Assembly: GCA_964057225.1 (NCBI GenBank)
Contig: OZ059898.1
Location: 7,936,001-8,000,000, forward strand
Reading direction: 5' to 3'
From: Auanema rhodensis
Lineage: Eukaryota; Animalia; Nematoda
Length of the DNA: 64,000 bases
A program made the position numbers and the translations under genes. Shown piece by piece: positions 1 to 64,000 of the stretch. Each line of letters opens with the position of its first letter. Within the stretch, counting starts at the first letter, position 1. Below the pieces are notes generated by a model that saw only the letters and a list, made by a program, of their open reading frames with translations, searched no databases and was not told the DNA's origin.

Positions 1-1347
1 ACCAATAAGACGTTTAACTTAAAGTAAATCATAATGTATAACGAGTCTTCTAATTCTAAAATATTTAAGACCATCCGCACAATGTGCTCAGATTATTGAC
101 CTCTCTGTGGGACCAGTTACACAATTAATTTGGGATAAAACGTCCAGTAACGGATTATTAGCTGTAACTCCGAATTCAAGCAAAATTATGGTATGCTTTG
201 ATGCGCATATATAAAGTTAGACTTGCCTTTTTAGGTGATAGACGCTAGCAATGGCGAGGTTGATTCTTTAGGTGCGTGGACAGGTGGATGTATAACCCGG
301 ATTATACCAGCGCCTGATGGAAAACAATTAGCAGTTTTATATATCGGAAATCTCATAAGGTTGACTAAAGTTGAAAAAAAATTATTTTGTTTCTTTTAGA
401 GTCTATGATAGAACTTCGTGGAGTTCTGAGAAGTGGAATAACTTAGATGGGAGAGCAGTTGATGCTGTATGGTCACCAAATGGAGGTAAGTTTTTTTTTC
501 TGACATTTTTTCTATTTTATCATTTTAGATTGCCTTGTTTTTTCCACTGAAAATAGTCATAAGCTTTTCTCTATTTCTTTCACTCGAAAAGAGATAATAA
601 ACGAAGATGGTCGGACAGAGACGTAAGTTTCTATTTCTAGTTTCATATATTTCAGCATTTTTCAGAAAATTAATAGGTGAATCAGTAGCTCAACCAGTGT
701 ATGATGTTAGTGCTGTTGAATTTGATGCATCAGAGCTCAATGTTCTCAACGCAGTGGAAAGACCTATTCAAATTATCGGAGGCGAAGTTCAATCATTATC
801 TTTAAGTCCTGATGGCCAAAGGCTCACTGTTCAATTCAAACGTACGCTCTATCTGTTTTATATTATAAATTTATGTATTTTAGATAATCCAGAGGTTTTC
901 GCTCTATTTGTTGTTGACTGGTATCCAGTTTTAAGGCTTATTCCAATGTATTTTAGGTGTATTTTACCTTTAATCATTTTGTTTTTATAGTGGGTTGGTG
1001 GAAGCTCCCGCTTATGGTAATGTGGTTATATCCCAATTTGTCCCACAGTTCAACTATGGATCACTTCTCTGCATTGTAATCTCCTTTTTTCTTTAATGTC
1101 TGAATTTATTTCTTTGTAGGTTTGGTCTGGTGGTAAAGTACAATATTTACCTTTAGTTTATGGTAATAATGCTTCCTATGGAGTTGCCGGAAATATATTG
1201 GGCTATAATCCTAATAATTCTAATAATTTTAATAACATATCTCTTTATCAACACTCGATTGATAACTCTTTGAGATCCGTTGATCTCTCAATGAGTTTAC
1301 GGGATTCTCTACATAATGAAACAGGTGCTTCCGGTGATAAACATTAA
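1..1347 (+). CDS. AAAS: Aladin-like WD40 nucleoporin, 5'-truncated, multi-exon
   Basis: Spliced exons (approx. 1-23, 70-190, 235-359, 400-485, 529-622, 666-841, 883-947, 991-1075, 1120-1347) give WD40 repeats with Aladin-type motifs: WSSEKWNNLDGRAVDAVWSPNGDCLVFS, IGGEVQSLSLSPDGQRLTVQFK, QFVPQFNYGSLLCIVWSGGKVQYLPL. TAA at 1345-1347. Confidence 0.85.
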
Positions 1348-1498
1348 CTAATTTTTATTTTTTCCGGGTTATTGAAATGCATGTACATTACTATATGGTA
1401 AATTAAAGCTCTAATTGTTTTTCTATATACAAGAGATCTTAAAAAAGCTCAAAAACTAGCTCAAATACAGAACTGAAGAGCAAGCAGAGAAAAAACTA

Positions 1499-2118
1499 TT
1501 AATAAAGACACGTTTTCTTCATAATATCGAAAAACTCCTGTTCATTAACTTTACCATCGGTACTTCCATGAGATGCTTCTTTAATCATATCGTTTAACTC
1601 TTCAATGGCCAAGTCTTCTCCAAGTTCTTTGGCGACCTAGAAATCAATGTAATAATTATGGGTAAAGAAACTTTGTTAATACCTGTTTGAGATTTTCAAC
1701 TGAAATCCACCCTTTTCCTTCTTTATCAAACAAACGGAAAGCACTTCGCATCTCCTCTAACGACTTATCGGTTTCAGTAGTATCTTTTAAAAGGTCCAAG
1801 AACTCTCCAACATCGATAGAATCGGGATCTTCAAATAAGAAGATTAGAGTTTTTAAACATTATACGATTTACTTTCTTGTCCTTTAACGGTTTTAGATTT
1901 CATATCCTTGATCTTTTTAGTCATTGTCTCGATCTGGGCATTTCTAGGATCAAACCCCAAACCTCTCATCACAAGCTAAATAAAATAATATAAAAAATAA
2001 TCAGAAAAAAATAGCCCACTTTAAGATTAGAAATCTTAAGAAGACTGGGTGAATTCGAATCTAGAAGAGCAAAAGCTGCTTCTACTTCCTCTTTGGTTAC
2101 TTGAAGAGAGTTCGACAT
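1499..2118 (-). CDS. Divergent centrin (EF-hand protein), 4 exons, about 160 aa
   Basis: Spliced product [20 protein letters not shown]...[13 protein letters not shown]...[34 protein letters not shown]...[12 protein letters not shown]. Matches centrin hallmarks MRALGF, NLKRVAKELGE and C-terminal MKKTSLY. TTTAG acceptor 3 nt before the ATG. Confidence 0.88.
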
Positions 2119-2278
2119 GATCTAAACAATAGGTGTAATTAAAAGTTGAAAAAAAGCGAAACAACAATAATAACAGATAATAAGTATTGAGATAATAAAC
2201 TTGTTCAGTTAAAGAAAGAACAGTAAAAAAAATCCTTTAACTAAATATATTATTTAATACGATTTCCTATGTTTATAT

Positions 2279-3452
2279 CTACATGTATAATCTATAAATT
2301 AAAGTTGGAGCATCAACATTAGAGAAAAATGGATACATAGATGTATGATTATGACGACTACGATCACTGAATGAATAGGTAGAATATTGATACGACACTT
2401 CATCTATTTTAATTCCATTTTCTTCTGAAAATAAAAAAAATTGTTGCCATCCAGCTAACGAAAACAGGCAAACCTAATGTATTCCGAAAAGCTTGCAATG
2501 TTTCTGGGTTACGAACAGTACTAGCTACAAAAGCCATAGCTCCTGGTTTTGATGATAATACTTCCCGCAATACAGTACTTAATGGAGGAAGGATGGCTTT
2601 ATCGTAGACAACATCAGCAGCAACAATAATATCCGGAACTTTCTCCAAGTCCTTAATTTGAAAGCTTGACCACTCTAAAGGTATCACATTCACTCGACCA
2701 TTATTCTGCAAAAAAAATAAATATAAAAAATAACCAAATATTATATAATTAGTTTACCTCCATGAAGGATTCAGTGACATTTATCTTTAGTTGTTCCAAA
2801 ACTTTAGGATCGTAATCAGATAAATCTACGCTACATGAAGGAAAAGTTGAAGCTATAGCAATGCCTGTTAATCCACAACCAGCACCCAATTCCAAAATAT
2901 GTTTATCAGAGCAGTCGATGAAAGATGTTACAAGATTAGCTAAGTGGCAAGATGCCTGAATAGCCAGTATGAGATAGAAAAAAAAGAATAAATATACCTG
3001 CCAAATAGAGAGTCCGGTAGTTCCATGACAAAGTTGCTGATTGGATTCACGAATGGCACATCGCACTTTCTTGCCATCGTCGGTGAGATAGAGGCGATAT
3101 GAAAACTCATCGGAGTCACTCATGCATTGTGCAACTGCATCATAAATCTCATCAGGGACCTCGAGCTCTGCTGCTTCTGCCTATATTCGAAGATTGATAT
3201 ACTGTCGCAAAGCAAAAACACACTAATGCCATAAGCTCTTTGAACAAGCTTCTTCGGAAACTCTGACGAACAGGTCTACGATCAAGAATGTGGCTGTTTA
3301 CTACATGAGATATAACATCTAATCTATCTACGCATTTTGCAACTATTTCAGTCGGTATTTTAGTTCCAGAAAAATAGCATCTAGTGAAAACAATAATTTC
3401 CTGAAAATATTATCGTTGCAGTGAAGCAAATTTAACATCTAACCTCTGGCAT
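2279..3452 (-). CDS. EEF2KMT: EEF2 lysine methyltransferase (FAM86A/Efm3 family), 6 exons
   Basis: Seven-beta-strand methyltransferase motifs GTTGLSIWQAS, ILELGAGCGLTG, LSDYD, IIVAADVVYD and ASTVRNPET, preceded by a FAM86-like N-terminal segment (ILDRRPVRQSFRRSLFKELM). 9-nt first exon MPE at 3444-3452; TAG at 2279-2281. Confidence 0.88.
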
Positions 3453-3474
3453 GTCTTTGAATAAAAAACCAGTC

Positions 3475-3940
3475 TCATTCTCTATTCCGTCTATTGAGCT
3501 TGTTATAGAGTTTTTCAACGGACCGGACGTCTAAATGTGTAAGATGTTCAGTTATAAAATAGCAATAAACTAACTATAAGCTGTTTGAGGAGGGAGATAC
3601 TCTGGTCGCTCATATGGAATACCGTAATGTTCAGCTTGAACCAAACGTTGCTCACACTTGTAAATTAACTTACCAATCTGATTTATATCAGACACCTTCA
3701 AGAATTATTCAACTAATTCTAATAACGTAATGAACTCACAGTTTTATTTTCACGGAAAGTCTGTTTTGCTTCTGCGATAATCTCAGCTCTTTCTAAGGAT
3801 GTACTGACTGGATCATGAGCGTTCCAAGTTTTACCTAAAAACATTATATAAAATTGACATCATAATAATTTCTTACCTAGGTTTAGAACTTGTTTGTAAA
3901 GTTGTAGAACGCGTTTTCTATGCGAGAACACGGAAGACAT
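3475..3940 (-). CDS. LYRM1: LYR-motif protein LYRM1, 4 exons, 111 aa (absent from ORF track)
   Basis: Exons 3940-3877, 3834-3740, 3695-3575, 3530-3475 give MSSVFSHRKRVLQLYKQVLNLGKTW...EIIAEAKQTFRENK...EQRLVQAEHYGIPYERPEYLPP...RSVEKLYNKLNRRNRE*. Contains the LYR-like LYK motif, the downstream FR.N motif and the LYRM1-type HY.IPY.RP..LPP motif. Introns are 42-44 nt. Confidence 0.88.
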
Positions 3941-4185
3941 ACATGCAATTTCAGTTTAAAGTTGAAACACCCTCGGTGATCTGTTGAGTAGAACTACACA
4001 GTTGATTGTAAAAACAGTGCATTGAAATAATCAATAGGAAAAAACTAAACTAATTGAAACTTCCGCTAATAAAAATCTTTTATATAGAATGAATATATGC
4101 TTATGGCTATATAAACTGAGAAATGAAAGATCATTAAAAAGAGTCATGATATGAAATGATAGGAAATATGAAAAAAAGTTGAAAA

Positions 4186-7100
4186 TTAAGCAGATTCGAT
4201 AGTAATATTACTTAGAATTTCTAATAGCTGAACGGCTAATTCTCTAACAGACATATCTGGAGAGGAAATAATCAATTTCTTAGCTGATGGGAGAAGAATG
4301 GAAAAAAATTCTTTCATTTCATTGGCAGGTAGATCAAGAAGAAGCTGGAACGGTGCCAAACAAATATCCCGATATGCGAGAAGACGATAAGAATCCGGAT
4401 CGGTCTTTACGAAATATGGATTATCGGTTAAGTTTATCATAAAAACACCTGAACTGATTCTACTGGTTCACTTGAACTGGAATTTATCACGCTCATGAAT
4501 GGATTTTGCCGTTCAATTACTGGTTTCTTGATCGGACGATTAGTTCGAAAAGCTAAAGCACGTATGAAACCTCAACGAAATACATGATAGTAACCTGAAT
4601 ATATATCAGCAATTTCATTTTCAGTGACAACTTTATATAGTTTATCGGCATCTATCTCAACCAATCGAAAATCCAGATGCTAAAAACAAACTGTGATTTT
4701 GAAGCGACTAACGTCAAGTGTGCGTGATTCGATTACTAAGTGACAAAAAAGGAAAACTAACTTGTGTGCGATGCTCACGCATAGCTACAGCCATTCTTCT
4801 AAAAGCAGTTCCACTCTCTATTCTCTTGAATTCAGCTATAATCATATCTAAAGAACGACCTAACTGATGCATAGCTTCAGTACTCCTGCAAAATACAATG
4901 TTGGGAAAATTTGTAAAAATAAAATTTAGTTACTTCGTCATTCTTGCTTGATGAAATAGAGATACAACTTTAATCAAACCAGCAGAAACCAACTGCTTGA
5001 ATAAATTTGGATGTTCTAAATCGCTACATTTGGAAATACAAGCAATAGCTGTAACACTATGATCAAATTCTCTTGCAACCTGAAAGATTTAAGTTTTAAG
5101 AAAATTTAGTTTTAAAATTACTTGGAAAGAAGCATCAAGACAATAATATAGCGAACATCTTGTAGCATTAGTAATTTTCTCTAAAACCTTAAACATTTTG
5201 TCCAGTTATTATTATTCTTTATTTAATTTTAAAATATACTTTTAATGAAGCTGCTTGAGAGAGTACACGAGTCATTTGATGAGGTATTGTTGTTGGAGAA
5301 AGTAATGAACCTATCAATTGCAAAATGACTTGATGTGCTAAAAGCGAGGACACAACATGTTGTAGAGAAATTCTGAAAAAGAAGAAAAAAAAAGAAATTT
5401 CAATTTAAACCGAAGTTTATACCTAAAACGATGTCCATTATTGATGAAAATGAAATCATTGCGACGAGGAGTAGGTGGTTGCTGATCAGCAGATTCTACA
5501 TCCTCTTCATCGGAACTATCTTGATCAAATGTACTTTTCTTCTGTACTTCCACATAAAACACCTAATAAGACATTTATATATTGATTATTTAAAATAATT
5601 TATTTAACCTGTTCAGCTAGAACTCGATCCATCATTGTAATGCTAGCTGTTTTATCAATCAACAATCCACTATCACCGTTACAACGTTCAGCAGTCTCCG
5701 ATGTTACAAGTGAGGTTAGAAGTCTTATTGGATGCAATGTCACAGAGCTAAACACTTAAGGATTATCTTGGTGATTTTGAAGTACAAACCATCCATCCCA
5801 CAGTGCTTTTTGTAAAATAGTCCATTGAAGTTCATTAAAGTTTGCTGAAGTAGTAGAGAGATGACGCAAACATGCTGCACCAACACGACTAAAATCGTTT
5901 GGCTGTCCTGAACATTCTACAGCAACACGACATCCATCAGCCAAAAGTCTGCTGCTCCAAGGAGAATCTGCATATTCAAATATATATTTGATTTGATGAG
6001 TAAAGAAACCTTCATGACCAGTTATAAATTCCAAAACAATTTCTGTACATGTGCCCAAAGCTTGCTTAATATTTCGGCACTCATCCGCTTCTTTCGGACG
6101 TCTAAGCCATTTCTGAACATATGGGAAAAGAAGTGCTGACACACAGAATGCAGCAGTATCAAATCCTAAATATGGAGAGCAAAATACATGTAAACAAGGA
6201 AGAAACGAACCAAAATCTGTGTCTCGAATAGATATCAGCAGTTGATGGATGGACCGCAACAAAGGCGGCTGAACAGATGAAGGAGCAGTAACAAGTGTGC
6301 CACAAAGCTAAACATTCCAATATGGAATAATTCATATGAAAAATAGTTCAAAAAACAAAATAATAGTAACTTAAGAACGCTCACATGCTCAAAGAAAGTC
6401 AAAACAAGCTCAATAGAGGCTGTTTCGTGACAGGCTTTATCTATCCATGAGAGTTCACCACGTGGTACTAAAAACTAGTTGAAAACTTGCCAAAAATATA
6501 AATTTACCATCAAGTTTTCCATCAAGTTTTATGGGACTGGGATCACCTGGATTGTGTGCATAATAACCAGGATCAACAATGGCAGATAACGCTGGAATCA
6601 AAGGAAGGGTTTCAAGTAAACAGTTAACTTGATCATCTACTTCATCTATACTATTAATTCTCAAATCAGCTCTAAAAAAATATAAATTTTGAAATAAAAT
6701 TCATTGAAAATACCTATGAAGCAAATTATGACTAGGACTATGAGGAGTTCTATAAAGATTTAATAAAACAGCATAGGTTGGTTGAATTAAGTGTAATGCT
6801 GCTTCAGATAGTTGACTATCCAGTTCTGTGGTTTCAGTTGATTGTAAGAAATGAATAATACATGCAAAACAGTCCAAAAGTGACCAAGATAGAATACCAC
6901 TGAAAAAAGTAAAAAGATTAAATATATGTTTATAACTTATAGAATAGTTAACAAACCATTTTTTGATATTAAGATATGTACTTATGACATCCAACACAGT
7001 CCAATGAACACTGGCATCTTCAATTGACGATGTTCGAACTGCTCGTAATGTACCAAAAAGAGGTTTCCATGCTAAATCATTCAGGATATTCGCTTAGATT

Positions 7101-10100
7101 TTAATAAAATCTCAACCTGATCGTAATGTATCCGATTTTGTTCGCACATAATCTGATAAACATAAGACGAGTTGTTGACGAGTTTCAGGTGTACAAAGTT
7201 CTGAGCATACAATTGACTGTAAAACAGATGGTTTGGTGGCATATATTGGAAAATATTACTTGGAATGGAACAAGTAGCATTTGATTAAAGCACATTCCGT
7301 TAGATTCTGCTACCAGTAAAGATGAAACACTTTCAGCTAATGCTGTAACTCCTGATCTTGATTCATCAGCACAACATGATATCTGTAAAATTAAGGATTT
7401 GAGTTGTTTTAGTAGACATACGAACCTGAGTGAAATGAGCACCAACTACGGGCCAAACAAGCATTTGATGAACTAATGGTCTAGAGTGTAAGAAACTTAG
7501 AATTTCCGAAATCTGTAAAATGAAAAGAACAGAATATCATATTGTATATGTATGTATATAATAGATCTTACTCGAGATAGTAGATTAACAGGTGGACTGA
7601 GAGCTGGAGCCTTTTGATCCGAATAAATAATACGATTCTCACTAGCATTTACTAACGAAACGCATAAATCTCGAAGAGATTTCAGATCAAGTTGACGACC
7701 ACAAAGTGAATAGAATCTGATAAAAATACTTAATGAAAATGATTCTTTTTAAGTTCTAACCTATCAACTTTAGCTATTAATACAGCTAAAGCTTTATTAA
7801 TCCCATCTCTATCTAATTCCTTATCACCGAGCATGTATTCAATACTTCGTTCACTAAATGCAACTCCCTAAAATGAATAAAAATTATTATTTGGTTAAGA
7901 TATTAATTCCTACTTCATCATTTTTTGGTTCAGGTTTCTCTTCAATTTTTTTGCGACCAAATGAAAATTTCTGAGGTTTTTCATAACACAATGCTCCATA
8001 AATGTATTTTTCTAATTCCCATACATATTCAGTACATCTAAATATATAAATATAGTTTAAATATACAAATAGTATAGTATAACTAACCGTATTACATGCT
8101 TCCAACATTCAGGAGCATGTAGAGCTACAAATGCATGATCTAAAATCATTTGCATGCTTAGTAAATCTATTCGACTAACAATAGAAAATCTGAAAAGTTT
8201 TAATTATGAATTTCTATCTGATCGTATATAAAACCTTTTTTGTTCTTCAGCAGTTGCAGATGTACGAAGTTCTTCTAAATCGCATGAAGCTTCTACAAGC
8301 TTTTCAAATATCCAACCACATCTTTCGCCTAATTCTACAAATATTTTCAATTAAATATAAGAAAAAAACTTAAATTAAGAAATTTTAATACCTAAATCAA
8401 GTGCAACATTAGTTAAAACTTGCATTCCGTGAATGGAATGCTCAATTCCTTCAGCAATTTTTTGTCGTGCACAACGTCTTTCTAAAAAAAATAGCGTGTA
8501 AATATATATTTAAGAAATATTTTAAGCTAAACCTTGAACTCCAAGGAACGTTGATAAAATGCTAACTATACAATCCCAACTAGCTGTTACTAGCCATCTA
8601 GTAGCTAATCTTTCTAAATAATTAAAAAATTAAGAAATTAAATGAAAAAATATTAAAACCTTCATATGGTTGTTTTGAAGGACCTTGTGAAATTGTCTTT
8701 AATCGCTCAACATCCGATAATAATTTATTATCAAAACCATCATAATCTATAATAATTATATTTTATATGAAATAACTATAATGATATTTGCACCTCGTAT
8801 AACATCACGAAGTGCTCCAGTTAAGCTAAAGCTATCTTGATATTCACAAATATGTTGATAAACTTTTTCCAACCAACTTTCACTAACATATACTATACAA
8901 CCACTTGATAGAATTGATTCTTTAAACTTTTCCTATAATAAATATTTAATATTATATATTATTAACTATATATATATAGAAATACCCAAGTTATTTTATT
9001 AGGACCACGTAAACCTAAACTAAGAGATGCATATGCAGTCAAATAGATAGCATCAGTATTTAGAAATTCTTGTTGAACTTTAGATTTTGCTTTAAATACT
9101 TCATTATGAACAGCCGAAAAATCTATAAAGAAATGGATATATATATATATATATATATATATAGTTGATGTATCATCTACTTACCACTGTAGAATGCTGT
9201 AGCAAAATCTAAAATAGCATTATCTATTATCAATGTTGATTTCTCTTTTTCCCATTCAATTATTTTATCAAGTAAACAATCAGCAAACTTTTTTGCTGTT
9301 ACTTTTTCACTCTAAATATTAGATTTATAAATTATATAAAATATTAATTTGTTTATACTGATTCATCATATTCTGTGCTTCTACGTTGAAATATTGGTTT
9401 GCATGGACCATCAGATTCATCTGTTGAATTCATACCGAACTTCTTAGTAAGTTTCTTTAAAGTTGCCGAAATTTCCTTAATATCTTCAACCGTGTTTACG
9501 ATTCTAGGAACTAGCTTACATCTTCGGCATAATCTTGGACCTCTTCCGCAGTTTCAGAAGTGATATCAGATGTCTGCCTATCAGTAGACGGGCGTGGACT
9601 TGAATTACCCAAATCAGATCGTGCAGTAAAGCCTAATATTTGAATTTAATTTTAAATAAAAATCAGTATATTATACTTTTAACTGATGCTTCAGGTAATG
9701 TTTGAAACATTTCTTTGAGTCGAGTACGTGTTGTAGAATCCATAATTTGTGTGGATCGGGAATAATCTAATATTCCTTGTAACTAGAAAAACATAAAATA
9801 TTAGAATATATTAGATAATATAAGGAAATAACCATAAATCCACATGTTCTAACAGAATCTAGTGCAATTTCAAAGCTAGGATCTGCTGTTTCAAAAATAC
9901 AAACAACAATCATTCGCCATAATGATAACGAACGATCTCGGGCAGCAGCTGATACTAAATCACCTATTCGACGAGGATCTGATACAATCTAAAAGAATAA
10001 CGAATAACATAAAATATATAATATATAACTTACTTTTCGAATAACTTTAATTGCTTCTGAGCGTTGTTCAATTTTTGGATATAAAAATGCTTTATGAAGT

Positions 10101-11687
10101 AATGCTTCTAAAGAGCTAGCAACTGATGGTATACCAGCCATGATTCGGATTAATTGCTCCAAAATTCTATAAACAATTTATAATATTTTTGTTATAAAAG
10201 CGTAAAATATACTGATAAAGTGCTCGATTGGCATCAGGATTTGCTATAACTGATGGACTCAATGGAAATTTATTCATCTGTCCTTGTCCCATTGGTTCTT
10301 CAGTACTAACAGTAATAGTAGTTGTACTTGATATATTTTTATCTGGAACTCCAAGAAGTCGTATCATCAAAGGACATAATTTTTCCCTTTAAAGTATAAA
10401 TTAAATATAAAATATAATTATATAATTACCATAAAAGATTAACAAATGGTATATGACTTTGAATTGTAATTGGCTGTGAAGCTAATAAAGCATTCATGGC
10501 GTCAAAGATGACAACACTTTGATCATTAGATGTAGTCATTTGGTCAAGTTTCATACAATAACTTTCCAAAAGTTTTGTAACATCTAAGTATATAGCTATC
10601 TTATCTTGTGATTCATCCTTAAATAAAGTTATATATGTTCATATAAATCTAAATAATAGGTTACAGATGCAGCATATCTATTGAAGAAATATGAAGTAAT
10701 GGATTGTGAAACTGAAGCACGGGCTGATACTCTTACTGATTCTTCTCGTGAAGCACCAAATACACGCATACATAACTAAAATTATTGTTTATTACAAACA
10801 AAATTAGTTTTCTTTTAGAAATACTTCTAATGCTTCTTCAACTTCTTGTAATGATATTCTTAATTCAGTAGAACATATCATTTCCACTAAAAGCTTAAAA
10901 TTTTAAAAAATTAGTTGAATCATAAATAGTTCTCATAAACCGTTAAGCAATAACATTGAAGTTGTGTTGACCATTGTGCTATTCCAGTCATTGAATGTAG
11001 AACCTGAAACATCTCTTCTATATGAGATGAATGGAAAAACATGTTGCCACCTGGGTTGGAAGATTATGCTGTGGATTTTCAATGGATGCGGAATGATACC
11101 GTTGATCTCGAAGTAGAACCTAAGAAGACGCCATGTTATTTGTTTATTTGTCATATAATTTAAAGGAAATTTATTAAAAACAAACCTGCACTGCATCAAC
11201 AGCATAATGAGCTGTTTTTTCATTTCCATGATCGAAGGCTAGCTCAATAGCTGATAAACATTTGTCCCTAAGATAGGGAATTGGAACATCACCATGCTCA
11301 ATTGAATTCTTGATAGCTTCTAAACAATATAAATAATATTAAAGTACATAGAACTGATAATAATCTATTTTAATTAGTTAGTAATAATTATAAAGTACGG
11401 TATTGATATATGAATTATAATAGAGATTTGTCAGATGTTTTCATATATTATGGAAAAATAAATATTTTCATTCAAATCATATCAGAAACTCATTAAAATT
11501 GTCAATTAGCATGGCTTCACAAGCATTAATGACTATTTTGGTCTAAAATGGGCCAAAAAAGCCGCGGAAAAAAATATGTTGAGGATCAAGAGTTACACAA
11601 TAATTTCATACCTTTGGCACTAGCTACAGCTTCTTTAATTTGGGCATTTTTTGATGATGAAGCTATTCCGTTCAGAGCTGTTTCCAT
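4186..11687 (-). CDS. ARFGEF3: BIG3/ARFGEF3-like large ARF-GEF/MON2-family helical protein, about 35-40 short-intron exons
   Basis: N-terminus METALNGIASSSKNAQIKEAV...YLRDKCLSAIELAFDHGNEKTAHYAVDAVQVLLRDQRY resembles the BIG3 DCB domain (LREKCLLPLQLALESKNVKLAQHALAGMQKLL). C-terminus ...PDMSVRELAVQLLEIL. Continuous minus-strand exon chain between them; internal exon boundaries not all verified. Confidence 0.75.
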
Positions 11688-12978
11688 TATTGGACATTCA
11701 GTAAGCGCTACGCGACCGCTTCGCGTACTGGGCCGAATGATGAAAAGCTTGAGAAAGGGGTGGCAAGCCTTGAGGGCATGAAAAGAGAGTGGTGGCCATA
11801 CAAGGATGAGGATGTGGAGAGCAAGAGAGATAGAGATCGAACGCTCTACTAGGGAAGAGGAAGAGAAGAGCAAATGAGATGAGAGACTAGAAGAAACCGT
11901 GATGAAAAGGCATTCGTGCCTAAAAGTTGAGAGAGATGAAAAGTAATTACAAACAGATATATATATCTATATATATTTTTCCTAACTTAAAGTATATGTA
12001 TCCCTTTTAAATTTATATTAATTATTTATTTATTCAAATAAAAAGAAATAATTTTTTTTTAAAACAAAAATTCAAAAATCAAAAGTTATCTGATAAACAG
12101 ATTTTTTTATTTAATTTTTGATATTTACAGTTAATTAAATGTGTTATTATCCTGGGAATATTGATGGAAGTTATGAAAGATGTTTTTTCATAATTTTACT
12201 AAGTTGAGAGAGAAAGAGAAAGAAAGGTATAACAGATTATTACGTTTACATCTTCATCTCATTAGATCTATTCAATAAATACGGTAATTCGTTTAAATGA
12301 TCTAGAAAGTTTTTGAATTTTTTGAAAACTTCGGATGAATTAAAGTTTATTAAAGAAAAAACCTTTTTAGTATCTTATTAATAAGAAAAAAACGTAGGTG
12401 GTTGAAGCTTTTTAAGAAAAAAATGAAAAAGCGGAATGCTTGAAGATTGAATATGAATCTATTATCAATAATATGAAAAATGGAGATATAATTGAAATGA
12501 ATTTGAAGCATAATGAGCAGGTTTGAACAAGTTTATGAACATTCTTCTTCTTCTTCTTCTTCTTCAAGAGTTAATATATGTATATTGTGATATGCTCTTT
12601 TAAATATATTTTTATTAGTTTAAAAAAATTATTAAAAACAACTATTTATTACTTAAATATTTTATAATTAAAATGGAAAATATTTTTATAATATTTTACC
12701 TCTTTCTTTCTTTCTCTCTCTCTCTCGCTCTCCTTCTGTTTTATTATATTGATTATTTAGTTGAAACATTATATATTATTGAAGTAATAATATGCATATC
12801 ATCGTGATAATGACGTCATTGTTATATAGCTAGTCTAATAATTATCCTATTTTTAGTCTAAATGTACTGCTGAAAAAGTCTTTCTACCTTCTCTCTTTTT
12901 TTCTCTTTTAATATTCTAGCTTTTTCATTCTCTCCTGTTTGTTCTCAATTCTCTCTCCCTCTTATTTTTTCTCTCACC

Positions 12979-12979
12979 T

Positions 12980-13035
<56 letters not shown>

Positions 13036-13047
13036 TTTCTCTCTCTC
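12979..13047. repeat. (CT)n microsatellite
   Basis: Near-perfect CT dinucleotide run. Confidence 0.95.
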
Positions 13048-15457
13048 TATCTTTGTAAATTTCTTATTTGATAACTGATATTGCATAATTTGGAAATTAT
13101 CTTTGTTCTTTTAACCATTGTACTATTAATTGCCCATTTTACTAAAATCTTTCGTATTGTTTTTTTCAATCCAATTACTGCATTTAACGGCTCATCCTTT
13201 TCTCTAAATACATTTTTCTTCAAACGGGATGTAGACATAGAGCTTAATCAGTCGTCATTATATGGTCGTCAAAAACGTGATAATCTGATGCCTTTGTCGT
13301 CATCATCCTCAGTTTCTTCTAAATGTTGTCTTCATCTGCACCCTCTACAGCCCATTGAAAACGATCCATCGCCTCTGAATTGAAAAATAGGTTTCTCGTT
13401 AACATCTATTACTATTCTCGTCTACTTCAATTAGTCTTAATAGCAAAATCTCTTCATTTCACTCTTTATCCTTTTATGCTCTCTCTCTATCTCTCTCTTT
13501 TTACCAATTCTTTCTTTCTCTCTCTTATTCTCTTATTTTCATCTTTCTCTCTCTCTGTCCTATCTATCACTGCCTCCATTATCTACTTTCGTTCGTTTTT
13601 TTTTCTCAAATGGTGGTCCATCTCTTTATTCAGTGATATTAGAAAGAACTAACCACAAACGACTTATACAAAGCTCATATTCTGAACATAAATCTTATTT
13701 TAAATGAAAAATACTTGTCGACTCACCAATCTCTACTCTGCTAAGAATGCACAATCTTAATGTATGATGTTCTTTACGAGCGAGCAAGGAATTAATGAAA
13801 TCAGCTGATCAGTGAATCAAGTTTCAAGTTTCTTGCTTAAAGCCTTTATCATATTTCTACTATTATAAGATTCAAACGACCTTATTATGAAATTGGAAAA
13901 ACATCCAGTAGTCTTTCATCAGATGGAGCTATGTAAGCTCAATGATCTAGTTGTTCTCATCTTGCAACGCAAGAAGCAACGCCTTAAATTGTGAATAAGC
14001 CTATTAGAAAACGACTAATTAATTATGTTTATCATAAATTTTTCGATCATGTTACTAAAATAGCTGAACACATTTTCGGAACCTACTTAACAGCCTTGTA
14101 ACAGACATATCCTTTTGCAGATTTTTCTCTATTGCTATGCTCATCTCTCTCCCCCACCTCTCTTTCTCTCTATCAATTTTTCATTTTCCTCTTCCTTTCT
14201 CTCTCTATGAATATAGCATGACTTCTCAACGTATCTATGTTTTACCATGAAACGAGTAAAACTATAACTCAGAGTATAAGCTCTAAATGCTTATCCTTTT
14301 CAATTTTTCCTGCTTTTCAAATCCATCCGTTTCTCTTTCTATCTCTTTCCTTCTGATCTATTTTATACTCTCTTTTCAATATTAAATATATAAAATAGAA
14401 ATTGTTTTCTATCTATAATTAGAAATTTGTTAAGAAATTGTCTAAAGAAGTAAGAGAAGTTTTTATTTTTCCATCATAATTCGAATGATGAATTCAAAAT
14501 ATTTTTTTTTGATTTTAACATACAGTAGAGTGTCAATGCTATTATTCTCATTAAGCTCATTTCTTTCAGCTTTTCGTATACTGAAACGGTTGTTCATTCT
14601 GGATGTTCTAAAAGATTTTTCACAATCTTCTTACTCATTCTCTTTCTTGTTTCCTCTCTCCCTCCCCCCCCTCTCTCTCTCTCAATCTTCTATCCAGTCA
14701 TCCTCTTACATAATTTCTTGTCTTTTTTCATTCTCTACATCTTACCTTCTTTATTCTCATCATCTGCCTTACTATCCACTGTTTATTCCATTCATTTGTG
14801 CTCTTTCTTCTATTTTTTGATCCTTTCCCCTCTCAGTCTCTACATGCTTCTTCTATCTCCTTAGTCTAACCATTTCAATTGTCTCCGCCCATTTTATTAT
14901 CTTACATTCGAAAAGCTCACAATCCCAGATGACTTATAGAGAACAGTTGAGTTCTCGTACATTCTCATTTTCATCATTATTTCTTTGTTATTAATATTTA
15001 AATCATTTTTTAAATTATATTTTCCTTAATTTATTATATTTCATAAACATATATTATATCAATATCAATATATATTTTTACATTTAATTATTCTATTCTT
15101 TAAAAAAAAATTAAAAAAAAATGATTCAGAGACATATGGTTTTGTTCTAAATTGATAATCCTTGAGCCATATCTTAAATATACAACCTAAAACTTCCGAA
15201 TGAATATTGATAATTAACATTTTAAATTAATTATATTTTTGATAAAAAAAAGATAAAAAGAAGAAGAATGATGTAGAATTTAAATGAAATCTTCAATTAT
15301 GCATATTAACTAAACCTAATCAATAACATTAATTTTCAAATAAATATGAAATATAAGGTGAAGGCAGAGAGATAAAGAAGAGAACAGAGAAATTGGTGTT
15401 GGGAGAAAGAACGAGATATGGAGCAAGAAAATGTGAGACAAAAGGAAAGCTAGAAAA

Positions 15458-15460
<3 letters not shown>

Positions 15461-15500
<40 letters not shown>
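15461..15500. repeat. (GA)n microsatellite
   Basis: GA run about 490 nt upstream of the orphan gene ATG. Confidence 0.95.
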
Positions 15501-15985
15501 AAAAAGTCAAAAAGGGAGAGATAGGTAGTGAGGTACATATCAGCATCACAGGTAATGAGGTCTAAGCAGGAACTGGGTGTTGAAAGATAAAAAAGATTGA
15601 CAGGAAAGGATACTGTAGGTCTTTTTAGTTATAAAAGTACTAAATAATATGTTTTATCATAAAAAGGAAATTTAAAAAAATCTAATTTTTCTATTCTAAT
15701 ATTCTAACCTATCATAACTATTTTCTTTTTATAGATTATAGTTTATTTTCAGAAAAGTTTTCAAAATAATCATTTTGTCGATTGTTTTGATGAAACTTTC
15801 AAATTTTATTTTAAACTTAAATAATTAAAATTAATTATAATTTTATTAATAATAATATAATAACAATAATAAATTAAAAAATAACAAACAAATTTATTTT
15901 TCATCAAATTATTCTTTTTTTTTTTGAAATCTTTCACGGGTTCAATAAGAAAGTCATTCGGAAAGTTTAGGTTTTGTTCAACAAT

Positions 15986-18059
15986 ATGGCTCGCGCGAAC
16001 AACACGAATGTGAATCGTGCAACACGTGGTCGACCACGTCGTGCAGAATCTACTTCTTCATCTCATAAATCCGTAAATCTATTATTTCGTTACAAGACTT
16101 ATGTTGATCAAAGAACAGCCAAATATGCCATAGTTTTCAGGCTTATCGATATTGGTTAAACAACGAATCATTAACTTCTTCAATGCCCGAGCCATTTCAT
16201 CGCTTATCTCAATATAACAATGATATGGCAGCAAAGCAAAATATGTGGCAAAATCCAGCTCATCAACAACCTAATCATCCACAGATGATGATAAATCATT
16301 CAAATACTTCAATGATGCAACAACAGCATGAGTATCCAGGTTATCAACAATCGGTAGGGCTTTAACCGAAAATCTTATTGAAAGTTTCTAATTAATTTTT
16401 AATTTAAAACGAAAAAAAAATAAATTAAAGTATATGAAAGATAACAAAACAGTTTAGCTGCCAAATAACTGGGGAAATCAGCAACAGCATAATGAATTTC
16501 CTTCCGACATCCCAACAATGCAGGTATTATTATAGTTATCATTCATCGAACCAAGGTTTGAATGATATTCAGATAGATAAAAATTCGGAAACTCACAATG
16601 AACAACACCATCAGGAGCAACATCAACCACATCAACCACCACCACCGCCACCACAACAACAACAACAACATCACCACCACCACCAACAACAACAACAACA
16701 ACAACAACAACACTATAATCAAAATCATAACCAACAGCATCAACAATACTGTGTAAGTATCTTAACTGAATATTCTTTATTAATTAAAAGCTCAAAACAA
16801 AACTTAAGAAGGTCCTTTTTGATCTTTTCGGTCAATATGAGTACGGTAGCTCTACCGTAATACTTATATGTAATGCCTTTAACATTACTGTAAACGATTT
16901 AATCAAAATGAAATTTTATTGAGATATTACTACAGTAAAACTATAATTTCATAATTCTATTCAAAAATTATAATTATTTATAAAAACTTTATTATTTGTA
17001 TATATTACAGGATAATACAAGTAAAAATAATGGTGTTGCTTGGAAATATTCAGAAAATACTACTGTATGTTTCAAATCTTTTAAAGAAACACCAAGTTTT
17101 TTATTTATTTTATTTAAATTATAGGATTGTCGACCTCCTAATATGCCTGTTCCACCTCAACAGCCACAAATGATGGGCTATTACCCAGGAGCTCATCCAA
17201 TGGTTGGATATCCACAACCTTATGGCTATGGACATCCTGTATTTGCACCTCATTTCATGCCACCACCAGAAATGTTTATGATGAATCCACATCATATGCA
17301 ACCAATGATGCCACCTCAAATGATTCCAAATCCTCATAATCTACAATCAACTCTCAATTCTCCAGTTATGAATTCTCCACACATGGGTTCACCATGGATG
17401 AATTCACCAAATATCAATGTAAACAGTGTGAATTCATCAATTTCATCGAATTCATCAATTATTGAATCACCGGTATGTTATAATAAATATTTATTTATAT
17501 AATATTAACTAAAATAATATTTATAGTTTCAAAATCCAGCTATGTATCATGAAGTTCCTGAAATTGTTCCTCAGGTATTAGAAATAAATTATATAAAAAT
17601 ATACTTTATAATTAAGCCATATGTCTATTCTTCACAAGATGATACAACAATTCCTAATTATCAAATGATGAACAATGTTGTTCCTTCAAATGGTAAAATA
17701 TTTTAAATTTTTTATTTTCTTTTTTTGAAGGAAAATTTTAGATCAAACAGATAAATCATTTGAAGTATATGATATATTTCAATCATTTAAACCAGGTTAA
17801 TCATTTGAATTAAAAATTTTTTTAAGAAAAAAAATAAAAATTTAGAACAATTACGTGAAATTTATCAACAATATCTTCGTTGTAATGATGATAATGTTGA
17901 ACCAATTTTAAATGATTTATGTAAAACATTCAATAAACCATATGCTATGATTCGATTAGCTTTTGAGGTTAATACATATATTTTTTTCATTTATTACAGT
18001 ATATTATTTATTTTCAGCACATGTCTAAAAATCCTCGATCTTTCAGCTATCTTGGCTAG
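15986..18059 (+). CDS. Orphan nuclear-protein candidate, 11 exons, about 429 aa: AT-hook, Q/H/P/M-rich low-complexity region, C-terminal homeodomain-like helical segment
   Basis: Exons 15986-16072, 16141-16353, 16458-16523, 16573-16752, 17011-17064, 17125-17472, 17527-17574, 17617-17692, 17742-17795, 17846-17967, 18018-18059 join in frame via GT-AG introns. TTTAG acceptor at 15966-15970 precedes the ATG; TAG at 18057-18059. Confidence 0.75.
16621..16747 (+). repeat. Coding CAA/CAC/CCA trinucleotide repeats (polyP-polyQ-polyH-polyQ)
   Basis: HQPHQPPPPPPQQQQQHHHHHQQQQQQQQQH in exon 4 of the orphan gene. Confidence 0.9.
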
Positions 18060-18771
18060 AAACTTCCAGAAACCTTTCAATTTGTCGTTTAAAGTGACTG
18101 TTTTTCAAATAATTGCCTAAATTTAATGTATCTTCTTTTACGATTTTATATGCTTTAAACATTTAGAAGTAAATAATTTCCTCATTTTCAACTAATTTAT
18201 ATTATTATTTCTATTTAAACTATATATACTTTATTTTAAATACTTCATTTCAGGCCTCATTATTTACATTATTAGAACCTTCTATTTTATTCTTCGTATT
18301 ACTCTTTATAAATTTAGTTAATTATCACCGTAGTATAGTTTTTGCATATATAATCTTATATAACTTATGTAAGCTAATAATAATAATAATAATTAAAATC
18401 AAAACTTTATTGTAAAATCGTTGACATAAAATATGTTATATTGACAAATCTATTCAACATAAATTGAGCATAAATACAAGGAAAGGTCATGTAATATTTA
18501 TGTTTTTTAAATCAAAAATAAGAAGAAAAAGAAGTTTATGATTGGATGATTGTTTTATAATTTTACATATATGTATAAATGAAAAAGACGAAATGATAAG
18601 AATTTGGCTTCAATTTATAAAATTTTAATTTCAGTTTATATACATACATATGTATAAACATATTTTCTTTCATTATTATTCAAAAATAAACAAATAATTG
18701 AAAAAGACAGTTATTGATATCATTAATCAATTTGAAATTAATTGTTTTTAATGATATTTGAAGAAAAAGTT

Positions 18772-19733
18772 TTAAAAAGTTGTTTCCTCACGTTTACGTG
18801 ATGTGAAAATGGGTAAAGTTACAATTGTTGTTATAATTTGTAATATAACAACACCAAGCATACTAAATCCAAATATAACAAGAGTTAAATCTAATCTTTC
18901 CCAAACAGCATTTGTACATGTTTTCTTAAAATTAATAAGTAAAAAAAATAAAAAAATAGGTTTAAGAATTGATTTACCTGTCCTGGAGAACATCCTAATG
19001 TTGCTTGTCCATCAACACCACAACAGCTATACTAAAAATTATAAATATATATATAAATATACATATATTGATTGATTGAATAATAAAATATGAAAATTAA
19101 AAAAATATAAAACATACACGATCAGTTATAGCTTGTATATCTTGTTGACTTTGTACAACATAAGAATAATTAACGTAGGAATTTACTTCGTTTTTGACCT
19201 AAAAAGAATTTTTTTTTCTAAATATAAATGAATTATCTTACAGCTCCATGTTTAACTATTACAAATATTCCAACAGCAATTTCAAGTGCAATCAGAATAA
19301 TCATACAAATGAAATATAGAATGAGAATACATCGTGATTTGATACATGAACCAATCATTCCAAAGAATCCAAGTATGAAACAAGCAATAGCAAAACCCAT
19401 AATAACCCAATAAGATACAGTTATCTGTAAAATATATGCATATAGTTAATATAAATTATTTAACGTTACCCATGTTCTCATTTCTTCTTTAATTTCTCCT
19501 AAGGGTTCAATATTATTTTTAAGTTGAATAGCATTACGAAGGGCATATTCAAAGTTATTATCCCAACGAATCCAGCAAGCTAAACCTATCACAGCTGCTG
19601 CTACTAGCTATAATTTAATTTATATTTCAAAAACTAACTATGTTCACTTGTTTTAAATTAAAAAAAAAAGACTTACAAGCATTAATAAGTTGAGGATACC
19701 AACAAAACCGCGAGAACATGTCACACACGACAT
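18772..19733 (-). CDS. Tetraspanin, 6 coding exons
   Basis: Four hydrophobic segments, GFFGMIGSCIKSRCILILYF across TM2-TM3, LEIAVG in TM3, YSCCG in the large loop, and two further Cys (GCSPGQKTC). ATG at 19731-19733 follows a TTTATCAG acceptor. Confidence 0.93.
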
Positions 19734-22700
19734 TTTCTGATAAATATTAAAAATAATAAAATAAATATATATTATATATTATAGTATTTAAAAAATATAA
19801 CGATAAATATATTTGTAAAGACAATAAGATTATAATGATTTATCTACATGAAGTATGAGAATATAAACTCAAAATTGAGACTGTCAGATAATATTTGTTG
19901 AACGTCTCTAAAGATCTTCTGAAGACTAACCAAAGGTATGAGTCAAATCAAGTAAATAATATGAAGAAATGTGATGAAAACATGATAGAATGAGAGATTG
20001 TGAGAGAATGATTAAGCAATACAAGGAAGAACCAAACACAGTATATGTATAATGTAGGTGAAAAGTAAAGAAAGTTCATATTGATGATATAATAATCAAC
20101 ATAACTCATTTGAATGTTAAATTGAAAAAAGAAGAAAAAGAAAAACGTTGTTGTAGAAATACTGAATGAGTTATATATACATACATACATATATACACAT
20201 ATGTGTGAAGAAATGTATTAGAAAATGGAAGAAATGAATGTAAATGAAAATAGATCAGATTGAGAAGGTGGAGAGAAAAGAGGAGAAAAAGAATAAACTA
20301 TGTGAATATAGCTAGTTATACGAGATATAGTTATATTCAAAAAGCTTTTGAATCTTTGTGTTGTAAGCTGATTCATTTTAATTTGTTATGTAATACAAAT
20401 GAAAATAGTATTGAAAATGAAGAGAATTATGATATAGATAGCGTTCAGGTTTTGCTAGCAAAAGTAATTCCGAATAGCATATAATTAGAATTATATCTGA
20501 ATCATAGAAGACCATGCATAGCACTGAGCACAACGAGAGGGCAAGCACCGACTAACATAGAGGGTGGCAGTAAAACATATCAAATATCACATAACTAACT
20601 AACCCTTTTACCCTCTTAGACTATATATGAATAGTATTATAGTTATATTAGTTATGATGTACTAGAAGCTGAAGAATAAGTCTATATAAGAAAATGTTTA
20701 AAGGATGTGAAGTAAGGTGAGGTAGGTGAACGAAAGAAAGAATAATGTGAAAGAGAAGAGAAAGAATAAGATCAAGAGTAGTATGTAAAATTCTGAAGAA
20801 AGAAGTAAGAATAATAGTTTTAAAGAAGTAAAAAGAGGTTATATTGAATATATAGAATATTGGAAACAACCGTTCAACACTACTTCATGAAATAAAATAA
20901 AAAAAAATGAAAAGTTCACTATATTGAGTATAATATTTCACGTGAAAATACGTCAAGCATTGGAATATTTAGAATAACTTATAATAGATTATATACCTAT
21001 CTCTCTATCTATCTATCTATATAAATTGAGATATAGAATTATAAATTTAAAAAGAGAAACTATTTAAAATAAGTACATTAGTTATAGAAACGAAATATAT
21101 ATATATTTCAAAGATAATTAGAGTTAAATTGTTATATTTCAATTGATATATCTTTCTAAATCAGTTATAATAGAATATAGAATATATAAAAATTATATGT
21201 TATTCATATAAACATATAATATAGTTTTTATTTCGAAAAAAAAAGAAGAAAAATTATAAGTTTATGAATAGAAAATTCATAAATTTGATCTCAAAAGGTT
21301 TTGATATATGTATTTCAGTAAAATGATTGGTGAGAGGAAAAGATGTTCAGAGTAGAGGTGTGAAAGACAAAGAATTCAATCTAGTTGTCTTGCTCTTGAT
21401 ACCGGAAGCTTGGCAGTTTGATGCGTGATCTCTAAATATTTGATTTAAAGGCAAATTATAAGAGATGATATGATTGTCAAGAATTCGGAAAAAATCTGAA
21501 ATCAAGAAATGATAATGAAGATTTGAAACGGTATGATACAATTGGTTATCAAATAAGAATCGAAAAATGATTCTCATCCTACATCATCATGTTTGTTCTC
21601 GAGATTTTTTGACGAAAAATGAGGAAATTAAATGGATAAACAGACAAGTTGTATGAAACTAGCTAAGAACAGCATACGAAGTTCAGATAGAACGTGTCAT
21701 TAAATCCACAATTGTATCATGACACTTTACAGGAACAGGAAAAAAAGGAAAAAGAAAACGTTTCGCACATTTTGACGCAATCAGCGACGCAGTTCCGGAG
21801 CAATCAACGAGTTCAATTTGTTTGAAAATATGTGAAAAGAAATTTATTAAAATGGATATCCATGGACGTTTTATATCCAAAATGATTTAAATAAGAAATC
21901 TATATAGATTTAGAAGAGAAATTGATTAAAGAAGAAGTTTTGTTCAGAATTGAAGAACACACCTTTGTGGATTTACAGAAAAAAATGAAAGAAAAAACAG
22001 TGTATAAGTCTAGTTTGAAACGTAAAGAATAGAATAATGAAATGAAATTTATATATAAAAACATTAAAAGAAATTAATAATAATTATTATTATTATGAAA
22101 CATACAGAGAAATAATATTTAGAAACAATATTTTTCATTTTATCTGTTTCTTAACAATAAAAGTTTGTTTTCTATTTCTCTATTTCTCTCTTAATATCTT
22201 ATTGTTTAATACTATCTCACTTTTTATTCTAAAAAGGAAGAGAACTTTTGAAATTAAAAAATAATCAAAAATATTTTTGGGTCATAAGGTAATAAATAAA
22301 AATAATTAGTATGATTAAAAGAAAAAAATAGTTAATTATGTGAAAGTATTGAAATATATTTGTATACCTTGACGACATCTTTTTACAACAATTCTGTAAA
22401 AAGATGGATCAAAAGGTTCAGAATTGAAACATGATTTCATATCGAAATCAACATCTGATGAGGCAAAATCGAATTTGATGTCAAACAACAGAAGGAAATG
22501 AACCGTTGACATTCTAAAAAGAATAATGTTGACTCAGCTGTGTGCTCTAATGCTGATAGTCCTTTTCCGGCTTCAACGTTGGCATCTCCATCTCATTCAC
22601 GTCTACTACCTTTGTCTCTCTATCTCTTTGTATGCTGTGTATATGAATATCTCGTTGTCTGCATGAGAGTCTTTTTCTCTTATACTCTCCCACTTTCACG

Positions 22701-25049
22701 TGTAATATCTGCAGTTGCTTTACGTTTCAAGGGTTCACATGTGAACTTTGAGCCTTCAGGGCACTTGTCTACTTTTGGAATTGAAAGTTGAATCAAGAAG
22801 ATAGAAAGAAAAAAGGAAATATAAATGAAAAAGTGTTGAAAATATAATAAAGCAAGCAAAGAAACAAAAAATTTAAAAGAAATTGACATAACGACGTTTT
22901 TGTTTTAAAATATTTTTAAACATTGTGCAATACTCTTTCAATACATGTGAAAGAATAAAATATTAGGAAGAAAACAGAAAGATTTGGAAAGAAAGAGAGA
23001 AAGAGAGGGAGAGAGATAGTTTCGAAACTAATGAGGAAAATGAAATGAAAACAAGAAAATAGTTTTGAAATACCTACCCGAAATTGAATCCGCATATAAG
23101 AAAATAGATGGAGAGAAAGGCACTTGTTGCTGTTGAGTTGGCAGATTACCAAATGAAAGAATCAAGAATCTATATCTATATTCATCATTCATCTGATTTA
23201 CATATCATTTTGTTTTTCTTTATTTTCTATCTAAATATAGTTAAATAAGGATTTTATAAGAAAGTATATCTATATCTCATGTATCTTATGTATATGAGGC
23301 CATATAGTATAGTCACATGCAAAAGAATGGAAGCCAAGACTTAATAATAATAATATATAAGTATATATATATATATATATATATGTTTATATATTATATA
23401 GTATATATATACTTATATTATAAAATTAAAACAATATTTTAATAATTATAATTAATATACATATATGTATTTGTATGTTTATTCATTTATTTATTTAAAA
23501 CAAAAAATGAAAACCTTATTCAAATAAAATAAAAATTGATAACAATAATCATTATATGAAAAAAGAAAATTAACTCCAACTCTTAAGTAAGAACATACAT
23601 ACATACTTATATGGATATTTATTGTTTCATACATACATATGTTTGATAAAAATATTTTTTTTTTCGCAACGAAATTTTCATTTGAAGGCATTTTTTTTAT
23701 TTTTTAAAAAAAAATGTTTTATAATAATTATATATTATATAAATATAATAATATTATTATATTATAAAGTAATAAAATGAGAAGAATTATAATTATCTCT
23801 CACATCCTGTCTCTCTAGAATATCTCAATCTGATTCATGCTTTTGTTTGTTTAGTTTCAAGCACCTGAGTTCCATTCTTTACCTTCCTTCATCACTCTAT
23901 ACTCACATTTCTAAGCTTAAAAACTGTAAAATCAATATATTATATGATTCATTATTTAATATTCTATTGTTTTAAATATCAAATTTTAAATAATATTAAT
24001 ATTATTCAAAAATAATATTTTAAAATAAAATTTTAACCAATTTTTAATAAAAATAATAAAATAGTTTTGATTATATTAATCTATGTATTTATTCATCAAC
24101 CGCTTCACGCTAAAGTTCTCAAATAAATAAATTGCTTGCTGCAGGCTACGTGAAACAGATGAGAATACAGGATTATCACGTGCGTTTATGGTAGATTATA
24201 TATAATATTATTACATTGTTTTAGTATATTATATGTTATAATTTATAAATATTTTGTATAAAATAAGTAAATTTGATTGAAATTATTTATTTTCTTTGAA
24301 ATATTTTCATATTATTCATATAAAATACACGTGAAACAAATTATTATTAATCTAAAAAATTATGATTAGTGACTCGTATGATGGAGCATAGGTGTATATG
24401 TATATAGTTACATATATGGATATTTATTATGTATATATAGATATATATATATATGAGAAATAGATAAAATTACTATTTTAATTATAAAAAACTGTTAATT
24501 TTCTTTATTTTTAAGAAAAAAAAGAAAAGATGAATCATAATTTGAGATACATTGAATTTAATCTACAGGAGATCATATGTAGTTGTACGAGATTCGGTAT
24601 TTGGTCGTTCAGAGACATTTGGAAATTTCAGGAAAAGAAAACGGTTTTTTCTATTTTATTGTAAATGCAAAACGAATTAAAAGAAATTGATATTTTCTCT
24701 TTTATGTTTGTTTGATAAGAAGAAACAGTTTGTTTGTTTCTTAACTTATCTTTTACTTGAAAAGGAGATTTTGGTTTGTGCATGCTTTTTAGTGAAAGTC
24801 AGATGTATATCCGTTTCCTTTCTAGCTATCTATGCAGTTTTGTATACAATTTCTACTTGGAACATACGGGAAACCGGCTTTCTGATAATGATATTAGGCG
24901 TCTCTCATGGTCAGAGTGCTGGACGTCGTCGTATAGCTTGTCTGGATCATCATTATTATCGTTGTTGTCGTCATGGTCGTGGTCGTTATTGTCTATTTCG
25001 TTAGTATCATAACTGCGCTTCTGAGTTTTAACGCCTCGGAAGTTTGTTC

Positions 25050-26889
25050 TCACTTAATTGAATAATGAGCTGTTGTTGTTGTGGATATACGACGTGGTCG
25101 AATCTGTAAACCAGCGCCTGAGAGACGGGGTGTTGTTGCAACAGACGATAATCCGGAAGACGCTGATATAGATGATGACAAGGAAGATGGTGAAAGCGAT
25201 AATGCTGGAGGTAATGCACCTGATGATGCTGAAGGCATAGAAGGTGGAACTGGAGCAGAAGCTGCAGGTAATGATAATGAAGAAGCCGGTGAATTAGGAA
25301 GGTTTGAGGCATGCGACGAGGGTGCAGGGTAAGATGGATATGAAGGGTACGATGGATATGAAGGATATGATGGATAAGACACATATGATGATGGTGTTGA
25401 AGCTGATGGGGAAGACAACGAGGAAGAGGACGAGCCGTATCGAGGGTATAATGGTGCTGGAGGAACTACTGCCAATGGCGAAGATGGTACATGTCTATCA
25501 GCACCACCGTATGCTCTCTCTTTATTTCGTTTAATTTCTTCCTCACGTAGCCGTCGTATATCTTCGCGACGACGTTGACGTCGCATTTCTTCACGAAGAA
25601 GTCGTTCCTCACGTCTACTTTTGATTTTTTTTCGATTTTTTCGCTTTTGTTCAATAGATGATGGTTTAGAATGCGCATTTAATCTATAAATTATAATTAA
25701 TATAATTAGTATAGTATATAAATAAAACATACTTTGTATTCCTAATATCAGATGATGTATATGTATTTATAGATTTATGATAACTATTACGAATTTTAGA
25801 TAATGACTGGTTTTGTAATGACATTAATAGAAGTCTTGATAAACCATCTTGTCCTTCTGATACATAATTGTGTGAGATTGATGTTTTATCATAATGAATG
25901 ACAAGAAAATGACTTGCCTAAAAAATCAATATAGAAATATATAGAATATAAATATATTTTTATAATTATAAAAGAAATAATATTCAAAATTTACTTTTCG
26001 ACGTCGTCTTGTATTTTTTCCTTTACGTGGTATACCAGTTCGACGTAATGCTACATACCATGGTCGTTTACGTGATCCATACATACAAGATGAATATAAA
26101 TTATAATAATTTTCCATCATTTCTTCCATAAAAACACATTCAGAAGTATAATTTGAGATCGGCTGGAATAAGAATAAGAATAAGAATAAGAATAATATAA
26201 AATATTTAAAATAATATAAGAAAAATTAATTTTATAATATTCTTTACAAATTTTATATGACGTCATGATGATGTCGTACTTCAAATAATATATGTAAAAT
26301 CAAAATATAATGATGAATATACCGTTGAATAGAGACTTCCTTCATGATTCATACATAAATATCGATTTGATTGAACTCCACGAATACTAATTAGACCAAT
26401 AGCAACAGAAATAAAATCTAATACACCATATCGGGTATTTTCTGTGGATGAGCCACGAACAGTTTCTCGTTCAATCACATTTTCTGGTGGTTCACTTAAA
26501 ATTTCCAACCAAGTACCTGAACGACAGAAAAGAGCACCACGACGAGCTTTTCCTATTTTACTAAAAATATAATTAAATTAATTTAGTAAAAACCATTATA
26601 ACTTACAATGGTGAACCATTCGGTATTCCATAGTTTTCTTGCCACTCATAACGTTCTCGAACTTTAGCAGCCGTTGATTTACAAAATGACAACATTTCAG
26701 CTGTTGAATTTGCATCATTTTTTTGACCAAACTATATAAAATAAATAAAATAATAATATATTTGAAATATTAACTTACATAAGAATAATAAGAAGAATAA
26801 GATGAAGGACTAGGTGTTGAAGTGCCTACCGTAAACGGATAAAACGATACAGCACTTCCGCCAATAGATAAAACAGACGAAAGGTCCAT
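25050..26889 (-). CDS. let-756: Fibroblast growth factor, LET-756 orthologue, 6 coding exons
   Basis: RRGALFCRSGTWLEIL, ISIRGVQSNRYLCMN, ECVFMEEMMENYYNLYSSC, RRRRKASHFLV and the basic coiled tail RREERLLREE...LREEE match C. elegans LET-756 as I recall it. N-terminal SSVLSIGGSA resembles SSIVSYGGAA. No signal peptide. Confidence 0.95.
25330..25378 (-). repeat. Coding 9-nt tandem repeat, (SYP)x5, in the let-756 C-terminal tail
   Basis: SYPSYPSYPSYPSYP with synonymous variation between units. Confidence 0.85.
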
Positions 26890-27735
26890 ACTAGTCACAT
26901 ATGTATGTTAAATATCATCTAAAAATTATTTTATAAAAATATATTTAATAAATAAAAGAATTTTGAATTTAAAGATCATAATCATAAATATGAAATAGAT
27001 ATTGTTAAAGGAATAGAAGAAATGATAGAATTAATATGAGCTAATTTGAAATAAAACTAATTTTAAAAAAGAATTAAATGATGATGAGGGAAAAAAACAT
27101 TTTGAAAGAAAATGAAAAAGATCAAAGGAAGAACAATCTCTCTCTCTCTCTCTCTCAATTTCTCTCTCTATTTTTGTCTTTTTCTCTTTCATTCAATTGA
27201 TGTCTTGAAGAGAGGGGTTAAATTATCAGTCAATCAAGGATGGAAAAGACGAAAGTAGAAGATATGAGAATTTGAAGTAAAACTTGAACGATCAAGCTGA
27301 CTTGTTTTGTTATAATGATCGATGCATTAACTATTACACATGACGTCACAATCAAAAAAATGATATAAAAATTGAAAAAGATAATGAGAGAAAGATAATG
27401 AGGTGAGAATAAGAAGAATAAGAGAAAAAGTTTGGATAATATGAAACGAAAAAAGAGGAGAAAATATATTTTTCAACATTTGAATTAATCACGTAAAAAT
27501 TGGAAAATTGAAAAGATCAGATTTAAGAAGCTAGTAAGTGTGGAAAAAACGTGAAAAAGGTAAAAGAGAGATAAATGAGGTTAAGCTAAAGGAGAGATAA
27601 ATTGAGTAAAGAGATAGGAAAAGATATAGAGAAAATTGAAAAAAATGAGCTGAATTGAAAGAAACAAATGCTTTTCAGAATAAGAAATGATATGATAAAG
27701 AGTCTAAGAAATACAGAGAGTAGGGAAGTGAAAAA

Positions 27736-27754
27736 GAGAGAGAGAGAGAGGAAA

Positions 27755-27805
<51 letters not shown>
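27736..27805. repeat. (GA)n microsatellite
   Basis: Interrupted GA run upstream of let-756. Confidence 0.95.
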
Positions 27806-27809
<4 letters not shown>

Positions 27810-29109
27810 GCAACTCTGAAACTGAAAGGTTCTGTCATCAAACAACTGTTTTCACATCCTCTCATATTCTATATCTCTATCTATCTTGTCTATCTATCTA
27901 TATGTATTTTCTCTTTCTTTCAAAGATTTACTAAATGACTTATCACTCAATAAATGATACAACAAACATATTCATTATATGGATATAGTATATAATATAT
28001 ATTACACAAAAATTCTTCTTAATCAATTGTAAATACAAAATCTGTCTGTCTGTCTGAATGTTGACAGTTTTGTAACTAAAATGATATTATTTTGATAAAT
28101 TAAACTAATAATAATAATATTTATCATAAATATGTTTCAATTATTTTTTTTTAATGAAATTTTATTAAACGAATGTTCAAATGAAAATATAAAATATTTA
28201 AAGTTATTTTATTTTTTATTGATTTCAAATAATTATATTATAAAATAAATAGAAATAAATGGAAAATAAGATTTAAGTTATTTTTTATTTGAAGAAAATT
28301 CAAAAAAAAAAGAAGGAAAAATGGAAATTCACACATTTTTAGCAAATTTTTAAATAATGTTTCAAGCATTTTGCTTAAAGTTATGAATCAAATAGTATTA
28401 GGGGAAATCGATTACTTTGGAAAAAGATAGATTGATTGAAAAGAAAGAGAAGAGAAAAATCAAAATTTGAAAGAGAGAAAAGAAGAGAGGGAATAAGAAA
28501 GGTAGAGAGAAAGAGAGAGGGAGAGAGAGAGAGAGAAAATTGGACGAATGCGTCAGGTGCTAAGAAGATCTCGAGATGATAATACAACTTATTATAGAAG
28601 ACAGCACGTAAGAGATACCTATGATACATATACATATACAATTATTTTTTTTTAATTTTCTTAAAAAAATAACAAAAAGCTATAAAAATATTTTTATTGG
28701 TAATTTTACAAGGATATCTGGCTGAAATGTCACCTTGAATTGCTAGAGTTATACTATTTTTATAGTTAAACTGAGAGTTAAATCAACTAGATGAGGAAAT
28801 TGAAGAAAAGAAGTTCTAAGAGAACGAAAATTATTATCAACAATTCAAAGAGAAAGAGAGAAAGAATGAGAGACAAATTGAAATGAGGAATAAATAAAGA
28901 GAAAGAGAGAGAGAGAGAGAGAGCAACGGGTTTGTTGCCATTTCGGGAAATTACAAGAGGGTGATCTGAAAAAAAAAAGATTTTTTTCTGGAATGATTTG
29001 AGAACAAAGAACAAGAATAATTGTTGAAATTGAAACAATTTACTCATGGAGATACTAAAGGAATCAAATCTCCGAAGTTGTAGTAAATTTCAGGGGAGTT
29101 TGGAGCGAA

Positions 29110-29114
29110 AGAGA

Positions 29115-29189
<75 letters not shown>
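29110..29189. repeat. (GA)n microsatellite
   Basis: About 80-nt GA run upstream of let-756. Confidence 0.95.
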
Positions 29190-29191
<2 letters not shown>

Positions 29192-31554
29192 GTTACTGAG
29201 AAAAATTTGACACGTAAGTTTGGATAGATAGATTGTTATCTAAGTCAACAATCAAATTGATGATCGACGCATGATAGTAAAATAGACGAAAATGAATAAT
29301 TTTTTCTTTAAAATTCACAAAAAAAAAAAAGAAAACAAAATTTGAATCAAAGAGTTAAAGGAATGGTTTGAAGAAGAAAAGAAAAGATAATGGTGTAAAG
29401 AGGAAACAACTATTTTTGGGTCAAAATTGAATAAAATCATGAAATTGTAAGATAGATAAATGAAATAATAAAAGAAAAATACGAATAATAAGATAACTAT
29501 TCTGAGGAAAAAGAAGCTAAGAAATTGATGAAATGACGTTTCATCAATTTTTTTCACAAAAAATGTGTGATGTATGAGTGTATGTGTGTGACATGCTGAA
29601 GCAGGAGGTAGGTAGTGGGTTGTGCTCAAGATATAAGCAAGATGTGTATTGAAGAGGAAAATGAATTATTTTGACCTTTGAAAAGGAAAAAAATAAGAAA
29701 AAAGGTTGTTTGAAAGAAACGATGTAAGTTGAAACAATGTGACATGTTGGTAATGCTGAAGAGGGGACGACGAACTAGGTTGGCAGAGGCAGATGCGGGT
29801 GTGAAGAAGGGTAAGAGGTGAATGAGACTGCTGCTACTGCTACTGCTGGTGGGACTACATGACACAGACTAAATGACGTTTTGATTGTGACGTAATGAAG
29901 TTAATGATCGTAAGATGACTTTGAATGAGCTATACATCGAAGCAAAAATGCCGACGTGGCGATCGTTATAACCGTAACGAGACGACGAGCTTTGGCGGTT
30001 TTTTGGAGTTTAAGTCATGAAAAGAGGAAAAACGAATGGTGAAAGAATATAAGAAAAACTGAAAACAACTGTACACGAGTATGTTGGATGGGGTGGGTGT
30101 ATACGTAGTTTGACAGACTAACGATGCCTAAGGGGAGGGGGAGAGGCGATGACAACGACGACGACAACCACTACGCACACACTATGGAAGTGAGCGAGCG
30201 ATTGACGACAATCAACGAGTTCTTAGAGCGAGGATCGTTAGTCGTGCGTCATAATGTTGAAAAATATTCTGAATAAGGTAAGAAGAATTCAGCAGAATGC
30301 AAATACTTCAGAAGGACAAGATAGACGACGGCGACAACAGTGGCAAGGGTGACAACGACGACAAAAAGTGAAAGACGACGAACGAAAGCAGGTGGATGAT
30401 ACGAAACACATCATCAACTTCTGAATACAGGCTTACAATGTCATCATTCTAGTTCGAAATTGTCTGTCATTGTACTTTAAGAATTGGATGACCTGCGAAT
30501 AGGATATTCACAAACCTATTAGTGCCTTTAACCATCCGAATTGTCGTTGTTCACCCAGTTAACCCACGTTGAATTCTATTCAAATATCTTTTTTTTTCTT
30601 TGAAATGAATTTATTTTTATTAGAAACAACTATTTGATGAAAATATTGTAAAATTGATGAAGAAGACAGGCTATTGGTCACGTATTTGATGTAACATGTA
30701 TAATATTCCAAAATTTATAATAAATGCAATCAAATAATATATATTATACGTAATTTGTATATATTTTGTTTATAATTTGTTTGTTATAATAATATTTTAG
30801 TTAATTTTAGAAATTGATTTAACTATCCGTTGATTTCATTTCGTTTTTTATTGTTTTTTGTATGTTTTCTTTGAAAAATAATAAAACAAGTATATTACTT
30901 CAACACAGATTCATTACATAAGTCATGTAAAGATCGGTAACAGTACATTATTTCGTCGAGACGACAGGAATTATGAAGAAACAGCCAATGGAATGGATTT
31001 TTTTGTATTTCAGGCAAATTATAGCACATTGATAGCAGATGATGATTAGATGTAATAGAGTAAAGGAAATATTATGGAATCGAGGAAGAAACTGACAATA
31101 GAAGGAAATTACTTTATACGAGATGAAACTTCTAAATGGATGATGAATGATGGATAAATCAAACCAAAGTAGAGTTCCAGACGAAGGAGAGCCAACTTGA
31201 AATGAGAGTTTATCGAATAGATAGTTAGATAGATAGTAAGATTTTACAACAGAAAACGATAATAATTAGGAGAGAGATCATTCTGCAAAGTATGTTCTGC
31301 TTGTTAATTATTTTTCTTTTTTTTGATAATACTATACTATATTATAAATAATATAATATAGAATATATATATGTAAAAAGAAAAAGAAAAGAGGCCATAA
31401 GATGAAAAGTAGATGAGGCCGGATGTAATTGTTAATACAGTTTATAACATGTAGAAACAAGTTTGTGATGAAGATTTAACTAGATTATATATATATAATA
31501 TAGTTAAATTATAACTTATATACTTATAATCACATGTATCATCATTACTATCAT

Positions 31555-34500
31555 CTAAGGATCTTTCTTCTTGACAAGCATAGAAACTTCTTGTGCTACG
31601 CTGCCATAGATAAAGCGGAATTGATCTCCAGTACGAACCATTCCTATAATAATTATTATATTATATACATATAGTTATTAATATAGCTAACCATCTCTTT
31701 GATCACGTAGATGTTCTACGGATGCAACAACATCAATCTGTCGAACTCCACGTAGTAAACGATTGCACAAGAGATCTACAGCACAATAAACTCCAGTTCG
31801 TCCACATCCATCCAAAGAATGTACCAATAATGGTGATGATCGTCCACGATATGATTTGTTAACTTTTCTATAACAAAATTGTAAAAATTAATTATAATTT
31901 TATAATTAACACATAGTTTCAAATAACGTGAAATACACGTAAATTCATTTTATTTTTTCATTTTCGTGTAGTTTTTCCGGTTGCATTATTTTCTAATTTT
32001 CAAATAATTTATATTTTTCTTTATTATATATATTATATATGTATAGTTATCTAATAATAATTACCTTCTGAATTCCAAAAGACTCTTGGTACTACTTGGC
32101 GTGGAATCTTTTGGCCAATTGATATAATGGAATTGAGTTATAGTACGTGTTTCAGAACTTTGTAGATTTTTCAAGTAGAATGATCGAACCATATAATCAG
32201 AACTCCAGATATGTTCGGATACCAAATGGATCTATAATTATAATAAAGATATAATGATATAATTATTTAACTATATTTACATATAGTATAACCCCTTTTT
32301 CTCGTTTTTTTGTTTATTTGCGAAAAGAAAAAAAAAAGATAAATCGAAACTTTTGTTCCCGATAGTTTATTAGAAAGGAAACGAACAAAATTACATTTCT
32401 TCCGATTTTTAAATCACAAAAGATTTCATTTTGTTTGTTGAATTGTCGTTTTTATTGAATCAAAATGTATATTATTCACTTAGAATGTTTAAATTTTTTT
32501 TTGTTTTACACGATTTGGTTATAAGAAAAGATATAATGATAGTATATTGCATATACATGTATGTATATCTAACCATATGTTATAGTTAAAATTTTAATAT
32601 TAACCTCAAATGGCCCATGAATCTGGCTTCCTTCATTTGGCCAGTAGTTCTTATCTTGTTTCATTTCATCTGTATCCGTCAGATTGACAATCAAACAGAC
32701 TCCATGTTGCCAAATAGCTTGCCAGAATCCAGACATATCATCAGTTTGCGGAGTTTGAGCTGCCATATATACTGGTTGTCTGAAACAAATAATAATTTTA
32801 TAATTAATATAATTAATAAGATGAATATATGTATATTCTTCTTCTTCTTCTTTATGTTAACATACTTTGGATCATCATCATATATGAAACTGGCATTAAT
32901 ATAAGCTGGATCATTCTTCCATGCTTCAATTGGAACAACATTTTCATCAACTAAATTATATAAATTATATATTATATAATAAATATATATGAATGTTATT
33001 ACATGGAATGATTGATCGATTTTTTTCATTAAATTGTCTTCCAATGTTCTTTTCTTTGGTCAAATTACAGTATGTCTTGATGGAATCCCATTGAGCTTCC
33101 ATTCGAGATGGATCAGCTAGCATTTCTTGCAGGAAGTTCTGAAATTTTATATTAACTTCTTCTTAATTTATGTCTTATTTCTTTAGATTTTCTATTTTTC
33201 TTCAATATTATCACTAATATTATATATAATATTCATATAATAAATTAATAAAATAATATAAATCGTTAACAGTCCCTCTTTACTCATTCTCTCTGTTTTT
33301 TATATTTTCTGTTATTTGTTCTCAGTCCTTCATTTTTTGAATTTTTTTTGAATTATCGTCTTCTCTTAACTATATACATAACTGGACATCATTAGCTTCT
33401 TAAGGTTGTTGTTCATTAGCTATTCAGATGACAATATTTCCTGCAAATTAGTTGGAATTGTTTACAAGAACGGGCACAAATGATCATGAACCAAGACAAT
33501 AAGTGCTATGTCCATCCATCCATCTATACATACATACATACATTACATACATAGTATATACAACATGTATTAAATATTAGTAGATAAGTAAATATTTAAA
33601 AGTTTTATATCAAACTCTTATTTCATTTATTTTTTTATTTTTTTTTATTTTAAAATAAATAATTTAAATTAGAAAAAATAGATGGAAATAATACGTATTT
33701 GAGTCTTTATGGGATCAGTATATGTGCTATCAAAATCGAAAGATAAAAGTCTGTTTTTCAGAGAAATATACGAATATATTGGCAAAACAAATGATAAGAA
33801 AACAGGTTCTATATGTATTCAAATGAATTTTAGCTATTTTGAATGAATAATTACCTTGATATAGAACACAATGTTCATAACTACTAGACATGCTCATTCC
33901 CTTCACTTCTATCCATCGTCTATTTTGCTTTTCAGAATATTTGACCCTTTCTCAATGATCTTTCAACTAACGATTCTCATGGAACCTTATTTCCTCTATT
34001 GCACATTCATTTCATACCAAACATCTTTTTTTTCTCAGCAATTTTGTAGTTAACAATCTTTCAAATCTCATTCAAACTAACCATCACCACATGTCCAGTT
34101 CCAATGTCAATTGTTGGCTGTTGAGCTTCGTCACCACACCAACTGCTGGTCGAACTGCTCTTGCTAGCTCGACCTGAATTGGTTTCCTGGCAGACACGTT
34201 GACGACACATATCCTGAAGTTAGTAGAAGATAAACTGACATTTAGAAAATGAAGTAATGATAGATGAATGATTTATAAAAGAGAGAGAGAGAGAAGGCAG
34301 CAGTGAGAGAGGAAGAGAGCGAATTATACAAAGAAATGCAAATATATATATAATTATATAAATATAAATAAACATACCTGATAAGTTAAATTAGCTTTAT
34401 TATCAAAATTTGAAGCCATTTGTTTGATATTTTGATGGTAATAACGACGATTCTTATACAAATGAATCTGGAAATTTGAAGAAATAAATGATTTTTTGAA

Positions 34501-37500
34501 ATTTTATTTTCAAAAAATGAAAATAGTTTGATATTCAGTCATTTTTCTTATTCTTTTCACTCAAATAAATTTTTTTTCTTCTTTGAATAATTATGAAAAA
34601 AGACCAAAATGGAACAAAACTTACTGAGAGCACGGAAATTAAAGCTGTAATGGTCAGACCGCAGACGACGAGAATAGGCTTGAAGATCCAGTCACGCTCA
34701 GCTGATTCAACTGGCACAGACTCCTAAAAGAAATAAAAAACATATATTATACATTTACTATACATATTTATTGGGGAAAAAATGGTCTTTTGAGTGCAAA
34801 ATTCATAGAACTTACCGATCCTATTCCAATGCCAGTTTCAGCAACTTCAGCACCAGAGAATCGAGCAATATCTTTACGTCGTTTGTCTATAAGAAGAAAT
34901 ATTATATATTTCCTTTATTGTAAATAACAAAAAATAAATTTATATTTCAAAATTTGATGTAATATAAGATAGTATTAAGAAAAAATAAATGGAATATCAC
35001 TTACAAACTGCTTTAGCAACTCCTTCAACGGAATCAATTCGTTTATCTTTCTGTGCTTTTGCACCTTCTAATCGATTTATTCTCATGGATAGTTGTCCTT
35101 GATCAAATCTGAAAAAGAAGAATATTATCAAAATAATTAATTATTTATGTTATAAATAGAATAATTAATAATAAAAAGTTTAGATATAACATACTGGAAG
35201 TCATCAAAGATGAGATTATTAGGTAAAGCAATAGTATTTTGAAGGAATTCAATCAAAGGATATAATTGTTCTTCAGCTTTGATATTAACCTATATAATAT
35301 AATATAAATAAGTTATTATAATTATAATTATATTTATAATACCTTCAAATATACTCTGTTACCAACAACTCGAGTAATTCCACTGTTTCGTCCCTTCACA
35401 ATTTTGTGGACGGTGTTATCAAGACCTATAAATTATTTTTTGCATATTCAAGTTGTTATGAGATTAAATATATTTTTATTATAATTGATTTAAAAACTTT
35501 TTTTTTCTAATTTGTATTTTAACTGAGTAAAGTAATAAGGTTTTCTTTATTTGATTATCCCCTCTTTTGCCTTTTTGTCTTTTTTTAAAATTAAATTTGT
35601 CTTTAAACATTTTAGATATTCATATATTATCAATATAACAAACCCATTTCAACATTTCCAACTTCTTCAGCATCTTTCTTTAAGACTTGTTGTTGGTCAG
35701 CTAATGCAGCAGCATCCAATGAAATTGCTTCTTCTGCTTCTCCAACTGAAACAAATTAAAAATTAATTTTTTTATTTAAAATCTTCTCTTTTATATTTTT
35801 TTATATTTTTATGTAATACATTTCCTTTTCTTGACTTCATAAAAGGAAATATGTAGCTTTTTTTGAGTCAAAAGGAAAAAAAATGTGTTTCCGCAAATCA
35901 GTCAAAGCTATACTTCACGAATGTCCTGAGTCATTCATCATTTGGTCATAATGATTGACTCAGAATCAAACATATATTAACTTTTTAGGATATATTTTAT
36001 TTAAATTAACAGAGATATTATTCATATAATAATAACATATATTATCGTCCCTAAAAACTAAAAAAAAAGATGTTTAACGATATTAGAAGTGCTTCATGCA
36101 CGACATGAAGCTTAATCGGAAATTTGAGCTCAAGTTGTTGTTGGAATGAAGCATTTACAAAACTAAATATGGATCCTATATTTACATATCTATATCTGTC
36201 TATATATATAGTAGAAATTGAAAAACTATATAAAAATTTTATTTTAAAGAAAAATATACTTTTATATTAAATTATTTATAATATGAATTACATGAATTAT
36301 AATTTATTTATTTTTTTAAACTCGAATTTCACACATAATTCAAACTATTCTTATTCTTCATTTTTGAATCAACAAAGAACATAATTTAATTAATTGAATT
36401 GAAAATAAAGATTAAATATTCTAAGAAATATTTGAACGAAGCTCAAGTTGAAATTTTTTTTAAAACTTAAATAAAAGCATTTTAAAGTTATTCTTGAATT
36501 TATTTATGAGATAGAATAGCATAAATGCTTATTTTAATATTTATATTTGTCTAGTTTTAACTATTTATTAGTTTTTGATTAAAAATAATAATAACGTTAC
36601 CTTCTGCTGGCCGTTCATCAGCTACTTCAGCCAAATTTAGATTATCTTTTAAAGCAAAAAGACGAGAAATAAGTTCATTAAGTTGGCTATCGGATAACAA
36701 AGATAAATCTATAAAAAATAAATTTAAATTAAATGAAAAATTAAATTAAAAATACCTGGATCTTCACTCTTAACTATTTGTTCCATATATTGTTCAACTG
36801 TTGGATCAATAGTATCATCCTGTTCGACAAAATCTGAATAATTGGTCTTTAAACGAATTATATGTATTTCTAAATATACCTCCTAGATCTACATTAGGTA
36901 ATGGCTCATTAAGTTGTTGAATAATTTGCTGAATTTCATCCTCTGGCACATCATCATCAGCAGGAATTAGAGGAACAAGCTATAAAGCATGGGTAAGTTA
37001 AGATAATTTTTTTGATGTTGTACCATTTCAACTTCTTGAGGAGCTTCAGCTGGTGTTTCAATATCATACTTAGTTCTATCATCACCAACTTCATCTTCAA
37101 GAAGTAAAACTGGTTGTTGACTATCATCGAAACTCTGTTGATCTTCATTCAAACCCATACCAATCAACTGTAATCCAAAAAATAATAAATAAAAATATTA
37201 ATTATATAAAATATAAATTTTCGTAGAAACAAAAGAATGTTTTTCATTACATTTCTTCTTCTACATAATTCAAAGTCTGAGAATATTTTTTCTAAAAACA
37301 CTAGAAAATTCGTATATTTTAATTGAAAGATTAAAAGTAATATTTTATAATATTTATTTAATTATGAATTAAAAATATTTCATTTACTGACCTGTAACAA
37401 TCCCCATACTTTAGCAGGATTATGAACCTGGCAAAAATTGGGATCGTACAGTAGATCATAGGACATGGAAAGCTTATAGTAAGCCAAGACACATTGTGTC

Positions 37501-40056
37501 TGCTCATCAGCCCACTCATTTCCGGATTTGTAGATTCTGAAATAGTAAAAATATATTTTTATTATAATATTTTTATAATAATATATAGTATATAGTATAT
37601 ATTTTATATTTTAAATGAAAAAATGCATTGCATTCCCTCCCCCCACTGAACCGAAACTTTGAAACTTTAAAATTTGAAATTGAAAATAATAATATGTAAA
37701 TATAGTTCAATATACTATATATAGTATATGTATAATAATAATAAGTATAATGTCCTCTATATATACATATGTATATAGAAAATATAATATAAACTTAGTA
37801 CAAAATCAAAAAAAAAAACAAATCAAATATCATTTTTCTATTAATTATTATCGTCGTTTTTCAATCTTTTTACCTATTTCAATTCATCTTGTAATTTCCC
37901 TTTATATCTTTTCAAATATATTTCCAAAGTTTAATTGATTTCAAATTTTATTTTTAACACATGAAAATATATTGAATTCATATAGCTTTAGGGCATTTCC
38001 ACTTCAATTATTTTTTCTACTCTTAAATCCCTCACACCCTCTCCCCCCTTTTCCTCTTTTCACATCCTTCTTTCCTTTCTTCCATATTTTTTCTAGCTCT
38101 TACTCAGCTTTTCTCCTTTTTGCTATGTTATTTCATTCATTCAAACTGAATTGGTTAAACGGGAATTGGGGATAGAAAGAAGCAGAAAGGCTAGTTGAGT
38201 AAGATATGGAGAAACAGACAGTGGTCGAGCTTTCATCCGCTTGACGAACGACAAATATCGGATTCGTCAGATGACGTGAGGATTGCCATGACCATTTACG
38301 AGATGAGAAACATACATCCTATACTTCTGTGTATGTTCCTCCATACAAGAAGAAATTGAATCGACTTTCTCTCTCCGTTCCCCCCTCTCTCTCTCCCTCT
38401 CTCTCGTCTTAGATGTTTAAGTATAGATGATCATCAGTCTATATTTAGAAAATTAAATTCTCTCAAGCTTTTTAAAGTTCGAAGAATATTTAAACCGAAA
38501 AAAAAAATAAGAAAAGCTTTTATGTTTAAAATTCTTACGTTATTCTTATATAAACTATTTTATAAATAATTAATTATATATAAATAAAAAAAGGAAAATA
38601 TTGGTTAATGAAGATATACAATCATATAAAATAAATGTTTATATATAACTTATATATAAATATAGTTTTATTAAGAAATTTTATAGTTTACACAATACTA
38701 ACAACAATCTTCTTATTTTTTCTAAATTTAAAGCCAAAATATTATCTTCAATTGAATTAAAAATAGTATTTTCTTTAAAATACTACAAAAATATTTTTAA
38801 ATCTTATACAATATTTATTTAAGAAAATAGAAAAGTTTGAAATATATATTTATATATCGATTAATGAATATTATTTTTTGTTTTTTTAAAATCTTTTCCA
38901 GCACGATACTGCGTGTTAAAGCTATATTTTCATTTGGTAAAGCTTTAAACGTAATGTTTTCGTTGAATTTGTAATTGTTCTTCTTTTATTTTTCAAATTT
39001 TTGTATCTTAGAATACTACTGTTATTTTAAAAGAAAAGGATAAAAAGAAAAAGAATTAGAATTATCAATGGATAAATGAATAAAATTTGCAAAATTCCAA
39101 CCCTATTGTCTTCTAACTATCTTTTAAATGTTGTAAAAAGGTTCTGTCTGTGCTTTGCTTTTCGAACAAAATAATTACCCCAACACTCTTCTTTTCTTGG
39201 TCTATAATCTCCCTTTGGGATATTTTTTCAGGGGTTCTTTCTCTCTTTCTCTCCTATTTCTTTTTTCTTTTCAATTTCTTTGCTAAAGCTTTCTCTATTT
39301 TACATTCTCTCAATTGTACTCTTTTCTGACCATATTTCATTGTTTTTTTCCTATTTACACGCAAGAAATGGTATATGTAGTCATCAAACGATATTCAATA
39401 TTATTTGACTTTGTTTTCTATAGTTCAGAGATTGTTTTTAGAAGAATAATGATTACATTCATCTATCTATATATAGATAAAGATGATTTTCAATTATTTT
39501 CATTATGTTCTACACATTCAAAGAGAAACAAACCTCAACAGTTCTAATCGAAGAAGTTCCAGCTGTGTTGAATCCAAATCTGTTAAAACAGTTGGCTCTG
39601 GCACGCCATACACAGGCGAATAACATTGTCCAAAGACACCATCTGAAATATATTTAATATTCATTTAAATACTTTAAAAATCAAATATTATTTGATGTTA
39701 ATAATTTTATTTTAATTTTCTTCTTCATAACCAAAGGTTTCAGATTTCATATTTGTAAAAGAAATATATGAATAGAAGTTATGCAAATTGAAAAAGAATA
39801 TGTGATTATAAACTTGAACTTTAAGAGCATAATAACTAACTGAAAATGAACTATTTGTATTTATCATAGTCTAATAAGATAAAAAATTTTTTTTTATGAA
39901 TCAAAAGTTTTTTTTTTCCATAAATATGCCCCCTCAATCTTTTTTTTTCATTTTTTTTCTTCATTGTCATCCACTTGGACGTAAATAAAATTCTTAAAAT
40001 TTCCTTCTTTCTAGTGCCACTCTCACTTTCTGAACTCTCTTCTCCCTCTATCTCTT

Positions 40057-40141
<85 letters not shown>

Positions 40142-43039
40142 TCCTTTTCAGTCTTCATCTTCATTTCATTCAGTTGTATTGACCATCGTCACAGCTTGTA
40201 GTGTTATAATTGGTAACAAATAGTAGTATGAATGATTTTTTTGTTCATAATAATCAAAATAAAGAAGAAAAAAATGAATAATTATGAAAAATATTGAAGC
40301 CAATCATTATAACTAACCTGGATAACAGGTTTCATTTTCTTCACATAAATTGTCGGTGAGTGTGCAGCCTGTAAATATATAATATTATTTATCTATCTAT
40401 ATATATATAGTTAGAATATACATATTTTATATAATTATAATAATATACATATATCTATGATTTCAAATAATATAATTTTAATTCTTATTTGTTAGGTTTC
40501 ATTTTAAGCTGATTAAGCTTTAAACCATAATCTTATTCATTTCATGTATTGTATTTTAATTATATATTACTATATATTTAATTATTATTATTATTATTAT
40601 TATAATAAATTATTTTTTAAAGTTTATTTTTATTCTTTCAATCCCTTTTAATATATTTTTTTGTCAAAAATAAAGGAAAGAAGAAGAAAAGTTTGCATGT
40701 CATGTGAAAGAAATCAAATCATAAGAATTATATCTTTTGAGTCAAGAAAAGACCTTTATGGATTATCATGAATGAGAGAATACTTATACGATGATGAAAA
40801 AAAAAGAAAAGATGATGAAGAAGTCTTATGAAATATTTCTTCAGAATTTTAAGATTTTCATTTAACTTATTTATGAAATTTTTTTTAAACTGAAAGATCA
40901 TTAATATAGATCTTTTTTGAACAAATGCTTATAAACAAAATTTGATTAAAACCTTGTTGTGACCCAAACCAATTTCAAAGAAAAAAATGTTTTTTTCTAA
41001 GATCCTTATTTGTCCAAATTCCAAATATTCCTTCACATTCGGTTTTAAAATATCAAATTTCCATGAATGTTCTTATGAAAATCCCGTCATCTGACTTTCC
41101 TTTTGGTCATTTTTCTTATAAAATGCCATTCCTCTTTAGTATTTACCTATTTCCTATAAATCTTATGGAGCTCTCGTATAACCAATTTTGAATGAAATAT
41201 TCGTTTGTTGCTGAGTAACAGCAAAAATGATTGGTTTGCAAATGAATATAAGTTTAATTCATAAAATAAAAATATAAATGAAAGAAACTATATGAAAACA
41301 AAAGATTTCATGAGAATATTGAAAAGAAGTTTGATTGGAAAATCAAGTTGTCATCTTAATCTGTCGCATCCATATAGCTAACTCATTGAATATTCTTGCA
41401 CATATTCCCTCTATATTTAACACAAAAAAGAGATAAATATAGAGAGAAAGATAGAGAGAAGGGGGAGGGAGATGTTATTTTTGTTTTCGTGTTGAGCGAA
41501 TTCAATATTTCCGATTGTTTTGATTTCTAACTGTCATAAAAGAAAAAACTTCTATCACTAAATAGCTATATTCAATTTTTTTGTTTTTTTTTTGTTGAAA
41601 AAATAACAGAAAAATAGAATTAAATAATAATAATATATAATTATAAGAAATTAATTTATAATAATCAAACGAATATTATAATAAATCTTAAATTTTTTCT
41701 TGGTTCATATGACATCTTTATCTAAGAATCATACTGTATTTTAATGTAAATTTAATGAAAAATATATAAAGTAGTAGTTAAATTGAATAACGATGAGATA
41801 AATTACTCAAAAATAAAATAAATACTGACACAAATAAATTTAAAGAAAGAATAATTAAGAATACAAATTATAAATAAACATCAAAGATCAATCAAATTCA
41901 ACATCCACCCCCCCCCCTTATTTCATTTTGTTTTTATTCTTTTTAGAATAAAAAATAGAAATTCAATTGGAATTTTTCTATTTCATTTCAATTAGTCACG
42001 AATGCGAATTTAAGGATTATAGTTGATGAAGAATGATTTGAAAGATTGTGTTCAAATATTCTTCAATGCAATCTTAATATTCAAAAGAATTTAAAGTTTC
42101 AAATTAATCTTTTCGAGATTATTTCACATAATTTATTATAAATAATAGATTATATAAAAAAAAAAGATTTTTATTTGTATTTATAATTCTTTGATCTTTC
42201 AATCGATTTGTAACATATACTATATAATATATTTATATTATTATACTATATAAGTATAAATTAAAAAGTTAATTAAACAAAGAATATTTTAATTATAATT
42301 ATAGAATATCCCCTCCTCACATCCCTCATATAAGTGAATATTCATAATCGAAAATGCAATAAAAGACTTGAGATGTGGTCTCATCCACATATATGTATAT
42401 ACGAACTGTCACATGCTTACTAGAACATTCATCATCATTTTCATTTTTCTATTTAAGTTAAATAGAATAATAATGAAAAGCATAAACTAATAAAATAAAT
42501 TATTATAATTAACTGTATATATATATATACTATATACTATAAAAATAATAATAATATAATTGTCCTTAATATTCTAAAGATAAATGAATATTCTTATTTA
42601 TAATAGATATATTACATAGTTTTAAATATAATAAATTCATTTTACATCATTACTATATATCTATATATTCTATTTTAAGAATAAAAAATTGAGTTATATT
42701 ATTCTATATAGCTTTTAACTATACAAAATTCTTTTTTTTGTGTTAAAAGACACGTAATATAGTATATATATAGAAATAGAGAATTAGTCCAATTATCATT
42801 ATTTATTTATTTTTTTGTATTTTCTAATTAATATTATTATTTATTTTCATATTATTAAGATTAACAAATGCAATTTTCAAAATTTAAATGAAATGTTACC
42901 AAGTTTAGAAATCAATGTACTAAAATGGATCAAAGTTCTTATAAAGTTACATATATACATGTATAATAGTATATATGGGTATGTAATATAATTGTTTCGA
43001 TTTTAACTAAAAAAGGAATAGAGAGAGATAGAGATAGAA

Positions 43040-43090
<51 letters not shown>

Positions 43091-44713
43091 GAGAGAGAGA
43101 TAGAGAATGGAACATTAAAAGTAGCCTTAAGCAATTTTATTTCCCCCCTCCATCTTGTTTCTTGTTAAAAGTTCTTTAAAACTTTTTCTGAAACAAAAAT
43201 TTGTAATAAGTTTGTAACAACTTTTCAAAATATTTTGTTCATTTTCACACAAACACACACACACACACACAAAACTTATCAGCAACAATGAAAGTTTCTT
43301 TGTTTTCTTCAGAAAATTTTGTATGTCAATGGGCTATAACAATCATTTATTGGCTACTTAAAGATGAATACATATATAGTATAGTATAGTATAATATAGT
43401 TATATTTAAACTATATATTTATAGTTAAAAAAAGAAATATTTTCTTCCTTATTGTTTTCTTTTTTAAAGTTAAAGATGTGTGTACTTACATACCATACAT
43501 GCATATATCTACGAAGAAGAATTCTAAAACGTTATAACTTTTAAAATTAGTCTATGATGACAATTTCTTTCTAAGAAATTCCATGAAAAGAAGTTAAATT
43601 TTAGAAATAGTTAATGAGAATTTATTATTCATAAAGTTATGTTAACTATATAATCAATATGTATCTTTTTCATATGATTAGATAGCATTATATGCTATTA
43701 TATATTCAATTTGATCATTTTTGTTCATTTTTTTGTCATTTTTTTATCGTTTTTGTTTGAATTTTAAGATACCTCATCATATGAAAGCAAGGATCGTATT
43801 TCCTTTTCTTTGTTCTTATTCACTATCAATATGTATTTTGCAGTTTATATACATAGGGAATCATATATGAATGTGGATTTATTTCAACATTTTGTTTTAG
43901 AAAAGATGTAAAATTAGAAGAAATCTACAAGAAAAAAGATCAAAAATGAAATGAAACAATAGCTTTGTGGAGTTGATGAAATAAGGAAAAGCATCATTCA
44001 AAACACATATGAAATACCTCTTGACCTTTTTTTGGAAATATTATTGAAGTGTTCCAAATGTTTCAAAAATAAATATAAAGAAGTAATTAGAATAGGATAA
44101 GAGATGAAAATTCATTCATCATGTTCAGATAAGCTTCAGCGTAATCTTTCTTTCAAGAGATGTCCTTTCAAAAATTTTTTTCATTAAATCCTTTTGTCTT
44201 TCTTTTATTTTTTTTCTTCTGCAGTCAAACAATATAGATAGAAAATGAACTATATTATATGGAATAAGAATATAGTTTTAGATATTTCATGAAATTTCAA
44301 CATTTTTGATCAAAAATATATGAATGATGTAAAGATACATCATAGAAGATAAGAATATGTATATGTGTTTATACATATAATACTATGTATGTTTCATTTC
44401 TTATAAATAATATTTCTTATTATATTCAGATTTCTGATAATCATTCATCATTCAATAACATCATCATCATCATCATTATTATTATTAAAGAATAGAAAGA
44501 ATAATTAAATGAATCTTCGTTAATTGTATTTCATATAAAAGAAAATAGTTTTTTTTAATTTAAATATTGTTTTCATGCTTGAAAAAAGAATAAAAAATTT
44601 AGTTTTCAAAAGATTGTCCTAACTACAGTATAATTATATTCAGGGAAGATGATAAACAGTAAAAAAATGCTATTGCTTCAATTGATAATTTATAGGAAAA
44701 ATAAATAAATGTA

Positions 44714-44752
<39 letters not shown>

Positions 44753-47700
44753 TATAAATATCCCTCCTTTCTCTCTCGTCATCTACTCAAAAACTTCTAT
44801 AAGTTATTCAAAAACAACAACAACAACAACAACAATATTGGCTTTACAGGACATCGAAAGCCAACTGAAAACCTTTAAATCTTCTCAAAAGACTAACTCC
44901 ATCATCATCATATAACACTTTGTTTTCTAGTCGTTTAGTCGTTATAACTATGTATCAGTTGTTCTAGCTGTTATTGGTACACAGGAAAGCTCACGCAGGC
45001 ACAAAAGTTGTTACTACTACTACTACTAGTAGTAGTAGTAGTAGTAGTATTGCTATTACTACGTAGTTAAAGCATAATTTATACCAATAATTGTATAAAT
45101 ATATTGAAGATATTATACATATTTCATTATATAAAATGCTTTTCAATTTAATTTCATATTTGATTAGCCAGTTGACCCAATATGGCCGGCAATGCAGTGT
45201 ATCTTTTAGTGAGTCATCTACAAATTGCCATTGTGTCATTTGAAAAAGCATCTGATTCAAAATGCAACCAAGAACGAAGCTTTCCTTGTTGTTCCCTCAA
45301 AAAAATATGGACATTTGTACAGCTTTTCCGGCCTTTTGTGGATTTTATTCTTTTCTAGCCACATCCTTTTCCAGCCCTTCTCCTTTACTTTCAATCCCTA
45401 TTATACAATGCGTTTCTTAACAAAAAAAAAGAGAAAAGTTGAAGATACTAAACGTAAAATATAAAAACAACAACTAAATATACTAATATACATATATAGG
45501 TATATATAGGTATATATAGTATACATATCTTCATCCTTTTTTACAATTTCTTCTTATCAACCTTAGATGAATAATCTGATATTTTCAAAAATAAAACATA
45601 TCAAAATGAAATTAATAAATGTAGTATTGTGATAATCAGAAGTAAAAAATCTTTCTTGAACGATCCACGCTGTAATCTCGTGAAAAGTAAAAAATAATAT
45701 TATATATACATATATAATAATATATAATCGGATGAAATAGTATTCAATAAAAGATTTTTAAAATTCTATTAGTACATATTATTTTATTATTAAATATCTA
45801 TCTATATATCAAACTAACTAATATAATTTATAGCTGATTATATATTTTTTCATTAATTTTCTTTCCTGCATTTCTAACTATACTGATTATATTTCAATTC
45901 CAATTCTTCAAATACATTTTGTTCTACAACTATAGTAATAGTAGTACATATATACATACATACTTACTAAAGATATGAATTTGATGCAAAAAAGGCTTCA
46001 AAAGATTTTGTATTAGGAAATTGAGAAGCGTGAGTGGGTGAACGAGAGAGAGAGAAAGAGAGAGAGAGAAAGAGAGGCAAAGAGAGATAGAGGGGATGGG
46101 AGAGAGAGCGAAAAAACGAAGCCGTAGGAGAGTTTATTGAGTACAACGCAACGAATTTTTTATCCCCGAGTTTAGTAAGTTGTTTTGAGCTTTTCATTTT
46201 GCATCTAGCACTAAATCTCCTTTATTCTCTCGTATCAGTCAGTGTTCCGATCGTATATAACCAGACTTCACCATTTTCGTTTTGATGATGGACTATCATC
46301 AACTTCATCAAATACGAGGCAAATGAATAAGAAAATGAAATTTATGGGAGGAAATTATAAGAAAATAAATTTTTTTTTGTTTAAAATGAAGGCTAATCTT
46401 ATCGTATTTAAGGTTTACGATAGGAAAATAAAAAAAAGATATAATGTAAGTGTTATAGTCACAAATAGAATCAACAAGATTCATCTTAATCGAAACATTT
46501 CCGATTTTTTTTTGTTTCGTTTAGTTTAGGTTTTAAGATATAACATAGAATATTTAGGAATGAATAAAAATATTAATATAAGAATATAATTACAAGAAAA
46601 GGTTATAAACGCTTTCAACTTTCAAGCAATTTCTTTAAGTTTTTCATTATGTTTAAACTTAAATAATTCTCGATTCTTTCGTCCTTTCCCTATTTTTTTT
46701 AATATTCATTTATTTGGTATGTTTTCAAATATTTACTATAATAACTAAAAAATATTTGATATCATCATATAAATAATATTTCTTTATTTTATATAAAATA
46801 TATACATATAGTATATATACTATATCCATGATTGCTTATATTCTCTTATGTTCCAAAGATCTAAGATGATGTATCTCGGATATTTGTATACGCAGAAGCT
46901 CATGTCTGTGCCTGTGCGTGCACGACATCGAAACGAAACCCCAAGGAACGAAAGGAACGAACTAGCGAACGGCTTTCCTGATGGCGACAACCACTTTAGC
47001 AAGCGGCTACATCGACGGGGATGACGGCAAAAACAACAAAGCCTTCAAAGCATAAAGACACCCGAAAAACAGTGGCTGACGACTGCCATATGTGCTAATG
47101 TACATCTACGAATGCGATGCTTGAAAAGCAACGCTGCATCGTAGGTGGTCGTTTGTCTGAAATCATCATCAACTGCCTAAGCAGCTCAATCCTTTTGGGC
47201 ATCATTCCATCTCTTCATCTAGCTTGTTGATTTTTAGAGGAAAAACATTATTTTTCTCCGTTTTTCTTCTTTTCAAGCAATATATACTTATCGTATATGT
47301 TCAGACGGAATAGAAAAATAGCGAAATTAGTAAGAGCTTGAGCAGTAATTTTTGAGAAAAATTAAATGATTTGTTGATCAGCTCACAAATAATTTTATGC
47401 TAGAATAAATAAAACTTGACATAAATGGATGATTTTATTATATATATATATATATATATATATAGTTAATAGAAATACTATTCTGTTTTATATGAAATGC
47501 TCACATTTTATTCAATTTATATGGCTTATATGATGGAGTAAACAATACGTTAATCTGCAATGAGATAACGTCTTGGAAACAGTGTAAAGCTTCTTTCCTT
47601 CCTTATCATATTATTGAATCAGGATTTGTGGCTATTTAACTATACATGTATAGTTAAATATATAAATATGATATGACGTCAATCAAATCATGGACTTGAC

Positions 47701-50700
47701 ACATTCAGCATAGGCTAAATTAATCTGCTGCAACTTTTTTCGTTCCAATGTCCGAAGCTTAAACTTTCAAATAAAAAGAAGTTTCTCGCGGTTTTTGAGG
47801 TCTTACTGGATAGCTTTCCGTTAGCAAGGCTGTTATTGAAATTATATTTCTAAAGAATTAAAATTAGAAATATATATATATATATTTGGATATGTTTAGA
47901 TGAGTATATTCAAATAATATATATAATATAAAGAACTTTTTTTAGTTACAAAAAAAAAGAAAAAAACTGCAAATTCTGTTCCCCTGTTTTCTCATTTTCC
48001 TAACCAACTTGACACTCTCTGCCTGTCTGGTTGGCTGTGTCTGCCAGTATGTGTTTATGTGCTTGAATGATCTTGCACAGCAAAACTGACGTCCATTTCT
48101 TCCCAATGAACGCAACTATCATTTCATACAATAGAAAAAGAATTATAATTATATAATATAGATTAAATCTTATTTCAATTTCATTTTAAATATTAACTAT
48201 ATAAGATTCTTTTGTATATTTCTATTCTTTTTATAAATATACTTTTGCATTTATAACATTTTCATATACTTTTCTATATAGTACAATTTTCTTAACAGAA
48301 ACAAAAAAAATATAGAAATAATATGAAAATAAGAATATATATGCATATGTATTTGAAGAAAAAGTAAAAATATTTGGATTTTTAACTAACTAACTATCTA
48401 TATATCTATATTAGTATATATAAGAATGATAGAAAGTAGTTATATAATCAAAAAAAAAAGAAATTAGTGATCTTATACATAGATGTGAAAAGAATTTTCT
48501 TCGCAGCTTTGTATATAGTTTTCCTTTTCTTCTTCTTCTTCTTTTTTTTTCTTTTGCCCATCGAAAACATATCGTAAATGAAGTTTTCAATTCAAAATTT
48601 AATATAAGTTTATCGATACGCATAGTAACTATTATATTTTGATGATATAGTTAGGCCTAAGATAGATGATACCGTAGAAATTGCCTACATATGATGGTAC
48701 TGTATGTTATGATGAACATCATATGAAGATTAAGATAGAAGGTTAAAGTGGATAGTTGGGAGATAGAGAGAGAGATAGAGAGATAGAGAGAGAAAACAAA
48801 AAACCTATGAGGTTCTTCTAATAAACTTAATAGATGGATGCCTATTAGAAAAACTATTTTAGGCATCAACAGGAGACTTTTTTGGTTATTCTATAAATGG
48901 AAAGAAAGAGTACGAGATTAAGAGAGAGAGAGAGAGAGAAAGAGAGAGAATGAGGACCTGAAGTTGTCAAGAAATAGAGTGCTTTTAGAATAATACTTCA
49001 TTTAGTATTTGACATACAAATGTCGGTAACAGCAACAACTCAGACATTTGATGCACTTAGGAAGAGCAGAATTAGCTGAAAATCATTGAACAGGACAATT
49101 TATGAAAACAGAGAAATGTCTTATGAAAAAAGCAAATAATTCTAAAAAGATTTTATTTTCATAAATGCTTATGAATGTGTCCCTGTAATTTCATCTTTCA
49201 GATGTTCAACAAGTTTGTTCATTTGTCTCAAACATATTCACAAATCAGTCAAGCCAGGTTGAACAAGACTCTCATGTGGCACATGAAAAGTGCGTCTGAA
49301 ATCGATTTTTATCTGAACTTTCTTTCTCATTAGTATTTCCTTATGGAGCAGAATATAGAAAAATAACAATTTTTTGCTACAACGTTATGATTTTCGGTTT
49401 CTCATAGCTTTCTTATAGATTCATCCCAGCACGAACTTTCCCAAGTCATACATTTTCAATGAAAACATGGATGATTTTCGCTTTCAGCATTTCAATGACT
49501 TATAGGCTTCAGATTTAAAGAGTTTCAGTTGCTCATCCCATTTGATTATACTTGGCTTTACTTTCCTCGAGAATTTGAGTTACACTTCCCTTCTGCTCTT
49601 TCTCTATTCCTCTCCTTTTGCACTCTTCCCCTTAACTCAACATCTCCGCTTACGCTCCCTTCTCTTCATCTGCATCTTCATTTTCTTCGTTCACTCAGTT
49701 CTATTTTAGATTAGATTGATGGGGATTTGATACCGTTTTAGGAAATTAGTTAAAATGAATGAAAAAGCCAACGAATAAAGATGAAACAATAAATTTTAAA
49801 CTCAAAAAGGCGGAAGAAATAGAAGTAATAGTATTAGATATATGTATATATATACATATACCTATCGTACTTTATGATCATAACATCTAGAAAATACAAT
49901 TATATAATATCAAAGATGAATAATCTAATACATGAATAAATAAATGTATTTATATATATAACTCTCAATGTTTTTCCCCTTCTCATCATCACATTCATCA
50001 TCGTCATCATCTTCATCCTCTCTTTCCTTTTCTTTTTTCCGAATTGCCCTCGTTTGCGTGTAAAGTTATTTTGATTTTGTGCTATTTAAGTAGTTGCTTC
50101 TTTAGTAATGTATGTGACAACGACAAAATGAACGGAAAGTGTTGGAATGAGTGAAGCTATTCAACAGCAACTTCGTATATTCATACTATCCTTAGACGTC
50201 AGTCAGGATGTTCTCTTATTCTTAAATGTTCAAATTCCTTTCAAAATCTGTTCATTTTCTTTTTCAGTACCTAAGGAGAAGAAAAAAAGAAAAGTTGTCA
50301 GAAAAAAGCTTTGATCGTTAAAGAGCCCTGAGGGCAAACTGATGGCAGCCAAAAGGAGCTATGTCGCAAAGCCAGACGACGAGAGAGCATTGACATAGAC
50401 TTCAGCCAAACCCAACCGTGGCAGACGAAACGAGAAAGAGGCATTAGCAAAATCACGTATTGAATTTCATGAGAAAATGCTTTCATATAAGATGGAGAAG
50501 AATTAAGTTAACATTGAAAGCGTATATCTTTCAGTATGGCAAAAATGGATGATTTCCTTCTTTGCCATCATGACTACTTCCAGAATCTTTTGAGCATTAC
50601 AGCATTGCCAGAAATAGAGGGAAAGAGCAAGAGAGCAATAATGACGACAAGAATGTACTTTAAGCATAACAACAAGCTAAAACTGAAAAGCAAATCTGTT

Positions 50701-53491
50701 TGTTGGTTTTATGTTTCCTTATTCTTCATCACATATGCATAGTGATTGACAAAAGATAATATCATCTGAAGAAGAAGAAGAAGAGGAAGAAATAAAGTGA
50801 GATTGATTGATCAAAAAGATTAAAAAATAAAAGAAGAAAAAAAATATTTTTTTATACTATTTTTTATTTTATTTTTCTTTAAAATGTAAATATTATATTT
50901 AAATTCGCTTGTTTTAAGCAAAAAAGATTATAAAGATGTTCATCATGGCATTCCCTCCGAGAGTGATTGAGCTAAACTTCATTCTGTTAAAGCTTTACGT
51001 CGACAGAAAACTTCTTTAGAACTTCTTTGAAGTAGGCCAAGTAAAAGCCATTGAGCTTTACACCAAAACCAATATTTCAAGGATTTTCAGAATAGTTGGG
51101 TAGAAAGAAGAGCATTCTTAAGCTAAAAAAAGATTCTTTTTACAAGCTCTACACCCCCCCCCCTCTCGTAGGCTTCTTCAACGTCAATGTCTTTTCATTC
51201 TCTCTCTCTCTCCCTCTCTCTCTTTATCTATATATTTTCTGTTACTACCCTCTCCAGCATTTCCACCAGTCTCAATCTCATTTGCATTCGATGTGTCTTA
51301 ACCTCATAGGCGTTAGCATCCATATCTGTATTTAGAATTTCTCATGACGTCATGCAGCTTATACTATGACGTGATTCAGTATGCCAGAGAACTACAGACA
51401 ATTCTTTTCAAATTCATATGATACTTCTAACCTTCGTAATTCCTCTCCAGCCTATGTTTTTAGACGTTTTCATATCCCCCCCCCCTTCTATTCAATTTGG
51501 AAGTTCAGTTAAAGCGATTCCAAACACATTTATTTTTGTATTTGTTTAATTCGTCATTAGACTACAATGCTTCAAGTCGACTTAATTTCATTTTTTAAAT
51601 TTTCATTCATTCTATTGTCAACGAGGTTTGATGCACCAACTTCAACTTCAGCAGATTTAGTTGTTTCGAGTTGTAAGGAGGGGGCGGAGGAGGCTTTGAC
51701 GTCATCTATATAACATATGACGTCATATTGTAATGAAAAGCCATACATAGAAGGAGATGTGTTAACGTTCGTTAGCTATTGCCATTATAACAGCATATTA
51801 GGAACATAAGGTAAAAAATGTGATTGAGGTCAGAAAAATTCCATTTAAAGTAAATCTGATGCAAAACTGATGTACGTGATCGGTTGAAAGTATTTCAAAT
51901 ATCTAGTAATGATATAACTTATGTTTACTAAGATTCAATCGTAGGTTTCAGACATTTAAATTGCAAAATACAACTTGAATTAGCCAAAAAGAAGGATGAT
52001 GACGTATAACATCAGCAACAGGATGAACAATAATATTCAAAAAGTGCATGAATAAAATAAAAAAATAGAATTATTTAATTCCTAAAGTCCATTTTCCATT
52101 TCGTTGACTAATTTTTATTTCCAAAAAAGAAGTAAAGAAAAACAAAAATAGAATTTTATAATCATTATATATTGTAATAGAAGCAATAATTGTCCTTTTT
52201 TTTGTTTGTAAATAATTCATAAATTTTGAATATTATTTAAGTATATTTTACTTAATCATAAATTAAATTTTTCTTGTAATATGGTATAATCTGGATAACA
52301 TCATGTTATAGTTATTCTATTTAGTATTTGGAATTAGTATATGTATGTAGTTAGTTAATATTTGAAAATCTTTGAAGCACATGAGCTACATTTGTCATAA
52401 TTCGTCATTGTGAAGCTTTTTCGTCATCATTCCTCGTACTTATTCCGTTTCTAGCTTTTTGATTCAACTATCTCAAGATTTTCCTTTTAGCCAATGCGGA
52501 GATGTCGGAAAAAAAAACAAAAAAAAACAAAAAATGATATATGACTTTAAATAATAGTCTGATGATAGATGGAGCAAAAGCACCGGATAGCTTTAGTAAG
52601 TAGGAAAAACTTTTCGAAATTCATGGTATGAGAGTAACTTCCATTTCAATTTCAAATATGAAGAGATTGAACAAGGTTCGACTGGTCATAGAACAAGAGA
52701 GTTAGAGAAAATTGACTAAAGGAAGAACAATGTTATAGAGTAAGCTGACCGAGATGAAAAGTATAAAATGAGAGAAAATGATTGAATTAAAGTTCCGTTT
52801 TCAAACCTCAATTTTGATATAATTCAAATGAAAATTGGTATATTCGAACTACTAAATCTAATTGTTTTCTAGATGCACCTGTTATTGGTTCAATAGTTAA
52901 TGGGTAGAATATTTGATGATGATGTTGGAGGGAAGAAAAACGACTAAATAGATCGAGCACTCAAATGTGAAATTAGAAATATAGCGAGAAAGTACGAGAG
53001 ACATAGAGAGGGCAGGTAAGGAGAATATGGACATGAGAAGAGAGATATGAATCAATTGAGGTAGAGAGAGACAGAGAGAGGAAAAAGAGAAAGATATACG
53101 ATGGATGATATCCCGAGGCAATAAGCTCGATTGAGGGTGAAGGCTAGAGAAAGGAACTAAGCCAATAAACGAGGAAGAAATGGCAAATGACCAGATATAG
53201 GAAGAACAGATGAGCAGATAATTTGAATAAGCTTCCATCTATATATTCATGTATTTGAACGGCCAAATGATGATACCTAAGCAACGGCTATGAATATATA
53301 TCCGATGCACATATCCTCCTTCAGGCTATATATTCGGTATATAACAATAAATACGTCAAGAGATTAACTTAATGAAAAGAGGAAAGTCTTTAAGAGAACG
53401 GGAGATGAAAGAAGAGATCACGTAATGAGATTTTAGGTTATTCCTTGCTCGATAATACTTGTATCAAAGCTAAACATAGCTTATGAAGCCA

Positions 53492-53543
<52 letters not shown>

Positions 53544-56500
53544 CTCTTCCAATTCTTTCGTCCTGATATTAAAACTCAAAGTTCCTAAATATATTAATCT
53601 TTTTTCTCTAAAGTTATTTACTTCTGTTTAATAAAAATTCTGAAGCTTAGAAAAATGGTTCTTCATCTTTTATTCACTTTTCCCTCGATTCAACTATTTT
53701 TCCTTCAATTATTCTCTCACTCTCTTTTAATATATATCTATATAGTCATTTTAACCCTCAAATTGTATTTGATAAGGTTATTTTCTAACTAGTTAAGTAG
53801 TTAGTTGCTTATCCGTACTCGTAAATAACATGGAATGTCAACTAAACTACCGTATTGAGCTTCAATTTTTTTGAGACTACGAAATGAATGAGAAAGAGAG
53901 AAGACGGAGGGTTTGAACGATAAAAATTTTTTCGAATCATTTAAATTATTTTTTTGGTCTGGTCAATAAACAAGTTCAGTGTCATCAAGTTGAAAAAATG
54001 CTGAAAACCTCAGAATTTTATAAAGTTTTTCATGTCAAAATTCAATTTGATGTCTTTCACTGACATGCAAATCACCAAAATGTTCAATTTTTATGAATTT
54101 GCTTTGATTTTTGCAATGGCGAACAGGGTAAATGGAACAAATACTAGCAAAGCATCTAGCTTTCAGATGGTTTTTGGTGTGTATGTATATCATTCAGCTA
54201 GAACTGTCTGTATCGTATGAGTTCACATAGTTAGCCAAAAGGCCAACTGGTTGCGGTAATAGTGGAAGCACTTGCGATTGTGTGGTGTCAGAGCAGTAGC
54301 TGAATTGGAAACGACCAGAAAAGAAGCCAGCACACATAGTAGTATAGCTGACAGCTTATACTATGTGGCATATTGCCAAACATGTCTTTCGTAGAAGAAT
54401 CTGACTAATATTCAGTAGAACAAGTTAAAAGAATTAAAATTAAAAATATTTTGCATATAGCTATTGAATAATTTTAATTATTATATAAAATAATAAAGAA
54501 TTCTGTATATATATATATATATATATATAGTTAAATATATATTTAGAATATATTAAGTATATAAAGGATATAAACTAAACTTTTGTAAAGACATTTGATG
54601 TTTTTTCTCTGGCTTGTTCCTACTTTCTTCTTCTTTTTTTCTCATTTTAATCTGGCAATGTAAACAAGGAATAAGGAAAAGATTACTTTATATAAGAAAG
54701 TTATTTCTCATGAAAAAAAAGTATTTAACTATATAGTATATAGTTAAGCTTAAGGTTATTAAAATAATTATTTATATTTCTTTTATCTAAATTGAGAGAG
54801 AAAAAATGACGTTTAGAAATTGCATTTATTCATACATGTAATTGGAATGTAACTAAGATAGGACGATATGAAATTTGGAAAAAGATAAAACGATTTTAAT
54901 AGAAAAAAAGGAAATAAAAAGCAAATGGAGATGATGAATGAAATGCTAGCAACGAGAAAGCCAAGGAAAATCAGCGATAGGGAGAAGGGGGGAACATATT
55001 GAATAAGCTAAAATTCCGAATTTTCATTCATTCACACAATGATGATGACTTGTTGCTTTTTGTTATTTTTTGTATGTTTTTTATCTTTAAATCTAAAGAA
55101 ATCCAGTATATAACTAGCTATATATGATGTATATTTTACTATTATTGTGTTATATAACCTCAGTAAATAATTATTAATGAGATATATATGTAAATATATA
55201 AATATACATATAGTATATAGTTCTATACTATCTTTGATTATAGTAGTTTCTCTATACCTAGACTACCATTTCTTCGAAACATAATAACTAAAAAAATAAA
55301 AAAAGAAGAAAAGAAAACGACATCTCATATATAGCTCATAAAGAATGGGTTATAAACATATAAGAAAAGTGATCTGAAAATAGCTCAAATGTGATGCAAA
55401 ATACAAAGGAAATGGTTTTTTTTTTAGATAAAACAATAAGAATGTGCTGATATACAGTAAAAATTTTATTTTTTTTCTCGAAAAATAACAATTTTCGGAC
55501 GCCGAAAACAAATTCATATGAAAAGGAAAAGATAGGCAATTGATGAGAAATAGAAAAAGAGGTAGGGATAGCGTATTAAACATTAAAGAAAAATCTGCTG
55601 AATGATCATTATTAAAGGTATTTCCATTTAACATAAGCTTTTCCCTTCTCTTTGTACTCTTTTAATCGGAAAATAGCCATAAACAGTTTGTTCAAAATTA
55701 GGCAACGAGTATGTATCTTCGTAATTCTGTTCTTTCATTCCTCTTCTCTCTTTTTCTTCTTTTCTCTTACTATTTCACTTCCTCGAATTAGAATGAATCT
55801 ATGGAAATGAAGTTCAATTAAAGCAGCAAAAGGCCATCTAGATGTGGCTTCGGTGGTTGTGTATCTCATCTTCACCTACTTCTACTCCTAGCCATACCCT
55901 ATGTGAAGCAAATAAAACTGAGAAGCTTTAGCGTAAAAGTAATGAAATAGAAAGAGAATGGATGTAATAATAGTAAAATAGAATTTACAGATTCATAACT
56001 ATTTCTGAAAGCCTGATTTCTATTATCTATTCTATCTCTTTTGCCTCTTTATCTGTCTCTTTCTCTTAATTTCGGTTAGAATTAGGATTGAACCTCTCAC
56101 TTCATCTATTTCATTAACTCATTTTCTCTCAATATCTCTATTCTTTCAGTAGTCTATCATTAAAAATATCAAATATTTTTTCCTGTTTTCCTCTTATTAA
56201 ATGTAAACTATCAGGAAAAAAGTTTTAGTTTTTTTCATTTCTAACTATTTGTTGAAGCAAAAGGAAGAAGAACTAATATCTATCTATCTATCTATCTATC
56301 TATACACATATATTCTATATATATTCTAAATATATATATGTGATTCTCATATTATCAGATTTCAAATTGAGATATAAGAAGGAGAAAAGCTGAAATCAAG
56401 CGATATGTTGGAATATTTTGGCATATTCTTTCCCTTTTTTTGAACGTCCGTTATTTAACAAAAAAAACTAAGTGGTTAAATAAAGAAATACTGATAAAGT

Positions 56501-57015
56501 ATTATAATTCAAATGAATTATTTCAGGAAAAAGAAGAGAAAAAAACATTAAAAGCTTGACCTATTAAACATTATATTGTAAGTAACAACTAAAACAATTA
56601 AAACAACAAGTAATTCAATGTCTGTACTACATACAAACTATTGGAAGTATATATAAATCTCATACAAATAAACTTATTTATACTATTATATAATAGTATA
56701 TAAATATATTTAAATATCTCACATACATTTCTTTTATTGGATTTTATATTTATTTTTGTTTATTAAAATAGTTAATTAGTAATTGAATTGAATGACAGTC
56801 AGTCCAGTTAATAGATATTAATATAAATAAATAAATAAATAATAATAAATCATAGATATATATGTATATTATAATAAAACTTATAAAACATTAAGTTTCT
56901 TACTCTTCTTTTCAGAAAAATATGAAAAACTTTCATGTTGTTCTATCAACTTACCGTATAACAATAAAGATGATACGGCTGGTAGGAGAACTGTAACGAC
57001 GATCAGGGCCCTCAT
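31555..57015 (-). CDS. ida-1: IA-2/phogrin-family receptor-type pseudophosphatase of dense-core vesicles
   Basis: Exon 1 (57015-56955) [21 protein letters not shown] with a GTAAGT donor joins in phase 1 to exon 2 at 40368 ([18 protein letters not shown], then GVFGQCY). Followed by [11 protein letters not shown], dibasic [83 protein letters not shown] and [11 protein letters not shown] at 31555-31557. Confidence 0.95.
40060..40143. repeat. (CT)n microsatellite in ida-1 intron 2
   Basis: About 84-nt CT run. Confidence 0.95.
43020..43106. repeat. (GA)n/GATA microsatellite in ida-1 intron 1
   Basis: GA run with GATA interruptions. Confidence 0.95.
45012..45049. repeat. (TAC)n/(TAG)n head-to-head microsatellite forming a 32-bp perfect palindrome
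   Basis: TACTACTACTACTACT|AGTAGTAGTAGTAGTA at 45012-45043. Confidence 0.9.
51678..51728. promoter_or_regulatory. GC box, two CRE palindromes and a TATA-like element (intronic enhancer or promoter candidate)
   Basis: GGGGCGGAG 51681-51689, TGACGTCA 51697-51704, TATATAA 51707-51713, ATATGACGTCATAT 51715-51728. Confidence 0.5.
53494..53539. repeat. (GA)n microsatellite in ida-1 intron 1
   Basis: Perfect GA run. Confidence 0.95.
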
Positions 57016-57135
57016 ATGCCCTCAGCCGTCCTTCTCCATATGCACACAACTAATGCTGAAGCCGATCGATGTAGAGAGAGCCACCCCACCCCCTGAGGAG
57101 GCTAGATAAGCTCCGCCCAATCGGAACCTTCTAAC
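57016..57135 (-). promoter_or_regulatory. ida-1 proximal promoter/leader with GC box and CCAAT
   Basis: GC-rich patch immediately upstream of the ATG. On the + strand CTCCGCCC at 57111-57118 overlaps CCAAT at 57117-57121, and CCACCCCACCCCC lies at about 57081-57093. Confidence 0.5.
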
Positions 57136-57296
57136 ATGCACACCGAGAGTCAAAGAAATAGAGAAAGTGGAGAAAAAGAAAGAAAGTAGTATGCAAAAGA
57201 GCCATACGCAGACATACATCTACCCTTTCAAGCTTCTCTATCTAATTCATAGAACTTTTTCGGAAGTTCTATATAGCTGTACTAGCTTGTTGAAGT

Positions 57297-57297
<1 letters not shown>

Positions 57298-57328
<31 letters not shown>
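57298..57328. repeat. (CAT)n microsatellite upstream of ida-1
   Basis: About 10 CAT units; source of the spurious polyH ORF in the track. Confidence 0.9.
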
Positions 57329-60300
57329 TCTCATCATCCATGTCAAATTGACATTGCTGTGTGTGGTGAGAAGCTTTCAGGATAAGTAAGATACATCATC
57401 ATTTTCTAATATTAACTCATTATAAGTACCTAGGAAATTTGATTGAATATACAAATAGACATTCATTGCTATGTCCACACACCCACATATCCATACATAT
57501 CCACACATAATTATATTTTAACTATAACATAATAATATAAATTTAAAAAATCAAAAAATGAATTTTTGATTTCATTAAGAACAATATTAAAATTATTATT
57601 ATACAAGTTATTATTTGGTATTATTCATATACATAATTGAATGTATATCTCTAAGTTTTATAATATTATTTGAAAATTCAAACATCTTCTTTTCCATTTT
57701 CATGATTTTGTGATGTCTATATAGCCTATATCCAATCACATTTTCCTAATGTTCATAATGAATAAATTGAGTTTCAACAAATCAAGTTCTTTAGAAGAAT
57801 CTTAAAAACCAAAAAAAAAGGTTTTTGTTCTTTCTAACGCGAATTTCAAATTGGGATTTGCTCTATTGAACTGAGGAATAGCTTTGAAACGCCAAAGGAA
57901 TTACTTGAAATGAATGGAGGGATTTTCAAATCATTTATGGAAGAGATCACTTAAACAGTTTTGATTAGACTACTTTACTAGATGGTTTTCATATTACATA
58001 ATGCATCTTTGCCTTTCATATATGAGCAATCTAATTGAAGATGCATCTGGCTTATTTTAATTATATTTCATATAAATAAATGAATATCCATATAATATAT
58101 GTATATTATATCAACATACATATAGATATATGTATGTATTAAGATTCTTTTTCTATTATATCATATTAACAGAGATTGTATGCAAAATTTTCTTTGAAAC
58201 TGACGTCATATCAAGGGAATATCCTCATACATATGTATAAATTTACATGTGTATTTGTAAAAAAATAGAAGAACTTCAATCATGCAAATGAAATAATTAT
58301 TTTTTTTATTAATTATACAAAATAATATAAAATAAATTATTATTATTTTTATTATTTGTAATGAACTGTATAGTAAATAATTTTAAAGTATAATAAAACT
58401 GTAAATATATAGTTTAAACTTCATAAATATATAATATTATTAAAATATTTATTTTCTTGTTCACATTTCAAAGAAAATAATATTTTCACATGGAATTATA
58501 AATTTTTTTTTGTTTAAAAATATGTAATTATCATCACCAATATGCTGTAGTATGGTGGAAGAATTAAAGAAAAAAGTTTTAAAAATTTTAATAAAATTCC
58601 TCTTTTTCGTTTTAAATTTTACATAATTTATTTTTAAATTATGATAATTTATTTATTTTCTTTCAAAATTATTATTATTAATAATAATAGTAATATTTAT
58701 AATATAAAAATGTTATTGATACGATTTATAAATTAAATGTTTATAATATTCATGTCAAAATATAACTTTTCATAACTATTTCATCTTCATTATATGTAAA
58801 TCATTGATAATTATTTGTTTCTATTATTAAAAAAAAGAATAAAATTATTTTCAATTTTTTATTAACTATATACATATAAATATATTATTTGTTATATATC
58901 AAATAAATAATTATTTAATGAATGTAAATTAGAAGAAACATTTCTGTGTATTTCTCTGAATTCTTAAAATGAATTAAAAACTATTAGCTATCTTCATGTA
59001 CTTTTCTAAATTTTTAAAAATTTTTGCAAAGTGCTCATGTGGATAAAGTTTTTAATCTTTTTTTTCTTACAAAAAGATATATATATATATATATATAAGC
59101 TTTTAAATGATAATTATACCAACATTTTCATAAAATTAAAAGAAAATGTTTCTTAAATGCAGTACAATTGAAATAATTTTGAAAATGAGACAAGAAGAAG
59201 GATAGCTTCTGGTATTTTTTATCCAAAAATCTTTACCACATTTTTCATGAAACAAGAAATAAATTCAAATAATTTGATACATAAAATCTAATAAAATATC
59301 TTTCTCTAATTCAATTTTGTTATTTGAAACTAATGAATTTATTTGGAAGTTGTATAAGATACAACATAATTATATGTACAATATATAAAATATTACATAT
59401 TGATTTATCTATAATATACTATATATACATATAGTATATTATAGATAAATTATATACTTTAAAGAATATTTTCTTTGTATTGACAAGTACTTCTTATATA
59501 CAGAACTTTTCTAAAATGTTATTTTGTTCTTTTTTTTTGTCTTCTATGTTGTCTTTAATGGATTATGACGTGTTCTTGTTTATCATGCGTACATTTGGAC
59601 TAATTAGCATTTTAGAAAAGTTATTCTACTTCCACGTATTTGCGTGATATTAAAATATATTTTATATTTTATAATAGACAGTTGTATATTTATAATTCTC
59701 ATATATATATTATATATATTATATTAGTTTTGTGTTTAAATTGTTTTGACATTGGTTAACTATAATAGAGGATAATTAATTATATGATTAAATGTACCCA
59801 TAATCTGATTTATAATATATATATATATATATTATTAAGAAATATACATATTACATATAATATTTAATATTTCTTATTTAATTGAAATGTTATAATTTAA
59901 TTTATTATACATATACATCTACATGTATAGTATAGTATATACATATATCTATTGATATTGATATTATACTGTATTAACTGGTATTACTGTAATTGCTCAT
60001 ATATACTATACTAACTATTCACTTAAAATTTATTTAAAATACTTTTTTTTGTATATCATATACATATAAATACAATTCTTAATCAAAGATTGAACAGTTT
60101 CTGTATATTTTTCTTTAATGGATTAAATATTCAAACATCAGTTTTCAGAAAACAATATATTCCAAAAATAGTTTGAAATATGCTTTTTTCTTCACATAAT
60201 ACAGAAAGAATTATATATTATATTCTTTTCCAAATATATTATCTGAAATTTACTTCAGGCTATTATTTTTTTTAATTTTGATTTTATATAAATTTTGTTA

Positions 60301-63300
60301 TAAGTTAGGAGAATATTGGAAATTGAAAACATAAATTGACATTTAAATCGATTTGAGTACCCATGTGAATGAACTTTGAAACTGTTTTCCGGTTAAGTGG
60401 AGGCTGAAAAAAAAATTTGGTAAACTTTCTAATAATCAAAGAAAACATAGAAAGAAAAAACATGAGAAAAAGCAAGAGAGAGAGAAATAGAAAGAGAGAA
60501 AGAGAGGGAGAAAAATGGATGAATTCATACAGATACATATTTGGAAATGTGACCAAGAAGGCTACCAATGAACCTTCACTACAAAGGGCAAATAGAACAA
60601 AAATGAGAAAAAACAAGAGATTGGAGTTGTTTCTTGTTTTGTTCACATTTTGCAGTTTTTTTTCTCATTGACTCCACCATGTAGCTCCGTATGGGATCAT
60701 ATTTTTCTTTTCTTTATTATATCTTTTTCGATAATGAGAAAAAGACATCCAGAATAGTTGTTGTTGAAAGAGGTATGTTAGAGAGAAGGATAGAGGGTTT
60801 TCCTCCTACGCATGTCCTTAGGGTACAACTGACCAGATATGCTGTGTCGCCGATGGAATTTTTGACCGCTACAAGTGACTGTAATAACATTTGCTTTACG
60901 AAAACTTTTTTCAAAAATTGCTGTTGGCTTGAAACACTTTTTATCTTAAGTTGGAGTTATTTAGCAAATATTTTGTGAAAACAACTAAGTGTATGCCCAA
61001 TTTCGACAAAAAAAGCTTTCGAATCTGGGAAAGACTAAAGGTGTCTGTGATTTAATCAGCAATAGGATTAACGAAGTTTTTGAAAAAAGTGGAAATATCT
61101 GGCCGAAATTCCCTTTCGCAGAAAAAATCATGATCTCATATGAATTTCAGAAAATCCATAAAGTAAACGTTGAAACAAGCTCGTAAGTGCTCTGCGATTT
61201 TGCTCAGTGTTGCGCAAGTTGATTTCCGACTTTCTGCCTTATCAGCAGTTCGGAAAGAACGACAATCCATGAAGCTGCTGGAGAGAGCAAGCAATTAACA
61301 ATAAGAAAATAAAGAGAAATAGACAGAGTAACGGAAAAAAGAATCGACGTTTCGGAATAGGCCGGAGGTTGAAAACAGGTCCAATGAGAACCCTGTTGTG
61401 CCAACCTTTATTTGAGTTTTGCGCAAGAATGAACGAAATATTTCCGCAAATCTCTCAGTTAAAGTCAACAATTCTATTTTGCTTTTTATCTTCTGCTAAT
61501 CAGAAGAGTATTGCTTTTCATCTGCAATATGATGACGAAATATGAAATATAATATTTGAAACATACTTTCTATATGTTAAAAGGAAAAGCCAAAAAAAAA
61601 TGATTTTCATACACTAATGGCTGTTTTAGATATATTCATCTGTTGTTCACTTATTATTAATCACTAATAGTTAAAATATATTTTATATTACTATAATATA
61701 TAAATAACAAAGACATCAAAAGAAGAAACTAGAATGAAAGAGAATGCCTGATTTCGAAATGAGCAAAGTTTGACAGCTCATTGGTCATAAAAAATGTGTT
61801 TGGATCAAGTATGTTCGCTTCCGAACGTATGCATGAGTCAGCATGGTCAAACGCAAAGCTTTTCAAGCTAGAAGTGGTGTCAAATGGATAAAAACGGAAG
61901 TGCTCAAACAGCAAAATATACAATACCGAAGTGAATTGCAATAAGATCACTAGAAATTTGCATAAGATGATAAGAGGATGAGAAAGAATATGAGAGAAAG
62001 AGAGATAACCTCAAGAGGGCTCAGAGGCAATGCTTATGAAGAAAACATATTAAAAAATTATCTTCAAGTCAGGTATTTCTGCTTGATGTTTCTTCTCTGG
62101 CCACGCAAGTTCAAACTAAATTTGTATTTTGCAAGACTAGTTTGCATGCAAAATCAGAAAAATAGACATTATTTGATGAAAAATCCTGTGTATGATTTAC
62201 TTGCAGCCCTTATTAGTATATTAAGGGATGTTCTGGCATAAGATTAAAAAAAAAGTTTTTGTCTTAAGTATTTCAAATGAATAAAATTAGCATATTCATG
62301 AAGATTATAACATTATATACATATACATACATATATAGAAATATAAAGAAGAAACATATAATAAATTTGAAAAATCATCTGACAGACCATTTCTCTATTT
62401 ACAAAAATAGATTGAAAACAAAAAAAACAAAATTCATGAAACTAGACTGATCGCAACATTTGGACAGCAAAATTGCGTCATTACAAACTGGCATATGTCC
62501 AAATTTGATTCTATTTATAAGACAAACATATGTGAATCCCTCTTTGTAAGCATGACATAAAAAAATTCTTTGATGGTATGTATAATGAAAACTTGATTGA
62601 AAATAGAATAACTACGAAAAGAATTAATATGAAATCTTATTATTGTCTGTATTTCTAGGATAAACATTTACAACCGCTATGTGTGAGAGTTCAGTGAAAA
62701 GTGGGAATTATTTTCACGTAATTCACGTAAGCAAATATTACCACGTAATTCTTCCGGCTTCAATGAGTTTGATGGAACGTCAATCTAGATTTGCGTGAAA
62801 TTTGAGAGTGGTTTTCCTTCAAATCAAAAAATTAAAAAAAATTAATTCGAATAGCAATGGAGTGCCCGTATCAGAAGCTTCATGACGTGAATCTAGACTG
62901 TATCAAGTGGATCGAAAATCAAGATGCTACATTCCTGAAGACGAAGAGCCGGAATGCAACTTTAAAAAAAATTAAAAACGGGACACTTGTTCGCACATTC
63001 CTTTAAAGTCTCTCTTGGATAAGAAAAGAATATAGATATATTGCTAAACAGAAATAAAGAGAAAAGACAAAGCGTAATGTTTACCATTCAGAAAAAATGA
63101 AAACAATTGGTAAATCAAAAATCAGGAAAAATGATGATTAACAAGCATAACAAGGTTTGAAAAGTTCAATCAAGACAAAAATATTATAAATCGGAGATAA
63201 TCAGTTTAAATTAATTTCAATTTGAAAAAAAAATCTGTTTGTTTGGTATTCTCAAATTACAAAAAAATTATCATTATTCACGAAAACAGCTCATTACCTT

Positions 63301-63980
63301 AAACTGATGTTTAATGATTTTAAAATCAAAATTAAAATGTTTTAATTTCATAATCGACATTGAAGATGTTTTTTTCAATTATAATAAGAAAAATTCTAAT
63401 AGTTATATATATAATATTTATATAATAATCCCGTCTAAACATAATTAATAATAATATTATTATTATTATATGTATAAACTTTCAAATGAAGAAGAGTGAT
63501 CATTGACCTACGTTCCTGTTTCTTTGAAATTTTCTGTTTGCTTATGATTACGACCTTGTTTTCATACAATTTTTGATCCCAAAAATCTTTTATTTCTGAT
63601 ATAATATATTTCGTATTATAATCTCAATACTTTTTAAATATTCAATATTAATTCTAATTCTCTTGTTTTTGGTAATTTGTGCAAGTTTTCTCTGGTTTTT
63701 CCTTCTTCTCGCGCGGCAAAGAGCACTCCATACTCCTGGAACCCGAATGGGGCGGACGATCAGCAATAGCAGAAGAAGAACGATAAGAAGCGCACTGTAT
63801 TGAGAGCCCGAGAAGAGACATAGAGAAGAACTTGCCTTTGATATTTATATAGAATCCAGATTTACATACAACAGACAGGAGTTCCAGAGAAATAGACGCA
63901 TGGCGACAAATTACGGACGGAGCCAGCTGCTAACACTTCGGGTTCCGGCTCCGCCTACAAGCTTTGCCCTCCGGCAAACG

Positions 63981-63989
63981 GTATAAAAG
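63981..63989 (+). promoter_or_regulatory. Nematode-type TATA box (GTATAAAAG) in a GC-rich patch; transcript would start beyond the window
   Basis: Exact match to the C. elegans GTATAWWAG consensus, with CTCCGCC about 30 nt upstream. Confidence 0.4.
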
Positions 63990-64000
63990 AACGGTCTGTG

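What the first reader, a model, noticed from the sequence alone, without database searches (positions are those of the whole stretch)
3444..3580. LYRM1-EEF2KMT junction: 22 nt from stop to start and a dual-frame exon; candidate dicistronic or cis/trans alternative operon switch
Seen: the spliced LYRM1 stop (TGA, 3475-3477) is only 22 nt from the EEF2KMT ATG (3452), with no AATAAA between them. The last LYRM1 exon (acceptor TTTAG, 3531-3535) is also stop-free in a second frame for 26 codons (TSGPLKNSITSSIDGIENETGFLFKD) that runs directly into the EEF2KMT ATG. If the 44-nt intron 3574-3531 is not removed, LYRM1 stops at TAG 3570-3572 just after its conserved core, 117 nt before the next ATG. Established: SL2-type nematode operons typically have about 100 nt between the 3' end of one gene and the next trans-splice site; rare SL1-type, alternative and dicistronic operons exist in C. 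elegans (e.g. tin-9.2/exos-4.1). Inference: the 3531 acceptor, or the weak TTCAAAG at 3455-3461, may switch between cis-splicing (dicistronic mRNA or reinitiation) and SL trans-splicing (monocistronic EEF2KMT). This would couple a mitochondrial LYR protein to eEF2 methylation. A fusion protein needs a phase-0 donor, which I could not find, and a 26-codon open second frame can arise by chance.
Basis: partly seen in the sequence, partly recalled or inferred. Interest (0 to 1): 0.75.

Follow-up and report, generated by a model that had tools for sequence, protein, structure and literature searches.

The report
Two overlapping genes, one worm mRNA
In this nematode the gene for a small mitochondrial LYR protein and the gene for the eEF2 lysine methyltransferase are assembled as one spliced RNA with no processing site between them, and ten other nematode sequences show the two reading frames overlap, a conserved and apparently undescribed two-gene message probably read by ribosomes that skip the first start codon.

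Summary
On the minus strand, the spliced LYRM1-like ORF stops at TGA 3477-3475, 22 nt before the EEF2KMT ATG at 3452. No AATAAA lies between them, and the second frame is open for 26 codons.

RNA assemblies from four runs (one study) each give one contig that removes the 44-nt intron and every other intron and runs from the LYRM1 5' region to the EEF2KMT 3' end. The neighbouring genes sit on separate contigs.

In all 11 nematode sequences compared, the EEF2KMT frame is LYRM1 +1, and its first in-frame ATG lies 59-137 nt upstream of the LYRM1 stop. Eight of the 11 have no later ATG before the conserved N-terminal motif. The LYRM1 AUG always has a pyrimidine at -3, and the stretch between the two AUGs is ATG-poor.

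Best reading: a conserved dicistronic mRNA with overlapping ORFs inside an ordinary operon, translated by leaky scanning (confidence 0.6). A fusion protein is unlikely.

The parts
3980..3981 (-). Candidate SL trans-splice junction for the LYRM1 5' end (acceptor ...CAACAG ends at 3981; the exon starts at 3980)
   Evidence: Sequence. The run X3 contig ends at 3982, 2 nt upstream of the junction, where SL-joined and outron RNAs would diverge (computed from piece lengths). Inferred, not shown.
3877..3940 (-). LYRM1-like exon 1 (ATG 3940-3938; 64 nt; ends in phase 1). The AUG context has T at -3 and T at +4.
   Evidence: (joint 3834|3877).
3740..3834 (-). LYRM1-like exon 2 (95 nt). It holds the only intervening ATG (3816-3814, +1 frame), which opens a 7-codon ORF ending at TAG 3795-3793.
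   Evidence: (weak PF05347 match).
3575..3695 (-). LYRM1-like exon 3 (121 nt, HYGIPYERPEYLPP motif). It contains ATG 3613-3611 in the +1 (EEF2KMT) frame.
3611..3613 (-). First AUG of the EEF2KMT reading frame in the spliced RNA. From here the frame is open through the 3575|3530 junction into EEF2KMT, and it overlaps the LYRM1 ORF by 95 nt.
   Evidence: S. carpocapsae has its ATG at the same codon pair, and the public model starts there.
3531..3574 (-). 44-nt intron (GTTAGT...TTTAG), removed in all four runs
   Evidence: joint 3530|3575 with no ambiguity, one contig per run.
3444..3530 (-). 87-nt dual-frame exon. In the LYRM1 frame it gives 18 codons plus the stop. The EEF2KMT frame is open over all 29 codons.
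   Evidence: Same length and same stop position as in Auanema sp. JU1783.
3475..3477 (-). LYRM1 stop codon (TGA)
3476..3478 (-). Out-of-frame AUG (+2 frame, A at -3). Its ORF runs past AUG 3452 and would hinder use of 3452 on any RNA that contains it.
   Evidence: Read directly from the sequence. The consequence is inferred.
3453..3474 (-). 22-nt spacer between the LYRM1 stop and ATG 3452. It contains the acceptor-like TTCAAAG (3461-3455).
3450..3452 (-).
3401..3443 (-). 43-nt first EEF2KMT intron, removed in all four runs
   Evidence: joint 3399|3443, cut +1.
2279..3400 (-). EEF2KMT/FAM86-like exons 3400-3224, 3180-2998, 2955-2758, 2705-2474 and 2424-2279 (TAG 2281-2279)
   Evidence: PF10294 above its cut-off on two exons; all joints; orthologues.
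2234..2242 (-). 3' end of the two-gene contig in all four runs, about 20 nt after ATTAAA/AATAAT (2258-2249). Probable poly(A) site shared by both ORFs.
2121..2233 (-). Ordinary intercistronic region of 112-120 nt, with no RNA contig over it, before the centrin-like gene (acceptor TGTTTAG, ATG 2118)

Best explanation
LYRM1 and EEF2KMT form one transcription and processing unit inside a larger nematode operon: ARF-GEF, then LYRM1/EEF2KMT, then a centrin-like gene.

The pre-mRNA is cis-spliced at every intron, including the 44-nt one. It is not cut or trans-spliced between the two ORFs. The mature RNA therefore runs from the LYRM1 trans-splice site (about 3980) to the poly(A) site after EEF2KMT (about 2235) and carries both ORFs.

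The EEF2KMT reading frame is the +1 frame of LYRM1. In the spliced RNA it is open from inside LYRM1 exon 3 and has an AUG at 3613, so the two ORFs overlap by up to 95 nt. The next in-frame AUG, at 3452, follows the LYRM1 stop by 22 nt.

EEF2KMT is made by ribosomes that scan past the weak LYRM1 AUG, or that reinitiate after the 7-codon ORF at 3816, and then start at 3613 or, less likely, at 3452.

**Shown:** the anatomy, the splicing, the contiguity in RNA assemblies, and the conservation of the frame relation and the overlap.

**Inferred:** that this RNA is the translated template for EEF2KMT, that leaky scanning is the route, and which AUG is used.
For: **RNA assemblies**
- in each of four runs exactly one contig (1390-1467 nt) covers 2234/2242 to 3982/4060 with all eight introns removed. 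The upstream and downstream genes are on separate contigs, and the ordinary spacer 2124-2233 is uncovered.
- there is no AATAAA between the ORFs, while the EEF2KMT 3' end has ATTAAA/AATAAT.

**Conserved anatomy**
- the gene order LYRM1, EEF2KMT, centrin-like is conserved in seven genome loci from six other genera. Exon lengths 64/95/121/87 are identical to Auanema.
- four independent RNA contigs from other nematodes carry both ORFs spliced together. One of them (L021) begins with the SL1 tail CCAAGTTTGAG upstream of LYRM1.
- in 11 of 11 sequences the EEF2KMT frame is LYRM1 +1, and its first in-frame AUG lies 59-137 nt before the LYRM1 stop. Only the window, Auanema and P. pacificus have any in-frame AUG after the stop and before the conserved motif.

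**Signs of leaky scanning**
- 0-2 ATGs lie between the two AUGs (total 5). Base composition predicts 39.5, and synonymous permutation predicts 8.4 (P = 0.02). All five are +1-frame ORFs of 2-12 codons. ATG density there is about 0.19 per 100 nt against about 1.6 downstream.
- the LYRM1 AUG has a pyrimidine at -3 in 11 of 11 sequences, against 5 of 16 neighbouring genes. In 7 of 11 the first EEF2KMT AUG has A at -3 and G at +4.
- in the 31 nt after the LYRM1 stop, the window and Auanema differ at 14 sites, split 3/2/9 by EEF2KMT codon position.

**Natural control**
- in C. auriculariae no LYRM1 lies in the stretch held around EEF2KMT (1.5 kb each side), and EEF2KMT there has its own AUG behind a strong acceptor.
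Against: - A contig across two genes does not prove a single molecule (tool caveat). The contigs also reach into the outron upstream of LYRM1 in three runs, so unprocessed RNA is present in these libraries.
- Fully cis-spliced dicistronic intermediates are detectable for an ordinary Brugia operon (PMC1657053).
- Short SL tips would be clipped by the assembler, so internal trans-splicing is not excluded.
- The window itself has a plausible AUG (3452) after the LYRM1 stop, preceded by an acceptor-like TTCAAAG.
- AUG 3613 is in a weak context (C at -3).
- The N-terminal extension is poorly conserved as protein: 10-41% identity to the window with no invariant column.
- The four Caenorhabditis sequences closest to C. 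briggsae (L019, L022, L023, L024) are close kin, so the counts overstate independence.
- There is no translation evidence of any kind.
Confidence: 0.6

Rival explanations
1. Internal SL trans-splicing resolves the pair. Some pre-mRNAs are cis-spliced and yield LYRM1 mRNA, whose long 3' UTR is the EEF2KMT sequence. Others receive SL1 or SL2 at 3455|3454 (TTCAAAG) or at the shared acceptor 3531|3530, giving a monocistronic EEF2KMT mRNA translated from AUG 3452.
For: - The genome has canonical SL1 genes and four SL2-family genes.
- An acceptor-like TTCAAAG, behind a U tract, sits 2 nt before ATG 3452. The confirmed acceptor CTTGAAG at 3702-3696 shows that weak sites are used in this species.
- In N. 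brasiliensis, A. duodenale and P. pacificus the shared exon begins with ATG directly after the AG, the classic trans-splice layout. The RNA contig L021 has its ATG at the position where that junction is expected.
- Assembled contigs would lose a 22-nt leader tip, so they cannot argue against this.
Against: - No contig break and no loose end appears at 3454 or 3530 in any of the four runs.
- Trans-splicing at 3530 would place the strong-context out-of-frame AUG 3478 ahead of AUG 3452.
- C. briggsae genomic DNA has no intron at that position, and C. angaria and S. carpocapsae have no AUG downstream of the acceptor. This route therefore cannot serve EEF2KMT there.
- No polyadenylation signal exists for a separate LYRM1 3' end.
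Confidence: 0.3
2. A LYRM1-EEF2KMT fusion protein is made, either by a +1 ribosomal frameshift near the LYRM1 stop or by an alternative splice that joins the two frames.
For: - The frame relation is +1 in all 11 sequences.
- Public annotations contain fused models for A. duodenale, C. briggsae, C. angaria, P. redivivus and T. circumcincta, plus a triple fusion in Caenorhabditis sp. 36.
Against: - The codons at and before the stop differ in every species, so there is no conserved shift site.
- No AG lies 1 nt downstream of the acceptor to shift the frame.
- The A. duodenale model needs a non-GT donor.
- The C. briggsae model removes the conserved F-K-R-Y-F segment through a GTCAGT donor. That donor is absent from three related RNA contigs, which keep the segment.
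- The fused models disagree with one another, as expected if gene predictors are being forced across overlapping ORFs.
Confidence: 0.04
3. This is an ordinary operon junction, and the open second frame is chance. LYRM1 is polyadenylated on its own, and EEF2KMT starts independently at 3452.
For: - A 26-codon open frame is expected by chance in 13-21% of cases.
- ATG 3452 gives an N-terminus of normal length.
Against: - The intron is always spliced in the contigs.
- There is no poly(A) signal or contig end between the ORFs, whereas the true intercistronic region downstream is 112-120 nt and uncovered.
- C. elegans intercistronic regions have a median of 129 bp (PMC7668243).
- The overlap of the frames recurs in all 11 sequences.
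Confidence: 0.05

Closest known systems
Human MOCS2 (MOCS2A/MOCS2B): a bicistronic mRNA with overlapping ORFs read by leaky scanning (PMC9607355)
   Same: - One spliced mRNA carries two full-size proteins in different frames.
- The end of ORF1 overlaps the start of ORF2 (77 bp in MOCS2; 59-137 nt here).
- The proposed route is leaky scanning past the first AUG.
   Different: - MOCS2A and MOCS2B are subunits of one enzyme. A mitochondrial LYR protein and a cytosolic eEF2 methyltransferase have no known link.
- Translation of both ORFs is demonstrated for MOCS2 and is not demonstrated here.
- This pair sits inside a trans-spliced operon, and in most lineages a cis-splice junction lies within or beside the overlap.
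SL2-type nematode operons (C. elegans paradigm; intercistronic median 129 bp, PMC7668243)
   Same: - The genes are co-oriented, tightly packed and co-transcribed.
- The flanking junctions in the window look exactly like this type: 112-120 nt, a poly(A) signal, and a TTTAG acceptor just before the ATG.
   Different: At the LYRM1/EEF2KMT junction there is no poly(A) signal and no spacer. The downstream ORF starts before the upstream ORF ends, so cleavage plus SL2 addition cannot separate two complete ORFs.
SL1-type operons of C. elegans, in which the poly(A) site abuts the trans-splice site (recalled from memory; the primary paper was not available)
   Same: There is essentially no intercistronic space, and 3' end formation and trans-splicing could be mutually exclusive outcomes.
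   Different: - Those operons have a normal AAUAAA and non-overlapping ORFs.
- Here there is no signal.
- In eight of 11 sequences the downstream AUG lies inside the upstream coding region.
azyx-1/zyx-1 overlapping ORFs in C. elegans (PMC10575671)
   Same: A nematode mRNA with two overlapping ORFs, where leaky scanning is proposed to reach the downstream one.
   Different: azyx-1 is a newly found upstream-overlapping ORF of a single gene. Here, both ORFs are old, widely conserved eukaryotic genes that are separate in other animals.
tin-9.2/exos-4.1 dicistronic unit of C. elegans
   Same: Said to be a mature dicistronic nematode mRNA.
   Different: It could not be checked. No paper in the library holds these names together.

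Membership tests
Bicistronic mRNA with overlapping ORFs and leaky scanning (MOCS2 type) | Both ORFs lie on one processed transcript | tested here: met
   One fully spliced contig per run in four runs. Four spliced two-ORF RNA contigs in other nematodes, one starting with the SL1 tail. Caveat: these are assemblies, not single molecules.
Bicistronic mRNA with overlapping ORFs and leaky scanning (MOCS2 type) | The ORF2 start codon lies upstream of the ORF1 stop, in another frame | tested here: met
   AUG 3613 in the +1 frame, with a 95-nt overlap. The same holds in 11 of 11 sequences, with overlaps of 59-137 nt. In the window a second AUG (3452) after the stop leaves the true start open.
Bicistronic mRNA with overlapping ORFs and leaky scanning (MOCS2 type) | Weak context at the ORF1 AUG and few AUGs before the ORF2 AUG | tested here: met
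   Pyrimidine at -3 in 11 of 11 sequences, against 5 of 16 neighbouring genes. 5 ATGs observed against 39.5 by composition and 8.4 by synonymous permutation, P = 0.02. The window has one, which opens a 7-codon ORF.
Bicistronic mRNA with overlapping ORFs and leaky scanning (MOCS2 type) | ORF2 is translated from the bicistronic RNA | not testable with these tools
   No ribosome profiling, proteomics or raw reads were available.
SL2-type operon junction | A poly(A) signal and 3' end for the upstream gene, followed by a spacer of about 50-200 nt | tested here: not met
   No AATAAA and no contig end between the ORFs. The spacer is 22 nt from stop to ATG, or negative if AUG 3613 is the start.
SL2-type operon junction | SL2 joined to the downstream gene | not testable with these tools
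   Contigs cannot show leaders. SL2-family genes exist in the genome.
SL1-type operon junction | AAUAAA shortly upstream of a trans-splice site that coincides with the cleavage site | tested here: inconclusive
   Only AATAGA variants at 3495-3481 and a weak TTCAAAG acceptor at 3461-3455. Leader use is not testable.
LYR-motif family, LYRM1 subfamily | Complex1_LYR domain (PF05347) with the L-Y-K/R tripeptide | tested here: inconclusive
   The window's single exons score below the cut-off (E 0.055 and 0.079). The joined model was not searched. Orthologous intron-free ORFs score above the cut-off (E 2e-11 to 4e-11). The nearest Atlas clusters are named LYRM1 or LYRM1-like, with scores 0.92-0.93.
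EEF2KMT / FAM86 | Methyltransf_16 domain plus the FAM86 N-terminal domain | tested here: met
   PF10294 is above its cut-off on exons 4 and 5 (2e-11 and 1.2e-7). Orthologues carry PF14904 FAM86 and the source name 'FAM86 N-terminal domain-containing'. The window's own N-terminal exon gave no Pfam hit.
Programmed +1 frameshift fusion | A conserved shift site at or before the ORF1 stop | tested here: not met
   The stop codon and the preceding codon differ in all 11 sequences.

The most novel reading that the evidence does not exclude
Across rhabditid nematodes (Caenorhabditis, Auanema, Pristionchus, strongylids, Steinernema, and probably Panagrellus), LYRM1 and EEF2KMT have been locked for a very long time into one mature bicistronic mRNA with overlapping reading frames. 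The amount of the eEF2 methyltransferase made would then be set by how often ribosomes skip the start codon of a mitochondrial LYR protein. In lineages where the shared exon begins with ATG, the same 3' splice site may additionally choose between cis-splicing and leader addition.
Probability: 0.5. Interest if true: 0.65.

Novelty: new member of a known kind. Interest (0 to 1): 0.55.

Why it matters
Nematodes are the textbook case in which polycistronic RNAs are always cut into one-gene messages by trans-splicing. This would be a pair of ordinary, ancient genes that escapes that rule inside a normal operon. It keeps overlapping frames across distant nematode families.

That would give a natural system for studying leaky scanning and dual-coding constraint in animals.

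It also explains why public annotations of this locus disagree. Fused two-gene and three-gene models exist in at least six species, and truncated EEF2KMT models exist in others. The finding gives annotators a concrete correction.

The coupling of a mitochondrial LYR protein to eEF2 methylation is unexplained and may be fortuitous.

Tried and rejected
- **Second copy in the genome:** the window's own genome was searched for a second, diverged copy to compare. Only the locus itself was found.
- **Literature:** searches for R08D7.4, EEF2KMT with elegans, LYRM1 with nematode, exos-4.1/tin-9.2 and R08D7.5/.7/.8 found nothing on this pair. The paper requested as PMC3032929 is not held.
- **Earlier scan notes:** nothing relevant.
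- **Raw reads:** none were served, only assembled contigs. Leaders, RNA ends and relative levels could not be read, and both read tools are now at their cap.
- **Alternative splice giving a fusion:** rejected. No AG lies in the right place, and the donor used by the C. briggsae fused model is not conserved.
- **Frameshift at the stop:** rejected for lack of a conserved site.
- **NAT versus NAC codon choice before G-starting codons:** 5 T to 12 C, against 43 T to 46 C elsewhere. This is a trend only.
- **Protein alignment of the N-terminal extension:** weak conservation, so 'conserved peptide' is not claimed. Only the window, Auanema and Pristionchus share a short T-G-F/M-x-F...P stretch.
- **Joined models:** the joined (spliced) protein models of the window were never sent to any search tool. 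Searches used single exons by reference and the joined step was left out. Exons were concatenated only inside scripts, for frame bookkeeping.
Full report
**1. Observation**

All features lie on the minus strand.

- The LYRM1-like gene has exons 3940-3877, 3834-3740, 3695-3575 and, after a 44-nt intron (3574-3531), 3530-3475, with TGA at 3477-3475.
- The EEF2KMT/FAM86-like gene has its ATG at 3452. Its first exon is 9 nt (3452-3444), followed by a 43-nt intron (3443-3401). Further exons run down to TAG 2281-2279.
- Stop and ATG are 22 nt apart, and no AATAAA lies between them.
- The frame of the ATG is open for 26 codons back to the acceptor.

On its own that open frame is unremarkable. 13% of shuffles of the segment are open, and 18-21% of all 26-codon windows here are open.

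**2. RNA evidence**

Four runs from one study hold the locus. They are recorded only as 'RNA?', but every intron is skipped with GT..AG ends on the minus strand, so they are RNA-derived.

- Each run lays exactly three contigs on 1200-5200.
  - One covers the centrin-like gene and ends at about 2123.
  - One covers the upstream gene and ends between 4064 and 4161.
  - One, of 1390-1467 nt, runs from 2234/2242 to 3982/4060 with all eight introns of LYRM1 and EEF2KMT removed, including 3531-3574.
- No contig ends and no unmatched tail lies near 3440-3530.
- The true intercistronic region after EEF2KMT (2124-2233) carries ATTAAA/AATAAT 20 nt before the contig end. It is 112-120 nt long and is not covered. 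This matches the usual operon spacing: the C. elegans median is 129 bp (PMC7668243).

Caveats:
- A contig across two genes does not prove one molecule.
- In three runs the contig extends into the outron upstream of LYRM1, so unprocessed RNA is present.
- Spliced dicistronic intermediates have been seen by RT-PCR for an ordinary Brugia operon (PMC1657053).
- A 22-nt leader would be clipped by the assembler.

**3.

LYRM1 exon 3 ends in phase 1 for LYRM1, which is phase 0 for the second frame. In the spliced RNA the EEF2KMT frame therefore continues upstream through the 3575|3530 junction. It stays open for 17 more codons above an ATG at 3613-3611, which lies in the P-Y-E codons of the LYRM1 motif H-Y-G-I-P-Y-E-R-P. 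The second frame is not a candidate fusion frame. It is a possible 5' extension of the EEF2KMT ORF that overlaps the LYRM1 ORF by 95 nt.

**4. Relatives**

A profile-free search with EEF2KMT exon 5 found nematode orthologues, and their loci were fetched.

*Synteny and structure*
- The order LYRM1, EEF2KMT, centrin-like gene holds in A. duodenale, N. brasiliensis, Auanema sp. JU1783, C. angaria, P. pacificus, S. carpocapsae and C. briggsae.
- Auanema also shares the upstream ARF-GEF gene and the exon lengths 64/95/121/87.

*RNA contigs from other nematodes*
- Four assembled RNA contigs carry both ORFs spliced together (L019, L021, L023, L024).
- L021 begins with the last 11 nt of SL1 upstream of LYRM1.

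*Frames and start codons*
- In all 11 sequences analysed the EEF2KMT frame is LYRM1 +1.
- It is open from inside LYRM1 exon 3.
- Its first in-frame AUG lies 59-137 nt before the LYRM1 stop.
- The position of that AUG moves between lineages.
  - It lies in the H-Y-G codons (TAT GGN) in Caenorhabditis, Auanema and the strongylids.
  - It lies in the P-Y-D/E codons in S. carpocapsae and the window.
  - It is the first codon of the shared exon, directly after the acceptor AG, in P. pacificus and, as a second AUG, in the strongylids. In L021 it sits where that junction is expected from the cDNA.
- Only the window, Auanema and P. pacificus have any in-frame AUG between the LYRM1 stop and the conserved F-x-R/K-x-Y/F-F motif of the FAM86 N-terminus.

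*Caenorhabditis*
- C. briggsae genomic DNA has lost the last LYRM1 intron, so the two ORFs overlap in the genomic DNA itself. The three related RNA contigs show the same continuous sequence.
- The segment between the LYRM1 stop and the motif varies in length between species while the frame stays open.
- The motif region itself is well conserved.
- In these lineages EEF2KMT cannot be made from an RNA that starts at or after the LYRM1 stop, unless it starts at a non-AUG codon.

*Natural control*
- In C. auriculariae no LYRM1 lies in the stretch held around EEF2KMT (1.5 kb each side). The gene there has its own AUG 23 codons before the motif, behind a strong TTTTTCAG acceptor.

**5. Signs of leaky scanning**

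- The LYRM1 AUG has a pyrimidine at -3 in 11 of 11 sequences, against 5 of 16 for neighbouring genes in the same loci.
- In 7 of 11 the first EEF2KMT-frame AUG has A at -3 and G at +4.
- Between the two AUGs (226-277 nt) there are no ATGs in seven sequences, one in three, and two in one.
  - All five are in the +1 frame and open ORFs of only 2-12 codons.
  - The total of 5 compares with 39.5 expected from base composition and 8.4 from synonymous permutation (P = 0.02).
  - ATG density is about eight-fold lower than in the sequence that follows.
- Much of the depletion is at the amino-acid level: LYRM1 has no internal Met in this part in any species.
- The four sequences closest to C. briggsae are close kin, so the number of independent lineages is nearer eight.
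- In the 31 nt after the LYRM1 stop, where only EEF2KMT could be coding, the window and Auanema differ at 14 sites, split 3/2/9 by EEF2KMT codon position. This suggests that codons upstream of ATG 3452 are translated. The sample is small, and the extension as a whole is poorly conserved.

**6. The window specifically**

Two in-frame AUGs are candidates.

- AUG 3613 has a weak context. It is reached after the weak LYRM1 AUG and one 7-codon ORF (3816-3793), which should allow reinitiation.
- AUG 3452 has G at -3 and gives a normal-length N-terminus. On any RNA containing 3478 it is preceded by an out-of-frame AUG in a strong context whose ORF overlaps it. AUG 3452 is therefore favoured only if a leader is added at 3455|3454.
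- Reinitiation after the full 111-codon LYRM1 ORF, 22 nt downstream, is possible but unusual without special elements.

I rate the bicistronic, leaky-scanning reading at 0.6, internal trans-splicing at 0.3, and a fusion and an ordinary junction at about 0.05 each.

**7. Identity of the genes**

- *EEF2KMT:* the Methyltransf_16 domain is above its cut-off on two exons. Orthologues are named FAM86 and carry PF14904.
- *LYRM1:* the window's single exons match LYR models only weakly. Intron-free orthologous ORFs match PF05347 at about 1e-11. The nearest Atlas clusters are named LYRM1.
- The joined spliced models of the window were not sent to any search tool.
- The organism is an SL1- and SL2-using nematode: canonical SL1 genes in a large array and four SL2-family genes. 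The genome is 181 Mb and the window is 28% GC. The closest available relative at this locus is Auanema.

**8. Comparison and novelty**

The arrangement works like human MOCS2, where 77 bp encode the end of one protein and the start of another and both are read by leaky scanning (PMC9607355). It also resembles the azyx-1/zyx-1 overlap in C. elegans (PMC10575671).

It fails the defining features of an SL2-type junction, having no poly(A) signal and no spacer. It is at best inconclusive for an SL1-type junction.

No paper in the library mentions this gene pair in nematodes. Public annotations treat it inconsistently:
- fused two- or three-gene models in A. duodenale, C. briggsae, C. angaria, P. 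redivivus, T. circumcincta and Caenorhabditis sp. 36;
- truncated 306-308-residue models in other Caenorhabditis;
- an overlapping model in S. carpocapsae.

I class it as a new member of a known kind, with moderate interest. WormBase could not be consulted, so curators may already know the C. elegans case.

Noticed in passing
G000:C3:6741531-7099372 (loci L001-L008); G000:C5, C1 and C3 (L009-L012): A large array of at least 51 SL1 RNA genes, with neighbouring matches often 252 or 504 bp apart. They carry the canonical leader GGTTTAATTACCCAAGTTTGAG but score below Rfam's SL1 cut-off (54-62 bits against 75). Four dispersed SL2-family genes score above their cut-off.
   Followed up: partly
window 3938-3944, minus strand; L018 about 2409-2415: The LYRM1 start is ATGTATG. 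An upstream ATG, 4 nt before the real one, opens an 8-codon ORF that overlaps the LYRM1 AUG. P. pacificus has the same layout (ATGCATG, 5 codons). This could also carry ribosomes past the LYRM1 AUG.
   Followed up: no
P0002, P0004, P0024, P0151, P0159, P0165, P0167 (public protein models): Public annotations hold fused LYRM1-EEF2KMT models in A. duodenale, T. circumcincta, P. redivivus, C. angaria and C. briggsae, and a LYRM1-EEF2KMT-centrin triple fusion in Caenorhabditis sp. 36. The junctions differ between models and use non-conserved or non-GT donors. They are probably predictor artefacts caused by the overlapping ORFs.
   Followed up: partly
L022:1702-2050 (C. briggsae) against L017:3278-3326 (C. 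angaria): C. briggsae has lost the last LYRM1 intron, which C. angaria and all other genera keep, so there the two ORFs overlap in uninterrupted genomic DNA. The related RNA contigs L019, L023 and L024 read the same way.
   Followed up: yes
L025:1077-1760 (C. auriculariae): EEF2KMT has no LYRM1 in the stretch held around it (1.5 kb each side). It has its own ATG behind a strong TTTTTCAG acceptor, a natural example of the pair being unlinked.
   Followed up: partly
window 4186-5200, minus strand: The upstream gene ends at TAA 4188-4186. It is the C-terminus of a Sec7/BIG-type ARF-GEF, 65% identical over 65 residues to the Auanema neighbour. Its RNA contigs run on for 255 letters unlike the window beyond 5187, most likely an intron whose next exon lies past the stretch that was laid.
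   Followed up: partly
window 3696-3702, minus strand: The confirmed cis-splice acceptor of LYRM1 exon 3 is CTTGAAG, far from the TTTTCAG consensus. Weak acceptors are therefore used in this species.
   Followed up: no
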